Below are positions 1-64,000 of a stretch of 64,000 nt of DNA, piece by piece. A model generated the notes under the pieces. That model searched no databases and had not been told where the DNA came from. It saw nothing but the letters and a program-made list of their open reading frames with translations. This stretch comes from Candidatus Poribacteria bacterium. GTDB lineage: Bacteria; Poribacteria; WGA-4E; PCPOR2b. The stretch lies in assembly GCA_965215015.1 (NCBI GenBank), contig OZ244042.1, positions 4,000,001 to 4,064,000 of the forward strand, read 5' to 3'. The stretch's first letter is position 1. The number at the start of each line of letters is the position of its first letter. The position numbers and the translations under genes are program-made.

Positions 1-53
1 CGGAATTTGGACAGAAGTTTTTGGAATTAATAACAGGGGGAGCAGCCAAGCGG

Positions 54-1238
54 CTAGAACGCTGCCTCGAATAGGTCACACATATCCGTTTCGGTACAAG
101 GGCGCGGATTGAATTTATAGCAATGGTCGAGCATGGCATCCTTTGCTATTTTCGGGATGCGTTCCCACTTCAAACCTGCGATACCCAATCCCTTCGGTAT
201 CGAAAACTCCTCGTTCAATGATCGAATTTCAGCAATAGCAGCATCGGCGGCATTTGCCGTTGACATGGCTGATGTGTCAACGCCCAACGCTGCGGCAATG
301 TCTGCGTAACCATTGACAGCATGAGATAAGTTAAATATCATTACTTCTGGCAGCAGGATTGCGTTGGCAATTCCGTGGGGGATATTGGCTTCCGTTGAAA
401 GCTGATGTGCGAGCGAATGTACGGCACCCAACCCTTTCTGAAAGGAGAATGCTGCCATCGCGGAAGCGATTAGCATTTCGCCTCGCGCTGCAATATCGTT
501 GCCGTGGTGATAGGCTTGACGGATGTTTTTACCGATTATCTTCAAAGCTTGCAGTGCTACTCCTTCTGCGATAGGGTGATACCGTGTCGCTACGTAAGCC
601 TCAACGCCGTGTGTTACAGCGTCCATGCCTGTCGCTGCTGTTAAACCGGGAGGCATACCCACCGTCAATTCCGGATCGAGTAGTGCGAGAGACGCCATAT
701 TATACGGCGTACTAATCGCCCGCTTCCGATGCCCTTCCGTTGTGCGTCCCGACGTATCGGTGATGATTGAACCCTGTGATACCTCGCTGCCGGTCCCCGC
801 GGTCGTCGGTATGCAGATTAGTGCCGGAAGATTGCTGGTAATCCGATCAATGCCTCCCCCGTCAACATAGTAATTTTCTAAAGGTGGTTCGTGGGTTGTC
901 AGAATACGAATTGCCTTGGCGGCATCCATGACGCTCCCACCGCCGATGGCAATCACCAGATCACAACCTTCGGCTTGATGAACGGCTAGCCCTTCGAGGA
1001 CGCTGAGATCCGTCGGGTTCGGTTGGACTGCGTCGAAAATGGCACAATCAATCTGTGCGTTCTCCAACGGTTCAACGGTTTTCGATAAAATGCCAGCGTT
1101 TGTTACCCCTTCGTCTGTGACGATGAGTGGCTTTTTTCCGTCGAAAGTGCGGACATATTCTCCTAAGTTTTTTATTGCCCCTGCACCAAATTGGATCGAT
1201 GGGGGCAAGAAGTAGCTTACGATTGGTTGTTGCGCCAT
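54..1238 (-). CDS. Iron-containing alcohol dehydrogenase
   Basis: GGGSVMD, IPTTAGTGSE, DAVTH, HSLAH and PHG motifs of the Fe-ADH family. Confidence 0.93.
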   Translation of the reverse strand: MAQQPIVSYFLPPSIQFGAGAIKNLGEYVRTFDGKKPLIVTDEGVTNAGILSKTVEPLENAQIDCAIFDAVQPNPTDLSVLEGLAVHQAEGCDLVIAIGGGSVMDAAKAIRILTTHEPPLENYYVDGGGIDRITSNLPALICIPTTAGTGSEVSQGSIITDTSGRTTEGHRKRAISTPYNMASLALLDPELTVGMPPGLTAATGMDAVTHGVEAYVATRYHPIAEGVALQALKIIGKNIRQAYHHGNDIAARGEMLIASAMAAFSFQKGLGAVHSLAHQLSTEANIPHGIANAILLPEVMIFNLSHAVNGYADIAAALGVDTSAMSTANAADAAIAEIRSLNEEFSIPKGLGIAGLKWERIPKIAKDAMLDHCYKFNPRPCTETDMCDLFEAAF

Positions 1239-1322
1239 TTTGTTCTCCGTTTCAGCTAAGATATAAGTACATGACTATGAGTTACTGTAACGCAAGTTGC
1301 TAGATTCTGTTGATATTTGGGT

Positions 1323-1346
1323 GTCGAGATATGAATCTCGGCCTAC
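1323..1346 (-). repeat. REP-like palindrome family 1 (GTAGGTCGAGATTCATATCTCGAC)
   Basis: GTAG plus imperfect palindrome; other copies at 23275-23298, 37745-37768, 39277-39300 and 46061-46084, all intergenic. Confidence 0.8.
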
Positions 1347-1679
1347 AGGCTATCTGCCGGTATTGGACCGAGCGGGAGGTTCGGGCAAGCTGCCCGATCT
1401 ACGGGCCTCTATGATGTTAGGTTTCACTTTACCAATCCTATAAAGGGATATTGTTGAAAAGGGTAGCTTCTTCTATTGTGTTTGATAGGGATCCACTTTT
1501 ACCGTTCAACCCAACTCCCTGCCAAGCTGTCAAATGTCAACATGCCCTAGATAGCCCAGAGGTTGAGTTTCCATGTTCGACACGTACTAAATGGTCCCAC
1601 TCACTCTCTGGATTTTTTCTAATTTGTTGCTGGAGACAGTGCTTCTCGTACCATGTTTATAACGTTCTTCCTTTAATCT

Positions 1680-2765
1680 TTATTCCTTTAAGCTAGAAAT
1701 TGGTATCCAGAGCCCTCCAGTGCCTTGTACCAGCAGCTTTTGAAAAGGTTCATCGCGTCCAATAATGTTGACGCTGATTTTCTGAGATTTTAATCTTCTC
1801 AATACTTTTTTCGGTGAATATGAACCACTTACATATTCATCTGTGACTAATATGAATCGTCGCTCTGCGCCTTTGCGAAATTTTACCTTGGCTGCTGCTT
1901 GGACGAGTGCATCCAATGCCTTTTCTCCACCTCGGCAATGTATGGCGGCCAGTTTCTTTTTAATCTCTTCAATCGAGGTGGTTTGAGGCGTTACCTGAAA
2001 GTCCCAACCCAGCAAGGAAAAACTCGTACCATCTCGAAACGCAACCAATCCAACGGTGAAATCTAAGCCTGCCGTTTTGAGAAGATCCGTCATCTGGTTC
2101 AGATGATTACGCACTGCGTCAATGTCATTCCGCATACTTTTGCTAGCGTCAATAACAAACACGATATCAAGGGTATCACCCTTGCGCGTTTTTAGGAGGT
2201 GATGGCCAATTTTGACAAGTGCCACGTCCGGTTGCGTCAAATGGCTAACCTCAGAAAGTATTGTCTGAGTTTCTAGACCAAGTGAACCCCGCGGCTGAGC
2301 GATCTGATTGCTGCGGATCAATCCGTTACCAGACCACCCCTTCCTCCGCGAGGCACCCCGGTTGGATTGACCGAAGGAAGTATCGTCAACGGAGACTGAT
2401 GCTGTCGCTAGCGGGATGGATTCTTCCGTCAACATTGAAAATAATTGTTCGTTCGGCAGATTATACGATGTGGATGCGGTGATTTCCGGACGAGGCGGGC
2501 TAAGCACTGGATTGCTTGTGATGATTGACTGAGACGGAGGGGCTGAAACATTAGAAGATGGAAAAATATGTAGCGGACGCTGCAATCTTCTGGGCACCTG
2601 TTGTCGAGGCTGTGAGATAAGTTCAACTTGGACAAATAATTCGTCCTTCGCCGGTTGCGACTCCCTCAGAATAGCACTCAACATTACCATGCAAATAATA
2701 TGCAGTATCAGTGAAAATAGAAGGGCTTTCGATAGTTTTCGTCTTCCTTGTGTACGCTGTTTCAT
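1680..2765 (-). CDS. Membrane-anchored VWA-domain protein with a TonB-like N-terminus
   Basis: N-terminal TM helix containing SLILH, Pro/Ser-rich linker, then DIVFVIDASKSM (MIDAS DxSxS), GGEKALDAL and ILVTDE. Confidence 0.85.
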   Translation of the reverse strand: MKQRTQGRRKLSKALLFSLILHIICMVMLSAILRESQPAKDELFVQVELISQPRQQVPRRLQRPLHIFPSSNVSAPPSQSIITSNPVLSPPRPEITASTSYNLPNEQLFSMLTEESIPLATASVSVDDTSFGQSNRGASRRKGWSGNGLIRSNQIAQPRGSLGLETQTILSEVSHLTQPDVALVKIGHHLLKTRKGDTLDIVFVIDASKSMRNDIDAVRNHLNQMTDLLKTAGLDFTVGLVAFRDGTSFSLLGWDFQVTPQTTSIEEIKKKLAAIHCRGGEKALDALVQAAAKVKFRKGAERRFILVTDEYVSGSYSPKKVLRRLKSQKISVNIIGRDEPFQKLLVQGTGGLWIPISSLKE

Positions 2766-2957
2766 CTGATTACACCCTTTTGGCTTCTTAATCCGGCATT
2801 CTCGTCCTCAACTTTACCATGCACCCCACTGCTCCGTCAAGTTCAAAGAAAAACTCTTACAAACTCCTCCCCTTGATCTAGAGCAGAGCGAATTTCTAAC
2901 AATTCAACATATTGAATCTTGAGAGAATGGGAACAATCGAAGGTATCCCACTCTGCC

Positions 2958-4103
2958 TTATGGTCCTTCTTCGTCGAAACGACGCAGGTGTCGGGCAGGA
3001 AATTCTTGATACGGATATTTCGCCAGTGCTGCTTCGTCAAGTGATAGTCCTAACCCGGGGGCAGTGGGTAGCTGGATGTAACCGTTTTCAACTTTAATCG
3101 GGGGCACCGAAATTTCATTCCCACGTTCTGTGAAGTTGACAAAGTATTCGGTGATGAGAAAGTTGGGCATCACCGCGCAGACCTGTACCGTTGCTGCCAA
3201 CCCAACCGTTGTGCTGTTGTAGTTGTGCGGCGACATGATGACAAAATACGGTTCCGCCATCGCTGCAATCTCTTTGAGTTCTAAAATGCCGCCACAGTTA
3301 CAGACATCCGGGTTAAGAATGTCTGCGGCATTCTTGTCGAAAACCTCGCGGAATTCTGCTTTTGTATAGAGTTCTTCACCGGTGACAACTGGCAAATTAA
3401 TAGCGTGGCGGACTTCTGCCAAGGCGTCCAAATTTCGGGCAGAGACGGGCTCCTCGTACCAGAATGGTTGAAATTCTTCCATCATTTTAGCGAGGCGAAT
3501 AGCGTGAATCGGCGCAAGTCGACGATGGATTTCGACTAGTAGGTCAATATCAGGACCGACAGCTTCGCGTACCGCTCGCACACACGCAACAGCTTCACGT
3601 TCATCGGCCCGGCTGATGTGCGTTCTCCATGGATTAGGAAGTGGATCGAACTTCATTGCAGTGAAGCCCTGTTCGACCAATTGTACAGCACGTTCAGCGC
3701 GTTCCTCGATTGTGCTGCCGCCCCAACCGTTGGCGTAGACCCGAATTTTGTCCCGACATGGACCGCCCAATAGGTTATAGACGGGTGTGTTCAGCACCTT
3801 CCCTGCAATGTCCCATAAGGCGTGCTCGATTCCACTGATTGCACAATAGAATTCCATTGACCCACGCTTTCCTGCAAAATCGTGATACGCCATAAAGGTA
3901 AAATGTTTAATGTTGAAAGGGTTCCGTCCGACGAGGTAACGCCCAAGCTGATGCAGATGGATTTCGATGGTGCGGTCACGATCGGCTTGCGTGTAGCATT
4001 CGCCCCAACCGTGGATGCCTTCATCCGTTTCCACCTTGACGAACAGCCAGTTTTTACCGCTACCGGGATGGATGAGGAATGTTTGAACATTTGTGACTTT
4101 CAT
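2958..4103 (-). CDS. Mandelate racemase/muconate lactonizing family enzyme (galactonate dehydratase-like)
   Basis: VKVETDEGIHGWGE, ALWDIAGK, VYANGW, WYEEP, TGEE, PDVCNCGGI, PGLG. Confidence 0.9.
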   Translation of the reverse strand: MKVTNVQTFLIHPGSGKNWLFVKVETDEGIHGWGECYTQADRDRTIEIHLHQLGRYLVGRNPFNIKHFTFMAYHDFAGKRGSMEFYCAISGIEHALWDIAGKVLNTPVYNLLGGPCRDKIRVYANGWGGSTIEERAERAVQLVEQGFTAMKFDPLPNPWRTHISRADEREAVACVRAVREAVGPDIDLLVEIHRRLAPIHAIRLAKMMEEFQPFWYEEPVSARNLDALAEVRHAINLPVVTGEELYTKAEFREVFDKNAADILNPDVCNCGGILELKEIAAMAEPYFVIMSPHNYNSTTVGLAATVQVCAVMPNFLITEYFVNFTERGNEISVPPIKVENGYIQLPTAPGLGLSLDEAALAKYPYQEFPARHLRRFDEEGP

Positions 4104-4218
4104 TTGATTATTTCTCCTTATCGCAAACTAAACAGAGAAGAACCGCAGCCTCCACAACTGATTTAATACTCACAACCATCGATTCGGAGCGGAGAATATG
4201 CCGTGAGTTACCTTTTTA

Positions 4219-6567
4219 TTAATCATTAACCTGTACATTATACGGCATTACCAAAAAGGTCCGGTGCGCCATGATTGCCTCTGCAAGTGTGGGATATCTC
4301 CAACTCGTTGGAGAACGCATCAATTGTGCTGCCTGAAAGGCCCCCAGCCACCGTTCCCATGCCCCCGGCCTTGGCAATCGAATGAGTTGTACCTCTTTTC
4401 GGGCTAGCCCTGCCCTTTTTCGAGCGATTGAGATGGCAAGATTTAATCCGCCGAGCTCATCAACCAGTCCAATCTCCTTTGCCTGTTTACCTGTCCAGAT
4501 TCGCCCCCGCCCAATCTGATCGACTGCTTCCTTTGTCATACCCCGCCCTTCTGCTACCTTGCCGATAAAATCCTCATAAATCTCTTTAATCTGAGCGTGA
4601 ATAATCTCGCGTTCCTCCAGCGGATAATCGCCGTAATCGGTGTAAAAATCGGCGTGTTTCCCGCGTTTGATGATTTCTTTGTGCAGTCCAATTTTATTGT
4701 ACAACCCTTTGAGACTATACTTGCCAGAAACGACGCCGATTGAGCCGGTGATAGTACCGGGCTCGGCAACGATAACATCCGCAGGCGCAGCGATATAGTA
4801 TCCTCCAGATCCAGCAACATCTCCCATAGAAACGATCAACGGCTTAACCTTTTTGAGCCGCATCAGCTCGCGCCAGATTGTGTCTGCAGCGATAACCAAC
4901 CCTCCACCGCTGTCAATTCGTAGCACAACTGCTTTGACCGATGAATCTCTACGGACATTTCGGATGGCGCGAGTGATTGTGGTGGATCCCATCGTTTTTG
5001 TTCCAGTGAACGGATCTGTAAAACTTTCACCCGTCATCATCATGCCTTCTGCTTCGATAACCGCGATCTTCGGCAGAGGAACTTCCCAGTCATGTTCATA
5101 TTCAATGATGTCCAGATATTGACGTGCCTTGACTAAACGGCAGTCTTTCCCGGTGAGGTCTTTGGCGATTCCTTTGAGTTCATCGCGATAGGCAAGTTGA
5201 TCAACGATGCCGTGGGCCAATGCCTGTTTCGCTGTGAATGGACCTTCATCAATCAGGCGTTTCACATCATCTTGTGTCCAGCTCCGTCTATCCGCAATTG
5301 ATTGGGTTAACTGATCATAGAGATCGTCAAGGATTGCGTTTTGCACTTTACGATGCGCCTCTGACATCTCCTTTCGTGTGAAAAGATCTGACGCCGATTT
5401 GTACTCACCGATATGCTCAAGATTCGCCCGGATACCGAGTTTGTCCAGTACCCCTTTGTAAAACGAAATCTCCGAACGCAATCCCACCAAACGTACCTCA
5501 CCAGATGGGTGCAGCACAATCCAATCGCAAACGGATGCGAGTAGATAGTTACCTGTTGAACAGTTTGTCATATAGCCAACAACTTTCTTACCACTCGCCT
5601 TAAAATCCGAGACAGCATCACGAATCTCTTGCAAACGACCGATACTGTAGGGACTCCCCCCAATCTTGATCAGTGCACCTGCGACCTCCCGATCCTGTTT
5701 GGCGATCTTGAGTGTTCTTTCAATCTCATCCATTTGCACGTCTAAGAAGGCGTTGCGACGGATGTGTCGAGTTGTATGAAATGCCTGAGAAAGAGACACA
5801 TATCCCACGCTTCGCTGGTACTCCTGATTTTCGTCGAAATGATTATACATTCCCAGCCCAAACTGCCGGAAATTAATCCCGAAACGGATGTCAAAGCTGG
5901 TATCGTCGTTCAGGCTCCCGCGCAATGTCATCCAACGAAAGGGGTGCACCTCAACCGCAAAATTGAAATCCAATCCCTTCACCTTTTCGACTTTATGGGC
6001 ATCAATTGAAAGGGTTATACGGGATGTACTGGGTCGAATCGCAACCCCGAAGTCGTAGGTTCGCCCTAATTTTCTCTCCCGGAAACGGGGGCGATTGAGG
6101 TCTCGTGCAACGATACCCGCTGAGAGGTATCGCCGACGAAACATTAATCCCAACGACCATGACGTGAGTTTGTCGTAAGCCTCGTCATCAGAATTAACCC
6201 AACTATATCCGGTTCCCCAATAAATCGAGGGTCCGATGCCGCTGCCACTAGAGAGTGTATATCTATTAAAATTGATTCCATCTTCGCCGGTGGCAAACTC
6301 CATACCGAATCCCGCCTTTGCTGCAGAAAAAAAGAAGGCATCATCAACCTCAAAATCGCTTTCAGAGGCGCGTAGATAGTATAGATTGAGGTTCCGCTGC
6401 CTAGCACCTAAACCCGCGGGATTAAAAAAGGTGGCAAGTGCATCATCACTAACAGCAACAGAGTTAGAGGGCAGAGGAGTATTGACTTTAGGTGAATCCG
6501 CAGCAGTAAACTGGCAAGTAATCAGAATCGAAAGGATAGTACAGCAAAACAGGTGTATTTTATTCAA
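4219..6567 (-). CDS. sppA: Signal peptide peptidase SppA (S49) with an N-terminal beta-barrel-like domain
   Basis: Tandem S49 domains (GEYKSA; LRIDSGGG, SMGDVAGSGGY, TGSIGV, GRIWTG); signal peptide; FFNPAGL followed by amphipathic strands. Confidence 0.9.
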   Translation of the reverse strand: MNKIHLFCCTILSILITCQFTAADSPKVNTPLPSNSVAVSDDALATFFNPAGLGARQRNLNLYYLRASESDFEVDDAFFFSAAKAGFGMEFATGEDGINFNRYTLSSGSGIGPSIYWGTGYSWVNSDDEAYDKLTSWSLGLMFRRRYLSAGIVARDLNRPRFRERKLGRTYDFGVAIRPSTSRITLSIDAHKVEKVKGLDFNFAVEVHPFRWMTLRGSLNDDTSFDIRFGINFRQFGLGMYNHFDENQEYQRSVGYVSLSQAFHTTRHIRRNAFLDVQMDEIERTLKIAKQDREVAGALIKIGGSPYSIGRLQEIRDAVSDFKASGKKVVGYMTNCSTGNYLLASVCDWIVLHPSGEVRLVGLRSEISFYKGVLDKLGIRANLEHIGEYKSASDLFTRKEMSEAHRKVQNAILDDLYDQLTQSIADRRSWTQDDVKRLIDEGPFTAKQALAHGIVDQLAYRDELKGIAKDLTGKDCRLVKARQYLDIIEYEHDWEVPLPKIAVIEAEGMMMTGESFTDPFTGTKTMGSTTITRAIRNVRRDSSVKAVVLRIDSGGGLVIAADTIWRELMRLKKVKPLIVSMGDVAGSGGYYIAAPADVIVAEPGTITGSIGVVSGKYSLKGLYNKIGLHKEIIKRGKHADFYTDYGDYPLEEREIIHAQIKEIYEDFIGKVAEGRGMTKEAVDQIGRGRIWTGKQAKEIGLVDELGGLNLAISIARKRAGLARKEVQLIRLPRPGAWERWLGAFQAAQLMRSPTSWRYPTLAEAIMAHRTFLVMPYNVQVND

Positions 6568-6669
6568 ATGAATGTTCCTTGTAATGGATGTGTCCTAACA
6601 CATAATCAACTTCAGCGTTAAAATAGGTGCTAGGTTCGATAAGGTGAAGTTGCAAGCCCCTCCTCTATC

Positions 6670-7446
6670 TCAAGTGTTCCCATGCGCCAGAAATCCGCCA
6701 TCTACTGTCAGGCATGTGCCGTTGACATAATCCCCCATTGGTGAACAGAGAAAAACAACCGCCTGCGCGATGTCGTTTGGCACGCCGATTCGACGACTCG
6801 GAATTGACGCTAGAGCGTCGTCACCGTATCCCCGTTGTGCCCGCTCACCTTCTCGCTCCGGAGGCAACTCGCGGCTATCGATCCAACCCGGCGCAATGGC
6901 ATTCGCCGTGATGCCCGCCCCTGCCAAATCCCGCGCCGCACTCATCATCAAGCGAATAACACCCGCTTTTGCAACGCCGTAGGCGGTATCTTCTTCCCAA
7001 ACCCGAACGGAATGTATGGATGAGATACTGACAATTCGTCCGCCTGACTTTTGATTAATCATCTCTTTTGCGGCGCGTTGGCTGCACAGGAAGTATCCCT
7101 TCAAGCTCACTGCCATCGTGCGATCCCAGACCTCCTCGCTGATTTCCAGAAACGGCATATTTTCCGACCAATACGGATTATTTACCAAGATATCAATCCG
7201 ACCATGTTCAGCGAGAAATTCGTCGAATAGAGCGTTCACCGAATCGGTGTTACTGATGTCGGCAACCGTAAAGGTGCATTTGCGTCCTATTTCGCCGATG
7301 AGTCCAATTGTCAGGTCTGCGGATTCATCGTGTTCAATATCGTTGAGTCCAATATCGCAACCGTTTTGCGCTAACGCGAGGGCGATTCCTCGTCCAATCC
7401 CGCGTCGTGAGCCGGTAATAAGTGCCTTTTTGCCTTCTAGCAGCAT
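6670..7446 (-). CDS. SDR family oxidoreductase
   Basis: TGSRRGIG, YGVAK (YxxxK), NAIAPG, VDGG. Confidence 0.93.
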   Translation of the reverse strand: MLLEGKKALITGSRRGIGRGIALALAQNGCDIGLNDIEHDESADLTIGLIGEIGRKCTFTVADISNTDSVNALFDEFLAEHGRIDILVNNPYWSENMPFLEISEEVWDRTMAVSLKGYFLCSQRAAKEMINQKSGGRIVSISSIHSVRVWEEDTAYGVAKAGVIRLMMSAARDLAGAGITANAIAPGWIDSRELPPEREGERAQRGYGDDALASIPSRRIGVPNDIAQAVVFLCSPMGDYVNGTCLTVDGGFLAHGNT

Positions 7447-7508
7447 ATTGAATTCTCCTATGAATTTATCTTATCTTGCTGACAAGATCCCTTCAAATAC
7501 CCGGAATA

Positions 7509-7824
7509 TCACGCAACTGTATAAGGTAAATTGAACCCCTCCGGACTCTTGCGCAATGTTCCGGGCAAATTGAGCCAGGATTGTAGCACTAAGCCGTTGT
7601 GTGCGTCGGCAAAGGTTGTGTCCAATTCAATCACGCGCTTAAAATGCAGCGGTGCGACAGAAAAATCCCCTTTATAATAAGCTGCCCATCCCTCGCTGTG
7701 TTCTTTTTCGGACAGTTGCGGGGTTAATTTCTGGGTTGTCTGAGCAGCGGCAGACTACCATCAGACAAAGTATCAAAATTAGGTTAATCCAATACTTCAG
7801 TTGAGGGATGCAAAGGTGAGACAT
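7509..7824 (-). pseudogene. Frameshifted, truncated TPR lipoprotein remnant
   Basis: Manual translation: MSHLCIPQLKYWINLILILCLMVVCRCSDNP (signal/lipobox-like), then in another frame EGWAAYYKGDFSVAPLHFKRVIELDTTFADAHNGL (TPR-like); not in the ORF track. Confidence 0.6.
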
Positions 7825-7965
7825 GAAATGTGAAACCGATTTATTCATTTATCGCGGGCATAAACCTTCAATGCCTAGCAACTTGGGTTAGAATAGCATT
7901 CTCCAGATTGATTGTCAATTGCTTTTGCTGCACAAGAACTTGGCGGAGTTATAGTAGGATTTACT

Positions 7966-8127
7966 AGGGTCATTTAATTCTGCCATATTATTGTCTGAAT
8001 CAGGGATGAACACTGATTGACGGATGACACGGATAAAAGACTGTCTGGACAACTGGCATAAGCAGGCACCATGAAAGCGCGCTTACAAACAGGGGGGCAT
8101 GAGCCAAAACCGAAAACTAAATAGCCC
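7966..8127. mobile_element. MITE-like element with AGGGTCATTTA-type ends
   Basis: Ends AGGGTCATTTA and CGAAAACTAAATAGCCC match the element at 43197-43880; carries the TTGTCTGAATC repeat. Confidence 0.55.
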
Positions 8128-8248
8128 GAAGGCTTTACAAATTTCAGTGACAAACATAATAAGATATGCTATCATTGCAGGCAATTTTAATCTCTGAACT
8201 GTTGTGGGTGAGCCTTGCTCACTCAATCTATAGAAAGGTGACGCCTGA

Positions 8249-10381
8249 ATGATTGAACGAGTAAAGAATGACCGTCAAATTTGGTTACAATTCTGCTTTA
8301 TATTTTATTTTGCCATCACCGCTTTCCCACTATTTGCACAAACGTCATTTAACCTTCGTGGTTTTACCCCTGCACACTCAATTGTACAAAAAAAATATGA
8401 AGAGGTATTTAAGCGGCTCACCTCTTCCGAAATATGTCGGCAGGAATTGCGGCGTTTAACGGAAGCCCCGCACCTTGCCGGAACGGAGAACAGTTATAAA
8501 GTCGCACAATATCTCTATAATAAGTATCAGGAATACGGATTGGACGCGCAGATCTATGAATACGAGGTCTATCTTCCATACCCAATCGAAGTTCGTGTGG
8601 AAATGATTTCACCAACTCATTATCTCGCAGTTGGAAAGGAAGAAAGCTGGGAGTGGGATAAGGATTCCTACGAAACGAACATCGTAGCAGGTTATAACGC
8701 CTATTCGCCGGACGGTGATGTGACCGCTGATCTGATTTATGTGAACAGAGGTCTACCTGATGATTATCGGAAACTAGCGGAGATGGGGATTTCCGTCGAA
8801 GGCAAAATCGCTATCGCAAAGTATGGGGGTAGCTATCGAGGGGTTAAAGCGAAGGTTGCAGGGGAACAGGGTGCCGTCGGTCTGATCATCTATTCGGACC
8901 CAGCAGACGATGGATATATGAAGGGCGATGTTTACCCACGCGGCCCTTGGCGGTCGGCGGATGCGATTCAACGAGGGACAGTCAAATATATTTTTCAGCA
9001 CGCCGGCGATCCGCTGACCCCCGGGTGGGCATCAACGAAAGATGCACATCGTATTCCAATTGCAGAGGCTACAGATCTCCCTCAAATTCCTGTTGCCCCA
9101 CTGGCTTACCGAGATGCAGAACCGTTGCTCAAAGCATTAGCAGGACCCAATGTTCCTGAAGGTTGGCAGGGAGGCCTGCCTTTCGCATACCACATCGGTC
9201 CGGGGCCCGCGAAAGTTCACCTTAAGGTCCGCAGTGAGCATAAGAATCGCCCAATTTACAATGTTATCGCCAAGCTAGGGGGGGTAGAAAACCCGGACCA
9301 GTGGGTGATACTTGGTAACCACCACGACGCTTGGGTTTACGGTGCTGCGGATCCAGGTAGCGGCACCGTTAGTCTCTTGGAAGTAGCACGCTGTCTTGGA
9401 CAACTCGCAAAGGAAGGGTATCATCCCAAACGCACCATTGTCTTTGCAAGTTGGGACGCCGAGGAATTCGGCATCCTCGGTTCAGCTGAGTGGGCAGAAG
9501 ATTTAAGAGATGAGCTTCAGCAGAAGGCGATTGCGTACTTGAATGTCGATATTGCAACAACGGGACAGAAGTTTTACGCTAGTGCTGTGCCCTCACTCAA
9601 GCCGCTAGTGAGAGAGGTCACGCAAGCTGTTATAGATCCTCAGACCCATCAAACAATTTATGAGGTATGGCGGCAGAATCAGGAAAACTATGTTCCGTGG
9701 GTTGGCAATCTCGGCAGCGGATCTGACCATTCCCCCTTTATCGGCCATCTTGGGATTCCCTCCATCAGCATGGGATTTTACGGCCCCTATGGTGTCTATC
9801 ATGCCATGCAGGACACCCTCTACTGGATGGAGCGTTTTGGCGATCCAACGTTTCGGTATCACGTGGCGATGGCACAAATCTGGGGAATAATAGCGTTACG
9901 CCTTGCGAATGCAGATATTTTGCCATTTGACTACGCAGCGTACGCTGGCGAACTCCTCAGCTATCTAAAAGCACTACAAAACGAAAATAAACATAGCACT
10001 ATTACAAAGAACAGCCCCGAGCGGCTCCGGGCATTACTCAGGGAGTGGGAAAAAATTGCAGCGGATCTTCACCGTGCCCTTGCGACTCGGCTCGAAAATG
10101 GGGAGCTAGTCGAAACTGCAGCGATTAATCGCAGTTTACAGGGCTTAGAGCAAATATTAACCTCGGCCTCGGGATTGCGGTTGCGCCCGTGGTTTAAGCA
10201 TCTGGCTTATGCGCCCGGGCTCAACAGTGGATATGCTGCAACCATTTTTCCGGGGATTCAGGACGCGCTTGAAATGGACGATGAGGAACAGGCATCAATC
10301 GAAGTAGGGCGTCTGGCGGAGGTATTTCAACAGATGATTGAGGCACTAAAGCAGATTGCTGATGTAAGTGATAACCTGTAA
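8249..10381 (+). CDS. M28B metallopeptidase, glutamate carboxypeptidase II/NAALADase-like (PA + M28 + TFR-dimer domains)
   Basis: GNHHDAW, AADPGSG, WDAEEFG, YLNVD, GSGSDH, YH; PA domain IIYSDPADDG; C-terminal RPWFKH..YAPG. Confidence 0.93.
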   Translation: MIERVKNDRQIWLQFCFIFYFAITAFPLFAQTSFNLRGFTPAHSIVQKKYEEVFKRLTSSEICRQELRRLTEAPHLAGTENSYKVAQYLYNKYQEYGLDAQIYEYEVYLPYPIEVRVEMISPTHYLAVGKEESWEWDKDSYETNIVAGYNAYSPDGDVTADLIYVNRGLPDDYRKLAEMGISVEGKIAIAKYGGSYRGVKAKVAGEQGAVGLIIYSDPADDGYMKGDVYPRGPWRSADAIQRGTVKYIFQHAGDPLTPGWASTKDAHRIPIAEATDLPQIPVAPLAYRDAEPLLKALAGPNVPEGWQGGLPFAYHIGPGPAKVHLKVRSEHKNRPIYNVIAKLGGVENPDQWVILGNHHDAWVYGAADPGSGTVSLLEVARCLGQLAKEGYHPKRTIVFASWDAEEFGILGSAEWAEDLRDELQQKAIAYLNVDIATTGQKFYASAVPSLKPLVREVTQAVIDPQTHQTIYEVWRQNQENYVPWVGNLGSGSDHSPFIGHLGIPSISMGFYGPYGVYHAMQDTLYWMERFGDPTFRYHVAMAQIWGIIALRLANADILPFDYAAYAGELLSYLKALQNENKHSTITKNSPERLRALLREWEKIAADLHRALATRLENGELVETAAINRSLQGLEQILTSASGLRLRPWFKHLAYAPGLNSGYAATIFPGIQDALEMDDEEQASIEVGRLAEVFQQMIEALKQIADVSDNL

Positions 10382-10446
10382 TTTTTAAGCAGGGTTCAAC
10401 CATGTATTGCACAGCTGCAAGCTCAACATCTCTCAGTGATTATTTT

Positions 10447-11352
10447 CTACAGCACCTTGCTTCCCTGCATAAATGTTGCACAAATCTTTGCGCCGGCGGT
10501 GTGTGCATAAAATGAGATGGGTCCAACCCACGCAATCTCACAACGCGGGTAGCCACGAACTTTCATATCTTGGAGACAGCGGAGAAAAAGGGCCTTCCCG
10601 ATTCCCAAGCCGCGCAACGATTCTTCCACGCCTGTGGGTCCGAACCCGCCGCGAAACATTGTTACATCGTAGGTGGCGAAACCACAGATATTGCCATTTA
10701 CATCAAGGGCAATAAATGTTGTCACCGGCGTATTTTCCAGCGAATTGCACGCTTCCGTTGTCCAGTTTTGGCTCCAAGTTCCTAACATCCACTCGTAAAA
10801 TGTCTGCTCCTCTTCGCTCTCCAGACGCCTTATTTTGAAGCCTTCTCTCGCTAGTTTTGACTCTACCTGTGTGGTGTCAAAATGATTTCTCGTCAGGTCT
10901 ACCTCCATGTTGTGGACATAGTGCTCAGCGATGTAGTCGTGCGATTGAAGGAAGCAGAGTGCTTCGGTATAACGTGGGTCTAAGCCCGGCATGAAATAGC
11001 ACGGTGAGCAATTCAGGATACGCACACGCTCTGCACCGTCCGATCGAAAAAGTGCCTCTATTTCCGCCAACATCATGCTTCCAAGCCCTGATCTGCGGTG
11101 TTCCTGATCCACAGCGAAGAGTTTCAAGCATCCCTCGTTTCCACGCAACACGCCAATCATAAAGCCGATTGTTTTCCTGTTGTCACGCAAGAGAAAGCCG
11201 TGATCAGGTAGATAATCGGGGTCGTCGAAAATCCGCCTTTGCAGAATTCCCTTCTCAAACTGACCCGAATGAAATTCAAAGTTTCTGTTGCAAAAGGCAG
11301 TCAATTCGTCAAGATGCTGCGGTTGGAGTTCAACAAAGTGTGGCATCGGCAT
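10447..11352 (-). CDS. Tandem GNAT N-acetyltransferase
   Basis: Two acetyl-CoA motifs, VDQEHRRSGLG and GVEESLRGLGIG. Confidence 0.88.
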   Translation of the reverse strand: MPMPHFVELQPQHLDELTAFCNRNFEFHSGQFEKGILQRRIFDDPDYLPDHGFLLRDNRKTIGFMIGVLRGNEGCLKLFAVDQEHRRSGLGSMMLAEIEALFRSDGAERVRILNCSPCYFMPGLDPRYTEALCFLQSHDYIAEHYVHNMEVDLTRNHFDTTQVESKLAREGFKIRRLESEEEQTFYEWMLGTWSQNWTTEACNSLENTPVTTFIALDVNGNICGFATYDVTMFRGGFGPTGVEESLRGLGIGKALFLRCLQDMKVRGYPRCEIAWVGPISFYAHTAGAKICATFMQGSKVL

Positions 11353-11412
11353 TCTCCTAGCGATTGATTCTTTAGTTTCGCCCCGGGTTGCAATCCTATA
11401 CAGATTTATCGG

Positions 11413-12867
11413 TTAAATCTCAGGAAAGACGTTACAGCCATCGGGAGCTGTCCAACGATCCGGCGCATCTTCTGTGAAAGTGAGAGTGTGAGTATTCTCA
11501 CCAAATTCTTCAAGGACTTGGTAGTCATTCTGAGTCGTTTGGAGCGTGTGAAGCACTGTTTTACCAGACCAACCCGCTCTGACTTCGGCCAGTCGTTCAT
11601 CTCGAATACTTGAATAAGTGGTATCATCCGCGAGGTCGTTCCACTCACCGGGGTCAGTTTCGAGATTGAACATTTGCGGCTGATCATACCCGTGATAGTA
11701 GTTCAGTTTCCACCGCCCGCGACGAATCATCCGAGCGGGGGAATCGTTCTGGAGACCACCCAACTCTGCAAACACTGTATTGTGCCAATTGGAAACCTCT
11801 CCATTGCTAACCAAAAATTCTTTGAGGCTGTGCCCCCGCACACCGAACATTGGTTTGCCTCCTGCGATATCAACGAGGGTCGGTCCAATATCAAGTAAGC
11901 TAGTTACATCAGAAATTGTTCGACCTTCGGCAAATTGTCCGGGCAACGAAAAGATGAGTGGTACACCAACCGAGCCTTGATAGAAACTTGACTTCCACCA
12001 CATCCGATGCTCACCTGCCATTTCGCCGTGATCGGAGGTATAGATGATTAGTGTGTTCTTGCCAAAACGGGTGTCCGCTAGCGTGGATAGAATCTTTCCA
12101 ATTTGTTCGTCCATGAATGTTACTAGACCGTAGTATGCCGCACGGGCGATTCGTACCTGCTCGTTTGTCAGCTCATCTACTCGGCGATGCTCCCGCCACG
12201 CTTTCATGAAGGGGTGGAGCGAATCATGATATCCATGAGGGAGCTGTGGCACATCAATCTTCTCAAAATATTCGTCGAAGAGCCGCTTCGGTGCAATGAA
12301 AGGACAGTGTGGTAGCACATATCCAACCGTCATAAAAAAGGGGCAATCTCTCGGGTTTTTGTCCAACGACTCAAGGAATTGGCAGCCGACCTGTGTGACA
12401 TCTTCATCATAGCGAGAATAGGCGGTACGTCCCGGTCCTGCAACCTTGACCCCGGCAGCGGTTTGACCCGCTGTGTAAGAGGGAATGTGCCCCAATTGTG
12501 GGCTGATATCCCCGATAATTCGTCGTTCAAAACCGTGTCGTTGATTGGGACCGTTAAAATGCATACGTCCACACAAAACCGTTTCGTAACCGGCATTGAC
12601 AAGGTGATGGACGAAGGTGGGTATGTCGGATTGGAGACGGCAACGATTGGTCCAGACGCGGATATCTGAGCTATGCCGGCTAGTCAAGAATGTCATCCGC
12701 GAAGGTACGCACAGGGGATTGGCACAGTGATTATTGGCAAAGCGAACACCATGCGCCGCCAATTGGTCGAGCGTTGGGGTCCGCACGACTTCATCTCCGG
12801 CACACCCGAGGAAATGAGGGTTATGCTGGTCTGACATAATCAGCAGAATGTTTGGAGAGTTTGTCAT
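11413..12867 (-). CDS. Sulfatase (choline-sulfatase-like)
   Basis: PNILLIMSDQH, formylglycine motif CVPSR, GRMH, TSDHGE. Confidence 0.93.
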   Translation of the reverse strand: MTNSPNILLIMSDQHNPHFLGCAGDEVVRTPTLDQLAAHGVRFANNHCANPLCVPSRMTFLTSRHSSDIRVWTNRCRLQSDIPTFVHHLVNAGYETVLCGRMHFNGPNQRHGFERRIIGDISPQLGHIPSYTAGQTAAGVKVAGPGRTAYSRYDEDVTQVGCQFLESLDKNPRDCPFFMTVGYVLPHCPFIAPKRLFDEYFEKIDVPQLPHGYHDSLHPFMKAWREHRRVDELTNEQVRIARAAYYGLVTFMDEQIGKILSTLADTRFGKNTLIIYTSDHGEMAGEHRMWWKSSFYQGSVGVPLIFSLPGQFAEGRTISDVTSLLDIGPTLVDIAGGKPMFGVRGHSLKEFLVSNGEVSNWHNTVFAELGGLQNDSPARMIRRGRWKLNYYHGYDQPQMFNLETDPGEWNDLADDTTYSSIRDERLAEVRAGWSGKTVLHTLQTTQNDYQVLEEFGENTHTLTFTEDAPDRWTAPDGCNVFPEI

Positions 12868-12917
12868 GTCAAAACCTCAATTTAAAGATGAACCTTCGGG
12901 TGGATGGGAGGTTTCCC

Positions 12918-13769
12918 TCAAACGCCATCTCCTGCCAACACGAATCGTTCCAAAGCCGTTGCAACGCCATCCGCATCGTTTGAGGCAGTCACGTGGAATC
13001 CCTGTTGTTTTAATGCTTTGTCTGCATTCTCCATGATCACGCCCGTTCCTGCGAATTTCAACATATCGAGATCGTTATAGTTGTCTCCTATTGCGAGGAT
13101 TTCCGATGGGTGTATCTCCATCTGTTCGACAAGGTAGCGTAGTGGCAGATCTTTGCCAACCGTTGCGTGGGAAAGACCGAGAAAGGCGTGTCGTCCGTTA
13201 TTGATGGTTACAAGGATTGGTTTGACCTTTCCGTTTAAGCGCCTCTGAAAAATTGCAGCGATCTCATTCGCTTTCTTTCCAGGGACGACAGAGATGACTT
13301 CAATCACGTCGCCCTGCAGATCTGCTGCAAGATTATCGACCCATTTCAGGTGGGCTTGATTATCCCGAAGATATTCACGTTCCCAGCCATCAAGTTGCTC
13401 GCCGTAGTCCTCAACAAAAATATTTGCTGAATCCTGCGTTCCTTCAAAAACAACTGGACGGAGCCCAAGTTCCTTTGCAATCTGGACTACCTTTTTCGCA
13501 ACGGTACAGGGCAGCAATTGGTGGTGAAGAAGCTCGCCGTTGAGACGCTTGAGGATTGCGCCGTTATGTGCCGCCAACAATATCTCTGGGAACTCAAGTT
13601 GTAAGACCCTCGGTTTTGCTGTGATGAAACGCCGTCCGGTTGCAACGACAATGGTTGCCCCTGTTTGGGCGACGCGATGTACAACTTCCTTTGTACGCGT
13701 TGTAATTTTTCCGCTGGAATCGGCGAGTGTACCGTCAATGTCCAAGGCAATCAGCTTATATTTTTTCAT
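12918..13769 (-). CDS. Cof-type HAD-IIB hydrolase
   Basis: DIDGTL, ATGR, NGA, GDNYNDLDM, NDADGVA. Confidence 0.93.
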   Translation of the reverse strand: MKKYKLIALDIDGTLADSSGKITTRTKEVVHRVAQTGATIVVATGRRFITAKPRVLQLEFPEILLAAHNGAILKRLNGELLHHQLLPCTVAKKVVQIAKELGLRPVVFEGTQDSANIFVEDYGEQLDGWEREYLRDNQAHLKWVDNLAADLQGDVIEVISVVPGKKANEIAAIFQRRLNGKVKPILVTINNGRHAFLGLSHATVGKDLPLRYLVEQMEIHPSEILAIGDNYNDLDMLKFAGTGVIMENADKALKQQGFHVTASNDADGVATALERFVLAGDGV

Positions 13770-13771
13770 GA

Positions 13772-14707
13772 TTAATTCGCCTTGTTAAGCAACTCCGCCT
13801 GCGCGGTCAATACCGTTTCGATCGGCAACTGTTCGTCCCCCTTGGCGGTACTACATTTCGTGCCAAGAAATATCGGTTGAGAACTTGAGGCTAGCACAGA
13901 AGCGCAGTCCATGGCATCTTCTTCAGTGAAGCCACTCTGGGGATCGAGGTGCGAATTGTGAGAGTCCATGAATCCATCCGCCGAATGACCGGCTCCGGAC
14001 AATATCACACCTGACAGTGGTACTTCCGATTCCAGAATCTGGTGTATACCCGATAGTGGTCCATCGCCGTTGACTAGCAGGCGTCCCCAATTCACCATAA
14101 GCGCGACAGGATGCCCTGATACGTTCTTCCGGTTTACGGAGGATAGAATTTGGATAAGATCTGGTAAGGCCAGTGAAGCCTTCTTGGCTGCGGGGAACGG
14201 TATCGGATGGTCCAACGGGAGACTGTCCGTCACTTCCACTGCCAAGGTGGTGTCCGGCAGAATAGCAGCGGCTAATTGGTGTAAGTCAGTCAAACTCTTA
14301 TGGAAGGCGATAGCGTGTGGTATGGTTTCCCCGGAACGTCCCCCGGTGTGGACGAAGACATTACGGATACAGATACCCCCCTCGGATAACGCCATACATT
14401 GCTGCAAAGATGAGCAGGCATCTACCATCGCAGCTTGACGAGACGATTCCTCCAGCGCGGACAGACCGTATGCTGGGTTTTTCTGCCCAACTGTTGCCCA
14501 TTGCGCCACAAGGGTGACCACAAGCGAAGCGGACAGATTGGTGAATGCCTCAATTAACTCCGGTGCTAACGGTACGCCAGCCAAAATTGGAACTTCAAAG
14601 GTGTTGATATTCCATTCTTCCACTGCTTTGCGATACCAATCCGCCTGTTCGGTTGGAGAAAGCGTTCCAACGATGGTATATGCTCCTAGAACTTTTTGGG
14701 TAATCAT
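13772..14707 (-). CDS. DUF4862-like TIM-barrel protein
   Basis: Starts LGAY; contains YGLSA and a VNWGR motif resembling DUF4862 proteins; 2 bp from the HAD gene. Confidence 0.6.
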   Translation of the reverse strand: MITQKVLGAYTIVGTLSPTEQADWYRKAVEEWNINTFEVPILAGVPLAPELIEAFTNLSASLVVTLVAQWATVGQKNPAYGLSALEESSRQAAMVDACSSLQQCMALSEGGICIRNVFVHTGGRSGETIPHAIAFHKSLTDLHQLAAAILPDTTLAVEVTDSLPLDHPIPFPAAKKASLALPDLIQILSSVNRKNVSGHPVALMVNWGRLLVNGDGPLSGIHQILESEVPLSGVILSGAGHSADGFMDSHNSHLDPQSGFTEEDAMDCASVLASSSQPIFLGTKCSTAKGDEQLPIETVLTAQAELLNKAN

Positions 14708-14959
14708 TCTGTTGTCCTTTCATAATAGAGATGGACCATGTTAGGAAGGAAAAAATCGTAACAGACTCCCGCTTTTTTGTCAAGTGTTTTCCCCCAAATC
14801 TCTTGTTTGCCCTAATTTTTCAAGAGTAGGACTTAGGCAGTTGAGCCCTCGAATCCAACACCAGAAAATGTCGCGCAATGTTCATGATCGGTTGAGCCCT
14901 GACTATTGCGCTAGGCCGATAGATTTATCTTTGGGATATACTTTGCTTTCGCATTTTTT

Positions 14960-15233
14960 TTGAAATCGTAGACAAAATGGGGTATACTTATCTTGTCTTT
15001 CGTGGGAGATTTTCACCCCTATCGCACGATGGGGGTTCCCACACCCTCGTGAAATAGGTACGAAAGATAGAAAGCCCCTCTGATGAAAACCTACAATTTC
15101 AAGATGTATAGCCCTCACGGCAACCGTAAATTGCAAAAAACGATTGATGCCCACGCTGAAGTCTGGATAGAGCAATTCTAAGTCTAAAGGAATAAGTAAG
15201 AATCCCAACCCTTTTGGCTTGGGAATATGTTAA
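14960..15233 (+). mobile_element. Internally deleted IS200/IS605 (tnpB) element
   Basis: TTGAAA-17-TATACT promoter; structured leader; mini-ORF 15083-15181 MKTYNFKMYSPHGNRKLQKTIDAHAEVW (TnpB N-terminus-like); right-end hairpin GAATCCCAACCCTTTTGGCTTGGGAATATGTTAA. Confidence 0.75.
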
Positions 15234-15355
15234 ATAATAAGAGATATATTGGTGCACACCCCTTACTTTAATTGGAAAGAGGCTGCCGACACCAGCTGAC
15301 CTCTATTAACCCCAAAGGGTAATAAATCGATTTGAGGACAGAAGAGGAATAATAG

Positions 15356-15777
15356 ATGCACCGCAGATACAATCTCGCACATTTGATTTTAGCTGGCGTT
15401 GTAGTGTTAGGTCTAATACTGCTGATGGTATGCGTTGAGGCACAGGCACGGCTTGCCTTCGTGTCTAATGGGGAGGGCACGTTATAACTAATGACCTCTA
15501 CGTGATGGGTGCCGATGGGCAGAACCCCTCGTTGGGGTTGCGCTGCTCCGGTCCAAAGCAGATCGGGAACTCTCGGAGTGGAGTACGGAAAAGGCGGGGA
15601 ATCGGTAAGGCACTTGTCGCGACAGCTATCAGGCATTATCAAGGAAAGACCTCAGAGATCCAAGTCGGCACCCAAGCGAAGAACCTTGGGGGGATTCAGC
15701 TCTATACCCGTATGGGATTTTCGGTTGTCCGTTCTGAGCTCTCGTTTCATCAACACTCCGAGACGATTGAAAATTGA
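15356..15777 (+). pseudogene. Chimeric remnant: TolB/PD40-type secreted protein N-terminus joined to a GNAT C-terminus
   Basis: MHRRYNLAHLILAGVVVLG...AQARLAFVSNGEG* (15356-15487), frameshift to DLYVMGADGQNP, then RRGIGKALV...VGTQAKN...LYTRMGF (WecD-like). Confidence 0.7.
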
Positions 15778-15960
15778 AGATAAATTCAACGCTAAGACAC
15801 TATAAAAAAGAACACCTGCGTTAAGAAATCGTGCAACCCCTGGGGTTGCCCTGTTTAACCGTCCATGTTTTGGGGTGGTTTATTTTATGTATCACGTTTC
15901 AACCTATCTTTACGGTTTTCTTTGTGTCCTTGCGTTAAATTCGTGTTAGGGAGGGGCGAT

Positions 15961-16905
15961 ATGAAAATTTTAGTGACCGGGGGTGCCGGGTTCATCGGTT
16001 CGCATCTGGTTGATAGGTTGCTCCAACTCGGACACGAAGTGGTTGTCGTTGACAATTTGGCGACCGGATACCGACACAACCTCAACCCGCGTGCGAGATT
16101 TTACGAAGTGTCCCTCTTGGATTCGGAGCTCGATAAAATCTTTCAGCGAGAGCAACCGGATATTGTCAACCACCATGCGGCACAAAACGGTGTCAGCCGA
16201 TCCAATGCCGATCCGGCTCTTGATGCCCAACACAACATTATTGGCTCGATTCGCCTTATCCAGTGTTGCATCGAGCATAGCGTGAAAAAGGTGATTTACG
16301 CCTCTAGTGGTGGCACCGTCTATGGGGAACCCATCTATCTCCCCGTTGATGAAGCGCACCCCATCGCCCCGATTTCTCCCTACGGGATTAGTAAACACAC
16401 CGTTGAGCATTACCTGTTTCTCGCGTCAGTCAACGCAGGACTCAACTACACCGTTTTGCGTTACGCCAACATCTACGGACCTCGGCAAAATCTACACAGT
16501 GACGCGGGGGTGATTGCCATCTTTGCTCAGTCAATACTGAAAGGAATCCCTCCAACCATCTATGGGGATGGCAGCTCCACGCGGGACTATCTCTTTATTT
16601 CGGATGCGATTACGGCAAATCTGCTGGCTCTTGAGAGGGGCGACCAAGAGATCTATCATGTCAGCACCGGTCGGCAAACCCGTCTCAATGAGCTCTTTTG
16701 TCGATTGAAACAGATTCTCGGTTCTATCATGGGGTGTAAGGACATCGTTGAAATGTCTCCTGTGTATGCGGAGCCAAGGCTTGGCGAAATTCATCGCATC
16801 GCCCTCAGCCCTGCAAAAATTCAGAGGGATTTGGAGTGGAGGTCTCAGACATCTTTCCAAGACGGTTTGGAACAGACTGTTCTGTACTGCCATGAATCCG
16901 ATTAA
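15961..16905 (+). CDS. NAD-dependent epimerase/dehydratase (UDP-glucose 4-epimerase-like)
   Basis: MKILVTGGAGFIGSH, YGISK, LRYANIYGPRQ; ATG at 15961 after a GGAGG SD. Confidence 0.93.
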   Translation: MKILVTGGAGFIGSHLVDRLLQLGHEVVVVDNLATGYRHNLNPRARFYEVSLLDSELDKIFQREQPDIVNHHAAQNGVSRSNADPALDAQHNIIGSIRLIQCCIEHSVKKVIYASSGGTVYGEPIYLPVDEAHPIAPISPYGISKHTVEHYLFLASVNAGLNYTVLRYANIYGPRQNLHSDAGVIAIFAQSILKGIPPTIYGDGSSTRDYLFISDAITANLLALERGDQEIYHVSTGRQTRLNELFCRLKQILGSIMGCKDIVEMSPVYAEPRLGEIHRIALSPAKIQRDLEWRSQTSFQDGLEQTVLYCHESD

Positions 16906-16949
16906 ATTTTCAGGTGTATGTTAAGAAATCGTGAGCCGGCGTCGGACTT

Positions 16950-17761
16950 TCATACAACCTCTTTCTCGGGGCGTTGGAGGTCCACCCAATTTTTGCCGGC
17001 ATCTACGCCACAACAGAGGATGCTGTTCTGATTCCACCCTTCGTGAGCAATCACATCTGTCGAAGCGTAGCGCATTGTCAGTCCGCAACGGCGACGATTG
17101 GAGTTGTTGCGCGGAGAACCGTGCAGCAATAGGTCGGAATGCAGGGAAATTTCACCTGCTTTTAACTCGGTAGGAACGGACTCAGCGCGAATCTCTGTGG
17201 CTTCGGCTGTTCGGTATAGCACATTGTCCTCAGCGGGATCGCTGGCGTGATGTTTTAGCTCTCCGCGGCGATGGGATCCAGGGATAAATTGCATACAGGC
17301 GTTTTCGGTATCCGCATCATCAATGGCAAGCCAAACGGTAACGGTCTTTGAAGGGGTAAGGGGCCAGTAATGTGCATCTTGATGCCATGAGACCGTTTTT
17401 CCATCGCCGGGCATCTTGCAGAAATAATGCGTTCCCCAGCAGACAAAGTTCGGTCCGAGTAAATCTTGAACATATTCCAAGATGATTGGATTCACGACAA
17501 GGTCGTAGATACCCTGGCAGTGTTTATGATAGCCGTTGATTGAGTAGCTACTTTTGTCGGTTCGAGATTCGCGAGTAACTTATCGAGATATTGTCGGTTC
17601 GCAGTTATTTCTTCGTTATTGAAAATGCGAAATCCTTTTAGATAGCCATTCTGATTGTAAAATTCGATCTGTTCTTGGGAAAGCCGCCGCGGATGCTGAC
17701 ATTTAGATGGATAGAATCTCAAATCTCTTTTGAGATTGGGCCATGTGTTGTCATTTGCCAT
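16950..17761 (-). pseudogene. Phytanoyl-CoA dioxygenase (PhyH) family gene split by a 1-nt frameshift
   Basis: ORFs 17492-17761 and 16950-17495 join into one protein (..LSQEQIEFYNQNGYL..SYSINGYHKHC..WHQDAHYW..HGS) if one A is added to the A4 run at 17552-17555. Confidence 0.8.
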
Positions 17762-17866
17762 AATTCCTATTACCTCTTTTTTTCGATAGAGATTTTCTAT
17801 TTTCGCTACGCGCCAAAGTATACACGATGTAGAACTAAATCAGAAGTGTATTTTTGAAAATCCACA

Positions 17867-18151
17867 ATGACTATCCAAGAATTTCAAAGTCTTATTGAGC
17901 AAATCTACTATGATCGAGATGCTGACCGTGGTGTAGAAGGCACATTTGTTTGGTTCGTTGAGGAGGTTGGAGAACTCGCCAAAGAGATTCGACGCGAGCA
18001 ACGGGATATGGAACGGCTCCGTGCTGAGTTTGCCGATGTATTTGCGTGGCTATCAACACTCGCTAGCTTGCTCGGTGTCAATCTGACCGAAGCTGCAAAA
18101 ATTTACGCCGATGGCTGTCCCAAGTGCCAATCGACGCCCTGCGCCTGTTAA
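17867..18151 (+). CDS. MazG-like nucleotide pyrophosphohydrolase
   Basis: EEVGELA...EFADV motif; C-terminal CPKC..PC.C. Confidence 0.9.
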   Translation: MTIQEFQSLIEQIYYDRDADRGVEGTFVWFVEEVGELAKEIRREQRDMERLRAEFADVFAWLSTLASLLGVNLTEAAKIYADGCPKCQSTPCAC

Positions 18152-18228
18152 ATGAATTAGCAGCGTTGCACCATTTCTCTGAATGTCTGAGTCAACATAT
18201 ATTTTGAGGGATTTTCAAGGAGGTCACC

Positions 18229-19056
18229 ATGGACACGGCTCTATTAATTGAAGGCCAGGAAAGTATCTTAACCGATAAACAGAAGCAGCGGTGGAAGGAA
18301 GATGGCTATCTAGTTCTGAAAGGCGTGCTTTCTTCAGAGGAGATTGAGAACCTGACAGCTGTTGTTGATCGGATGTACGAGGAACATCTTCAACAACCCG
18401 ATGTGAAGCCGGACGCAGGACTAGATAGGCGAAACGTTATGGAGGAGCACGACATCTTTGTCGATTTGATGGATCACCCCGTGACGTTTCCAATTGTGCT
18501 TGAGTTGATGAGTCCTTACATACACCTGAGTATGTCTGAGGTAATTGTCCGACCGACAGACCCTGAAGGGAAGGGACTGCTGCACACAGATGGCGGTCAG
18601 GCGATGCGACAGATACGAGTGAGTGAGAGCAGTCTGCCGTTCCAGATCAAACTCCAATACTTCCTGACGGATTTGCCTGAACCGGATATGGGTAACTTTA
18701 CGGTCGTCCCCGGCAGCCACAACCGTCTCTTTCCAGACAGCGGATTTGAGGAGGGACCGTATATCCCGGAAGCGTTGCCGCTATGCGTGGAAGCAGGTGA
18801 CGTGGCTATCTTTCCCCATGCGATGTGGCACGGTTTCGTTGCAAACAGATCGGATAAGCCTCGTAAAACGCTGATTTATTGCTACGTCCACCAATGCCTG
18901 CGGGCATTCGATTTTGAAAAGGCGTCCCCCGAACTGTTGGAGCGGTGTACGCCCCGGCAGCGACGGTTGATTGGGGATATTGGCGAGTGGAAGGCTGGTT
19001 CTTACTTCTATTCCCCGCCGGATCAGGTGGAGTTGATGCTGGGCAATGAATCGTGA
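18229..19056 (+). CDS. Phytanoyl-CoA dioxygenase (PhyH) family protein
   Basis: W.EDGYLVL, LHTDG (HxD), VVPGSH, WHG. Confidence 0.9.
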   Translation: MDTALLIEGQESILTDKQKQRWKEDGYLVLKGVLSSEEIENLTAVVDRMYEEHLQQPDVKPDAGLDRRNVMEEHDIFVDLMDHPVTFPIVLELMSPYIHLSMSEVIVRPTDPEGKGLLHTDGGQAMRQIRVSESSLPFQIKLQYFLTDLPEPDMGNFTVVPGSHNRLFPDSGFEEGPYIPEALPLCVEAGDVAIFPHAMWHGFVANRSDKPRKTLIYCYVHQCLRAFDFEKASPELLERCTPRQRRLIGDIGEWKAGSYFYSPPDQVELMLGNES

Positions 19057-19172
19057 GATGAATATATCCTGAGGTTCATATCAAAAGAGAGTGCAAAATA
19101 TTGAGAGCGTGAAACATGAAAACCATTTGTTCATGGGTTCATTAATGAACGAGTGAACTAAATTGATTTCTG

Positions 19173-19191
19173 TTGCACGATTTCTTAACAT
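19173..19191. repeat. Dispersed TTGCACGATTTCTTAACAT repeat (MITE end)
   Basis: Similar copies at ~15819-15836 (rc), ~16918-16933 (rc), ~35253-35271 and ~62160-62178. Confidence 0.6.
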
Positions 19192-19213
19192 AAGGCTATC
19201 CCGATTTGGAAAA

Positions 19214-20374
19214 TCAGTTGATAGTTGCATTTGGCAGGATGGTGGCTTTGACGCAACGCATCGTCATAGCACACTGTACAGCCTCCGCTACTCCTGCTTC
19301 GGTAAAGGAAAACTCCGTTTGCATCCGACGCCAAGGATAGCGATCCCGGGCTCGATCGAGCATGTCAATTCCTGCGGGGAGGTCGTTGGCGGTAATCCCC
19401 CAGCTTCCCACCAGCTTTATATCTTTAATGCAGATGCGGTGCCAATTGGTTTCGATAGAGCCTGCGTCGGTGAATTGCCCCATCTCCACATAAGTACCCC
19501 CAGCCCTAAGCATCTCAATTCCCTCCGGCCCTGCTGAGGGGTGACCGCTGCAATCGATTACAAGGTCTGCACCAAAGCCTCCGACAATCTGGTTGACAGC
19601 GTCAATCCGGGCTTGCGCTGTCCCATGTTCCTCAATCGACACGGTAGCCTCTACGCCAAACTCGCGGCACAAGGCGAGTCGCGGATTCTCAGGTGCGCCT
19701 ACCATAATAACACGACCCGCCCCCATCTCCTTTGCGGCGGTAATCATTAGCACCCCAATCGGGCCAGAGCCTTGGATGACTACGGTATCACCGAACCGGA
19801 AACCGTTGATTGATGCGGCGCGGTTGAGTGCCCGGATACAGCAGGCTAAAGGTTCAGTCAACGCACCCAACATCAACGACATGTTGTCCGGTAAACGGTA
19901 AATCTTTGTCGCTGGCAACATCTCCAAATCGACATAGACCATCTCTGCCCATCCACCCCATAGATGTGGTGGTTTGTCAAAGGGCAAGTAGCGGCCATAG
20001 TAGGTCGGGTTGAGACAGCAATTGGCGTGTTCCGGGTAGTGGGCGCAGTAGTAACATTCCCCGCAAGGCATCAACGGTGGCAGCATGACTTTGCTCCCAA
20101 CAGCCAATGGGTTGCCCATAAAGTCCACTTCTAGGGCAGGTCCCTTTTCAACAATAACGCCAGCCAATTCATGCCCCAGCGTAAAGGGCCAGGGGAGCGG
20201 CTTGGGCCAATGTCCTTTGAGGATATGTAGGTCAGTGCCGCACACCCCACAGGCACCTACTTGGATTAGTGCCGCTTTGTCGGGAACATTTGGTCGAGGC
20301 ACAGTTTGAATTTGGGGTGCTGCTCCGGGACCATCAAAGGTTGCCACACGTACTGTTTGCATACGAGACTCCAA
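19214..20374 (-). CDS. Zinc-dependent alcohol dehydrogenase (MDR family)
   Basis: CGVCGTDLH, GHE, CGECYYC..C, GSGPIG. Confidence 0.93.
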   Translation of the reverse strand: MESRMQTVRVATFDGPGAAPQIQTVPRPNVPDKAALIQVGACGVCGTDLHILKGHWPKPLPWPFTLGHELAGVIVEKGPALEVDFMGNPLAVGSKVMLPPLMPCGECYYCAHYPEHANCCLNPTYYGRYLPFDKPPHLWGGWAEMVYVDLEMLPATKIYRLPDNMSLMLGALTEPLACCIRALNRAASINGFRFGDTVVIQGSGPIGVLMITAAKEMGAGRVIMVGAPENPRLALCREFGVEATVSIEEHGTAQARIDAVNQIVGGFGADLVIDCSGHPSAGPEGIEMLRAGGTYVEMGQFTDAGSIETNWHRICIKDIKLVGSWGITANDLPAGIDMLDRARDRYPWRRMQTEFSFTEAGVAEAVQCAMTMRCVKATILPNATIN

Positions 20375-20421
20375 TTTTATGAGATGTTAATACTATCAGT
20401 CTTTCACAGTTCCAACACCAC

Positions 20422-22338
20422 TCACCGGGGAATGATAGGCATCACAATGCGCGAAGGACGATTGCGGTCCAAGTACACTGTATTTTGTGCTACGACAGTA
20501 TGCGTATGTCGCCCCATCGGCTCGCCGGTGTTCGGGTTGATGTCGAATCGTGGGAAGTTGCTGCTCGATATATCTACCCGAATCCGGTGCCCTACCTTGA
20601 ATAGATTACAAGTCGGTGGCAAGGCAATCTGGACCTGATACACCTCACCCGGTTCCATCAACTTCGCCTGTTCCCAACCGTCCCGGTAACGGGTACGGAT
20701 AATAGAGTCAACAAGATTCATGTGGTAGCCAGCGGGATAATCCTCGTTCGGCGGATAGACATCAATTAGCTTTGCTGTGAAGTCAGTGTCTACCGCCGAA
20801 GACGAAATCCACAACTTCACCACCATTGCTCCCGTAATCTCAATGTCTTTATTTAACGGGAAAGTCTGAAACACGAGAACATCGGGTCTCGCCGCAAGGG
20901 GGAGATACGGCGGTTTAGCCCCGACGATGCCGGGCTCTTCCTTCTGGTGTGCTGCACCATCCATAATAATGCTGCACATCCGTGCTCTGGGTGGTGTGTA
21001 CTGGGGTGCCATCCCTTCTCCTAAGGCTACCTGTTCGTAGAATCCTGTGACATTTGCAGCGATGGTCGGCACCGGATTGTCTGGATCATGGAGGAAACGG
21101 ACGGGCTGGGCATTCTCTCCCGGCATGTTCGGGTTCAACTTCCCACCGGTGTGGAGGTAATAGATGGTGTATTTCGTGCGGTTAGGGGGCCACTCCATTT
21201 CTGACCGCCACACACCGCCGTGGTTCAAACGTCCTTCGCTGTTGCGCCTGCCATCGCCTCCGCCCATCACAAAGATGCGTACTGGTGGGTCATCCTCCAA
21301 CCCATTGGGGATATCTTTCAACCAGCGATCGAACCAGCGGAGACGCTCTTTATTATATATTTGGTCGCCCCATGCAGCATCGGGCCCGAAGTCCACATCG
21401 CCTACGTATGAGGCTCCAGCACCACGCATGGCCCCGTGATTCCAGGGCCCGATCACCAGGCGTTGGGGTGTCTTGTTCTGCTTGCACATGGTCACAAAGT
21501 AGTTCGTTGTCGCAACTGAGAAGGGATCGTACCAACCACCACTGAAAACCGAAGGGGCATCTATATGTCGATCGAAGTAACGCTCTTGGTCACAACAATC
21601 CTGCTGCCAAAATTCATCATACTCACCACGATAGTAGTAGTTGAAAAGGGTCTGCTCAAGGTTGGGAACCACTGCCAGGGGCGTATGTCCTGGCTTGAAG
21701 GGGGTTGAATAGACCAGCTCGCGCATACGCTCCATCGCCTGAGCAATTGAATTCTTCGCTACGGGGTTGTCCCGAATCTCCTGTGAATCGTGGGCGTGTA
21801 GGAACAGAGCACCGAACATGTGGAGTGCCATCGCCCCGCCCTCACGTGCCTCGTGTGCGTAGATGTTGGTGGGTCCCACATCCTGCCACATCGCTGTCAG
21901 GTGCGGCGGCTGGTAAAGTGCCATCACGCTCTGGATAATCGCGCCGTGTGAACTGCCCACCGTCCCCACGCGCCCATTCGACCAAGGTTGGGCAGCGATC
22001 CACTCGACGGTATCGTACCCATCGGGGCCTTCATTGACATTGGCTGTGTGGAAGTATTGCCCTGTGCCTTCGGAACGCTGGCGTCCGCGCAAGTCTTGGA
22101 TGACCGTCACGTATCCGTGCCGGGTAAAGTACTCAGCCACCGGCTCCACCCACATCTGTGGACTGTTCTTGTCGTATGATGTACGCCCCAGAATGGCGGG
22201 AAATGTGCCGGAAACTAGCCTTCCATCGAGGGTGGGTCGATAGATGTCGGTCGCTAATCGAACTCCATCGCGCATCGGCACCATTACGTCCTTAAATATG
22301 ACAATCCCGTACTTCGGTTCTGATCTGTTCATAGGCAT
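20422..22338 (-). CDS. CocE/NonD family hydrolase
   Basis: MRDGVRLATDIYRP, QDLRG, GSSHG nucleophile elbow, GWYD, GPWNHG, SSSNFPRFD. Confidence 0.93.
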   Translation of the reverse strand: MPMNRSEPKYGIVIFKDVMVPMRDGVRLATDIYRPTLDGRLVSGTFPAILGRTSYDKNSPQMWVEPVAEYFTRHGYVTVIQDLRGRQRSEGTGQYFHTANVNEGPDGYDTVEWIAAQPWSNGRVGTVGSSHGAIIQSVMALYQPPHLTAMWQDVGPTNIYAHEAREGGAMALHMFGALFLHAHDSQEIRDNPVAKNSIAQAMERMRELVYSTPFKPGHTPLAVVPNLEQTLFNYYYRGEYDEFWQQDCCDQERYFDRHIDAPSVFSGGWYDPFSVATTNYFVTMCKQNKTPQRLVIGPWNHGAMRGAGASYVGDVDFGPDAAWGDQIYNKERLRWFDRWLKDIPNGLEDDPPVRIFVMGGGDGRRNSEGRLNHGGVWRSEMEWPPNRTKYTIYYLHTGGKLNPNMPGENAQPVRFLHDPDNPVPTIAANVTGFYEQVALGEGMAPQYTPPRARMCSIIMDGAAHQKEEPGIVGAKPPYLPLAARPDVLVFQTFPLNKDIEITGAMVVKLWISSSAVDTDFTAKLIDVYPPNEDYPAGYHMNLVDSIIRTRYRDGWEQAKLMEPGEVYQVQIALPPTCNLFKVGHRIRVDISSSNFPRFDINPNTGEPMGRHTHTVVAQNTVYLDRNRPSRIVMPIIPR

Positions 22339-22973
22339 TACAATCCTTGCAGAAATGGGTTCTCACGTTTTTCTTTCCCGATTGTGGTGCGTGGCCCGTG
22401 TCCAGGGCAAACGATTGTGTCGTCGTCTAGCTGCCAGAGCTGTTCCCGGATTGAGTCCAGTAACTGTTCATAATCTCCACCCCACAGATCTGTGCGTCCA
22501 ATACTGCCCTGAAAAAGCGTATCACCTGCGAAAAGAATCTGTTTTCCTTCGAGGTTTAGACAGACACCGCCGGGACTATGTCCGGGGGTTTCAATCACGG
22601 ATAGCGTATACTGTCCCCAATCAATTCTATCTCCTTCACAGATGTACTTGTCTACAGTTGGGGGTTCTGGTGCTGTGAATCCAAACATTGTGCCCTGTAG
22701 TGTCAGATTATCCAAGAGAATCTGGTCTGCTTCGTGGATGAGAACCGGCGCGCCCGTCTCTCGTTGGATGACAGCCGTGGCAGAAACATGGTCTAGATGT
22801 CCGTGCGTGTGTATCAGATATTTGAGCGTCAATTGGTGCGCTTCCAGTATTTTAAGGCTGCCGGCTTCGTCCCCTGGGTCAATCACAACGGCTGTCTGCG
22901 TTTCACTGCAGCCGAGAATCCAACAATTTGACTCGAAAGGTGGAACAACCAGACATTCCAATATCAATTTCAT
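22338..22973 (-). CDS. MBL-fold metallohydrolase (glyoxalase II-like)
   Basis: THGHLDH, TPGHSPG, GDTLF, PGHG; overlaps the CocE start. Confidence 0.93.
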   Translation of the reverse strand: MKLILECLVVPPFESNCWILGCSETQTAVVIDPGDEAGSLKILEAHQLTLKYLIHTHGHLDHVSATAVIQRETGAPVLIHEADQILLDNLTLQGTMFGFTAPEPPTVDKYICEGDRIDWGQYTLSVIETPGHSPGGVCLNLEGKQILFAGDTLFQGSIGRTDLWGGDYEQLLDSIREQLWQLDDDTIVCPGHGPRTTIGKEKRENPFLQGL

Positions 22974-23483
22974 TAGTTCACCCCAAAAAATTTTATCATA
23001 TCAGTTTTCACTTGTCTATGTTATATCAACCCAAGTTACTAGGTTCCGTTGACAGTTGACAAATTGAAGCAATATTGATACATCTGAGGTAGTATTTTGG
23101 ATAGACTCAAACACCTAATCAAGCATCGGGACTAAGAAGCCTCGATAGATCGGGATTAAGAAACTTGTGGTTACCCCACTGTAGGTTGGTTGGCAAAAAT
23201 CGAAAATATCTAGAACATTGCACAATAGTCATGGCTCAATTCACCGTATACTATTACGCAACAGTGGGTATTTTGTCAAGATATGAATCTCGACCGACTT
23301 ACAGCATCTGCAGAAAATTGGCTACAGCAAAAAGTCAACACGCCCTAGTTGTTGTTCTGATGCCTATTTGAATACGGTACCTGGAATGTAATGCATAAGA
23401 AGGTCATTATAGGTTCATTAGTTCATTAACCCACTGAACACTAGATATACAGAAATAGGTTGATGAATGATCGAACAGTGGTT

Positions 23484-23508
23484 ACGGCATACGGAGTGTG
23501 CCTACTAC
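23484..23508 (-). repeat. REP-like palindrome family 2 (GTAGTAGGCACACTCCGYGTGCCGT)
   Basis: Copies at 43499-43523, 55907-55932, 56566-56590 and 62444-62469. Confidence 0.8.
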
Positions 23509-23927
23509 TAGCAACTTGGATTAGTATAACGGTAGCTTCCTGTGTTCAAGCGGTTACGGTCGTTTTGTATGAAACGGAAAAATGCACCCATTTTCCACGC
23601 GAAAACGGTGATATAGTACCTCACGAGTGGAGCGGTAGTTTTCTGTGTTCACTTAAGGGAATTGCATCTGCTATAGAAATTATGCAGCAGGAACCATAGG
23701 TTAGGAACCCCCGATTTCATCGAGGGCAAGTGCTGTGGCTAGGGGATGCCAAAGTCGTATACACTATTTACAGGCGATTGCCTTGTAACCTTAGCAGGTA
23801 TCTATTTTCATTTCAATTTGGAAGGATGGAAACAGAAAGAAAAAGGGAAGGAAGCGTGGAGCGGCACGGTTCAACAGAAGTATTATCGGAAAGTCTATTT
23901 ATCGGTCAAATCCCAAACCTTACAGAG

Positions 23928-23959
23928 AGGGGACTGCTTCTATTGAGAGGTAGTCCCCT
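23928..23959. terminator. Hairpin, likely terminator of the kinase-like gene
   Basis: AGGGGACTGCTTCT-ATTG-AGAGGTAGTCCCCT, 15 bp past the stop codon. Confidence 0.55.
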
Positions 23960-23973
23960 TCGTTGTTAAAGTG

Positions 23974-24552
23974 CTAGAATTGCCAATTGCTAATTAATAG
24001 GTGCATTGCCAACCCTGATATTAAGGGCATCGCTACGTTATCGTCTACTCCAAGGGGTAAGAGTTCGATTAATGTTGCAACGATTGCCCCGGTGATTGCG
24101 ACGGCCGGGTGGAACCTCATTAGTAGTGCAATCACCGTGCACACAACGAAACAAGCGAGGCTGCCCTCTAAGCTTTTTCGGGAAAAGAGTTTAATCCGTC
24201 CCCACTGCTTCCCAATCAACGCTGCAAACAGGTCCCCCAAGGTAAGGAAGCCAAGACAAACGATTGCCAGCGTTTTATCAAAGAAAAGTATGCAGAGAAA
24301 GGATCCGATAAGGTAGTACGTGGTCCCGGTGAGCCCGCCCCTCCGCTCTTGGGAACGCAGCATCGGGGAAAAGATACGTACGAATATAACCCGAAATGCA
24401 GGGAGAAATACCTTGAGCAGCTCAACCCCAAGAACAATAGCTAGGAGCCCCCCGACAGCAATAATGGCCGTGTAACGTGTGGTGAAGATGTACAGGATAG
24501 GAAAGACCAATCCTAAAAGGTGGATACTTTTGCGTCTTAACTCTCGTGCCAT
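23974..24552 (-). CDS. Dolichol/phytol kinase-like membrane protein (CTP-dependent polyprenol/DAG kinase family)
   Basis: ELRRKSIH, GDLFAALIG, KSLEGS, DDN motifs; multiple TM helices. Confidence 0.88.
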   Translation of the reverse strand: MARELRRKSIHLLGLVFPILYIFTTRYTAIIAVGGLLAIVLGVELLKVFLPAFRVIFVRIFSPMLRSQERRGGLTGTTYYLIGSFLCILFFDKTLAIVCLGFLTLGDLFAALIGKQWGRIKLFSRKSLEGSLACFVVCTVIALLMRFHPAVAITGAIVATLIELLPLGVDDNVAMPLISGLAMHLLISNWQF

Positions 24553-24600
24553 GATGTCATCGCCTACTTTCCAAATTATATTCTTAGACGATTACAAATT

Positions 24601-24617
24601 AGCAAGAATTATGCCAG
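24601..24617 (-). promoter_or_regulatory. Sigma-54 (-24/-12) promoter
   Basis: Minus strand CTGGCATAATTCTTGCT fits TGGCAY-N5-TTGCW, ~50 bp upstream of the ATG at 24552. Confidence 0.7.
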
Positions 24618-24807
24618 CCAATATATGCTTCGGAAGGTTCAAAAACAGAGGGGCAAACTGCAAAACCTGCCTAAGTACGCGCTATTCACTACGCAAAATT
24701 TACGAGAGTATGCAAAATTTGCACAGAAAAAGAGAGATAAACAAAGCAGAAAGAATGACAGTTACCAAGGGGTTGCAACCTGCCTTTTTCCCGGTATGTT
24801 ATATACA

Positions 24808-25626
24808 TCATGCCGCTTCAAGCACATTTTCCGGGAGATTCTCTAACCGTCCCATCCAGTAGCCCACATCGAATTTGTCATTCCCAATTAAGAACCGCCA
24901 GAACTTAATCCGGTTGACAATCTCCAGACGGACATCATTGCCGTACCACTTATGATTTTTGCCCAGAATGCCCGAAATTGATGGCTCCTCGATATCGTCG
25001 GTATTCCAGAGACACATCTGGCGCACCGTTGGATTCAGCCTCAGCTTGAACATATATCGCGTGCGGTCGGTCAGATTGGGTTGAGCACAATGCCAGATAC
25101 CGTGATGGACCACTAAGATTGTACCAGCGTGGCACACGACTGGCAGCTGCTCTAGGAAGTTGTGATACCGAGCTACGTCCGTCTCGCAGATGCGGCGATA
25201 GTGGCTGCCGGGCAAGATCATGGTGCCACCCATCTCGCGCGGCGTATCGTGCGCGAAATAAAAGAACTGAATGTCAAAGTGCAGGCGGGTGTCAATAATC
25301 GCATCCGCATGCCAAATCTGCCCTCTGTCGTTACCGGCGTTGACAATGTGGACGGCGTGGTGATCGTAAAGCGGATCAGGTCCAACAAGGCTGTGGATAA
25401 TTCCTTGAACTTCAGGGAGCCGAAAGACAGACCCAATGGGCGAAGATTCGGGCCAAACTTCACTCAAGGGAGTGCCGGCGGTCCCACGTCCAATGCCGTG
25501 GTCTTCCATCTCTGCGTGGACAGCTTCATTTAGTGCTGTAGGAACCAACTCATCGAAGCGAAGATATCCATCAGCCACGAAATTTGCCATCTGTTTGGAG
25601 CTCAGCAAATACTGTCTGTCAATCAT
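24808..25626 (-). CDS. Phytanoyl-CoA dioxygenase (PhyH) family protein
   Basis: FVADGYL, WHAD, ILPGSH, IWH; start MIDRQY overlaps the upstream stop, with a GGAGG SD. Confidence 0.88.
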   Translation of the reverse strand: MIDRQYLLSSKQMANFVADGYLRFDELVPTALNEAVHAEMEDHGIGRGTAGTPLSEVWPESSPIGSVFRLPEVQGIIHSLVGPDPLYDHHAVHIVNAGNDRGQIWHADAIIDTRLHFDIQFFYFAHDTPREMGGTMILPGSHYRRICETDVARYHNFLEQLPVVCHAGTILVVHHGIWHCAQPNLTDRTRYMFKLRLNPTVRQMCLWNTDDIEEPSISGILGKNHKWYGNDVRLEIVNRIKFWRFLIGNDKFDVGYWMGRLENLPENVLEAA

Positions 25627-25903
25627 CAATTTCCTCCATTTTTTCGAGAATGTATTCAAATCTGAGATATGAGGTATGGTATTCCATGCCCGGATAGGCG
25701 GGGAATTGCTGCGGGAATTGAACTACGCGCCAGCCGTGCTGCATCGCTTCGACGGCGGAATTATAGGGCGGTTTGTCGCTATCGCCTGTTGTAGGACTCG
25801 TTTTTCCTGTCCCATCATACATTGACCAAGCGACGACATGGCTGTTCAAATCTGGTGTGTGCAGATAAAGCACGAGAATTTTTTGGCGTAACTGCGGCAT
25901 CAC
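25619..25903 (-). CDS. Small hypothetical protein translationally coupled to PhyH
   Basis: 94 aa of globular-looking sequence (PPYNSAVEAMQHGWRVVQFP); stop overlaps the PhyH start. Confidence 0.75.
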   Translation of the reverse strand: MMPQLRQKILVLYLHTPDLNSHVVAWSMYDGTGKTSPTTGDSDKPPYNSAVEAMQHGWRVVQFPQQFPAYPGMEYHTSYLRFEYILEKMEEIDD

Positions 25904-26185
25904 TCTACCTTTCGGATTGCTTTGAAACTCAATATTGATTTTGCTAGCCCATAGGAAGCAATTTGGATTACTATATCATAATTTCCCTTACTGTTCAAGC
26001 ATGAATCAGTGAACCTGCACAGATGAACCATTAAACAGAAAAAGTAGGTTTTAAGTAACTGAATATGATATAATTTATCGCAATTAACAGAAACAGGCTT
26101 GACTTTTTGGCGTATTTTTGCGATAATGATATGAGATAATAATATCATCTAACCCCTCATGAATACATGACTAAAGGAGTCAAGC

Positions 26186-26479
26186 ATGAATTTACTTGAG
26201 ATTGTCGAGCGATTTTCGACTCATGAAAATTGTATGAAGCACCTCGAAAACGTCCGGTGGGGAGAGACCCCGGCGTGTCCCCATTGTGGGAGTGATAGAG
26301 TTGCCAGAAAACGTGAAAATGATAAAATTGGGCGATGGAATTGCCACCAATGCAAGTCGAGTTTCAATGTTTTGTCCGGCACCCTGTTTCAAGGGACTAA
26401 GATTTCACTCACGAAGTGGTTTGTTGGGATTGCCTTGATGGTAGAGGCCAAGAAAAGCCTGTCCACATGTAGATGGTGA
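26186..26479 (+). pseudogene. Truncated IS1595-family transposase (Zn-ribbon N-terminus only)
   Basis: C..HLE.VRW...CPHCGS...WNCHQCKSSFNVLSGTLFQGTK; ends before the DDE domain; promoter TTGACT-17-GATAAT at 26099-26127. Confidence 0.85.
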
Positions 26480-26717
26480 GTCAGAAATTTCGCCATGCCC
26501 AGCGAAACGGTGTTGCCCAACAGGTTAGACATCAAATGTCTCCTATAGGTAAGGCGACTTAGGATTGCCATGAATTATTCACAACGATTGGCAAGTTCAC
26601 TCATAGAATATCACAAAAACAATAGCAAACACAATAGATTGTTAAGTCTAAAACTATTAAATGCGTTAATTAAAGCCCTACCGTCTCCCGTATTTCCTCC
26701 CTACATTTTCCATCTAA

Positions 26718-26931
26718 GAATCTGTTTTAAGAAGCAAGGAATTCCCCCACGGTACAGTGGATTTGTCAATCTACTGCGAGCGGTGTCGCAGGATAGGGAT
26801 TGGATCTCCCAACCCCATCGGGCTTGGAAACCAAGCACCTACCATTGACCTGACACGTTTTACCGAATATAACGAGAATGTGCCCTCAAATTACGACCAC
26901 TTTTCTGTTAAATGACTCTTCAAACAGACTC
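26718..26931. mobile_element. IS5-like MITE, copy 1
   Basis: TIRs GAATCTGTTTTAAGA / TCTTCAAACAGACTC flanked by a TAA duplication; internal homology to 41073-41325. Confidence 0.7.
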
Positions 26932-26969
26932 TAAGTGCACATACAACTTTAAAAAAAATGTTATGGTTT

Positions 26970-26998
26970 TTGACTTTTTGTAAGACGTGATATATACT
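26970..26998 (+). promoter_or_regulatory. Sigma-70 promoter of the giant protein gene
   Basis: TTGACT-N17-TATACT, 70 bp upstream of the ATG. Confidence 0.65.
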
Positions 26999-27068
26999 CT
27001 TATCATTGTTTTCTTCGGGGTGTATTCAAACAGATCATATTTCACGGCTGTAAGGAGATCTGACGCCT

Positions 27069-30000
27069 ATGACCTTAAAATACCTGATACTCGGCGGAAG
27101 TGCCTTGCTTCTCGGATTCCTGTTTTTTCCGCGTGGGGCGGTTGTACCGGTTGCCGATCAAGATTTTATCGCCCCTATTCGTACCCTCGATAATGAACCC
27201 CTCCACTACACTGGCATTCTGCGAACGGATCCGATTGTCACAACGTATGATTTAGGGTTTGTCTATAAAATTGATAAAGCAGAAATCCACTTTGAGAACC
27301 CCGATGAGAGCGGTCCCGGGCAGTATGACATCCTTGTCCATACCGATCGCGCTGGGCAACGGTTTGAACGGGCTTTTTCTTATACGGGCAGTTCTCGCGA
27401 ATATACATATCCCCTACAGGCCCTCCCCCTTCCGATTGAAGCACGCTGGGTGCAAGTCGTCATCAACGACTGGTTCAGTAACAAGCCACAACTGCAAAAA
27501 GATACGTTTCGCGTCGGTCCCCGCTATCAGTCCCATAGTCCAATTCTAGTACTTGACGCAAACTACAACGCTACTGAGCTCCAGCAGCTGGGGGATTTGC
27601 TTCCCTTTGAAAGCTCCAAATGGGTTGCGGCACAACGGATAGAGAAAGAGGTAAGGCAGGGAGACGGAAAAAAAGCGACAGAAATTTCCTATAAGAGGCC
27701 AACAAGCGCGATTCACGTGACCGGCGATCTCGGGTCGAATCAGAAAATCTACGGTGTACGGCTGACAACAGATGGGCCCGGAAACAACCTCAAGCGGTAT
27801 CAATTTTCCGTCAGCGATGACGGACGGGCCTACACAGAAGTCTATGTATCCCATACACTCGCTGATGAGGTTGCTACACACTTCCGTCAATTCCAGATGC
27901 CAATATCGGGACGTTATATCCGTCTGCAAATTGAACAGGGGGATTGGTACGGAGATTATCCTGAGATTCGAGAGCTTGAGGTTTTCACAGACACCTACCG
28001 GCTGCCTCCTCTGATTAACGCCAGATTAGATGAGTACAACGCAGTGCAGATGCACTATGAAAATCTGGGTGAAGGTGGAAACGCCTTGGCACCCCATTTG
28101 GTCCAAGGCTTCGCGTTTGATAGGGACGTAGGCGATGAAAGCCGTTACCGGCTACCGGAAGGCGACGCCTCAGATGCAGTGGAGGCGGGCAATACACCGA
28201 GCCAGAGGAGCTTTGCTTACCATTACGATACTGTCAGTCTCAGATTCACCGATCTGCAGCCATCGTTGTTATACTGGCTGAAAGTAACCTATCTTCAGGA
28301 AAAGGGTGGCATCCGGATACAGAACCTTGATGTTGACGGCTTTCTGCTGCACGGCGCACTCGTCCTTCCGAGAGGCAGGGCGGAGTCCTATACCTACGCG
28401 ATTCCAAGTGAGGCTTATACCGATGGCGAGATTGGCCTCCACTTTAACCGTTTGGCCGGTCCGAATGCAGCGGTTTCGGAGGTTTCTATCTTTGAAGCCC
28501 ATCCAACTACCGGAGTAGACCACGCCCACACTGAATCGGCAGAATTGAATGGCACAACAATCGGGCAGGCGATTCGTATGAGCGAAAAAGTTGTGATTGA
28601 TGGAACGCTAGATGAGTGGCCGTTGCTCTACCCAATGCTTTCTCAGGGCTACGACAACCCTGCGGATTCGCCTGTAGTGCTCTACGCACAGTGGGATGAT
28701 GATAATCTGTATATTGCAGGAATCATCAACCGACACGCTGAGCCCAATCCAAAACCGCGAAAATCCAGGGGTAACGAGGCATTGCATCTATTTGTCGATA
28801 CGACGCTGAGGCAATCCCCGGGTATGTATACCTCCAGTGAGCACCACCTTGTTTTTACCATTCTCGATCCACATCGTCCGCAGCCCCGGGTACATCCGTC
28901 TCAGATACATCATCACCTTGACGCCATCCCGAAAAACATCGACTTTCACGAGCATATCGAAGCGCAGGCTGCGAAAACGAAGACGGGGTATATCGTTGAA
29001 GCCAGAATTCCTAAAGATTTGGTGTTAAATGCGTTTCAACCAGCGATTGACCGTTCTATCGGCCTCAATTACATCATGGTCAACCTCAATCTAGCGAAGG
29101 GCCCATCTGGATGGTTCGCATACGCTTCGGACGAGCTTACTGCTCCGCCAAGCCGCTGGAATGAAGTTGAACTTGTAAACCGAGTCAGCGGGAGTACGAT
29201 GTTAATGGATGCGCGTGCAGCCCAATCAATTACGTCGTTTAATGCCGGCGATACGCTGACCCTCTGTGTGTGGGACGCTGACCGGAATACAGATCGGCAT
29301 CAGGTGGAATGGATCGAGGCCAAATTGCGAAATGATACAAGCCGCCAATCGATGCCAATTGTCCTCCATGAGTCCGATTTTACCTCGCTCACTGATGATA
29401 ATCCGAATAACGATTTCGATCGGAACAGTTCCCTCTTTGCGGCGAAGATTGCTACTGCTTATGGTGGAAGCGTGGAAGGTGGGGCAGATTCGCAAACGCT
29501 TTTTGTGCGTGGTGGGGAGACGGTCTCTTTGAGATATATCGATCCCTACTATAGCAGTACCCAACAAGACCGCACCGTGAGCACCACTGTGGGAGTGAAC
29601 ATTGGGTTGACCGGAACAATCGCAATCACGACGAAGTCTGGCGAACCCGTCGAGGCGTTCCAGCTGGGTGAAACCCTGTACATACAGGTCGAAGATTCCG
29701 ATCTGCTCAAGGAAATTGGTAAATCGGCAGATCAAGCGGTTGGCGCATTGACACCCCACGATATGGGGATAATTGTCCAACTGGTTGTACCTGAAACAGG
29801 CGAGACTGAACCTGTTAAGCTGACCTACCAACCGGAGCAGAGACGCTATGTCGGATCGATTGCTACAGGGTATAGTAAGGCTCCAGCACCGAATGATGGG
29901 CGTTTGGATGCATTAGGTGAGCAGATAGCGGCAGCAATATATATAGATAAGATTCAATCCACCGGCGAAACAAACGTCCCGGTGAGTGCACAGGCAAGCG

Positions 30001-33000
30001 TTACCATCGGCGACACGGGAGGAGTCGAATTGCTCCGGATAGATGGTCTCCCGTTCTTGGATAATCAGAAATTTTTCAAAGCAGGTAGTACCCTCGCTGT
30101 TCTGGTGCGTGACACAGATTTGGATCGGTGGGAGACTGTCGATGTTCTCCTAAATGGCGATCGACTCAAGGACCGGTATCAACTCACCCTGAAAGAGGCA
30201 CCTGACGTTTCGGGCCAATTCACAGGACAATTTAGGACCCAATATGCAACAAGTGCAGACGCCTCCAACAACCTGCTTGAAGTCACGGGCAAAGAGGTCG
30301 TGATGGTTAGCTATGTTGACGCATTAAGTGGCTCTGGAAACACGCAAATTACGGTCACAGACACAGCACAGGTTATGGCTGGTAGTGATGGGGTACTCGA
30401 CATTCTCAAAGCCAACTACGTCACCAATCTGGAAAACTTTAACGCGGGTGACAGGCTCTACGTCCGCCTCTTTGACACGGATATCACCGATGAATCTGTT
30501 AAAATCACGCTCATTGGAGAGCGGTTGAAAGACCACGAAACGGTGCAACTGTTTCCATCCATAGGGGAAGGTGCCCGGGTCTACCCTGTCCAGGGAACTT
30601 TCTTCGGTTTAATCCAAACCGCTTACGACACACAGCGTCAGGAGACGGATGACATCTTGCAAGTGCAAGGCACGGAGAGGGTACGAGCCATTTATATTGA
30701 CGAACTGCAATCTACCGGCGAAACCAATGTCGAATTTCATGATACCTGCACGGCAAATGTCGGTATAACAGGGGAACTCAAGGTCTATAACAAAAGAGAT
30801 TTTGACTACGCTTTGGCTAAAAATCTTGAAATATCGAGTTTTCGAGCCGGTGATACGCTGATTTTGGAAATCCAGGATGCCGATCTCAGCACCACAAACG
30901 CAGTTGCCCAACTGCTTGAAACTGATTTCACTGAAGACACAGTTCAGGATAGTACTAATGTGACTTTGGTTAAAACAGCAGACAGCGTGGACATCTTTCG
31001 CGGTGAGATTAAAACCGACTATGGTAATACTCCTATTCCGAACGACAAGGTCTTACAGGTACAGGGTGAGGGCATTGTGACATGCACTTATATTGATGCG
31101 CTACAGAATACGGGGGCAACGCAGGTGCCGATTCAGGTGGAGCTCTCTGTCGAAACAGGTGATAGTGGTCAACTGGAAATTTACGGGGCGGACAGTGGAA
31201 TCATTATCAGCAGTTCTACTGTGGGCACCGGCAGTTTCAACGCGGGTGAAAGATTAAGGATTCGGTTGAGGGATAAGGATCTGAATCGATCCCCAAGGGT
31301 ATCCGACACTGTACAGATAGTAGTCTTAGGTAATGTCCTCGCTGACAAGGTTCGGATTATTTTGCGTGAGATCTCAAACAACAGTGCGGTTTTTGAGGGA
31401 AATTTATGGACCCAAAAAGGGGAACCATCAATCAGCAAGGATGGCGCACCAATCACCACAGATGAAATCCTACAAATCACGGACAAAGAGGCCATCACCG
31501 CTGTATATCTCGACGAAATTACCACAACCGGTGAAACGGGAGTTCAAACCCAGCTCCAAGCCGTCGTGTTGGGCAGCAGTGCGGGCGTGCTACGCATCGT
31601 TGACGCGTCCGCCGTTGATTCGTTGCTCAATCCCGAGGCAACCATCCCCAGCTTCACATCACCGCCGAGAAATTTTGCTCGCAGCCATGAATTGGGTAGC
31701 TTTAACGCCGGTCAAACAATCGCCTTCTGGCTCGAAGATTTGCTCCTCAGCACAGTTGTCGAAGTCACTGAAGTAAAGATTACGGTCACCGGCGATAAAA
31801 CAGGGGATGAGGTTGAAGTTACACTCTATGAGAAGTCGGGGACTGAAGGAATTTTTATCGGTTCTGTCCCGACCCGATACGGCACAACGCCGATTGCTGA
31901 TGAAACTTTGGAGGTGCAAGGTGACGAAGAGATACAAGCAACCTATACACCGAATTTTCGAGGGGTGAACCCCGTCGTTGAAGATTTCGCTTACGTCAAC
32001 AAAGGAATTCGCGGGTATCTCACAATCACCCGGGGAGATGGAACCCCAGTTGGGCACTTTAATGTGGGGATGCCCCTTCATTTTCGACTGGAGGACGCGG
32101 ACTTGAATCTCGACTCCTTCAAGGTTGAATCGACAGATTTAACGGTTGTAACGGAAGCACAGGAGACGTCAATTATCCTCTATGAGGAAAACGTCAATTC
32201 ACATATCTTCCGGGGACAGATTTCTACACAGTACGGACTAGCGATAATTGACGAATCAACGAACGGCACTTCCTCTTTGGAGGTAGAGGATAAATTACCA
32301 ACCCTTGGATTGGTTGGCGGAGAAACTGTCAGGGTAATCTATAAAGACGTGCTCACGGATACCGGTGAAACCAACATTGAAATCAGCGCGAACTGTCGTG
32401 CGAACTCCATCGCCTGGGCACCGTACACACATCGCCCTGTGTTGATTGATGGACATGAGGATGGTTGGCCCCTTGAGAAAGTTATCAAAACCTCTCAAGA
32501 CGAGGGACTCCTCTGGTTACAGTGGGATCGAGATAACCTTTACGTTCTGGCACAGGTCTATGATGAAAATGTCGTTGTGCCGGATGTCATCGAATATTAT
32601 CGCGGTGCAGATGCATTGGAACTGCACATAGATTTGCAACCGGATGCGGTCAAAAAGCCGAGCTACTTGCAACTGGAGAGCAACCTGAACCGATATGTCC
32701 TCTGGATATGTCCAAAAGGCGGCGGTTTTCACGGCGACCGTCCCTATATTGGACAAGGGGCACCCGAATTTATCCCCAACTATCAAGCGGCGAATCTTGA
32801 TGTGGCGGTGAGACAGCGGGCAAATTACTACCTTATCGAGGCACGTATTCCATTTTTCCCGGTGCTCCGCGGATTTCATCCCCTAAAAACCGGAGGGCAT
32901 AACCGCATCGGCTTCAACTTTGTTATCCACCGATCCGACAATCAAGCAATTTACTGGGCAGCGCAGATGCCAGCGGCAGGTTCGGTGTTTCCAAGCGATT

Positions 33001-33035
33001 TGGGGATGCTGATTCTAGAATCGCCAGTGCCTTAG
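27069..33035 (+). CDS. 1988-aa surface/secreted protein: two discoidin-like domains, CBM9-like domain, eight ~125-aa repeats, CBM9-like domain
   Basis: N-terminal hydrophobic segment; discoidin motifs (DLG...SDDG..Y...GRYIRL..ELEVF); IDG.LDEW..QWD.DNLY..EARIP twice; eight F[NQKR]xG..L...DxD repeats. Confidence 0.85.
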   Translation: MTLKYLILGGSALLLGFLFFPRGAVVPVADQDFIAPIRTLDNEPLHYTGILRTDPIVTTYDLGFVYKIDKAEIHFENPDESGPGQYDILVHTDRAGQRFERAFSYTGSSREYTYPLQALPLPIEARWVQVVINDWFSNKPQLQKDTFRVGPRYQSHSPILVLDANYNATELQQLGDLLPFESSKWVAAQRIEKEVRQGDGKKATEISYKRPTSAIHVTGDLGSNQKIYGVRLTTDGPGNNLKRYQFSVSDDGRAYTEVYVSHTLADEVATHFRQFQMPISGRYIRLQIEQGDWYGDYPEIRELEVFTDTYRLPPLINARLDEYNAVQMHYENLGEGGNALAPHLVQGFAFDRDVGDESRYRLPEGDASDAVEAGNTPSQRSFAYHYDTVSLRFTDLQPSLLYWLKVTYLQEKGGIRIQNLDVDGFLLHGALVLPRGRAESYTYAIPSEAYTDGEIGLHFNRLAGPNAAVSEVSIFEAHPTTGVDHAHTESAELNGTTIGQAIRMSEKVVIDGTLDEWPLLYPMLSQGYDNPADSPVVLYAQWDDDNLYIAGIINRHAEPNPKPRKSRGNEALHLFVDTTLRQSPGMYTSSEHHLVFTILDPHRPQPRVHPSQIHHHLDAIPKNIDFHEHIEAQAAKTKTGYIVEARIPKDLVLNAFQPAIDRSIGLNYIMVNLNLAKGPSGWFAYASDELTAPPSRWNEVELVNRVSGSTMLMDARAAQSITSFNAGDTLTLCVWDADRNTDRHQVEWIEAKLRNDTSRQSMPIVLHESDFTSLTDDNPNNDFDRNSSLFAAKIATAYGGSVEGGADSQTLFVRGGETVSLRYIDPYYSSTQQDRTVSTTVGVNIGLTGTIAITTKSGEPVEAFQLGETLYIQVEDSDLLKEIGKSADQAVGALTPHDMGIIVQLVVPETGETEPVKLTYQPEQRRYVGSIATGYSKAPAPNDGRLDALGEQIAAAIYIDKIQSTGETNVPVSAQASVTIGDTGGVELLRIDGLPFLDNQKFFKAGSTLAVLVRDTDLDRWETVDVLLNGDRLKDRYQLTLKEAPDVSGQFTGQFRTQYATSADASNNLLEVTGKEVVMVSYVDALSGSGNTQITVTDTAQVMAGSDGVLDILKANYVTNLENFNAGDRLYVRLFDTDITDESVKITLIGERLKDHETVQLFPSIGEGARVYPVQGTFFGLIQTAYDTQRQETDDILQVQGTERVRAIYIDELQSTGETNVEFHDTCTANVGITGELKVYNKRDFDYALAKNLEISSFRAGDTLILEIQDADLSTTNAVAQLLETDFTEDTVQDSTNVTLVKTADSVDIFRGEIKTDYGNTPIPNDKVLQVQGEGIVTCTYIDALQNTGATQVPIQVELSVETGDSGQLEIYGADSGIIISSSTVGTGSFNAGERLRIRLRDKDLNRSPRVSDTVQIVVLGNVLADKVRIILREISNNSAVFEGNLWTQKGEPSISKDGAPITTDEILQITDKEAITAVYLDEITTTGETGVQTQLQAVVLGSSAGVLRIVDASAVDSLLNPEATIPSFTSPPRNFARSHELGSFNAGQTIAFWLEDLLLSTVVEVTEVKITVTGDKTGDEVEVTLYEKSGTEGIFIGSVPTRYGTTPIADETLEVQGDEEIQATYTPNFRGVNPVVEDFAYVNKGIRGYLTITRGDGTPVGHFNVGMPLHFRLEDADLNLDSFKVESTDLTVVTEAQETSIILYEENVNSHIFRGQISTQYGLAIIDESTNGTSSLEVEDKLPTLGLVGGETVRVIYKDVLTDTGETNIEISANCRANSIAWAPYTHRPVLIDGHEDGWPLEKVIKTSQDEGLLWLQWDRDNLYVLAQVYDENVVVPDVIEYYRGADALELHIDLQPDAVKKPSYLQLESNLNRYVLWICPKGGGFHGDRPYIGQGAPEFIPNYQAANLDVAVRQRANYYLIEARIPFFPVLRGFHPLKTGGHNRIGFNFVIHRSDNQAIYWAAQMPAAGSVFPSDLGMLILESPVP

Positions 33036-33266
33036 ATTGTGGACTGATAATTTATAGAAACCTCAGTTGCTAGTTGCGTTATAATACTACATACCTGTCG
33101 CCTCGCTGAGGCTATGTTGGTTCATTAGTACAATTAATGAACTTTTGAACGAATGAACTCTTGAGGTTAAGGCTACTAGCAACTTGCGTTATAGAAACAG
33201 ATGAGAATCAATACAATCCCGAAAAGATACCGTTCACCTCTTCCATCTGGACCTTCCTGTTTTTTG

Positions 33267-33295
33267 TTGACGTGCCTAACCCGAAGTGATATGAT
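33267..33295 (+). promoter_or_regulatory. Sigma-70 promoter
   Basis: TTGACG-N17-TATGAT upstream of the M28-mobA-moeA genes. Confidence 0.55.
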
Positions 33296-33337
33296 TGAGA
33301 AACAGTATTTTACCGTGTGAAAGGGCTCACAACTTAA

Positions 33338-34498
33338 TTGAAATTTGACGCTCAGCAAGCGTATCATCACATTGTCCAACTCGCTCATCCTAGGGCGGTT
33401 GGTAGTGCTGGAGAATCCAGAGCAAGAGCTTACATCGTTGCACAGTTTACAAGGCTTGGGTTGAACGTAGAGCAAGAACGATTCGACTTTAGCCTATTCC
33501 TCGCAGAGGTCTTGCCTCGTTTAATTTCCGTTGCCTACACCGTTGGCATAATAGCGGCCTGCTGGATGACCCCCAGACAGCCGCTATATGCGAGTTTTTT
33601 ATGCGTTGGTATGTTGCTGATTGCCCTGTCACTTACGCGCTGGCAAAAAAAATTGGAGTGGCTATATGGTGTCGGCAAAACACATAATTCAGAAAATATC
33701 GTTGCCACAAGTGCCTCACCAACCGGGGGGACCTCTGACCTTATCTTCGTCGCCCATTACGACTCTAAGTCGCAGGTGCTGCCGATTGGAGTAAGAGCAT
33801 TATGCTATTGTATTGCCATCGGAGGGTTAATCGGGTTGACGCTGCTGGTACTTATTCAGCATACTTTGAACGTTCAGGTGTCTCCGTTCTTGATTTGGGC
33901 GATTGGTGTTCCTATCTGTTCGTGCTTAACCCTCTTGCAGTTTAACTTCACACAAAACCGTTCCCCCGGCGCATTTGACAACGCTTCAGGGGTCGGTGTG
34001 TTGCTAGAGCTCGCCCGCTGCCTTACAGAGAATCCGTGGTCCCATATGATGCACCTAACTTTTCTATCGTCGGGAGCGGAGGAGTATGGGATGTGCGGTG
34101 CGCTGCGCTATGTTCAACAGCATGCAACAGATTACAATCCGAATCGGACCTACGTGGTCAACCTTGACGGTGTCGGTGCAGCCGGGAGGTTGACGCTTGT
34201 AACATCTTATGGGATCCCACCTGTGGTCACCAGTAGGAAGCTCGGTTCGGCGATAGTTGCATGTGGGCAGGAAATTGGCGTTGAAGTTTCGGAGGTCTAC
34301 TCACCGGCTGGCATTGGATCTGATCAACTCCCGATTGCCAGTCGAGGCTTTGAGACCGTTACGCTATCGTCAGGCGGCTTTGGCAAGGCTGCCTTCAAGA
34401 TTCATTCCAAACGGGATGGGATTGATTTAGTTCATCAAGATGCCTTACAACGGGTCGGGGATGTACTTGTGCGTTTTGTACAGAACACAGATTTTTAG
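33338..34498 (+). CDS. M28 family peptidase with inserted TM hairpins
   Basis: AHYDS, GAFDNASG, GAEEYG, NLDG, SD, IHS..D; TTG start. Confidence 0.85.
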   Translation: MKFDAQQAYHHIVQLAHPRAVGSAGESRARAYIVAQFTRLGLNVEQERFDFSLFLAEVLPRLISVAYTVGIIAACWMTPRQPLYASFLCVGMLLIALSLTRWQKKLEWLYGVGKTHNSENIVATSASPTGGTSDLIFVAHYDSKSQVLPIGVRALCYCIAIGGLIGLTLLVLIQHTLNVQVSPFLIWAIGVPICSCLTLLQFNFTQNRSPGAFDNASGVGVLLELARCLTENPWSHMMHLTFLSSGAEEYGMCGALRYVQQHATDYNPNRTYVVNLDGVGAAGRLTLVTSYGIPPVVTSRKLGSAIVACGQEIGVEVSEVYSPAGIGSDQLPIASRGFETVTLSSGGFGKAAFKIHSKRDGIDLVHQDALQRVGDVLVRFVQNTDF

Positions 34499-34514
34499 GC
34501 TTTCGCGGATTACC

Positions 34515-35144
34515 ATGGAAACCGTAGACACTCCAGTTACAGGTGTGATACTTGCTGGCGGTCAAAGCCGGCGAATGGGACAAAACAAAGCTCTGATGTT
34601 TTTAGGAGATGAGCCACTCATCGTACAGGTCGTCCGTCAGATGGAATTGGTCACAGATGAACTCCTGTTAATCACGAACGAACCAAATCTATACACAGGC
34701 TTGAAGGTGCCAATGTATACGGATATGCTGCCAGATATGGGAGCATTAGGAGGTCTCCAGACAGGATTAACTTACGCAACAAACAGTACTATACTCTGTG
34801 TCGGCTGCGATATGCCGCTGCTACAACCGAATCTCCTATCTCACCTAACTACCCTCCTCGGTAATTATGATGCTGTGGTCCCGTGTGTTGAAGCAGCAGA
34901 CCGGTCGACCATCGTATTTCAAACCTTGTCCGCTGTTTATTCCAAGGGGTGTTTGCCTGTCATCGATGGGATGCTGGCAGCAGGTGAATTGCGCGTTCAT
35001 GCACTGTATGATCGGATTGATACTCGTATTGTCCAACCGCATGAATGGCAGGCGTTCGATCCACAGGGCCTTTCGTTTTTTAACATTAACACACCTGAAG
35101 ATTTTGAAAAGGCTAACAGATATATTAGAGAGGGCTTACGTTAA
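34515..35144 (+). CDS. mobA: Molybdenum cofactor guanylyltransferase
   Basis: ILAGGQSRRMGQNKA, GCDMP, FFNINTPEDF. Confidence 0.93.
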   Translation: METVDTPVTGVILAGGQSRRMGQNKALMFLGDEPLIVQVVRQMELVTDELLLITNEPNLYTGLKVPMYTDMLPDMGALGGLQTGLTYATNSTILCVGCDMPLLQPNLLSHLTTLLGNYDAVVPCVEAADRSTIVFQTLSAVYSKGCLPVIDGMLAAGELRVHALYDRIDTRIVQPHEWQAFDPQGLSFFNINTPEDFEKANRYIREGLR

Positions 35145-35277
35145 AAGAAAGTACAAAACGCCAAGAGGGTGAAAGGTAATGCCCCAATCGGGAGAACACC
35201 CGGAACATTTGCGGGACACACCGGGTATTGGGGGTGCCCCTACGGTGTCTTTTGCACGATTTTTTAACATGAGCCAT
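35133..35277. mobile_element. MITE between mobA and moeA
   Basis: TIRs GGCTTACGTTAAAA / TTTTAACATGAGCC; the left TIR contains the mobA stop codon; internal REP-like hairpin. Confidence 0.55.
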
Positions 35278-35291
35278 TGGAGGAAATCATC

Positions 35292-36494
35292 ATGCTAACT
35301 GTTGAAGAAGCACGGCAGCGAATGTTAGATACCATCAGCACTTTACCCGCAGAAACGCGAGACATTTTAGACAGCCTCGGTGCAATCCTTGCTGAAGATG
35401 TTTATGCCAGCGAGAACATACCACCATTTCATAATTCAGCGATGGACGGCTTCGCTGTCGTTGCCGAAGATGTATCGCATGCTTCCAAAGCGCGGCCGGT
35501 CCGGCTTTCGGTCGTTGAGACAATTCAGGCGGGCTATGCACCCATAGCCTGTATCCAGCGTGGAAGTGCTGCACGCATCATGACAGGCGCGATGATGCCT
35601 GAAGGCGCGGATGCCGTTGTAATGAAGGAAGTGACCGAATTGGAAGGGGAGCAAGTCATAATCTTTGAGGGAGTGGAAACAAATGAGAATGTCCGGTTCA
35701 CCGGCGAAAGTGTGAAGCACGGCGATTTGGTCATGTCAAAAGGGAAACTTATCCGCCCGCAGGAAATCGCGATGTTTGCTTCGCTCAACCGATCTGAAGT
35801 CGAAGTTTACAAACGCCCGAAAGTTGCGGTGGTTTCCACAGGTGATGAGCTGACACCACTGGGAGAGCCCCTCGGGGCAGGCAAGATCCGGGACAGTAAC
35901 CGCTACGGTATCTGTGCCCAGATTGAGGAGGCCGGCTGCTATCCCATTGATATGGGAATTGCCCGCGACGATGAGGCAGAGACAGAGCATAAGTTCCGCG
36001 AAGCGTTGGATGGGGCGGATGCCCTTATTACCAGTGGTGGGGTCTCTGTCGGAGAGTTCGACGTTGTCAAAACGGTGCTATCTAAGCTCGGTGAAATCAA
36101 TTTTTGGCGGGTGGCAATGAAGCCGGGGAAACCGCAGGCTTACGGTATCGCTGATGGCAAGCCTATCTTTGGGCTACCGGGGAATCCGGTTTCCTCGTTG
36201 GTCGTGTTTGAGCTCTTTGTCCGTCCTGCTCTCCTCAAAATGGCGGGACATTTGGAGCTGCTCCGTCCGACCTTCGGGGCGATTTTGGAAGAAAATGTGT
36301 CCAACAGAGATGGGCGTGTCAGCTTTATGCGGTCAATTATCATCTCACGTGACGGAAAGTATTACGCGAAGACGACGGGGCCGCAGGGATCCGGTATCCT
36401 CCACTCACTTGTCTTAGCCAACGGTTTTATCGTTATTCCAGCAGGTGTAACAATAACCGCCGGAGAAACAGTAGAAGCACAGTTTATGGGGTAA
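35292..36494 (+). CDS. moeA: Molybdopterin molybdotransferase MoeA
   Basis: SAMDGFA, IMTGA, STGDEL, TSGGVSVG, KPGKP, LPGNPVS. Confidence 0.95.
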   Translation: MLTVEEARQRMLDTISTLPAETRDILDSLGAILAEDVYASENIPPFHNSAMDGFAVVAEDVSHASKARPVRLSVVETIQAGYAPIACIQRGSAARIMTGAMMPEGADAVVMKEVTELEGEQVIIFEGVETNENVRFTGESVKHGDLVMSKGKLIRPQEIAMFASLNRSEVEVYKRPKVAVVSTGDELTPLGEPLGAGKIRDSNRYGICAQIEEAGCYPIDMGIARDDEAETEHKFREALDGADALITSGGVSVGEFDVVKTVLSKLGEINFWRVAMKPGKPQAYGIADGKPIFGLPGNPVSSLVVFELFVRPALLKMAGHLELLRPTFGAILEENVSNRDGRVSFMRSIIISRDGKYYAKTTGPQGSGILHSLVLANGFIVIPAGVTITAGETVEAQFMG

Positions 36495-36557
36495 GTAAAG
36501 GGTAAAGTTATTACTCCCTACTACAACATTCCCCATTTCCCCACAAATTGGATCGAA

Positions 36558-37703
36558 TCACCTGTCTATGCGGTTTGCTTCAATATAATCCCAATCGTAC
36601 TCTATACCCAGACCGGGTTTCTGCGAAACGATGACATTGCCTTGAGCGTCTATTGGATCTGTAATTGCCTTCAAATAGGGTGGGGGCTGCTCATAATTGA
36701 CGCCGGGGCGTAAGAGGCCTCGCTCATAATACCGGCAGGTGGCTTCGGGTGCCGCACAAGCCAGATGGACATGGGGGGCACCGGTGCCGTGCAGTTCACA
36801 CTGTATGCCGTAAGCCTGACAAAGATTAATCAACTTCCAGCAGCCTGTAATCCCCCCGTAGAAGATGTCGATGCGCATCATATCGGACGCTCCCTGTAGT
36901 ATCCATTCTGCTCGGCTAAACACGCCGCCCGGAACGTGTTCTGGGGAGCAAATAGCAATGTCCAACTCACGGGCGAGTCGCCGGTACGCTTCAACACGGG
37001 TTTCAATCATGGGATGCTCCAACCAGTAGTAATTGAGTTTCTCCAACTCCCGCCCTACCCAGATTGCTTCATCTAAGGTATAAACACCGAATGGGTCCAG
37101 CATCAGCACCATACCATCTCCTACCGCCTCGCGCACCGCTCTGCAGACTTCGACATCTTCTTTGGGAAAGCCCGGCAGTTGAGGTGCTGGCTCTTCGGTG
37201 TGCGGGTTCCAACAGATGTAGGCGTGGACCTTGTATGCCGTGTAACCCTCCGCTTTACAAGCAAGTGCATGTTCGGCATAAACCTCGGGACCGCCTAGGT
37301 TGGGGTAGGTGCTTGCATAGGCTTTGACCTGATCACGGGCACCGCCTAGCAGTTGGTAAACCGGGATACCTGCCTTGTTGCCCAATAGATCCCGCAGCGC
37401 GCAATCGATCACTCCCATTTCGCCTTCTGACGGCCTATGACTGAAAGTGGACATCTGATCCATCCAGTGCCAGATTTGTTCTCGATGCAACGGGTTTTCT
37501 CCGAGAAGGAGTGGCTTGATAACCCCCTCCATCGTGGCTTTGTCGCCTCCAAGCATATATCCGTTGATGCCTTCGTCAGTCGAAATCTTGGTGACTGTTC
37601 CCACGCTCTCCACTTCGTCTCCCCAGACCCCATATCCCCATTTGGTGGGGTGGCCCTGGGTCGTTGTCCGAAACTGAATGACTTCTACATCAGTTATTTT
37701 CAT
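36558..37703 (-). CDS. Mandelate racemase/muconate lactonizing (enolase superfamily) enzyme
   Basis: LLGG..D.VKAYAS, YKVH (KxH variant), LMLD, WLEHP, ELHG, PGLG. Confidence 0.88.
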   Translation of the reverse strand: MKITDVEVIQFRTTTQGHPTKWGYGVWGDEVESVGTVTKISTDEGINGYMLGGDKATMEGVIKPLLLGENPLHREQIWHWMDQMSTFSHRPSEGEMGVIDCALRDLLGNKAGIPVYQLLGGARDQVKAYASTYPNLGGPEVYAEHALACKAEGYTAYKVHAYICWNPHTEEPAPQLPGFPKEDVEVCRAVREAVGDGMVLMLDPFGVYTLDEAIWVGRELEKLNYYWLEHPMIETRVEAYRRLARELDIAICSPEHVPGGVFSRAEWILQGASDMMRIDIFYGGITGCWKLINLCQAYGIQCELHGTGAPHVHLACAAPEATCRYYERGLLRPGVNYEQPPPYLKAITDPIDAQGNVIVSQKPGLGIEYDWDYIEANRIDR

Positions 37704-38089
37704 AGTTCTTCTCCTGTATCAATATGGCGGTTAGTTGGTCAATCGTTGAGATATGAATCTCGACCTACAGGATTTTAGGTTATATCCTCTTGTGCTCATT
37801 GATACGAGTTTGCTGAAATGAAGGGGAACATAAATAGGTTCTGAATAGGTAGTCCCAACCCGTTAGACAAGGGAACCAAGTCCCTACGAAGGAGACAAGC
37901 ACCCCTACCCTAATCAAGTGATGACGCGCCTCGAATTATGTCCCCCACTGAAATGACCCCATCTACGAGATAAAAACGATAGATCGAATATAGGTTGTAT
38001 GATATACTAAAACGTACCGATTTGTCGACAAGAAACTTATCCCGATAAAATTGATATGTGTAGAATTGGCAATAGAGAAGGAGGTTCAA

Positions 38090-39115
38090 ATGGCAAAAAT
38101 AACTCCCCGTTTTTTGACTGCGGAACGTGGTGTCGAATACCTATTGAAGCAAACGCCCCCCCTGCATTTCGCCGGAACATCAAAGACAGAATGGCAGGAG
38201 TGGCGAAAAGCTTTTCGACGTAAGTTAGTCAAAGACCTCGGTCCAAAACCAGAAGCCATCCCCCTAGAAGTCGAAGTGTTAGAACGGACAGAGATGGACG
38301 GATATATGCGTGAAAAGATTATTTTCAATCCCGATCCTTTTTCTTCTATTCCTGCTTATGTTTTGAGCCCCGAGGGGGCAGATCCGGACAATCAGTGTCC
38401 GGCAGTACTTTGTGCACACGGACACGGAATTGGAAAGGATCCGCTCGCTGGGTTAGGTGAGGATTATCAGAAACAGTTTGCCGTCGAGTTGGCGCGGCAG
38501 GGATTCGTTACGATTGCACCCGACTGGCGCACTTTTGGTGAACGCAAAGATCGGGATGAATGGGTTCGCCATCCCGGACGTGACGGCTGCAATGTCGCCT
38601 ACATGGCATACGGCTACTTCGGATATCAACTGCTCCAACTCGATATCTGTGATGCACAACGATGTCTAGACTACCTACAATCTCGACCCGATGTGAATGG
38701 GAAAAAGCTTGGCTGCATGGGTTGTTCGTTTGGCGGGACAATGACAACCTACGTTTCTGCGTTGGATCAGCGAATCAGGGCAGCTGTTATCGTTTGCTAC
38801 CTCAGTACCTTGACCGATGCGCTTAATGACCGGGGACGTGGAAATACGTGCGGCTCCCAGTTCATGTTTGGGTTGCGTGGGCACGGTGACATCTCAGATG
38901 TTGCTGGCTTAATTGCACCACGTCCCTGCATGGCGCAAATAGCATCTGACGATAATTGCTTCATCGCGGCGGATGCCAAAAGTGCGTTCGACCATCTTGA
39001 GCAGATTTATGCTGCCTCTGGTCGTCCAGCTAACCTTGAACTGGATTACTTTGAAGGAGGACATGAGGTTGATGTTGCCCCGGGTCTCGCCTTTCTCAAG
39101 AACCATTTGATGTAG
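38090..39115 (+). CDS. Alpha/beta hydrolase (dienelactone hydrolase/acetyl xylan esterase-like)
   Basis: CAHGHG, GCSFGG nucleophile, LIAPRP, GGHE; AGGAGG SD before the ATG at 38090. Confidence 0.87.
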   Translation: MAKITPRFLTAERGVEYLLKQTPPLHFAGTSKTEWQEWRKAFRRKLVKDLGPKPEAIPLEVEVLERTEMDGYMREKIIFNPDPFSSIPAYVLSPEGADPDNQCPAVLCAHGHGIGKDPLAGLGEDYQKQFAVELARQGFVTIAPDWRTFGERKDRDEWVRHPGRDGCNVAYMAYGYFGYQLLQLDICDAQRCLDYLQSRPDVNGKKLGCMGCSFGGTMTTYVSALDQRIRAAVIVCYLSTLTDALNDRGRGNTCGSQFMFGLRGHGDISDVAGLIAPRPCMAQIASDDNCFIAADAKSAFDHLEQIYAASGRPANLELDYFEGGHEVDVAPGLAFLKNHLM

Positions 39116-39400
39116 GCTCTTGAGATGAACCTTGTCGTCAAAGCTACGATTTAAGATAAATCTAGAAAGTTATTTTGAGTCGATCAATTTTCCAAAATCG
39201 AAAATATCGAGAACAGCGCGCTATAGTCCGGTATTTTCAATCTGCTCGGATTATTGCGCGGGGGTCCGGGTGTTTTGTCGAAATATGAATCTCGACCTAC
39301 GGGCTACCTACCGCTTGAGCGCGTAGGTCAGACTAGGAACCCCGCACTGGAATAGATGGCAACTTGAGTTATAATAATTGGTATTCTTTGGAAGGTTATC

Positions 39401-41020
39401 TTGACGAAATTACAAATTCGCCCGATGGTAATTATCATTCGGGATGGTTGGGGACATAATCCCTATCCGGAGTGGAACGGAGCCAATGCAATTCATCTCG
39501 CGAAAACGCCGGTCAATGATTGGCTCATTCGGGAATATCCACATGTACACATTCATACCTCCGGCGCAGATGTTGGTCTGCCACCGGGCGTAATAGGGAA
39601 TAGCGAGGTAGGGCACCAAAACATCGGTGCCGGTCGAATTGTCGACCAGGAACTTTTACGGATCAGCAAAATGGTTCACTCAGGTGAATTCGCACGAAAC
39701 CAATCGTTGGTTGCTGCGGTGAACCATGTCAAATCACAGGGGAGCAATCTCCATCTCATAGGGTTGGCAAGCGCATCCGGTGTGCATAGTTCACTAAATC
39801 ACCTTTATGCCCTGCTTGCACTAGCAAAGGAGACAGGCATTCCCGCTGCCCGTGTTTTGGTGCACAACTTCAGCGACGGCCGCGATAGCCTGCCCATGAG
39901 TGGCATCAACTTCTGTAGGCAAATCGAAGCCAAAATGAAGGAGATTGGTGTCGGACGGATCGCTTCAGTAGTGGGTCGATATTATGCTATGGATCGTGAT
40001 GATCGTTGGGATCGTGTGGAGAAGGCTTACCGGTTGTTGACCGAGGGAGAAGGACATCGCGTACCGTCCGCGGTCAAAGGTTACCAACGCTACTATGACA
40101 CCCCCGCCAAGAGCAGCCAAGTCGGGGACGAATTTATTGAGCCGACAGCTGTTACCGACGATCAAGGGCATCCGTTGCCGAGAATCTCCGATGGCGATGC
40201 AGTAATTTTCTATAATTTTCGTGGGGATAGACCGCGCCAACTCTGCAAGGCTTTCTGTCTCACAGAGTTTCCATTTGAAGCCACTGGCAAAGACGGGGTC
40301 ATCCAGCGAATGGGTTTTGAGCGTGGAAAGAAGTTGGAGATTAAGTTTGTCACAATGACTGAATACGAGCAGGGGCTTCCGGTAGAGGTGGCAATTCCCA
40401 AGCCCCCTAAGATGCATAACATTTTGGGGGCGTATGCGAGTGATGTTGGATTGACGCAATTTCGTTGCGCTGAAACGGAGAAATTCTCGCACGTTACCTT
40501 TTTCTTTAACGATTATCGTGACGGACCTTTTGATCGGGAAGATTGGCAAATTATTCCGTCGCCGCGCGATGTATTGACATATGATCAGAAGCCTGAAATG
40601 TCCGCGCCGGAAGTGACTGAAGAGATGTCCCGCCGGATAGCGTCGGACAAATATGACCTGTTCATTCTGAACTATGCAAACGGGGACATGGTTGGCCATA
40701 CAGGGTCGCTGCCAGCCTCGATTAAGGCAGTAGAAACAGTGGATGCCTGTGTTGGCAAAGTGGTTGATGCGGTGATAGCAAAGGGTGGTGCCTTAATCGT
40801 GACTGCCGATCACGGCAACTGTGAGCAGATGATTGATCCCGAGAGCGGCGGCCCGCACACCGCACACACAACATACCCTGTCAATCTCATCGTTGTTGAT
40901 GGTCGCTTTAAGGGTTGTCAATTAAGGACAGATGGCAGACTAGCGGATATCGCTCCGACTGCGCTAAAATTGCTGGGTTTAGATCAGCCGCCTGAAATGA
41001 CTGGACAATCACTGTTTTGA
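39401..41020 (+). CDS. gpmI: 2,3-bisphosphoglycerate-independent phosphoglycerate mutase
   Basis: DGWG, GNSEVGH, DGRD, GRYYAMDRD, NFRGDR, AETEK..HVTFF, DMVGHTG, TADHGN, HTAHT. Confidence 0.96.
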   Translation: MTKLQIRPMVIIIRDGWGHNPYPEWNGANAIHLAKTPVNDWLIREYPHVHIHTSGADVGLPPGVIGNSEVGHQNIGAGRIVDQELLRISKMVHSGEFARNQSLVAAVNHVKSQGSNLHLIGLASASGVHSSLNHLYALLALAKETGIPAARVLVHNFSDGRDSLPMSGINFCRQIEAKMKEIGVGRIASVVGRYYAMDRDDRWDRVEKAYRLLTEGEGHRVPSAVKGYQRYYDTPAKSSQVGDEFIEPTAVTDDQGHPLPRISDGDAVIFYNFRGDRPRQLCKAFCLTEFPFEATGKDGVIQRMGFERGKKLEIKFVTMTEYEQGLPVEVAIPKPPKMHNILGAYASDVGLTQFRCAETEKFSHVTFFFNDYRDGPFDREDWQIIPSPRDVLTYDQKPEMSAPEVTEEMSRRIASDKYDLFILNYANGDMVGHTGSLPASIKAVETVDACVGKVVDAVIAKGGALIVTADHGNCEQMIDPESGGPHTAHTTYPVNLIVVDGRFKGCQLRTDGRLADIAPTALKLLGLDQPPEMTGQSLF

Positions 41021-41072
41021 AAATTCAGATTAGAATCTAAAAAGAAAAGGATGCCCCAAGAGTTGATGTTCA

Positions 41073-41325
41073 GAACTTGTTTTAAGAAGCAAGAAATTGT
41101 CCCAGAGTGCTGTGGATTTGTCAATACAGCGAGCCGCAGCACGGGCTAGGGGTTGGGGGGGGCAACTCGTCGAACCTGGATACCAAGCCCCTACTATTGA
41201 ATATAGTGATAATATACGGTTGAATCCTGTAGATCCTTCTGGATAGGGGAAGGAACCGAGTTTTGAAGAAAAAACTCGGTTTCAGGGCAAATCACTTTAC
41301 CCAAAATGACTTTCCCAACAGGTTC
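41073..41325. mobile_element. IS5-like MITE, copy 2
   Basis: GAACTTGTTTTAAGAAGCAAG...GTGGATTTGTCAAT...CAACAGGTTC, flanked by TCA/TTA; homologous to 26718-26931. Confidence 0.65.
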
Positions 41326-41365
41326 TTAGGACTTCCTCACCTTTGCTGCTTCATATTTTACGACG

Positions 41366-42451
41366 ATGACGCACATTCCGCTGATAACCACAACTGGACG
41401 AACGAACGATAATCCGGGTGATACCTTCATTGGGGTAGGGCTTCAATATCTGTTTGAACAGGCGTTGGGACCTCAGGTGTGGGTACTCATTGACCGTTTC
41501 AGTCCGAAGGGTTTCCGTGACTATGAAGCTGTTGTTCGGGAGGCACCGTTTCTGGTTTATGGTGGGATGCCGCAATATAATAATTACGACGCTTGGAAGC
41601 ATTGGTACGATGACGCGATGTGGCGTGATTTTATTATTCGTTGGGGGCTAAAAATCTTTACAATGGCGGGGGGGGCAGGTTTTTCCCACCCGGACATTAG
41701 CATTGATGCGTATGTCGCCTACTGCGTGAAAAGTAAAAAAACAGAGCGGATTATCCGTCAACGGATTGAACCCAGTCTCTGCTTCGCTGTCCGCGATGCC
41801 TATGCACATGCACTGCTGAATGCGCTCGATATACCGAATAGCTACCTCCCATGCTCCGCGGTTTGGGCGTGTAAAATGTGGAATATTGAACCGGCGCAGC
41901 AGAGACCCTACCTCATACTTGTTCCACCCTCACCGCGCCACACACCGAAGCGGATTGGACGCAGACGCATTCCCCGCCCTAGAAGACTCCAACAATTCGC
42001 GGAGGGTTGGAAGAATTTCTACGAAGTGCTCAAGCAAAATGATTACGATGTTCGGGTGCTCTGTCATGCTTATAGGGAGTACGCTGCCCTCCGCGAGACA
42101 ATTCCGCCCGAAGCCCTTTGGTTTCACGGAGATCCCTATACGCTACTGCGCCAATACGCCTCCGCTCATACGGTTGTGTCCGCACGTCTGCATGGCAGCC
42201 TGCCGGCTTATGGAATCTGTGGGACACGGGTGTTAAATCTCTCTGTGGATGTGCGCGGTTCCACTGTCGAGGTTTTTCCAAAGATACACAACCTCCGCAT
42301 TAACGATGCAACGCCCGATGTGCTCTTATCGGCGATAGACCAGCTCAAGCCTTCAACATCGGAAGATTTCCAACGTCCAGCGGAGGCATATCAGGAGCTA
42401 ATTCAATTGTCGCTGCCCAACGGGATAAAATTAAGAAGGGACAAGTACTAG
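41366..42451 (+). CDS. Polysaccharide pyruvyl transferase family protein
   Basis: NPGD, YGG, VRD..A, SARLHG motifs. Confidence 0.75.
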   Translation: MTHIPLITTTGRTNDNPGDTFIGVGLQYLFEQALGPQVWVLIDRFSPKGFRDYEAVVREAPFLVYGGMPQYNNYDAWKHWYDDAMWRDFIIRWGLKIFTMAGGAGFSHPDISIDAYVAYCVKSKKTERIIRQRIEPSLCFAVRDAYAHALLNALDIPNSYLPCSAVWACKMWNIEPAQQRPYLILVPPSPRHTPKRIGRRRIPRPRRLQQFAEGWKNFYEVLKQNDYDVRVLCHAYREYAALRETIPPEALWFHGDPYTLLRQYASAHTVVSARLHGSLPAYGICGTRVLNLSVDVRGSTVEVFPKIHNLRINDATPDVLLSAIDQLKPSTSEDFQRPAEAYQELIQLSLPNGIKLRRDKY

Positions 42452-42563
42452 GACATGTTGACATTTTATTGTGGTCAATTCCGCAAACGCTGTAAAATCA
42501 ACCTACAAATTGAAAACTCTCGGAATGGAGAGTGGCTCAATTTGTCAAATGTCAACAGCCCCT
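42450..42563. mobile_element. Short MITE with TGTTGACATTT TIRs
   Basis: AGGACATGTTGACATTT...AAATGTCAACAGCCCCT; a matching solo end lies at ~1528-1550. Confidence 0.6.
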
Positions 42564-42635
42564 AAACTTGCCCCTTCGTAATCACATGATTTGATTTTCA
42601 CTTATTCTTTCGTAAGGATACAAATCAGATGCCGC

Positions 42636-43076
42636 TTACCCTGTTAGGGCAGCATGCCAGTCGCTCCAATCCTCAAGGTTGTTGAGGTTCACGGCGTCCA
42701 AGATTGAACCATCATCAGCAACTCCGGCTGCGCCTAAAATAGCACCGCGTGTGTCGTCATCGTGATTATAGCCTGTGATAGCTGCGTTCAGTTCAGCGAC
42801 TGCCGCACTATCCAGACTTCCGCCTTTTTTGTCCAAAATCCATGTTTCAAACTCAGTATAACTTGGCCGGTTGTCATGGATATATGCCAATGTCTCTTCT
42901 TTATCCAGACCGAGTCCATCGAGAACCATCTGATCGAAGCCTGCACCGCATGCCGGATAGTCCGAATGCAGTTGGCCTGCTGCGTCCAATGTGACCTTGC
43001 TCCAAAATCTTGGTAGATGAAGAACACCCAGGGGACCAGCAACACCTGAACTGATTGTCGGAATAACTCCTGCCAT
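42636..43076 (-). CDS. DUF5069-like protein
   Basis: GPLGVLHLPRFWSK...DY...GFDQMVLDGLGLD; AGGAG SD. Confidence 0.75.
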   Translation of the reverse strand: MAGVIPTISSGVAGPLGVLHLPRFWSKVTLDAAGQLHSDYPACGAGFDQMVLDGLGLDKEETLAYIHDNRPSYTEFETWILDKKGGSLDSAAVAELNAAITGYNHDDDTRGAILGAAGVADDGSILDAVNLNNLEDWSDWHAALTG

Positions 43077-43196
43077 TTTATTTTCTCCTTGTCGTCTATA
43101 GTATTGATGAAACTACAAGCCCAGCCCATCTGGATTTGCAGTCAATTTATTATAGCACACCTTAAAAAAACTAAAAAGCATAAAATGATGCCCCCT

Positions 43197-43880
43197 AGGG
43201 TCATTTATTTAAGGGGTGCTCATAATTATTGTCTGAATCGCGGATGGAAACTGATGAAGCAGATGGCCCGGATTCTTGCCCCGAAAATACCCTATATGTT
43301 GCACGACACGCCGGGCTCATTTAGCCTAGAACCGTAGCGCAATAGTGTGGATATCCTCGGGATTCAAAGCCATCTGAATCAGGATTTTCAGGATCCTGTG
43401 AGATAGATCTGAGAAAGGGGCCTCCTTATTGTCTGAATCACGGATTAAACAGAGGACACGGAGAACATGGATGGGGCACCCTCCGTGACCTCCAAAAAGT
43501 AGTAGGCACACTCCGCGTGCCGTAAACCACACAATCGTTATGGCACCGGCATGGCTAACACGCAACTTCTATTAAACTTCCAACCCGAATAGGAAAAAAC
43601 AAATATCCCCAACCCCGTCGGTAGGGCGTCTTGCCCCATCTCCCGCCGAGCCCCCTATCTGTATCCGATTCATCTGCGTCCTCTGCTGCATCCACGATTC
43701 AGACTATAATTATAAGCACCTCTCATTTAGTTTTCGATTTTCTAACCATTTTGTTTGAAAAGTCGCAACCGGGAGATTGGTCCCCGATAGATCGGGATGC
43801 AAGTTGAAAGCTCGCGGAACGGAGTGCCTACAGTGAGGTGTCGGGATTCGGAGATCTCTTCTGCAGAACTAAATGACCCT
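43197..43880. mobile_element. Nested MITE/REP composite
   Basis: Outer TIRs AGGGTCATTTA/TAAATGACCCT; inner TIRs AGGGGTGCTCATAATTA/TAATTATAAGCACCTCT (43212-43723); several TCTGAATC repeats and REPs. Confidence 0.65.
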
Positions 43881-43893
43881 AAATGCCCACTTA

Positions 43894-45822
43894 TTAGTCT
43901 CGTCCGTAAATTGCATTGGTGTCTATCTTAGCAAGTCCATCAGCCGTGCCGATCCAAGCAGTGCTGGCACCTAGTGCAATGCAACTAACGATAGGCTCAT
44001 TGAGCCGACTGGAAGGAAAGTCGACGGGGTCTCGCCAACCCTCTGCGGTTTTGATCCACACACCACCATTGGTCGCAATCCATACTTTGGGTCCATCTGT
44101 GTTGCTTGGGCTTTTGGTAACAGCGATGTAAATGTTTTGATATGGTACTAGATCGACAAAGCGAAGGACCTCTTCAACTGTACTGCTCAAGTCATTGAGT
44201 TGAATTTCACCATATCCGTTGGCTTTGTCCGCATAATAATTCCATGTAAAGAAGACCTGATCGCTGCTGACATCAAAACTCACGATGGCACTACCGGGTG
44301 TCAAGTCAAGGTCAAGGATGCCAAAGTTTTGCCAATTGTCGAACTGTCGATTGTAGACTGCCATGCCGTTTTGAGAGGTGCCAATCCAACTCCTTTCCGG
44401 TGTGACAGCCAGTGCAACGATATCGTCGGCTGGTAATCCATGGCTTCCTTTGCTATAAGTCCTCCACTCTTCGGTTGACCGCAGATAACGGGCAACCCCT
44501 GCAAAAGTTCCGATCCAAACCTCATCATTAACGCTATCAATTTTGATGTCATATATTGTGTTATCCGGAAGCCCATTACGTATATCGAAAATGTCGGGAA
44601 ATGTTGTCAGCTTATTATAACGAATTATTCCGTGATTCAGCGTTCCAATCCACAATTCCTGTTCATCGACTGCGAGTGCCCGAACATCAATCGGCTTCTC
44701 TTCGTTAAACAGGGTGTTGATGTGGCCGGTTATGTCCGTCACCGGCTGCCACGTTCCCATATGGAGGTCAATTTGTGCTAACCCTTTTGGTGTACCAATC
44801 CATAGCGTTTCTCCGTCAACAGCAATCGCTTGGATCTGGTTGCTTGGTATCCCATCAGAGATAGTGTAGATTGTCCATGCACTTTCGCTTCTTTTCTTTC
44901 GCGCTTCATTCTTCAGTTTGAGATTTGATGTGTAAGAAATAGCAGAATTATAATCAGCGATTGCGTCTGTACTCTGCCGCAACTGTACATGAGCATCCCC
45001 CCGCGCGATATAAGCCTTGGCAAGCCACTGGCTTTGCGGATAATTTAGGATAAAATTACTTAATATTTCCACTGCAATCTCAGCACCCCCTAGTTTGGAC
45101 TGTAGGGCTCCGATAAGGTATAAAGCGCGTTCTATATGTTGACTGACCGGGAAGTATGCCACGGCTTCCTGGAGGATTTTGAGTCCCTCTTGGGGTTCAT
45201 CCAACTCCTCTGCCAACAGAAAGCCTGCGGTGTAAGCTGCGGCCTCTGCACCGTAGCGATCGGGATAAATTTGAAATAACAGCAGGTAGGTATTAACCGC
45301 TTTGCGGTATTCTTCAGCAGCGAGGTAAGCATCGCCTGCTTCCTTAAACTTATCTTCTAGACCGTATGCGTTGGGATTAATCTTCACAACGTGCCCAAAA
45401 TATCGCAGTGCCTCATCTTTGTTCCCTTCCGCTTGGAAGAGGAGAGCGAGCTGATAGTGTGCGTCAGTATATTTGGGATATTCGTCAATTGCCTTCATAA
45501 AATTTGCTTTCGCTCTCTCGTACATATCTAATTGTAGGAACGTCTGACCGTTGAGAAAGTGTTTTTCAGCAGCCTCACTGGGGATAGCACGCGAATCATC
45601 GAAAGCTGTGATATAGACGATTTCATCGAAGGGGATTGAGAGTCTCTGATCGTAGACTTCAATCTGGATCGATTTTTCGTCACCACCTAGCCAACGCCCC
45701 TTGAGATGATCCCCGTTTTCGAGGTAAATTGATATGTGGTATTGTCCATAACCGATGTGTGCACATAAAAGAACTGGGATGAGCCAGATTAGTAGGTGTT
45801 TAAAGTTAAATATCTGTTTCAT
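43894..45822 (-). CDS. Secreted TPR + beta-propeller protein
   Basis: Signal peptide, about 7 TPR/BamD-like repeats, then regulator-propeller-type repeats (DGIPSNQI.AIAVD...LWIGT..GL). Confidence 0.85.
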   Translation of the reverse strand: MKQIFNFKHLLIWLIPVLLCAHIGYGQYHISIYLENGDHLKGRWLGGDEKSIQIEVYDQRLSIPFDEIVYITAFDDSRAIPSEAAEKHFLNGQTFLQLDMYERAKANFMKAIDEYPKYTDAHYQLALLFQAEGNKDEALRYFGHVVKINPNAYGLEDKFKEAGDAYLAAEEYRKAVNTYLLLFQIYPDRYGAEAAAYTAGFLLAEELDEPQEGLKILQEAVAYFPVSQHIERALYLIGALQSKLGGAEIAVEILSNFILNYPQSQWLAKAYIARGDAHVQLRQSTDAIADYNSAISYTSNLKLKNEARKKRSESAWTIYTISDGIPSNQIQAIAVDGETLWIGTPKGLAQIDLHMGTWQPVTDITGHINTLFNEEKPIDVRALAVDEQELWIGTLNHGIIRYNKLTTFPDIFDIRNGLPDNTIYDIKIDSVNDEVWIGTFAGVARYLRSTEEWRTYSKGSHGLPADDIVALAVTPERSWIGTSQNGMAVYNRQFDNWQNFGILDLDLTPGSAIVSFDVSSDQVFFTWNYYADKANGYGEIQLNDLSSTVEEVLRFVDLVPYQNIYIAVTKSPSNTDGPKVWIATNGGVWIKTAEGWRDPVDFPSSRLNEPIVSCIALGASTAWIGTADGLAKIDTNAIYGRD

Positions 45823-46241
45823 TTGATTTCCTCACGCGATTACAAAGTTGTGATGAACGTATTACGTTATCTTGCCCTCTAGCGGTTGTAGGCATATGGT
45901 CTGTCACCGTTTATTTTATTAGGTGTCATTATCTTTTAGCCAACTGACCAGAACTGGCAGCCCAAATCTGCTTATATCGGGTTGCCGTTTGCCGTTATAG
46001 TATACAGTAGCCCCCAATAGCTGTCAAGACGCAGAAATAACGCAAGTTGATACTATCCCAGTAGGTTGAGATTCATATCCCGACGCTCAAATGTCAATTT
46101 TGGAAAATCAACCTACTATCTAAAACGGCCTTGGGGTGCACTGAGTGCCTATTGCACGTCGGAACCTTCATTACTTGACAAATCAGGGCTGTTTTGATAA
46201 TATCTACTAAGTTTTTAGAAATAACGTTGCCCGACTTGATT

Positions 46242-47087
46242 CTAGTTCCCAATTTTATAAAATTGTTTCGCGTTCTCGTGAAAGAGTTTTTGCCTGTCCA
46301 TATCGGTGGCTTCCTGTACTGCCCACAGCAAGGCTTCTACCCACTGTTGGTAGTCAGCGGCTAACGTGCAGACGGGCCAATCGCTGCCGAACATGAGACG
46401 GTCATAGCCAAACGCCGTTACGAGGCGATCGATATACGGCTTTAGCTCTGCTTTCGTCCAGTTCTGGCTAGCAGTTGTTACGATCCCTGAAACTTTGCAA
46501 TGCACGTTATCAAACGAAGCAAGCTCGCTGATATGGTCAGCCCATGGCTGAAATTGTTTCCCTTTTATATCGGGTCCCCCGCAGTGGTTGACTGCGTGTC
46601 GCACATTTGGTGTTGCCTTCACTAAATCGATAGCCGCAGGCAGCTGTTGATGATTGGCACAAAGGTCAAAAGAGAGGTCAAACTTCTCAAGCAGTTGCAC
46701 TCCTTTGGTGAGCTCGGGGCTTCGATAGAACTGGTCATCGGGATGGTGCCACGCCATACGACGAATCGCAACTACGTGCTCGTACTCAACGAGTTGCTTG
46801 AGGATTTCCTCAGTATTTGGGGCTTCAAGCGGTGCAGATGCAACGATGGCACCAATCATACTATCTGTTTGCACAATCTGTGCCAACCACTTGACCTCCT
46901 CAACGATGTGCGCGGGTGCCACATCTGCTTCGACATGGACGGATCGGACAACATTGATTCCCTCGCAGGCTTGACGATAATCCTCGATTAGATAGCGTTT
47001 GCCAAGAGCATCGAAACCGTCCAACCAGGGGTAACTCAAGTTTGAGGTATCCCAGAGATGCTGATGTGTGTCAATGATTTTTAGCAT
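46242..47087 (-). CDS. Amidohydrolase_2 family protein (L-fuconolactonase-like)
   Basis: IIDTHQHLWD, NHCG.P, CKVSG, MFGSDWPV, ENA..FY. Confidence 0.9.
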   Translation of the reverse strand: MLKIIDTHQHLWDTSNLSYPWLDGFDALGKRYLIEDYRQACEGINVVRSVHVEADVAPAHIVEEVKWLAQIVQTDSMIGAIVASAPLEAPNTEEILKQLVEYEHVVAIRRMAWHHPDDQFYRSPELTKGVQLLEKFDLSFDLCANHQQLPAAIDLVKATPNVRHAVNHCGGPDIKGKQFQPWADHISELASFDNVHCKVSGIVTTASQNWTKAELKPYIDRLVTAFGYDRLMFGSDWPVCTLAADYQQWVEALLWAVQEATDMDRQKLFHENAKQFYKIGN

Positions 47088-47289
47088 TTGTGTCCACCTT
47101 TTCTGATTGTTCAATTATCTGCGGGGTGCTCATAAACATGTGTCTCGAATTATGCACACTCCTCAAGTATCTTTGCTAAGGTTTTATCACGGCGTAACCC
47201 CTTGAATGTGTGCGAGGTGTGTATTTTTTACTACATCTCTACTATGACGTTAAAATCGCTTTTTCACCTCCTTTCTTAGGTCCGGTACT

Positions 47290-48354
47290 ATGTCCAATCG
47301 TCGCCTTCCCAATATTCGCAAAATTTTAATCATCCGCAACGATGGCATTGGTGACCTGCTCAATTCAACGCCCGCTATCGCGTTATTGCGTCAAAATTAC
47401 GCCGATGCAGAAATCACGGTGCTCGTCCAACCGTTAAATGCCCCAATCCTGGTTGGCAACCCGGATGTTGATCGGGTGCTGATTTTTGGCAGGGAAGGCG
47501 AACATCGCCGATTGCGAGATCGATTGCGATTTTACCAAAGTTTACGACATGAGGAGTATGACCTTGCCGTTGCGATGCGGACCACCTCATGGTGTAACCT
47601 TGTCACATTCCTATCAGGCGCGAGGTATCGGTTGGGACGCTATCAAAAGCGATTCAAAAGTTTCCTGACACACCCTTGGCGGGGACAGTACAAGAAAGGA
47701 GAGGTCCACGAAGTCGATCGAAATCTTGGTTTGGTGCGGTTGATTTGCGATGGGGCCGAGCATCGTCAGCTAGTGTTAAATCTGCTGGATAATGAAATTA
47801 TAGGCACACAACAACTGTTAGCAGATTGGGAAATCGCGCCGCAAGACTTCGTTGTAGGCATCCATCCGGGGGGTAGTTCGTTTGATAAGCGATGGCCCGA
47901 AGAAAACTACGCCCAAATTGCCGATGGGCTTGCACACGAATACGGTGCGAAGATTTTGATTCTTCGAGGGCCTGACGAGGCGGAGTTGGCTCGAAACCTC
48001 CAGAAAGCCGCACAATCCGAGTCCATTGCCTACGCCCCGAAGTCGATACGTGAGCTGGCTGCTTTGATTAAACGTTGCGATTTCTTTGTGTGTAACGATT
48101 CAGGCCCCATGCACATCGCTGCGGCTTTGGATGTGCGAACTGTTGCGATTTTTGGTCCGACCGATCATGTCGCTTGGAGGCCACTCAGTGAGGAAGCAAC
48201 GATTGTCAGACGGGATATGCCCTGTTGGCCCTGTAGTGCCCACAAATGCAAGATTGGCTGGGAATGTACGAAGAGATTGCCGGTTGATACTGTATGGGGT
48301 CGGGTGGAGGAGTGGACAAAGAATACAATAGACGCTATCGACCAAAAGCAGTGA
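47290..48354 (+). CDS. Glycosyltransferase family 9 (heptosyltransferase-like)
   Basis: IGDLL..TP, HPGG...KRWP, NDSGPMHIAAA, FGPT, CWPC. Confidence 0.93.
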   Translation: MSNRRLPNIRKILIIRNDGIGDLLNSTPAIALLRQNYADAEITVLVQPLNAPILVGNPDVDRVLIFGREGEHRRLRDRLRFYQSLRHEEYDLAVAMRTTSWCNLVTFLSGARYRLGRYQKRFKSFLTHPWRGQYKKGEVHEVDRNLGLVRLICDGAEHRQLVLNLLDNEIIGTQQLLADWEIAPQDFVVGIHPGGSSFDKRWPEENYAQIADGLAHEYGAKILILRGPDEAELARNLQKAAQSESIAYAPKSIRELAALIKRCDFFVCNDSGPMHIAAALDVRTVAIFGPTDHVAWRPLSEEATIVRRDMPCWPCSAHKCKIGWECTKRLPVDTVWGRVEEWTKNTIDAIDQKQ

Positions 48355-48416
48355 TATGGGTGCCCTATTACATGCAGTCAATACGAAGATTCACTCAACT
48401 CCTGTTATTATCGCCC

Positions 48417-49193
48417 CTAAATGAATAGCTCACACACCGTATCGGCACATTTCAAAACGGTGCGATCATCAATCCTCACGGCACCTCGACGGAGATACCC
48501 CTCAATGGATTGCCCTTCAAGGACACGGATTTCCTGTTTATAAGGAGGCTCGATTTTCAGCGGTGTAATCCGGTTAATATTTTTGCACGCTTCAGCCACT
48601 GTTTTTCGGATGGATTCCCTCGATTTCTGGGGAGATAGGTGCAAAGCGAGCTCTTGCCCAAGCCCTTGTTTCGTTTCTACGGCGTATATGTTGGAAATTA
48701 GTTGTTGGGCTTCAACAACCGCTTTATCATCGCCTGAAATGAATGCTGTCGGCACGTCAAATTCCCCTGCCATCGCTGCACGGCAACCAAACTCCCCAAT
48801 CAACCTCTCATTGAGTTTATAGTGTTCGATGGCTCTTGACGAGTAGGTGTGGCTCAATGGTGCGTTCGGTGTGCCCGCCATCGCATGCTGTCCAACGAAA
48901 AGAAGTGCGTCATAGGTTTCATCGAGGTAGTAGGGCGGACCGATGGGCCCTCTCGCAATCAATTTCGCTTCCGGATGAAATTCTAACACATCAATCCCAC
49001 CGTTGCCGTGTCCATCCCAAACAACAATCTCTGCTGCCGGATCCACCGCCAAGATTCCATCAACAGCCGCATTGACTTCCCATGTTAGTAGTTTCATGGC
49101 GGTTTGTTTTTGTGGTCCCTCTTCGCGGGTTTGACTAAATCGGGACACCATCGCAGGGCCTTCTAAATCAGTGAGAATATAGATTTTCATCAA
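48417..49193 (-). CDS. M55 family D-aminopeptidase (DppA-like)
   Basis: TDLEG, DGHG, GQHAMAG, LSHTY, SGDD. Confidence 0.92.
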   Translation of the reverse strand: MMKIYILTDLEGPAMVSRFSQTREEGPQKQTAMKLLTWEVNAAVDGILAVDPAAEIVVWDGHGNGGIDVLEFHPEAKLIARGPIGPPYYLDETYDALLFVGQHAMAGTPNAPLSHTYSSRAIEHYKLNERLIGEFGCRAAMAGEFDVPTAFISGDDKAVVEAQQLISNIYAVETKQGLGQELALHLSPQKSRESIRKTVAEACKNINRITPLKIEPPYKQEIRVLEGQSIEGYLRRGAVRIDDRTVLKCADTVCELFI

Positions 49194-49224
49194 ACCCTCT
49201 TTTTATGCTTGGCACATTTTGTTG

Positions 49225-49635
49225 TCATTTCTTCTTGAGATAGGGAAGCAGTAACTCATGAGCAGTCACCACATTGACCGCAAGAGAATCCAAAGCGAGC
49301 AGCAGTTCGTTCGCATCCATGTTTTCTGTTGCAAGGCTATCCACTAGGACGATGTGTTGGTCATCGGGATCACTTGAATCAATTCCAAAACAGGTTGGCA
49401 GGATTTCAGTGTTTTGATCAAGGATTTTTCCGTAGATTTCCACAAGTTTCGACATATCAAGATCGTTGAGGCTGCACAGATCTACCATAAATTCAATCTG
49501 CGTATCATCAACCACGGCAAACATATTGAGTCCATCTTCATCTTGGATGATAAGGATACTATCCTCTGTAGTAATGCTATATCCCTGTTCGTCTAGGAAT
49601 ACGGTGATGTCTACCGGTGTGTTTAATTTTGCCAT
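49225..49635 (-). CDS. YjfI/DUF2170-like (CesT-fold) protein
   Basis: 136-aa acidic protein downstream of pspA; ILDQNTEILPTCFGI...LVDSL..ENMD.NEL resembles the chaperone-fold family. Confidence 0.6.
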   Translation of the reverse strand: MAKLNTPVDITVFLDEQGYSITTEDSILIIQDEDGLNMFAVVDDTQIEFMVDLCSLNDLDMSKLVEIYGKILDQNTEILPTCFGIDSSDPDDQHIVLVDSLATENMDANELLLALDSLAVNVVTAHELLLPYLKKK

Positions 49636-49706
49636 CGCTCTTCTCCTTCACTGCAACATTTCAAAGATACTTCAGCCGGATCTATCGGTATATCAGGAGC
49701 CTGTTT

Positions 49707-50384
49707 TTAGGCATTTTTACTTTCGCCCATCTTGGCTTTCAAGGCTGCCAGGTCATCGTCCACATTCCCCGTCTCAAGGGCAGCAAATTCCTCCTCAAGC
49801 GGGTCACGGCTTAATTCAGACATCTCCGAGGCGGCGTCAGCTCGCGCTTCCATATCTCCAACTTTCTGCTCCATGCGATCGAAGGTTGCAAAAGCACTAT
49901 TATCCTTCATACCTGCCATTGTTTCATGGATTGCTTTCTGCGCCTTCGCCCGTTTTTGTCGCGCAATCAGCAGGTTTTTCTTACGGGCTGCTTCATCAAT
50001 TTTTCGCTCAAGGGTTCGGAGATTATCCTTGAGCATGGTAACGGCTTGCTTCTGCTTATCCCACTGTTCCTTATAACCCTGGGCAACACTCGCATGCTCA
50101 TTGCGCCGTGTCAATGCTTCCCGTGCAAGGTCTTCGTTCTCTCTCTGGAGGGCAATTGTCGCTTTCTGTTCCCAACCGTCTGCTTGCTCCTGCTCATTTT
50201 CATAGTCCTTTTGGAGCCGCTTTTCCTGTGCAATAGCGGTGGCAACTTGCTGTTTGACGTTTACCAGCTGCTCCTGCATCTCATTCGTTATCTGGTTCAA
50301 CATCTTTTCCGGATCTTCTGCTTGGTCCAACGCGGCATTCACATTGGATTTGAAGATGGTGGATATACGATTAAAAAATCCCAT
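49707..50384 (-). CDS. pspA: PspA/IM30 family protein
   Basis: MGFFNRI..I.KSNVNA.LD.AEDPEKML, EDLAREAL.R, FDRME.KV, L..LKAKM. Confidence 0.95.
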   Translation of the reverse strand: MGFFNRISTIFKSNVNAALDQAEDPEKMLNQITNEMQEQLVNVKQQVATAIAQEKRLQKDYENEQEQADGWEQKATIALQRENEDLAREALTRRNEHASVAQGYKEQWDKQKQAVTMLKDNLRTLERKIDEAARKKNLLIARQKRAKAQKAIHETMAGMKDNSAFATFDRMEQKVGDMEARADAASEMSELSRDPLEEEFAALETGNVDDDLAALKAKMGESKNA

Positions 50385-50543
50385 TTTATGCCTCCTAAGA
50401 ATATATAATATAGTGGTTAGTGTAGGTTCCGAAATTTAATCTGCTAAAACTGAAGTTCAATTATAACCGAAAATTTTGCCATTGCCAACCAAAAAATTAG
50501 GAATCTATGTCTGGCTTGATAAATGATACCTCCCTATTAGGTA

Positions 50544-52436
50544 TCATTCCAGCAAAATCATCTTCCGGGTATCGCTTTCCCCTTGGAATTCTAGGGTGTA
50601 GAAATAGGTGCCGCTTGCTGCGCGCTCACCGTCAAAATTGCGCCCATCCCAATAAGCGGCACGATGTTTGTCAGAATAATCTCCAGAAGCAAGTTTTCCG
50701 AGTTCAAGAAGGTTAATTAAGTGTCCATCAGCGTTGTAAACCCGAATGGTTACTTGACCGGGGGCTGCCAACTTAAAGGGCATCCACGTTTCCGCATTGA
50801 ACGGGTTAGGGTAATTCGGAAAAAGTTCGCCTTGTTTCAATATGCCCCAAGTCGTTGATAGCAGATTCGGAGCTAGATCGACCGCAATGGGTTTTGGAAA
50901 TCCCGTGTGTCCAAACTGATCGATTAATCTGTTATAGGCGGCTTGTGCACGAATAATGCCGTAACCGGCGATATTATCGGGCTTGTTCGATTGCGAAGCT
51001 GTCATGCGAAGCGCATTGACAATATCCTGCACCGTTGCAAGAGGAAAGGCTTGCATCAGCAACGCAACAACACCAGCAGCGAGAGGCGTCGCAGATGATG
51101 TGCCGCGATAGTCGCTAGAAAAGCCTCCACGCGTGGCTGGATTGATGCTTGTGACGCCTTCACCCATTGCCATCAAATCTGGTTTAATCCGTCGATCAAA
51201 CGTAGGGCCTCGTGAACTAAATGGTAACACCTGTCCATCGCGGTCCACAGCCCCGATTGCAAGAACGTCAAACCCATCTGCGGGGGGAGTAATTCGTCCT
51301 GGCAGTCCACACGCATCGTTTGGCGGCTGGGCACCAAGATTGCCAGCAGCGATAACGACAGGCAGCCCTTTTTGAACGGCGAGGTTTGCAGCAACCGTAA
51401 CTTTTGCGGTTTTCCCATCCAAGTCTGCGAAACGATACCAATCAAAATAACCGAGCGAACTGCTTACCAGATCTGCGCCCATCTCCTCAAGCCACTCAAC
51501 CCCCTCAATCCACCAGTCTTCTTCGATTTTCTCCTCAAACAGGAAACCATTCTGTGAAACTTTCTCCGTTTTTCCGAAGAGGTAGCGGGCCCGGGGGGCG
51601 ACACCGATGAGTTGACCTGGCGCGTCGCCAGCGAGGAGACCCAATATCACTGACCCGTGGTCATCCTGATTTGGATTATCCTGATCCACCTCATCGGCAG
51701 TATTAACGTCATTGTTGACAAAATCGCGTTGGGCAATAACATCTACACGCTCAAGGGCGGTATGTTCCAGATTGAACCCTGTATCCAGTAATCCGATAAC
51801 GATATTCTCCCCGAAAAATCCTTCTTGGTGTAGGAAATCTGCTTGGATTTGTGTAATTTGTGTCCGAGCGGCCCCGTAGTCCAGGGACTGGCCTGGGGAA
51901 GGGGCACTGGGGGACAACGAACCATCAACTGGAAACCTAACAGTCGCTGTGTACCGACGGATGGGATCAATGGCGCGGACACATGGCAGAAGGGCAATCG
52001 CACGAATCTCCTGTGCTGTTGTCTCCAACCCAATGCCATTTAGCCATCGGCTCTTACTGCGGAGTTTTCCTCCCAACCTAAGCACCATCTCAATATAGCG
52101 AGGTTCAATGGGCAAATCTGTGAAGTCCGGACGACTGAGATGTGTACGCAACTCGCGCCGACGCTTTGCCTGACTTGACATTTGGTCTTGATACTGATCT
52201 AACCCCCTTTGTAGGTCTGCCCTCGTCGAAATGCCTTTGTCAGCAAACAGCACCCACACCTTTAGCGTTTCACTAGGAGTATGAAAACGAATGGATGGGG
52301 AAATCTTAAGGTATGGGTTGGGATTCGCTATTGTAGGAGGGGCTGCCATGAATAAGAAGAATGTGAGAATAGAATAAATTAATTGGCAAAGTAGGATTCG
52401 CCGCAGATTCCTAGATTCTTGGGTGCCTATATCCAT
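50544..52436 (-). CDS. S8 (subtilisin) serine peptidase with a FlgD/T9SS-like C-terminal domain
   Basis: LDTG, HGS, AAGN, GTSSATP triad motifs; C-terminal TTWGILK, NYPNPFN, YWDGRN..GE..ASGTYFY. Confidence 0.92.
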   Translation of the reverse strand: MDIGTQESRNLRRILLCQLIYSILTFFLFMAAPPTIANPNPYLKISPSIRFHTPSETLKVWVLFADKGISTRADLQRGLDQYQDQMSSQAKRRRELRTHLSRPDFTDLPIEPRYIEMVLRLGGKLRSKSRWLNGIGLETTAQEIRAIALLPCVRAIDPIRRYTATVRFPVDGSLSPSAPSPGQSLDYGAARTQITQIQADFLHQEGFFGENIVIGLLDTGFNLEHTALERVDVIAQRDFVNNDVNTADEVDQDNPNQDDHGSVILGLLAGDAPGQLIGVAPRARYLFGKTEKVSQNGFLFEEKIEEDWWIEGVEWLEEMGADLVSSSLGYFDWYRFADLDGKTAKVTVAANLAVQKGLPVVIAAGNLGAQPPNDACGLPGRITPPADGFDVLAIGAVDRDGQVLPFSSRGPTFDRRIKPDLMAMGEGVTSINPATRGGFSSDYRGTSSATPLAAGVVALLMQAFPLATVQDIVNALRMTASQSNKPDNIAGYGIIRAQAAYNRLIDQFGHTGFPKPIAVDLAPNLLSTTWGILKQGELFPNYPNPFNAETWMPFKLAAPGQVTIRVYNADGHLINLLELGKLASGDYSDKHRAAYWDGRNFDGERAASGTYFYTLEFQGESDTRKMILLE

Positions 52437-52760
52437 TGTTGTTTAAGGGAACATCTTTATGTCTGCTGCATCTACTTAACCCCCGATTCAGACAATTATT
52501 ATGAGGTCTTAAGGAATCTCTACAAGCGTTTAGCCTTTCGGTGCATCCCACGGCGAGGTTTCCCAAATTTTATTCTATCATATTTATCGGGGAAAAATCA
52601 ACAAAATTAACCCATTGGCCCCAAGCATAAATGCTTGGGCTTGCCTAGATGTTGGTCAAAACAGTGGCAACTCCCGGTAACATTCTTGGGTTATCAAAAT
52701 CTTCCAATCTAAAACCCCGTCATTCGTGGCGAATAAGCGTGTTATAAAGACAAAAAACTA

Positions 52761-52790
52761 TTGAATTCATAGGCAAACATAGTGTATACT
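52761..52790 (+). promoter_or_regulatory. Putative sigma-70 promoter directly upstream of element A
   Basis: TTGAAT-N18-TATACT; predicted +1 (~52796-52797) coincides with the first conserved base of the element. Confidence 0.5.
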
Positions 52791-52795
52791 TCTGC

Positions 52796-53106
52796 TGTCC
52801 ACGGGTTGAGAGGATGAAACATCGGACCCCCTCAATGCTCTCAGCTCTCAACTGCCCGTTGCATTGGGTTGCGTGAATGTGGAAAACACGAGATACCCCA
52901 AAAATATACGCTGAATTGGACTCACTCCTGTGAAAAACCGGTATTCCGATACGGCGTTAAGTTTTGACACAGCATGTGGCTTTGCAGTATCGGTCGCTCT
53001 CACCGGTTTCAGAGCGTTTCCGTAGGGCGCGATGGCCTACGCCGCCGGGTTTGCACGCTGCATTGCCCCCAAAAGAATCCCCGTCTTTAGTGCGGGGAAC
53101 GGTCAA
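52796..53106 (+). ncRNA. Element A: ORF-less structured element ending in an IS605/TnpB-type right end (candidate omegaRNA cassette)
   Basis: Three blocks shared with element B; ends GAATCCCCGTCTTTAGTGCGGGGAACGGTCAA, which resembles the ISDra2 right end GAATCACGCGACTTTAGTCGTGTGAGGTTCAA. Confidence 0.65.
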
Positions 53107-53118
53107 GCCCATAAAAAC

Positions 53119-53148
53119 TTGACACACATTTATTATCTGAAGTAGGAT
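53119..53148 (+). promoter_or_regulatory. Sigma-70 promoter of the TonB-dependent receptor
   Basis: TTGACA-N18-TAGGAT. Confidence 0.55.
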
Positions 53149-53295
53149 ATTTAGCCATCTTAACAGATACCCAGCAACGCGGGTTGCGATTGACAAGTAC
53201 CCAATTCCAGGTAAACGGACCTGTCAATTCTCCGCTGCTGGAGCAGTTCTCAAATACCTAACCTAACACCACCAACTTAGTTAAGGAGTTTAACC

Positions 53296-55893
53296 ATGTA
53301 TCAAACAGGAAAACCGATGCTAATTGCCTGTGCGTTTAGTGTTATTGTGTTACTTCTCGTCCTGTCCACTGCCGTGGCACAGGAATCAACTGAAGCAGAT
53401 ATGTCATCTGAAATGGAAGCTGAAGAAGAGGTTATCGAGCTCGAAGAACAGGTAGTGGTTGGTTCTCGTGGGAAACCGCGTTCTGTCATTGACTCAGCGG
53501 TGCCGATTGATGTTCTCAGCAGCGGTGAGTTCGTCAAGCAAGGAGGTACGGATTTACCGGACCTTCTGAGAAATATTGTTCCCTCTTACAACGTCAATGC
53601 ACAACCTATCAGCGATGCAGCAACCGTCGTGCGCCCTGCGAATTTGCGGGGATTGGCACCCGATCACACCTTGCTACTCGTTAACGGCAAGCGTCGTCAT
53701 CGCGCCTCCGTGATTTCTTGGCTCGGAAATGGATTGGCTGATGGTGCTCAAGGTGCAGATCTATCGCCTATTCCATCCATCGCACTGAAACAGATGGAGG
53801 TACTTCGAGACGGTGCCTCGGCGCAGTACGGGTCCGATGCCATCGCGGGCGTGATGAATTTGCAACTGAAAGATAGCTACAAAGGTGGTTCTTTGCAAAT
53901 CAAACCGGGGGTTTACCAAGCGGGTGATGGTCTATCATATTCTATTGCTGGTAACATCGGTTTAGGGCGAGAGGATCTCTGGACTAACCTCAGCTTGGAA
54001 TACGGTAACGCAGATGAGACGGACCGTTCCGTACAGCGAGATGATGCTGCCGCGCTCATCAAGGCAGGCAATAAAGATGTTGCAAATCCTGCCCAACCTT
54101 GGGGCCATCCGATTATAAGAAACGACCTTAAATTTTTTGGTAACTACGGCGCAGACCTTACTGATGAGATCGAGTTCTACGGGCATGCGAACTACGCACA
54201 GAAGGAGGTCGAAGGCGGGTTTTACTTCCGAAATCCTAATACCCGTGGTGCCGTATTTAGTAACGATGAGGGAGAAACCTTGCTTATCGGGCGTTTGGCA
54301 GGTGATGGGGATATTCCTGAGGTCAAGATAACCGATAATGTCCCAGATCCGGTCGCTTTGCAACAGGTCATTGATGACGAGAATCTTTTTACATTCCAAG
54401 AGATTTTTCCCGGTGGATTCACACCTCGCTTCGGTGCCAATACACAGGATGCTTCTCTCCTCGTTGGACTGAGAGGAACAGTCGCGGAGCAGCTCGGTTG
54501 GGATTTGAGTGGCTCTTACGGACGGCATGCCTCCGATTTCTTTATCAGGAATACCGTCAACGCTTCTCTGGGACCCGAGACCCCCACCGAATTTGATCCG
54601 GGCGATTATATTCAAGCAGATACCAACGTTAATCTTGACCTAACCTACCCACTACATGACATGGTATTCCTTGCTTCAGGAGTAGAATACCGAACAGAAA
54701 GGTTTGAAATTGTGCAGGGACAGGTTGAGTCTTGGGAAATCGGCCCGTTGGCTAGCCAAGGGTTTAGTTCGGGATCGAACGGTTTCCCCGGCTTCAGTGA
54801 TATTGCCGAAGGCACCTGGACTCGGTCTAACTTTGCTGGCTATTTGGAAACTGAGTTGAGGCCGCTTACTTTCTGGCTGGTAGGTGCTGCAGTCCGCGGT
54901 GAATACTTCGACGATTTCGGGAGCACACTCAACTATAAAGTTGCAACGAACTACGGGATAACCGACTCGCTAGCAGAGCTTCTGTCCATTGACTCTATTG
55001 TTAATCTGAGAGTGCGTGGAAGTTACAACACTGGGTTCAGGGCACCGACTCCTGGGCAACAAAACGCCTTTAACGTCACAACTGAATTCGGTGAAAACAA
55101 CACATTGATCAATAGAGGAACCATTCCGTCTACGCATGCTGCAGCGAGTCTGGTAGGTGGCAAGGCACTTGAGCCAGAAAAGTCAAAGAACTTCACTGTT
55201 GGAGCGGTTATCAGCCACAGTCTTGTCAGTCTTACTGTAGACTATTTCAACATCACGGTGGAGGATCGGTTGGCACCTTCCAGAGACTTCACTCGCGGCG
55301 AAGATATAACGGAGGAACAGATTCAGCAGCTGGTGGAGGAAGGTATCACGAGCGCGGCGAACCTTCAAGAGTTCCGATTTTTTACCAATGAGTTTGAAAC
55401 TAGCACCCAAGGTATCGATTTGGTTATCACGGCACCGATAGCGAGAGGTGCGCTGAGTCTCGCTTATAACTACACAGGAACCGAGGTGACCGAATGGAAC
55501 CCGGATATTTTGAACGATGTCCGTGTCAAACTCTTGGAGGAAGGCCTCCCCCGGCACCGCGGCAATGTAACTTTGACACAATCCATTCTCAATAATTTGG
55601 GGGTATTAGGGCGGGTCAATTATTATGGTCCGTGGTATGAGGATGCTGTAGGCGCACAAACCTATGGTAGCGCGTTTTTGGTGGATTTGGAAACGAACTA
55701 CGCAGTTGTCGAAAATGTGTCAGTCACGATGGGTGTTAGCAATGTTCTCAACGTGGAACCGGATAATGTTACCTCCTCTGATCCTGATATTGAAGACTTT
55801 ACTGCTGGAATCGTTGGCAGACCCTTTGGCGAGTACAGTCCATACGGATTTGGTGGTGCGTTCTGGTATGCCAAATGTAACTATAACTTTTAG
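53296..55893 (+). CDS. TonB-dependent receptor
   Basis: Signal peptide, TonB box EEQVVVGSR, plug LRGL.PDHTLLLVNGKRRH and EVLRDGASAQYGSDAIAGV.N, GFRAP, LEPEKS, C-terminal YNF. Confidence 0.95.
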   Translation: MYQTGKPMLIACAFSVIVLLLVLSTAVAQESTEADMSSEMEAEEEVIELEEQVVVGSRGKPRSVIDSAVPIDVLSSGEFVKQGGTDLPDLLRNIVPSYNVNAQPISDAATVVRPANLRGLAPDHTLLLVNGKRRHRASVISWLGNGLADGAQGADLSPIPSIALKQMEVLRDGASAQYGSDAIAGVMNLQLKDSYKGGSLQIKPGVYQAGDGLSYSIAGNIGLGREDLWTNLSLEYGNADETDRSVQRDDAAALIKAGNKDVANPAQPWGHPIIRNDLKFFGNYGADLTDEIEFYGHANYAQKEVEGGFYFRNPNTRGAVFSNDEGETLLIGRLAGDGDIPEVKITDNVPDPVALQQVIDDENLFTFQEIFPGGFTPRFGANTQDASLLVGLRGTVAEQLGWDLSGSYGRHASDFFIRNTVNASLGPETPTEFDPGDYIQADTNVNLDLTYPLHDMVFLASGVEYRTERFEIVQGQVESWEIGPLASQGFSSGSNGFPGFSDIAEGTWTRSNFAGYLETELRPLTFWLVGAAVRGEYFDDFGSTLNYKVATNYGITDSLAELLSIDSIVNLRVRGSYNTGFRAPTPGQQNAFNVTTEFGENNTLINRGTIPSTHAAASLVGGKALEPEKSKNFTVGAVISHSLVSLTVDYFNITVEDRLAPSRDFTRGEDITEEQIQQLVEEGITSAANLQEFRFFTNEFETSTQGIDLVITAPIARGALSLAYNYTGTEVTEWNPDILNDVRVKLLEEGLPRHRGNVTLTQSILNNLGVLGRVNYYGPWYEDAVGAQTYGSAFLVDLETNYAVVENVSVTMGVSNVLNVEPDNVTSSDPDIEDFTAGIVGRPFGEYSPYGFGGAFWYAKCNYNF

Positions 55894-55935
55894 GATTTTG
55901 TCAATGACAGCACGCGGAGGCGTGCCTACTACTAT

Positions 55936-56248
55936 TTGACGTACTCCCAACCCGAAAGGATTGGGATTCCTTTGAATGTCTCCCCGTCCTGGTTTCTTAG
56001 GGGTTACCGTATCTGGTATGGAGCTATTTTCCGGGCCTCGTGGGCGGTTCTTGCGTCAACTCAATAGGCAACACCGAGTGCAAACTCGGCGGCGCAAGCC
56101 ATTTGGCACCCTACGGAAACGTCTGAAACCGGTGAGACCGCCCGATATTGCAAACCCATCCCAATCCTAGACCACGTTTCCCGATGCGATGGGCAGTTGA
56201 GAGCATCGGCGAGGATGTCCGATGTTTTATCCTCTCGACCCGTGGACA
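55936..56248 (-). ncRNA. Element B: inverted paralog of element A
   Basis: Minus strand starts TGTCCACGGGTCGAGAGGATAAAACATCGGAC and ends GGAATCCCAATCCTTTCGGGTTGGGAGTACGTCAA. Confidence 0.65.
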
Positions 56249-56316
56249 CAACAAGTGAAACCCAACACTAATAATCAGCGGGTTGGTTGAATTAGGGGTG
56301 TTGGGTTTCACTTTTT

Positions 56317-56350
56317 TTGACGTACTCCACCCCCTGAAGGGTGGAGATTG
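56317..56350 (-). mobile_element. Solo IS605-type right-end hairpin
   Basis: Minus strand CAATCTCCACCCTTCAGGGGGTGGAGTACGTCAA; last 11 nt identical to the end of element B. Confidence 0.65.
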
Positions 56351-56494
56351 TTATCTGTTAGGGTATCGAATTTATGAGCACCCCTCATTTATGTGAGGGG
56401 TGTCCGTCATTCAAGGCCCGGCATCCAATGGGTTGGGAGCACAACTCCCTACGCATGGAGAGGTGTTAAGAAATAAATACATCAAAAGCTATTT

Positions 56495-56842
56495 AGGAGT
56501 TACGCACTTGAGTTTGTCGTAAGGTAATTCAACCCGCATCACGATAGACCATAAATTGCCCGATAGTAGTAGGCATAAGGGGTATGCCGTACCCCCTAAG
56601 CCCTCCCTCAGTCCCGAATATCCACACGGTATCTCTTCCCCCTGCTTGCGGGGGGACTAAGGGGGGTAGGCTCAATGAGCCAGGACCTGACGGACAACCC
56701 ACCGGATATTTAGCAGGGGGAGGGTACGCGGAGCGTGCCCACTCCTTTGGGATTCTCTGTCGCTGTCCGATTCATCGAGCAACGATGAACATTAGGCACC
56801 CTTTTCTGGTGTTGGCTTCGAGGGTTCAACGGCGTAAGCCCT
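56495..56842 (-). mobile_element. MITE with AGGACTTACGCA-type TIRs, copy 1
   Basis: Ends AGGAGTTACGCACTTGAGTTTGT and GGTTCAACGGCGTAAGCCCT; inverse match to the ends of 62182-62523. Confidence 0.7.
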
Positions 56843-56984
56843 ATCATAATAAAAACTGGGTGCAATGATTGAATAAATGTGCTAAACTCTTAGGTGTGGA
56901 TTTCCCTATACTCAATCTAATTGATAGAGGTGAACTCAACCCAAGGATTGATAACCGGACCTCGCTTAAGGGGGTTTGTAGCAA

Positions 56985-58235
56985 ATGTCAACTAAAAATA
57001 ACAAAGCCGAACCCCAAGCCCATCACCACGATGATTTACACACCCGTCTAGCCTTCCTGAAGTTCAGTCAACAGGACGAAGAGCATCTCAAAGCCCTCTC
57101 AGAAGTTTTTGCTCCCTACATTCCCGATATCGTGCGTAGTTTCTATCAACATCTACAAAAGTTTGAAGAAACCGCTTCGCTGCTGACCGACGAATTGATT
57201 ACAACGCGGTTACTCGATGCACAACAACACTATCTTGAGAGATTGACGGAAGGAAATTATGATCAACAGTATGCAGCGGAACGCTCCCAAATCGGATATG
57301 CCCACAATCGTGTTGGACTTGCACCGAGGTGGTATATTGGGACGTACAATTTGTATATCCATCTCCTTATCCCGTTGATATGTCAGGCGTACTGCGATGA
57401 ACCAGAGCGGGCTCAGAATGCTATCCTCGCCCTGACGAAGGTGCTGATGCTGGATATGCAACTAGCAATCGAAACGTATATCGAACGGCAGGAGTTGGAA
57501 GCAGAGATTATTCAATCCGAGAGATTCGCTGCAATCGGGCAACTGGCAGCCCGCGTCGCCCACGAGCTTCGCAACCCGCTATCTTCGGTGGAGCTGAATT
57601 TGGATTTGCTCGCCGATGAAGTCGCCGATGGTCCAGAGATGGATGTCGCAGAAGCGAAGGATTTGCTTAAATCTATTCACAATGAAGTCGAACGGTTGGC
57701 TAACATTGTCTCAGAATATCTAGTGTTTGCAAGATTGCCCCGTTTTGAATTTGAGCGTGAATCGCTCAATACTGTCATACAGACCTTTTGTAACTTTATT
57801 GAACCACAGCTGCAGCAAGCCCAAATCACCTTTGCGATAGAACTCGCTGAGAACTTGCCTTTTACCTTACTGGATGCCGAACAGATTCAATGTGTCTTGC
57901 ATAACTTGCTCAAAAACGCCATCGAAGCCATGTCTTCAGGTGGCGAATTTTCAATCCGCACTAGCGTTGAATCCTCTTGGATTGTGCTGCGAATTTCCGA
58001 CACCGGCGTGGGCATCCCGCTGCCGGATCAGAGACGAATCTTTGCTCCCTTTTTCACTACCAAGAAAGGGGGGACCGGTTTGGGACTTTCGCTTGCCGGG
58101 GAAATCATCAAGCATCATCAAGGGACAATTCTTTGTAAGAGTGTTGTTGGTCAGGGAACACAGTTTACTATCACGTTTCCAATACGGGACGAGGAACCGA
58201 GCGAAAGTGGAATAATGGAACAAGCCGCCACCTAG
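56985..58235 (+). CDS. Globin-coupled (protoglobin) sensor histidine kinase
   Basis: Globin sensor (FY..L, IG.AH.RVGL.PRWYIG.Y) fused to HisKA AHELRNPL and HATPase NLLKNA, DTGVG, FFTTK, GTGLGL; no TM helix. Confidence 0.92.
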   Translation: MSTKNNKAEPQAHHHDDLHTRLAFLKFSQQDEEHLKALSEVFAPYIPDIVRSFYQHLQKFEETASLLTDELITTRLLDAQQHYLERLTEGNYDQQYAAERSQIGYAHNRVGLAPRWYIGTYNLYIHLLIPLICQAYCDEPERAQNAILALTKVLMLDMQLAIETYIERQELEAEIIQSERFAAIGQLAARVAHELRNPLSSVELNLDLLADEVADGPEMDVAEAKDLLKSIHNEVERLANIVSEYLVFARLPRFEFERESLNTVIQTFCNFIEPQLQQAQITFAIELAENLPFTLLDAEQIQCVLHNLLKNAIEAMSSGGEFSIRTSVESSWIVLRISDTGVGIPLPDQRRIFAPFFTTKKGGTGLGLSLAGEIIKHHQGTILCKSVVGQGTQFTITFPIRDEEPSESGIMEQAAT

Positions 58236-58273
58236 ATCACCAAAATACATCACATGCTGGAGGGGCGATAATC

Positions 58274-59638
58274 ATGAATGAAGATAAATTAGTTCTAGTG
58301 GTCGATGATGATGCGCCTATTCGAGACTCCCTTGAAAAGATTTTAAAACGAGATGGCTACGCTATCCAAACTGCCGCGGATGGCGAATCCGCTCTAGAAG
58401 TGATTCGTCACCAACCGGTCAATCTGATTCTTGCCGATTTGAGAATGCCCAACATGGATGGATTACGATTACTCAAAGCTGCCAAAATACTTTCCCCTGA
58501 AATCGAGGTCATTCTCATGACGGCCTACGGTGAAGTGGATACAGCTGTTGAAGCGATGCAAGCAGGGGCGTATCACTTTATCCAAAAACCGTTGAAGCGT
58601 TCTGAAATTCTGCTCACCATCGCCCGCGCCCTTGAAAAACAGATGTTGGCTATCGAAGTCAAATCTTTACGCGAACAGATGGGGGCCGAACATTCTTTGG
58701 GCAACATCATCGGAAAAAGTCCCGCCATGCGTCAATTGATTACGAAAACGCAGCAGGTTGCGTCAAGCACTGCGACTATCCTAATCACCGGTGAAAGTGG
58801 GACCGGCAAAGAGGTGTTTGCCAACGCAATCCACGCTTTAAGCCCAAGAACGAATAAACCGATGATTAAAATCAATTGCGGCGCGTTCCCGGACACCCTG
58901 TTGGAGTCTGAGCTTTTTGGGTATGAAAAAGGGGCATTCACAGACGCCAAATCGAGTAAGCCTGGACGTTTTGAACTTGCGGATGAGGGAACGCTCTTTT
59001 TAGACGAAATTGGTGAAATGCCTAAACCGCTGCAGGTTAAGTTGTTACGGGTTCTACAAGATGGTAAATTCGAGCGACTTGGTGGAACGAAGCCTCTCTG
59101 CGTGGACGTGCGCTTAATCGCCGCCACAAATAAAAATTTAACGATGGCAGTCGAAGCTGGCAATTTTCGGGATGACCTGTTTTATCGGCTCAATGTGATT
59201 ACCCTCGACCTTCCCCCGCTACGCGCTCGAAGAGAGGATATTCCACTGTTTGTAGACTGTTTCCTAAAAAAATATAGTGAAAAGGCGGGGAAACCGATTC
59301 GGGGCATTTCTCGTCAAGCGTTGGAAGCACTTGAAGCCTATTATTGGCCGGGCAATATCCGTGAATTGGAAAACGCGATTGAACAAGCGGTGGTGTTGAC
59401 ACAATCCAATACCATCGAACGGATGAATCTTCCAGCATCGATTCACCAGGGGAGCAAGGACTCGACTTATCCCCACGACCCGAAGTCGATTGTTGTTCCC
59501 TTGGGTACACCTATGGAAGAAATCGAGCAGAAAGTGATAACTGGGGTGCTTTCGATGACTTCTGGAGACAAGGAATTGACTGCGAAGTTACTTGGACTCT
59601 CGGCACGAACCATCTATCGCAAGTTGGAAAAGGGTTAG
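58274..59638 (+). CDS. Sigma-54-dependent NtrC-family response regulator
   Basis: REC (VVDDD, DLRMP), GESGTGKE, ESELFG..KGAFTDA, FLDEIG, WPGNIREL, C-terminal HTH. Confidence 0.95.
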   Translation: MNEDKLVLVVDDDAPIRDSLEKILKRDGYAIQTAADGESALEVIRHQPVNLILADLRMPNMDGLRLLKAAKILSPEIEVILMTAYGEVDTAVEAMQAGAYHFIQKPLKRSEILLTIARALEKQMLAIEVKSLREQMGAEHSLGNIIGKSPAMRQLITKTQQVASSTATILITGESGTGKEVFANAIHALSPRTNKPMIKINCGAFPDTLLESELFGYEKGAFTDAKSSKPGRFELADEGTLFLDEIGEMPKPLQVKLLRVLQDGKFERLGGTKPLCVDVRLIAATNKNLTMAVEAGNFRDDLFYRLNVITLDLPPLRARREDIPLFVDCFLKKYSEKAGKPIRGISRQALEALEAYYWPGNIRELENAIEQAVVLTQSNTIERMNLPASIHQGSKDSTYPHDPKSIVVPLGTPMEEIEQKVITGVLSMTSGDKELTAKLLGLSARTIYRKLEKG

Positions 59639-59682
59639 AGGTACTAGTACGATAAGGATAATCCCCCGAAGGAGGAAACACG

Positions 59683-60444
59683 ATGATTCAAAACGTTCTC
59701 GTCGCGATTGGCGACACCCCCCACGAAAAAAATGCCTTTGAATATGCCGGGCATTTAGCTGTCCTGTTAGACGCCCACCTTTCGTGCGTCCACTTTGCCG
59801 ATGAAACACATCACGGTCAGGAAGACATTGCCGCCAGAATTTTCGACAACATAGACTCGGCACTCGCTGAGTTCGAGTTTTTATCCGCACACGTTGATAC
59901 CATCACTGGCAATCCTGTAAGAAACCTCTGTGAAAAGGCACATACTGCCGATCTCGTCGTGGTCGGTATCCCTGAATCAATTAAGAGGCAGGGATTGCGA
60001 TTGATCCACGACAGGATTGACGATATTTTGTCCCACATTACAAAGCCGACGATTGTTGTCCATGAGCAATGTACAATTCTGAAGAAAATCTTAACAGTCC
60101 ATCACGGCGATGCGGCATCCGACCACGTCCTTGAATTGGCAGCGGAATTGGCAAAGCGAACCAAGGCAAGCTTACTCAATTTGGCACTGGCGAATACACA
60201 GATAAGGGCCGCTGAGATTTCTGGACAGATGCGTGAGTATTTGCAATACCACAACGTGGAAACAGAGTTCAGAGCACAGGTAGGTTTCACCGTAACCAAC
60301 ATTCTGGAAACAGCATCGAAAGAGGACTGTGACCTAATCGCGCTGAGTGCAAATTATCATGGGCGGTTGTATGAGCTGATTTTTCAGGACACGACGGAGA
60401 TGGTTGTGAAACTCGCGGATCGAGCGGTACTTGTCACTCGGTAG
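59683..60444 (+). CDS. Tandem universal stress protein
   Basis: Two USP domains (IQNVLVA...ADLVVVG; KKIL...CDLIAL...AVLVTR); GGAGG SD. Confidence 0.88.
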   Translation: MIQNVLVAIGDTPHEKNAFEYAGHLAVLLDAHLSCVHFADETHHGQEDIAARIFDNIDSALAEFEFLSAHVDTITGNPVRNLCEKAHTADLVVVGIPESIKRQGLRLIHDRIDDILSHITKPTIVVHEQCTILKKILTVHHGDAASDHVLELAAELAKRTKASLLNLALANTQIRAAEISGQMREYLQYHNVETEFRAQVGFTVTNILETASKEDCDLIALSANYHGRLYELIFQDTTEMVVKLADRAVLVTR

Positions 60445-60514
60445 TGTATCGATGTTACGGTTTTGGCGGTGCTCGTTGCTTTTCCCTTCATCCCCGCACC
60501 GTTCAAAGACCGAG

Positions 60515-60560
60515 AGTGAAACGTGAAGCGTAACACGTGAAAGCAATTGGTTCACGGGGG
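60515..60560. repeat. Short tandem CGTGAAA / GTTCA(T/C) repeat tracts
   Basis: GTGAAACGTGAAGCGTAACACGTGAAAG; similar tracts at ~7815-7850, 19105-19160, 23410-23440, 33118-33160 and 62010-62042, near gene ends. Confidence 0.55.
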
Positions 60561-60655
60561 CATCAACGAATCCATGAGCACTTGGCGGATAAGATCAAAG
60601 CCAACCTGAAGGACGACCTCTTGGAAATTCACTTGTCGCAGAAGGGTGAGGTGAT

Positions 60656-61900
60656 ATGATGGGGCTCGGGCTATTTGAACCGCTAGCGATTGCGCTCGGC
60701 GTGGGGTTGTTAGTTGGCATGCAGCGGGAGAGGAAGACGTCTTCTATTGCGGGCATCCGCACCTTTCCACTTATCACCATACTGGGCTCGCTTTCGGCCC
60801 TACTTGCGGACGCGTTCAACGGTTGGGTTCTCGCGGCGGGGTTTCTCGCTGTGAGCACGATGCTGTTGGTTGGCGATCTAGAACAATTTGGCAAGGGAGA
60901 GATTAATCTTGGCCTGACGACGGAGATGGCGGGGTTAGTCATGTTCGGCGTTGGGGCTGCGCTCATTAAAGGCTACACGGCTCCAGCGATTGCGGTCAGC
61001 GGCGTGGTGGTGGTGCTACTACACTGGAAGCAGCCTCTCCAGAACTTCGTCAACAAGATTAGTGAGAGCGATTTCAAGGCAATTATCCAGCTGGTGCTGA
61101 TTGGGCTAGTCGTCCTGCCCGTGCTGCCGAACCAGACATATGGCTGGTACAACGTTCTCAACCCCTACAAGATTTGGTTGATGGTAGTTCTGATTTCGGG
61201 TATCAGTCTGATTGCCTATGTCGCATACAAACTTCTGGGGGCTCGGGTCGGTGCGATTCTCGGTGGTGCGCTGGGTGGGTTTATCTCTAGTACTGCGACG
61301 ACCGTCAGCTTTTCACGACAAACCAAGACACATTCTGATGCCGCGCCGATGGCCTCCCTGGTTATCCTGATTGCGTCTACGACTGTATTTGGACGTATCC
61401 TGTTGGAAATTGGCATCGTCGCTCCCGAATTTTTGCCAAGTGCCGCCGCCCCGCTTGGAATTGTAATGGGACTAATGGCGATACTCTGCGTCATCTGCTT
61501 TCTGCGAGTAGGGGGAAATAGTATAGACAATCCGACACACAACAACCCAGCGCAATTGAAAGTGGCAATAATCTTTGGGGGCTTATACGCGGTCATTCTC
61601 CTCGCTGTTGCCGCAGCCAAAGTGCACTTCGGCACTGGGGGTATGTATCTCGTGGCGATGCTGTCGGGCCTGACTGACATGGACGCGATTACGCTTTCAA
61701 CCGCAGAATTGGTGAAGACAGGGCGCGTCACCACTGACACCGGTTGGCGGGTGATTCTCCTAGCGGCACTATCTAATCTGGTGTTTAAAGGGGGGGCGGT
61801 CGCCGTGCTTGGCAGCCGCAGCCTTCTGATTTCTATTTCAATTCTATTTTCCATAGCACTGACCGGCGGCGGATTGTTGTTGGCATTTTGGCCGTATTGA
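60656..61900 (+). CDS. MgtC/SapB + DUF4010 membrane protein
   Basis: GLLVGMQRE, AGIRTF, GLTTE, LPVLP, GGFISSTATT, GLTDMDAIT. Confidence 0.9.
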   Translation: MMGLGLFEPLAIALGVGLLVGMQRERKTSSIAGIRTFPLITILGSLSALLADAFNGWVLAAGFLAVSTMLLVGDLEQFGKGEINLGLTTEMAGLVMFGVGAALIKGYTAPAIAVSGVVVVLLHWKQPLQNFVNKISESDFKAIIQLVLIGLVVLPVLPNQTYGWYNVLNPYKIWLMVVLISGISLIAYVAYKLLGARVGAILGGALGGFISSTATTVSFSRQTKTHSDAAPMASLVILIASTTVFGRILLEIGIVAPEFLPSAAAPLGIVMGLMAILCVICFLRVGGNSIDNPTHNNPAQLKVAIIFGGLYAVILLAVAAAKVHFGTGGMYLVAMLSGLTDMDAITLSTAELVKTGRVTTDTGWRVILLAALSNLVFKGGAVAVLGSRSLLISISILFSIALTGGGLLLAFWPY

Positions 61901-62181
61901 GAGAGGCACTTTGTCTCGTAGGGAGAAACAACCCGTTAGGCAGGCAAAACTCTTACCACGCTTGAGTAAAGAAACCAGGGCCATGTGAAAAGAAAGTGCA
62001 AAAGGCGAGGCGCGTGAAAGGTGAAAACAGTTGGCTCATGGGTGCGGTCGGGCTTGGAAGCCCGACCTACGGGGCTCAGAAAAAAAGAAAATGCAAAGCC
62101 TGCAGAGAAACTGTAGAGGCAGGTTGCCCCGCCCCTCCTTGCCAAAAACTCGGTTGCTGTTGCACGATTTCTTAATATGAT

Positions 62182-62523
62182 AGGACTTACGCAGTTGAAC
62201 GTTCAAACCCGCGTATTTCGGTGTCTCATCAAATACTGAGTGTGTCCCTCGACAGTTCACGACGCCCGATGAATCGGGCAACTCCAGTTCAGCCGACAGG
62301 AGTCGGCCCGCTCCGCGTGCCATCCCCTTGCTTGCGGGAGGAAGCCCCCCCTAACCCCCCCGCAAGCGGAGGGGAAAGAACGCAGGCGAGGGGGATAGAG
62401 GGGGGACACCCCACCACCGGGTATTTAGCGGGGGGAAGGGGGGACGGCATACGATGGCGTATACCTACTCCCTTAAAGACGCTGGTTGAATTGCGCGGCT
62501 ACAAACTCAAGTGTGTAACTCCT
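62182..62523 (+). mobile_element. MITE with AGGACTTACGCA-type TIRs, copy 2
   Basis: AGGACTTACGCAGTTGAAC...ACAAACTCAAGTGTGTAACTCCT; a partial end also at 14828-14850. Confidence 0.7.
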
Positions 62524-62654
62524 AACATGCGCCAGAAGCAAAAAGCCTATACTCTTGGGACGATAAAATGAACAGATGAACAAATGACGCAATATGCAAT
62601 ACGTCACACATATTACGCATGAGGTGCTCTCGCGGTAACTGGAGAAGATTACAC

Positions 62655-64000
62655 ATGACACAAGTAACCCGAACTGAATTATCCCCAGATCAGCTCCGTT
62701 TCACATGCGACGAGGCGCAATTCGACTTCGCGTCCACGGCGGAGGTGCTGTCGCTCCCCGAAAGAATGGTAGGACAAGATAGGGCGCTCCGGGCGGTCAA
62801 CTTCGGCGTGTCGATGCCCAATGAAGGGTACAATATTTATGCCATGGGCCCGCCGGGGGCTGGGAAAATGTCATCTATTACCGAATTTCTGTACAGACGT
62901 GCCCGTGAGATGCCACGCCCCGACGATTGGTGCTATGTCATGAATTTTGCCAATCCGGATCGGCCGCACTATCTCAAGCTGCCTTCGGGAGAGGGAGCAG
63001 CGTTCCAAAAGGATATGGAAGGCCTGATTGAGGAATTGCGTCAGGACATCCCCCGCGCCTTGGAAAGCGAGGATTACGAGAACGAGCGAAATCGCATTAT
63101 GCAGGAGGTTCAGCGCAAACAGAATGCCCAATTTTCCCAATTAGACCAAACTGCCCAAGAACAAGGCTTTGTGATCCAAAGGGGGCAGTTCGGCGTGTTC
63201 TTCGTGCCGCTCGTTGATGGCGAGCCAGCAACCGCCCCGGAGCAGTTGACCCAGTTATCTCTCGAACAACGTCATGAGATGGAAAGGCGGGGTGAACAAC
63301 TGCAAACCGAATTGAACCAAACCATGCGAGCGGTGCAGACCATCGTCAAGGAGGGACGAAGCCAACTGGCAGAACTGGAACGGAACATTGTAATGTCTGC
63401 CATTGGTCCCCATATTGAAGAATTAAAAGAAAAATACGCCGCCCGTGTGCCCGTTGTCAGCTATCTGAACGATATGCAGCGGGACATCATCGATCACGGC
63501 AACGCATTTCACGCCAGCAAGGAAGGCGAGCAACAGGCCCCCACCCCCTCTGGGATATTGCAATCCGAAATCTCATTTGACCGCTACAAAGTGAATCTAA
63601 TCGTTGACCATTCCCAGACGGAAGGTGCACCCGTTAAAATCCTAAACAACCCGACGTATCAGAACCTGATTGGACAGGTGGAACGACAGGCACAATTTGG
63701 GGCGTTGATTACCGATTTCACACTGATCAAAGCGGGGGCGTTGCACCGAGCGAATGGTGGCTATCTAGTGGTGGAAGCCTCCCATCTGCTGCGACAGCCG
63801 TTTGCTTATGAAGTATTGAAACGCGCCTTGCACGCCCGGGCGATTCACATCACCGAACTCGGACAGGAGTATAGCCTGATGAGCACGGTTTCCATTGAAC
63901 CGGAGGCAATACCTTTAGATGTCAAGGTGGTGATAATTGGTAACCCGATGTACTATTATCTGTTGCAGGCGTATGACGAGGAATTCGGCGAGCTTTTTAA
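62655..64000 (+). CDS. Lon-like ATP-dependent protease (AAA_32/LonC type), truncated by the window end
   Basis: Manual translation MTQVTRTELSPDQLRF..VGQDRA..FG...GYNIYAMGPPGAGK...PDDWCYVMNF...NPTYQNLIG.VE...GALHRANGGYLVV; absent from the ORF track because there is no stop in the window. Confidence 0.92.
   Translation, partial: MTQVTRTELSPDQLRFTCDEAQFDFASTAEVLSLPERMVGQDRALRAVNFGVSMPNEGYNIYAMGPPGAGKMSSITEFLYRRAREMPRPDDWCYVMNFANPDRPHYLKLPSGEGAAFQKDMEGLIEELRQDIPRALESEDYENERNRIMQEVQRKQNAQFSQLDQTAQEQGFVIQRGQFGVFFVPLVDGEPATAPEQLTQLSLEQRHEMERRGEQLQTELNQTMRAVQTIVKEGRSQLAELERNIVMSAIGPHIEELKEKYAARVPVVSYLNDMQRDIIDHGNAFHASKEGEQQAPTPSGILQSEISFDRYKVNLIVDHSQTEGAPVKILNNPTYQNLIGQVERQAQFGALITDFTLIKAGALHRANGGYLVVEASHLLRQPFAYEVLKRALHARAIHITELGQEYSLMSTVSIEPEAIPLDVKVVIIGNPMYYYLLQAYDEEFGELF

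What the first reader, a model, noticed from the sequence alone, without database searches (positions are those of the whole stretch)
52761..56248. Inverted pair of ~312-nt ORF-less structured elements with TnpB-type right ends bracketing a TonB-dependent receptor (candidate orphan omegaRNA cassettes)
Seen: element A (52796-53106, +, 311 nt) and element B (56248-55936, -, 313 nt) share three blocks: TGTCCACGGGTYGAGAGGATRAAACATCGGAC (30/32), GCTCTCAACTGCCCRTYGCATYGGG (22/25) and a ~76-nt block TTTGCARTATCGG..TCTCACCGGTTTCAGA.CGTTTCCGTAGGG..CGCCGCCGRGTTTGCAC. Indels between the copies argue against protein coding. Differences in block 3 preserve pairing through G-U wobbles in the A+/B- sense (CGUAGG/CCUACG vs CGUAGG/CUUGCG; UGCAG/UUGCA vs UGCAA/UUGCA), and the loop CACCGGUUUC is invariant. 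Both end in a GAATCCC-hairpin-GTCAA, and a sigma-70 promoter places +1 at the first conserved base of A. Total lengths are nearly equal although the ~90-100-nt variable segment sits in a different place in each copy. Known: TnpB omegaRNAs (e.g. ISDra2) end in such a right-end hairpin plus TCAA, followed by a guide taken from the flank. Inference: these are non-autonomous guide-RNA-producing elements that would act with a TnpB/TldR encoded elsewhere, or a new structured RNA family; both point their guide ends at the receptor locus.
Basis: partly seen in the sequence, partly recalled or inferred. Interest (0 to 1): 0.82.

Follow-up and report, generated by a model that had tools for sequence, protein, structure and literature searches.

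The report
Two decayed guide-RNA transposon remnants
Two gene-less leftovers of a small jumping-DNA family that carries only a guide-RNA gene sit on either side of an outer-membrane receptor gene; this genome has lost the enzymes they depend on, so they are most likely fossils of a kind of element that is already known.

Summary
A (52796-53106, +) and B (56248-55936, -) share three blocks and both end in a hairpin plus GTCAA. They are the only two copies in the 5.94-Mb genome.

They are ORF-less deletion derivatives of tnpB-only IS200/IS605 elements (PATE/MITE-like).
- The terminal hairpin is the right end (RE) of that family: 31 copies in this genome, 4 just downstream of tnpB remnants.
- A also keeps a TTAT target, a degenerate left end (LE) and the element's promoter.
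- A sister species has 16 copies. Ten near-identical ones show TTATC|LE...RE-GGTCAA| with unrelated flanks.
- Blocks 1-2 are the pseudoknotted 5' leader of the tnpB mRNA.
- Block 3 is the start of the omegaRNA scaffold.
- Both fold with strong covariation.
- The two "variable segments" are different deletions of a ~400-nt ancestor.

This genome has no intact tnpB or tnpA. A and B are the two lowest-scoring family members, and B has no promoter. They are most likely fossils.

I found nothing that links them functionally to the receptor gene.

The parts
52691..52694 (+). TTAT target/TAM-like tetranucleotide at the left junction of element A
   Evidence: Read. The left junction of 10 of 10 G002 copies reads TTATC. 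With A removed, the flanks join to a sequence like the G003 orthologous promoter region.
52695..52760 (+). Left end (LE) of element A, subterminal hairpin degenerate
   Evidence: CAAAATCTTCCAATCTAAAACCCCGTC... is nearly identical to the LE of G002 copy L087 and to LEs of tnpB remnants T202 and T531 in the own genome. The hairpin's 3' arm is lost.
52761..52790 (+). Element-borne sigma-70-type promoter (the tnpB promoter of the parent IS), reading towards the receptor gene
   Evidence: TTGAAT-18-TATACT, 9/12. The same position holds TTGATT-17-TATAAT/TATACT in all relatives read and in tnpB-carrying elements. Activity is inferred.
52796..52885 (+). A: structured leader (blocks 1-2) with helices P0', P1, P2 and a pseudoknot. 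Homologue of the 5' leader of L088-type tnpB mRNA.
   Evidence: Covariation: 96.0% of cells paired, 15 of 23 pairs with compensatory change, slid controls 33-51%. A forms 20 of 23 pairs. The tnpB-element profile hits A's relatives L012 (5.6e-13), the G002 copy (4.7e-19) and L025 (1.4e-7), but not A itself.
52869..52980 (+). A: segment V1, a non-coding remnant of the 5' end of the tnpB ORF (ATG at 52877). Absent from B.
   Evidence: In the G002 copy the profile of tnpB-carrying elements aligns through the start codon into the N-terminal coding region, to hmm position 244. ATG is followed by an early stop.
52981..53067 (+). A: block 3, the omegaRNA-scaffold module (CGG/CCG closing helix and three hairpins). 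The third hairpin is broken in A.
   Evidence: Model R2 scores 73.0 bits, the lowest of 24 family matches. A forms 16 of 21 pairs against a family mean of 94%. R2 finds the tnpB 3' ends.
53068..53106 (+). A: right end (RE), AAGAATCC-hairpin-GGTCAA
   Evidence: The same RE type is multicopy in G002 and stands behind tnpB remnants T2470 and T2690 in the own genome.
53107..53126 (+). Flank of A that would be the omegaRNA guide. It overlaps the -35 box of the receptor gene's own promoter.
   Evidence: RE ends at 53106 and TTGACA lies at 53119-53124. The 16-mer has no other genomic match at 1 mismatch or fewer, and none preceded by TTAT.
53119..53148 (+). Native promoter of the TonB-dependent receptor gene (TTGACA-18-TAGGAT)
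   Evidence: 10/12 match. Conserved upstream of the orthologues in G003, G005 and G004.
53296..55893 (+). TonB-dependent receptor gene (865 aa). Not part of the elements.
   Evidence: Pfam Plug and TonB_dep_Rec_b-barrel domains. Orthologues found in 20 of 20 genomes of the genus.
55910..55935 (+). REP-like palindrome with GTAG-type tail, abutting B's right end. It would be B's guide.
   Evidence: The 16-mer next to B's RE has 237 genomic matches at 3 or fewer mismatches: 2 exact, 17 with 1, 77 with 2, 141 with 3.
55936..55972 (-). B: right end, AAGGAATCC-hairpin-GTACGTCAA
   Evidence: 31 copies in the own genome, 26 ending in GTCAA and then diverging. Four lie 134-173 nt after tnpB Zn-ribbon remnants. 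nhmmer E 5e-9; R1 E 3.3e-4.
55973..56066 (-). B: segment V2, an extra stretch between block 3 and the RE. Present in full-length relatives, absent from A. By eye it resembles the penultimate part of canonical omegaRNAs.
   Evidence: Alignment and relatives. The resemblance to the ...ACTCCTAAAGGAAC... motif is by eye only.
56067..56154 (-). B: block 3, the omegaRNA-scaffold module
   Evidence: R2 scores 76.2 bits, second lowest of 24. B forms 17 of 21 pairs.
56155..56248 (-). B: leader (blocks 1-2). No LE and no promoter upstream. Starts within about 4 nt of the predicted transcription start.
   Evidence: B forms 18 of 23 leader pairs and its pseudoknot arm is degenerate.
56255..56318 (+). Conserved terminator hairpin plus T-run of the receptor gene. 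B lies between the stop codon and this terminator.
   Evidence: The same hairpin lies about 80-110 nt after the stop codon in 11 of 17 orthologous loci of the genus.
56317..56384 (-). Element C: a third, short RE-bearing remnant abutting the terminator's T-run
   Evidence: R1 E 0.0047. It ends ...GGAGTACGTCAA.

Best explanation
A and B are two independently inserted, now decayed members of an ORF-less lineage of IS200/IS605-family elements. The lineage arose by internal deletion of a tnpB-only (IS1341-like) insertion sequence.

**Layout of a full member (about 530-550 nt)**
- TTAT(C) target
- left-end hairpin
- the tnpB promoter
- the pseudoknotted tnpB mRNA leader (blocks 1-2)
- about 100 nt of dead N-terminal tnpB coding sequence (V1)
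- the omegaRNA scaffold that normally overlaps the 3' end of tnpB (block 3)
- a further scaffold stretch (V2)
- the right-end hairpin ending in GTCAA

**How it works where partners exist (e.g. G002; inferred)**
- A Y1 TnpA supplied in trans moves the element as single-stranded DNA into TTAT sites.
- The promoter makes a leader-omegaRNA transcript.
- A TnpB supplied in trans would process and load that transcript, using the flank beyond GTCAA as its guide. This lets the protein-less element share in TnpB-driven retention.

**State in this genome**
- No intact tnpB or tnpA is left.
- A has lost V2, its LE hairpin and scaffold hairpin 3.
- B has lost its LE, promoter and V1.
- Both are therefore fossils.
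- A landed 12 nt upstream of the receptor promoter's -35 box. B landed between the receptor's stop codon and its terminator.
- The only plausible present-day effect is read-through from A's retained promoter into the receptor gene. This is untested.
For: **Shown**
- RE identity: 31 copies of B's terminal hairpin, 26 ending in GTCAA followed by unrelated sequence. Four lie 134-173 nt after tnpB remnants. A's RE type stands behind tnpB remnants T2470 and T2690.
- Mobility in a sister species: 10 G002 copies at 90-100% identity. All 10 have TTATC at the left junction and GGTCAA at the right, with unrelated flanks.
- Family census with model R2 in 20 genomes of the genus: 24 matches at E<=0.001 in 5 genomes (G002 16, G018 4, G019 1, G015 1, own 2). 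A and B score lowest, 73.0 and 76.2 bits against 85.9-102.5.
- No room for an ORF. Transcription start to RE is 311-453 nt in every copy where both ends were found (A, B, and copies from G002 and G018). The G015 copy also has no ORF between LE and RE.
- LE, promoter and leader homology to tnpB-carrying elements: E 4.7e-19, 5.6e-13 and 1.4e-7 for three relatives. A is 77% identical to L012 over positions 1-260.
- Block 3: R2 searched on 49 tnpB loci (151,204 bases) gave 14 matches at E<=10. All 14 lie at the 3' end of L088-type tnpB, same strand, full length, best E 7.7e-4. They fall in 14 of 22 loci of that type and in 0 of 27 loci of other types.
- Covariation: block 3 is 94.0% paired with 10 of 21 compensatory pairs. 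The leader is 96.0% paired with 15 of 23.
- Insertions: A's flanks rejoin to the G003 promoter-upstream sequence. B sits inside a spacer that is about 80-110 nt long in 11 of 17 relatives. None of the 19 orthologous receptor loci holds blocks 1-3.
- No partners in the own genome. Many partners in sister genomes: TnpB matches 101, 76, 19 and 20; Y1 matches 10, 8, 3 and 2.

**Literature**
- PATEs that encode omegaRNAs needing TnpB in trans: Meers et al., passages read.
- TnpB processes its own mRNA into omegaRNA: Nety et al., title and start of abstract only.
Against: - A itself is not hit by the omegaRNA model R1 built from 22 tnpB-linked sequences. B is hit only through its RE hairpin.
- nhmmer with the same alignment finds only the RE (B, L012, two G002 copies) and nothing in A.
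- The tnpB leader profile does not hit A or B directly. Their assignment rests on their relatives.
- 13 of the 14 R2 matches have E 0.063-0.69. The 14 loci are homologous to one another, so they are not independent. 8 of 22 L088-type loci gave no match.
- The leader part of the nhmmer alignments has low posterior probabilities.
- No expression data exist.
- Two sole copies lying 3 kb apart around one gene is improbable a priori (about 1e-3) and is not explained.
- B's lack of an LE means it is not, as it stands, a simple TnpA product.
- If the leader only controlled tnpB translation, its conservation by compensatory change in ORF-less copies is unexpected.
Confidence: 0.85

Rival explanations
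1. A and B are still-functional orphan guide-RNA genes. They are transcribed and used by a TnpB- or TldR-like protein encoded elsewhere in this genome, for example to regulate the receptor locus.
For: - A keeps a promoter with conserved position.
- The scaffold helices are largely intact: 16-17 of 21 pairs in block 3 and 18-20 of 23 in the leader.
- A's would-be guide overlaps the receptor promoter's -35 box.
- Domesticated TnpB repressors with guide RNAs are known (TldR paper; search listing only).
Against: - No intact tnpB-like gene. 19 of 19 Zn-ribbon and 4 of 4 RuvC-domain matches lie in open frames of 109 aa or less, and tblastn with 5 TnpB queries aligns at most 166 aa.
- B has no promoter.
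- A's third hairpin is broken and V2 is missing.
- The flank next to an RE is preceded by ...GTCAA, not by the TTAT motif. No other TTAT-preceded match to A's 16-mer exists.
- B's flank is a REP-like repeat.
Confidence: 0.05
2. The conserved core is a cis-regulatory RNA (riboswitch or leader) or an independent small-RNA family belonging to the receptor gene or its neighbours. This includes the opposite-strand reading, in which A(-) and B(+) would lead into the S8 peptidase gene and the downstream sensor operon.
For: - A lies upstream of the receptor gene in sense.
- Covariation is strong.
- There is no Rfam match, so the RNA would be new.
Against: - Orthologous receptor loci in relatives lack the core (0 of 19 loci).
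- The family sits at unrelated sites with transposon junctions.
- The receptor has its own conserved promoter downstream of A.
- The promoter orientation and the G-U pairs fix the sense as A+/B-: 94.0% against 82.7% paired.
- B lies inside the receptor's 3' untranslated region, in antisense.
Confidence: 0.03
3. The inverted pair is a functional unit: a composite transposon or an invertible/recombining cassette that moves or flips the receptor gene.
For: The only two copies in the genome lie in inverted orientation around one gene, 3.1 kb apart.
Against: - The receptor gene is at its ancestral locus. The S8 peptidase gene lies upstream in G003, G004 and G005, and the protoglobin kinase gene downstream in G015, G005, G008 and others.
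- A and B belong to different subfamilies with different RE hairpins and are only about 85-90% alike over short blocks.
- IS200/IS605 elements are not known to form composite transposons (recalled).
Confidence: 0.03

Closest known systems
PATEs (palindrome-associated transposable elements): protein-less IS200/IS605 derivatives, some carrying omegaRNAs (Meers et al., bioRxiv 10.1101/2023.03.14.532601; passages read)
   Same: - LE and RE hairpins shared with tnpB and tnpA-tnpB elements of the same genomes.
- No ORF.
- Multicopy with a conserved target motif.
- An omegaRNA-type module abutting the RE that would need TnpB in trans.
   Different: - This family also keeps the tnpB promoter and a roughly 90-nt pseudoknotted tnpB leader, both maintained by compensatory changes.
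- The two copies in the window are decayed and sit in a genome without partners.
- Whether the published PATEs have their own promoters I could not see, because figures and supplements are not held.
TnpB omegaRNA / right-end RNA of IS200/IS605 and IS1341-type elements (e.g. ISDra2; Karvelis et al. 2021 in the search listing; details recalled)
   Same: A structured scaffold that overlaps the 3' end of tnpB and runs to the RE boundary, with the guide taken from the flank. Block 3 aligns to that place in L088-type tnpB.
   Different: - No tnpB in cis.
- The scaffold carries an extra segment (V2) in most copies.
- Homology beyond the RE hairpin is statistically weak.
- No binding or cleavage data.
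TldR (nuclease-dead TnpB) guide RNAs used as transcription factors (bioRxiv 10.1101/2023.11.30.569447; search listing and start of abstract only)
   Same: A guide-RNA gene of TnpB ancestry placed next to a host promoter.
   Different: No TldR or TnpB gene in this genome. The guide-equivalent is simply the insertion flank. No second target was found.
IS200 tnpA leader stem-loop that hides the ribosome-binding site (recalled, not checked here)
   Same: A structured 5' leader of a transposon gene. In L088-type tnpB the 3' arm of the outer helix (ACCGAAAGGACA) lies just upstream of the ATG and holds an AAAGGA, a Shine-Dalgarno-like motif.
   Different: - A different gene (tnpB) and a different fold, with a pseudoknot.
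- The structure is kept in ORF-less copies, where there is nothing to translate.

Membership tests
IS200/IS605-family non-autonomous element (PATE/MITE-like) | Subterminal hairpin at the right end, with the element ending at a fixed short motif | tested here: met
   A and B end in hairpin-GTCAA. 26 of 31 own-genome copies of B's RE end in GTCAA and then diverge. 10 of 10 G002 copies end in GGTCAA.
IS200/IS605-family non-autonomous element (PATE/MITE-like) | Left end with a related hairpin, inserted 3' of a conserved tetra/pentanucleotide without target duplication | tested here: inconclusive
   The family meets it: TTATC plus an LE hairpin in 10 of 10 G002 copies and in G015. A has TTAT and an LE whose hairpin is degenerate. 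B has no LE at all.
IS200/IS605-family non-autonomous element (PATE/MITE-like) | No protein-coding gene; ends shared with autonomous or tnpB-bearing elements of the same genomes | tested here: met
   No ORF over 79 aa. In G002, LE and RE matches lie beside tnpA-tnpB pairs (G002 near 284400-286055 and 3293503-3295321). LE and promoter are shared with L088-type tnpB elements.
IS200/IS605-family non-autonomous element (PATE/MITE-like) | Multicopy, with evidence of insertion (empty sites) | tested here: met
   16 copies in G002. A and B are absent from 19 orthologous receptor loci. Empty-site-like sequences in G003 for A and in 11 of 17 relatives for B's spacer.
TnpB omegaRNA | Scaffold directly upstream of the RE boundary, on the strand of tnpB | tested here: met
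   Block 3 and the RE are in the same order and strand in all 24 family matches. The sense is fixed by the promoter and by G-U pairs.
TnpB omegaRNA | Sequence/structure homology to omegaRNAs that are linked to tnpB genes | tested here: inconclusive
   RE hairpin: yes (B E 5e-9; 3.3e-4). Block 3: R2 gave 14 of 14 matches at the tnpB 3' end, best E 7.7e-4, the rest 0.063-0.69. The reverse model R1 does not find A and aligns only B's RE.
TnpB omegaRNA | Conserved secondary structure supported by covariation | tested here: met
   94.0% of cells paired, 10 of 21 pairs compensatory, 0 of 500 shuffles reach the covariation score, slid controls 31-60%.
TnpB omegaRNA | A cognate TnpB available in the same cell | tested here: not met
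   Own genome: every tnpB match lies in an open frame of 109 aa or less, and tblastn alignments reach at most 166 aa. Sister genomes have many intact copies.
TnpB omegaRNA | Transcribed, processed and bound by TnpB; guide directs cleavage next to a TAM | not testable with these tools
   No RNA run is listed for this organism. No biochemical data.
Any Rfam family (including the IS605-orfB motifs, whose presence in Rfam is recalled) | Match at or near the gathering score | tested here: not met
   0 matches at gathering score in the window. Only two chance-level matches elsewhere in 52600-56500 at E<=10.
Riboswitch / cis-regulatory leader of the receptor gene | Conserved upstream of orthologous genes | tested here: not met
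   0 of 19 orthologous receptor loci from 19 relatives hold blocks 1-3.

The most novel reading that the evidence does not exclude
The family is a self-sustaining lineage of protein-less, guide-RNA-only transposons. After losing tnpB it has kept, by compensatory evolution across at least five species, both the omegaRNA scaffold and the pseudoknotted tnpB leader. The leader would then have an RNA-level role (processing, stability, or loading onto a TnpB supplied in trans) rather than a role in translation. These elements would be hyperparasites of TnpB-bearing insertion sequences. In this genome, A's surviving promoter, 12 nt from the receptor promoter, might still alter receptor expression.
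Probability: 0.3. Interest if true: 0.55.

Novelty: new member of a known kind. Interest (0 to 1): 0.3.

Why it matters
- For this window it matters little. The pair is explained as transposon debris, and the receptor gene keeps its own promoter and terminator.
- The wider family gives a clean natural example of guide-RNA-only IS200/IS605 derivatives with their own promoter.
- It also reveals a pseudoknotted leader upstream of one tnpB family. My two literature searches found no description of such a leader (listings only).
- If that leader acts in omegaRNA biogenesis, it would bear on how TnpB ribonucleoproteins are made and on the design of compact TnpB editors.

Tried and rejected
**Tried without result, or rejected**
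- Rfam at gathering score on the whole window, and at E<=10 on 52600-56500: nothing relevant.
- Opposite-strand reading (A- and B+ as leaders of the neighbouring genes): rejected on the conserved promoter orientation and the G-U pairs.
- Riboswitch of the receptor gene: rejected, because the core is absent from 19 orthologous loci.
- Model R1 (tnpB-linked omegaRNAs) and nhmmer on A and B: only RE-level matches, none for A.
- A first mixed alignment of two omegaRNA types (A2) was not used for a model.
- Search for second targets of the would-be guides:
  - A's 16-mer has 1 exact match (itself), 0 with 1 mismatch, 1 with 2 and 55 with 3. None is preceded by TTAT.
  - B's 16-mer is a REP-like repeat.
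- Expression: no RNA holder is listed. Read laying was not used, because contigs cannot show expression.
- Structure prediction, protein database searches and the complex predictor were not needed.
- Figures and supplements of Meers et al. were not visible. They may show whether published PATE omegaRNAs have their own promoters.
- I did not resolve why both copies flank one gene.
- I also did not resolve how B lost its LE and promoter. Inference only: an ACTT..ACTT microhomology deletion after insertion at the TTAT next to the terminator.

Full report
**1. The observation**

The region was read and A(+) was aligned with B(-).
- The three blocks are there: 30/32, 22/25 and a ~76-nt block.
- Both elements end in GAATCC-hairpin-GTCAA.
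- Each carries a roughly 100-nt segment that the other lacks.
- No ORF longer than 79 aa overlaps them.
- The window is G000:C1:4000001-4064000 of a single-contig 5.94-Mb genome. BLAST of A and B against it finds blocks 1-3 only in A and B.
- Rfam gives nothing.

Neighbouring genes:
- S8 peptidase, 50544-52436 (-)
- TonB-dependent receptor, 53296-55893 (+)
- a 94-aa ORF
- a protoglobin histidine kinase
- a sigma-54 response regulator

**2. The terminal hairpin is a transposon right end**

The last 34 nt of B recur 31 times in the genome.
- 26 copies end in GTCAA and diverge immediately after it.
- Four lie 134-173 nt downstream of TnpB Zn-ribbon matches.
- A's hairpin type stands behind two other tnpB remnants (T2470, T2690). 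It is multicopy in sister genome G002.

Many own-genome "tnpB" matches are LE-to-tnpB-3'-end deletion derivatives (T202, T531; a clean one at G000:1111012-1111370). Internal deletions that spare the omegaRNA region are therefore recurrent in this genome.

**3. The family in relatives**

In G002 a 561-nt query around the A-type RE finds 10 copies at 90-100% identity, plus further diverged ones. Aligning the 10 with their flanks gives the element:
- variable flank, then TTATC
- an LE hairpin
- TTGATT-17-TATAAT
- TGTCTACGGG... (block 1), continuing to block 3
- an RE hairpin ending GGTCAA, then variable flank

A has the same left part: TTAT at 52691-52694, an LE that is nearly identical to that of copy L087 over its first ~30 nt but has a degenerate hairpin, and the promoter at 52761-52790.

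The full-length relative L012 (G002) contains both variable segments. A has lost V2 and B has lost V1, so the equal lengths are coincidence.

Model R2, built from block 3, finds 24 copies in 5 of 20 genomes of the genus: G002 16, G018 4, G019 1, G015 1, own 2. Only 150 candidates per genome were scored. A (73.0 bits) and B (76.2 bits) are the two weakest; the others score 85.9-102.5. None of the copies I read, including G015's, has room for an ORF.

**4. What the blocks are**

*Blocks 1-2 and V1.* The LE and promoter of the family match those of a tnpB-carrying family, called L088-type here. That family is present in 18 of 20 genomes of the genus.

A profile was built only from LE, promoter, leader and the start of tnpB in tnpB-carrying elements. 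Its hits:

| Target | E-value | Extent |
|---|---|---|
| G002 copy | 4.7e-19 | through the ATG into the N-terminal coding remnant |
| L012 | 5.6e-13 | through blocks 1-2 |
| L025 | 1.4e-7 | promoter and blocks 1-2 |
| A, B | no hit | see below |

A is tied in through its 77% identity to L012. So blocks 1-2 are the tnpB mRNA leader, and V1 is dead 5' coding sequence.

Both groups show the same architecture:
- an outer helix between the 5' end and the stretch just before the ATG
- helix P1
- an inner hairpin P2
- a pseudoknot between the P1 loop and the sequence 3' of P1

On 12 ORF-less copies, 96.0% of cells pair and 15 of 23 pairs show compensatory change. Slid controls give 33-51%.

*Block 3.* By eye it mirrors the start of the L088-type omegaRNA, which lies inside the last ~90 nt of the tnpB ORF: GUAUCGG, hairpin, a hairpin with an AUGGC loop, then another hairpin. 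Formal tests are mixed.
- Against: model R1, built from 22 tnpB-linked omegaRNAs, finds B only through its RE (E 3.3e-4) and does not find A. nhmmer agrees.
- For: model R2, built from 12 ORF-less copies, was searched on 49 tnpB loci (151,204 bases). It gives 14 matches at E<=10.
  - All 14 are full-length, on the tnpB strand and exactly at that place.
  - They fall in 14 of 22 L088-type loci and in 0 of 27 loci of other types.
  - The best E is 7.7e-4; the rest are 0.063-0.69.

I read this as real but distant homology.

The module itself is well supported: 94.0% of cells paired, 10 of 21 pairs compensatory, slid controls 31-60%. On the opposite strand only 82.7% would pair. Together with the promoter, this fixes the sense as A+/B-.

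**5. State in this genome**
- TnpB: all 19 Zn-ribbon and all 4 RuvC-domain matches lie in open frames of 109 aa or less. tblastn with five TnpB queries aligns at most 166 aa.
- Y1 transposase: 2 matches, one with an internal stop and one in a 91-aa open frame.
- Sister genomes, by contrast, have 19-101 TnpB matches, many in open frames of 380-480 aa, and 2-10 Y1 matches.
- A forms 16 of 21 and B 17 of 21 block-3 pairs. A's third hairpin is broken. B lacks a promoter and an LE.
- No RNA data exist for this organism.

Both elements are therefore best read as fossils.

**6. Relation to the receptor gene**

The receptor gene is ancestral at this locus.

A is inserted after a TTAT, and its RE ends 12 nt upstream of the receptor's conserved -35 box. 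With A removed, the flanks resemble the G003 sequence.

B lies between the stop codon and a terminator hairpin. That hairpin follows the stop by about 80-110 nt in 11 of 17 relatives. In those relatives a TTAT sits right next to the terminator stem.

B starts within about 4 nt of the predicted transcription start. A deletion between two ACTT microhomologies after a normal insertion would explain this, but that is inference.

A and B have different RE subtypes, so neither is a recent copy of the other.

A's would-be guide has no second target. B's would-be guide is a REP-like repeat with 237 matches at 3 or fewer mismatches.

I found no evidence of a functional link. The co-location remains a mild oddity.

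**7. Comparison with what is known**

Meers et al. (passages read) state that PATE elements often encode omegaRNAs that must be acted on in trans by TnpB. Nety et al. (listing only) report that TnpB processes its own mRNA into omegaRNA. That fits a leader-omegaRNA fusion transcript as a substrate.

The finding is thus a new member of a known kind. What I did not find described is the pseudoknotted tnpB leader and its maintenance in ORF-less copies. This rests on two searches, with listings only.

**8. Verdict**

Interest is low to moderate at 0.3, and my confidence in the fossil-PATE reading is 0.85.

Noticed in passing
window 55910-55935, and genome-wide in G000: A REP-like repeat: a GGCACGC..GCGTGCC palindrome with a GTAGTAG tail. 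The 16-mer beside B's right end has 237 matches at 3 or fewer mismatches, 19 of them at 1 or fewer. The same motif appears upstream of the receptor gene in G005. The two Y1_Tnp matches in G000 could be related REP-associated transposases. This was not examined.
   Followed up: partly
window 56317-56384 (-): Element C: a short right-end-only remnant (hairpin plus GTACGTCAA) inserted directly against the T-run of the receptor gene's terminator. R1 E 0.0047.
   Followed up: partly
window 15101-15233 (+); also 39086-39172 (-): Further matches of the tnpB-linked omegaRNA model R1 in the window. 15101-15233 (E 6.4e-5) has a typical right-end hairpin ending GTTAA. 39086-39172 (E 0.0014) looks doubtful.
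   Followed up: no
L120-L149 (e.g. L128:406-500), 5' of L088-type tnpB genes in many genomes of the genus: A conserved leader of about 90 nt upstream of this tnpB family.
- Its 5' end (UGUCUUUCGGU) can pair with ACCGAAAGGACA just before the ATG. That stretch holds an AAAGGA, a Shine-Dalgarno-like motif.
- A pseudoknot covaries between genomes: GUGUCA/UGACAC, UUCGA/UCGAA, AUACCG/CGGUAU.
- It may control tnpB translation, or act in RNA processing.
   Followed up: partly
G000:C1:1111012-1111370 (-) (locus L148): A clean internal-deletion derivative of an L088-type element: LE, the first ~30 codons of tnpB fused to the last ~35 codons, the omegaRNA region and the RE. It shows how the A/B family could have arisen.
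   Followed up: partly
window 53296-55893 against its neighbours: The receptor protein is only 64-72% identical to its orthologues in the genus. The adjacent kinase is 83-88% identical (G015, G005, G008) and the peptidase 73-80% identical (G003, G004, G005). The receptor gene evolves faster or has been exchanged. G003 has two receptor genes in tandem.
   Followed up: no
window 56245-56260, left boundary of B: B begins within about 4 nt of the position where the family's transcripts are predicted to start, with no LE and no promoter. Both the flank and the family's -10 region share ACTT. A microhomology deletion is my guess; an RNA-mediated origin is not excluded.
   Followed up: partly
G000 genome-wide: At least one other ORF-less family carries the same right end but a different upstream scaffold. 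Examples are the copies ending at 2126829, 2268109, 4691188, 4971498 and 5808816.
   Followed up: no
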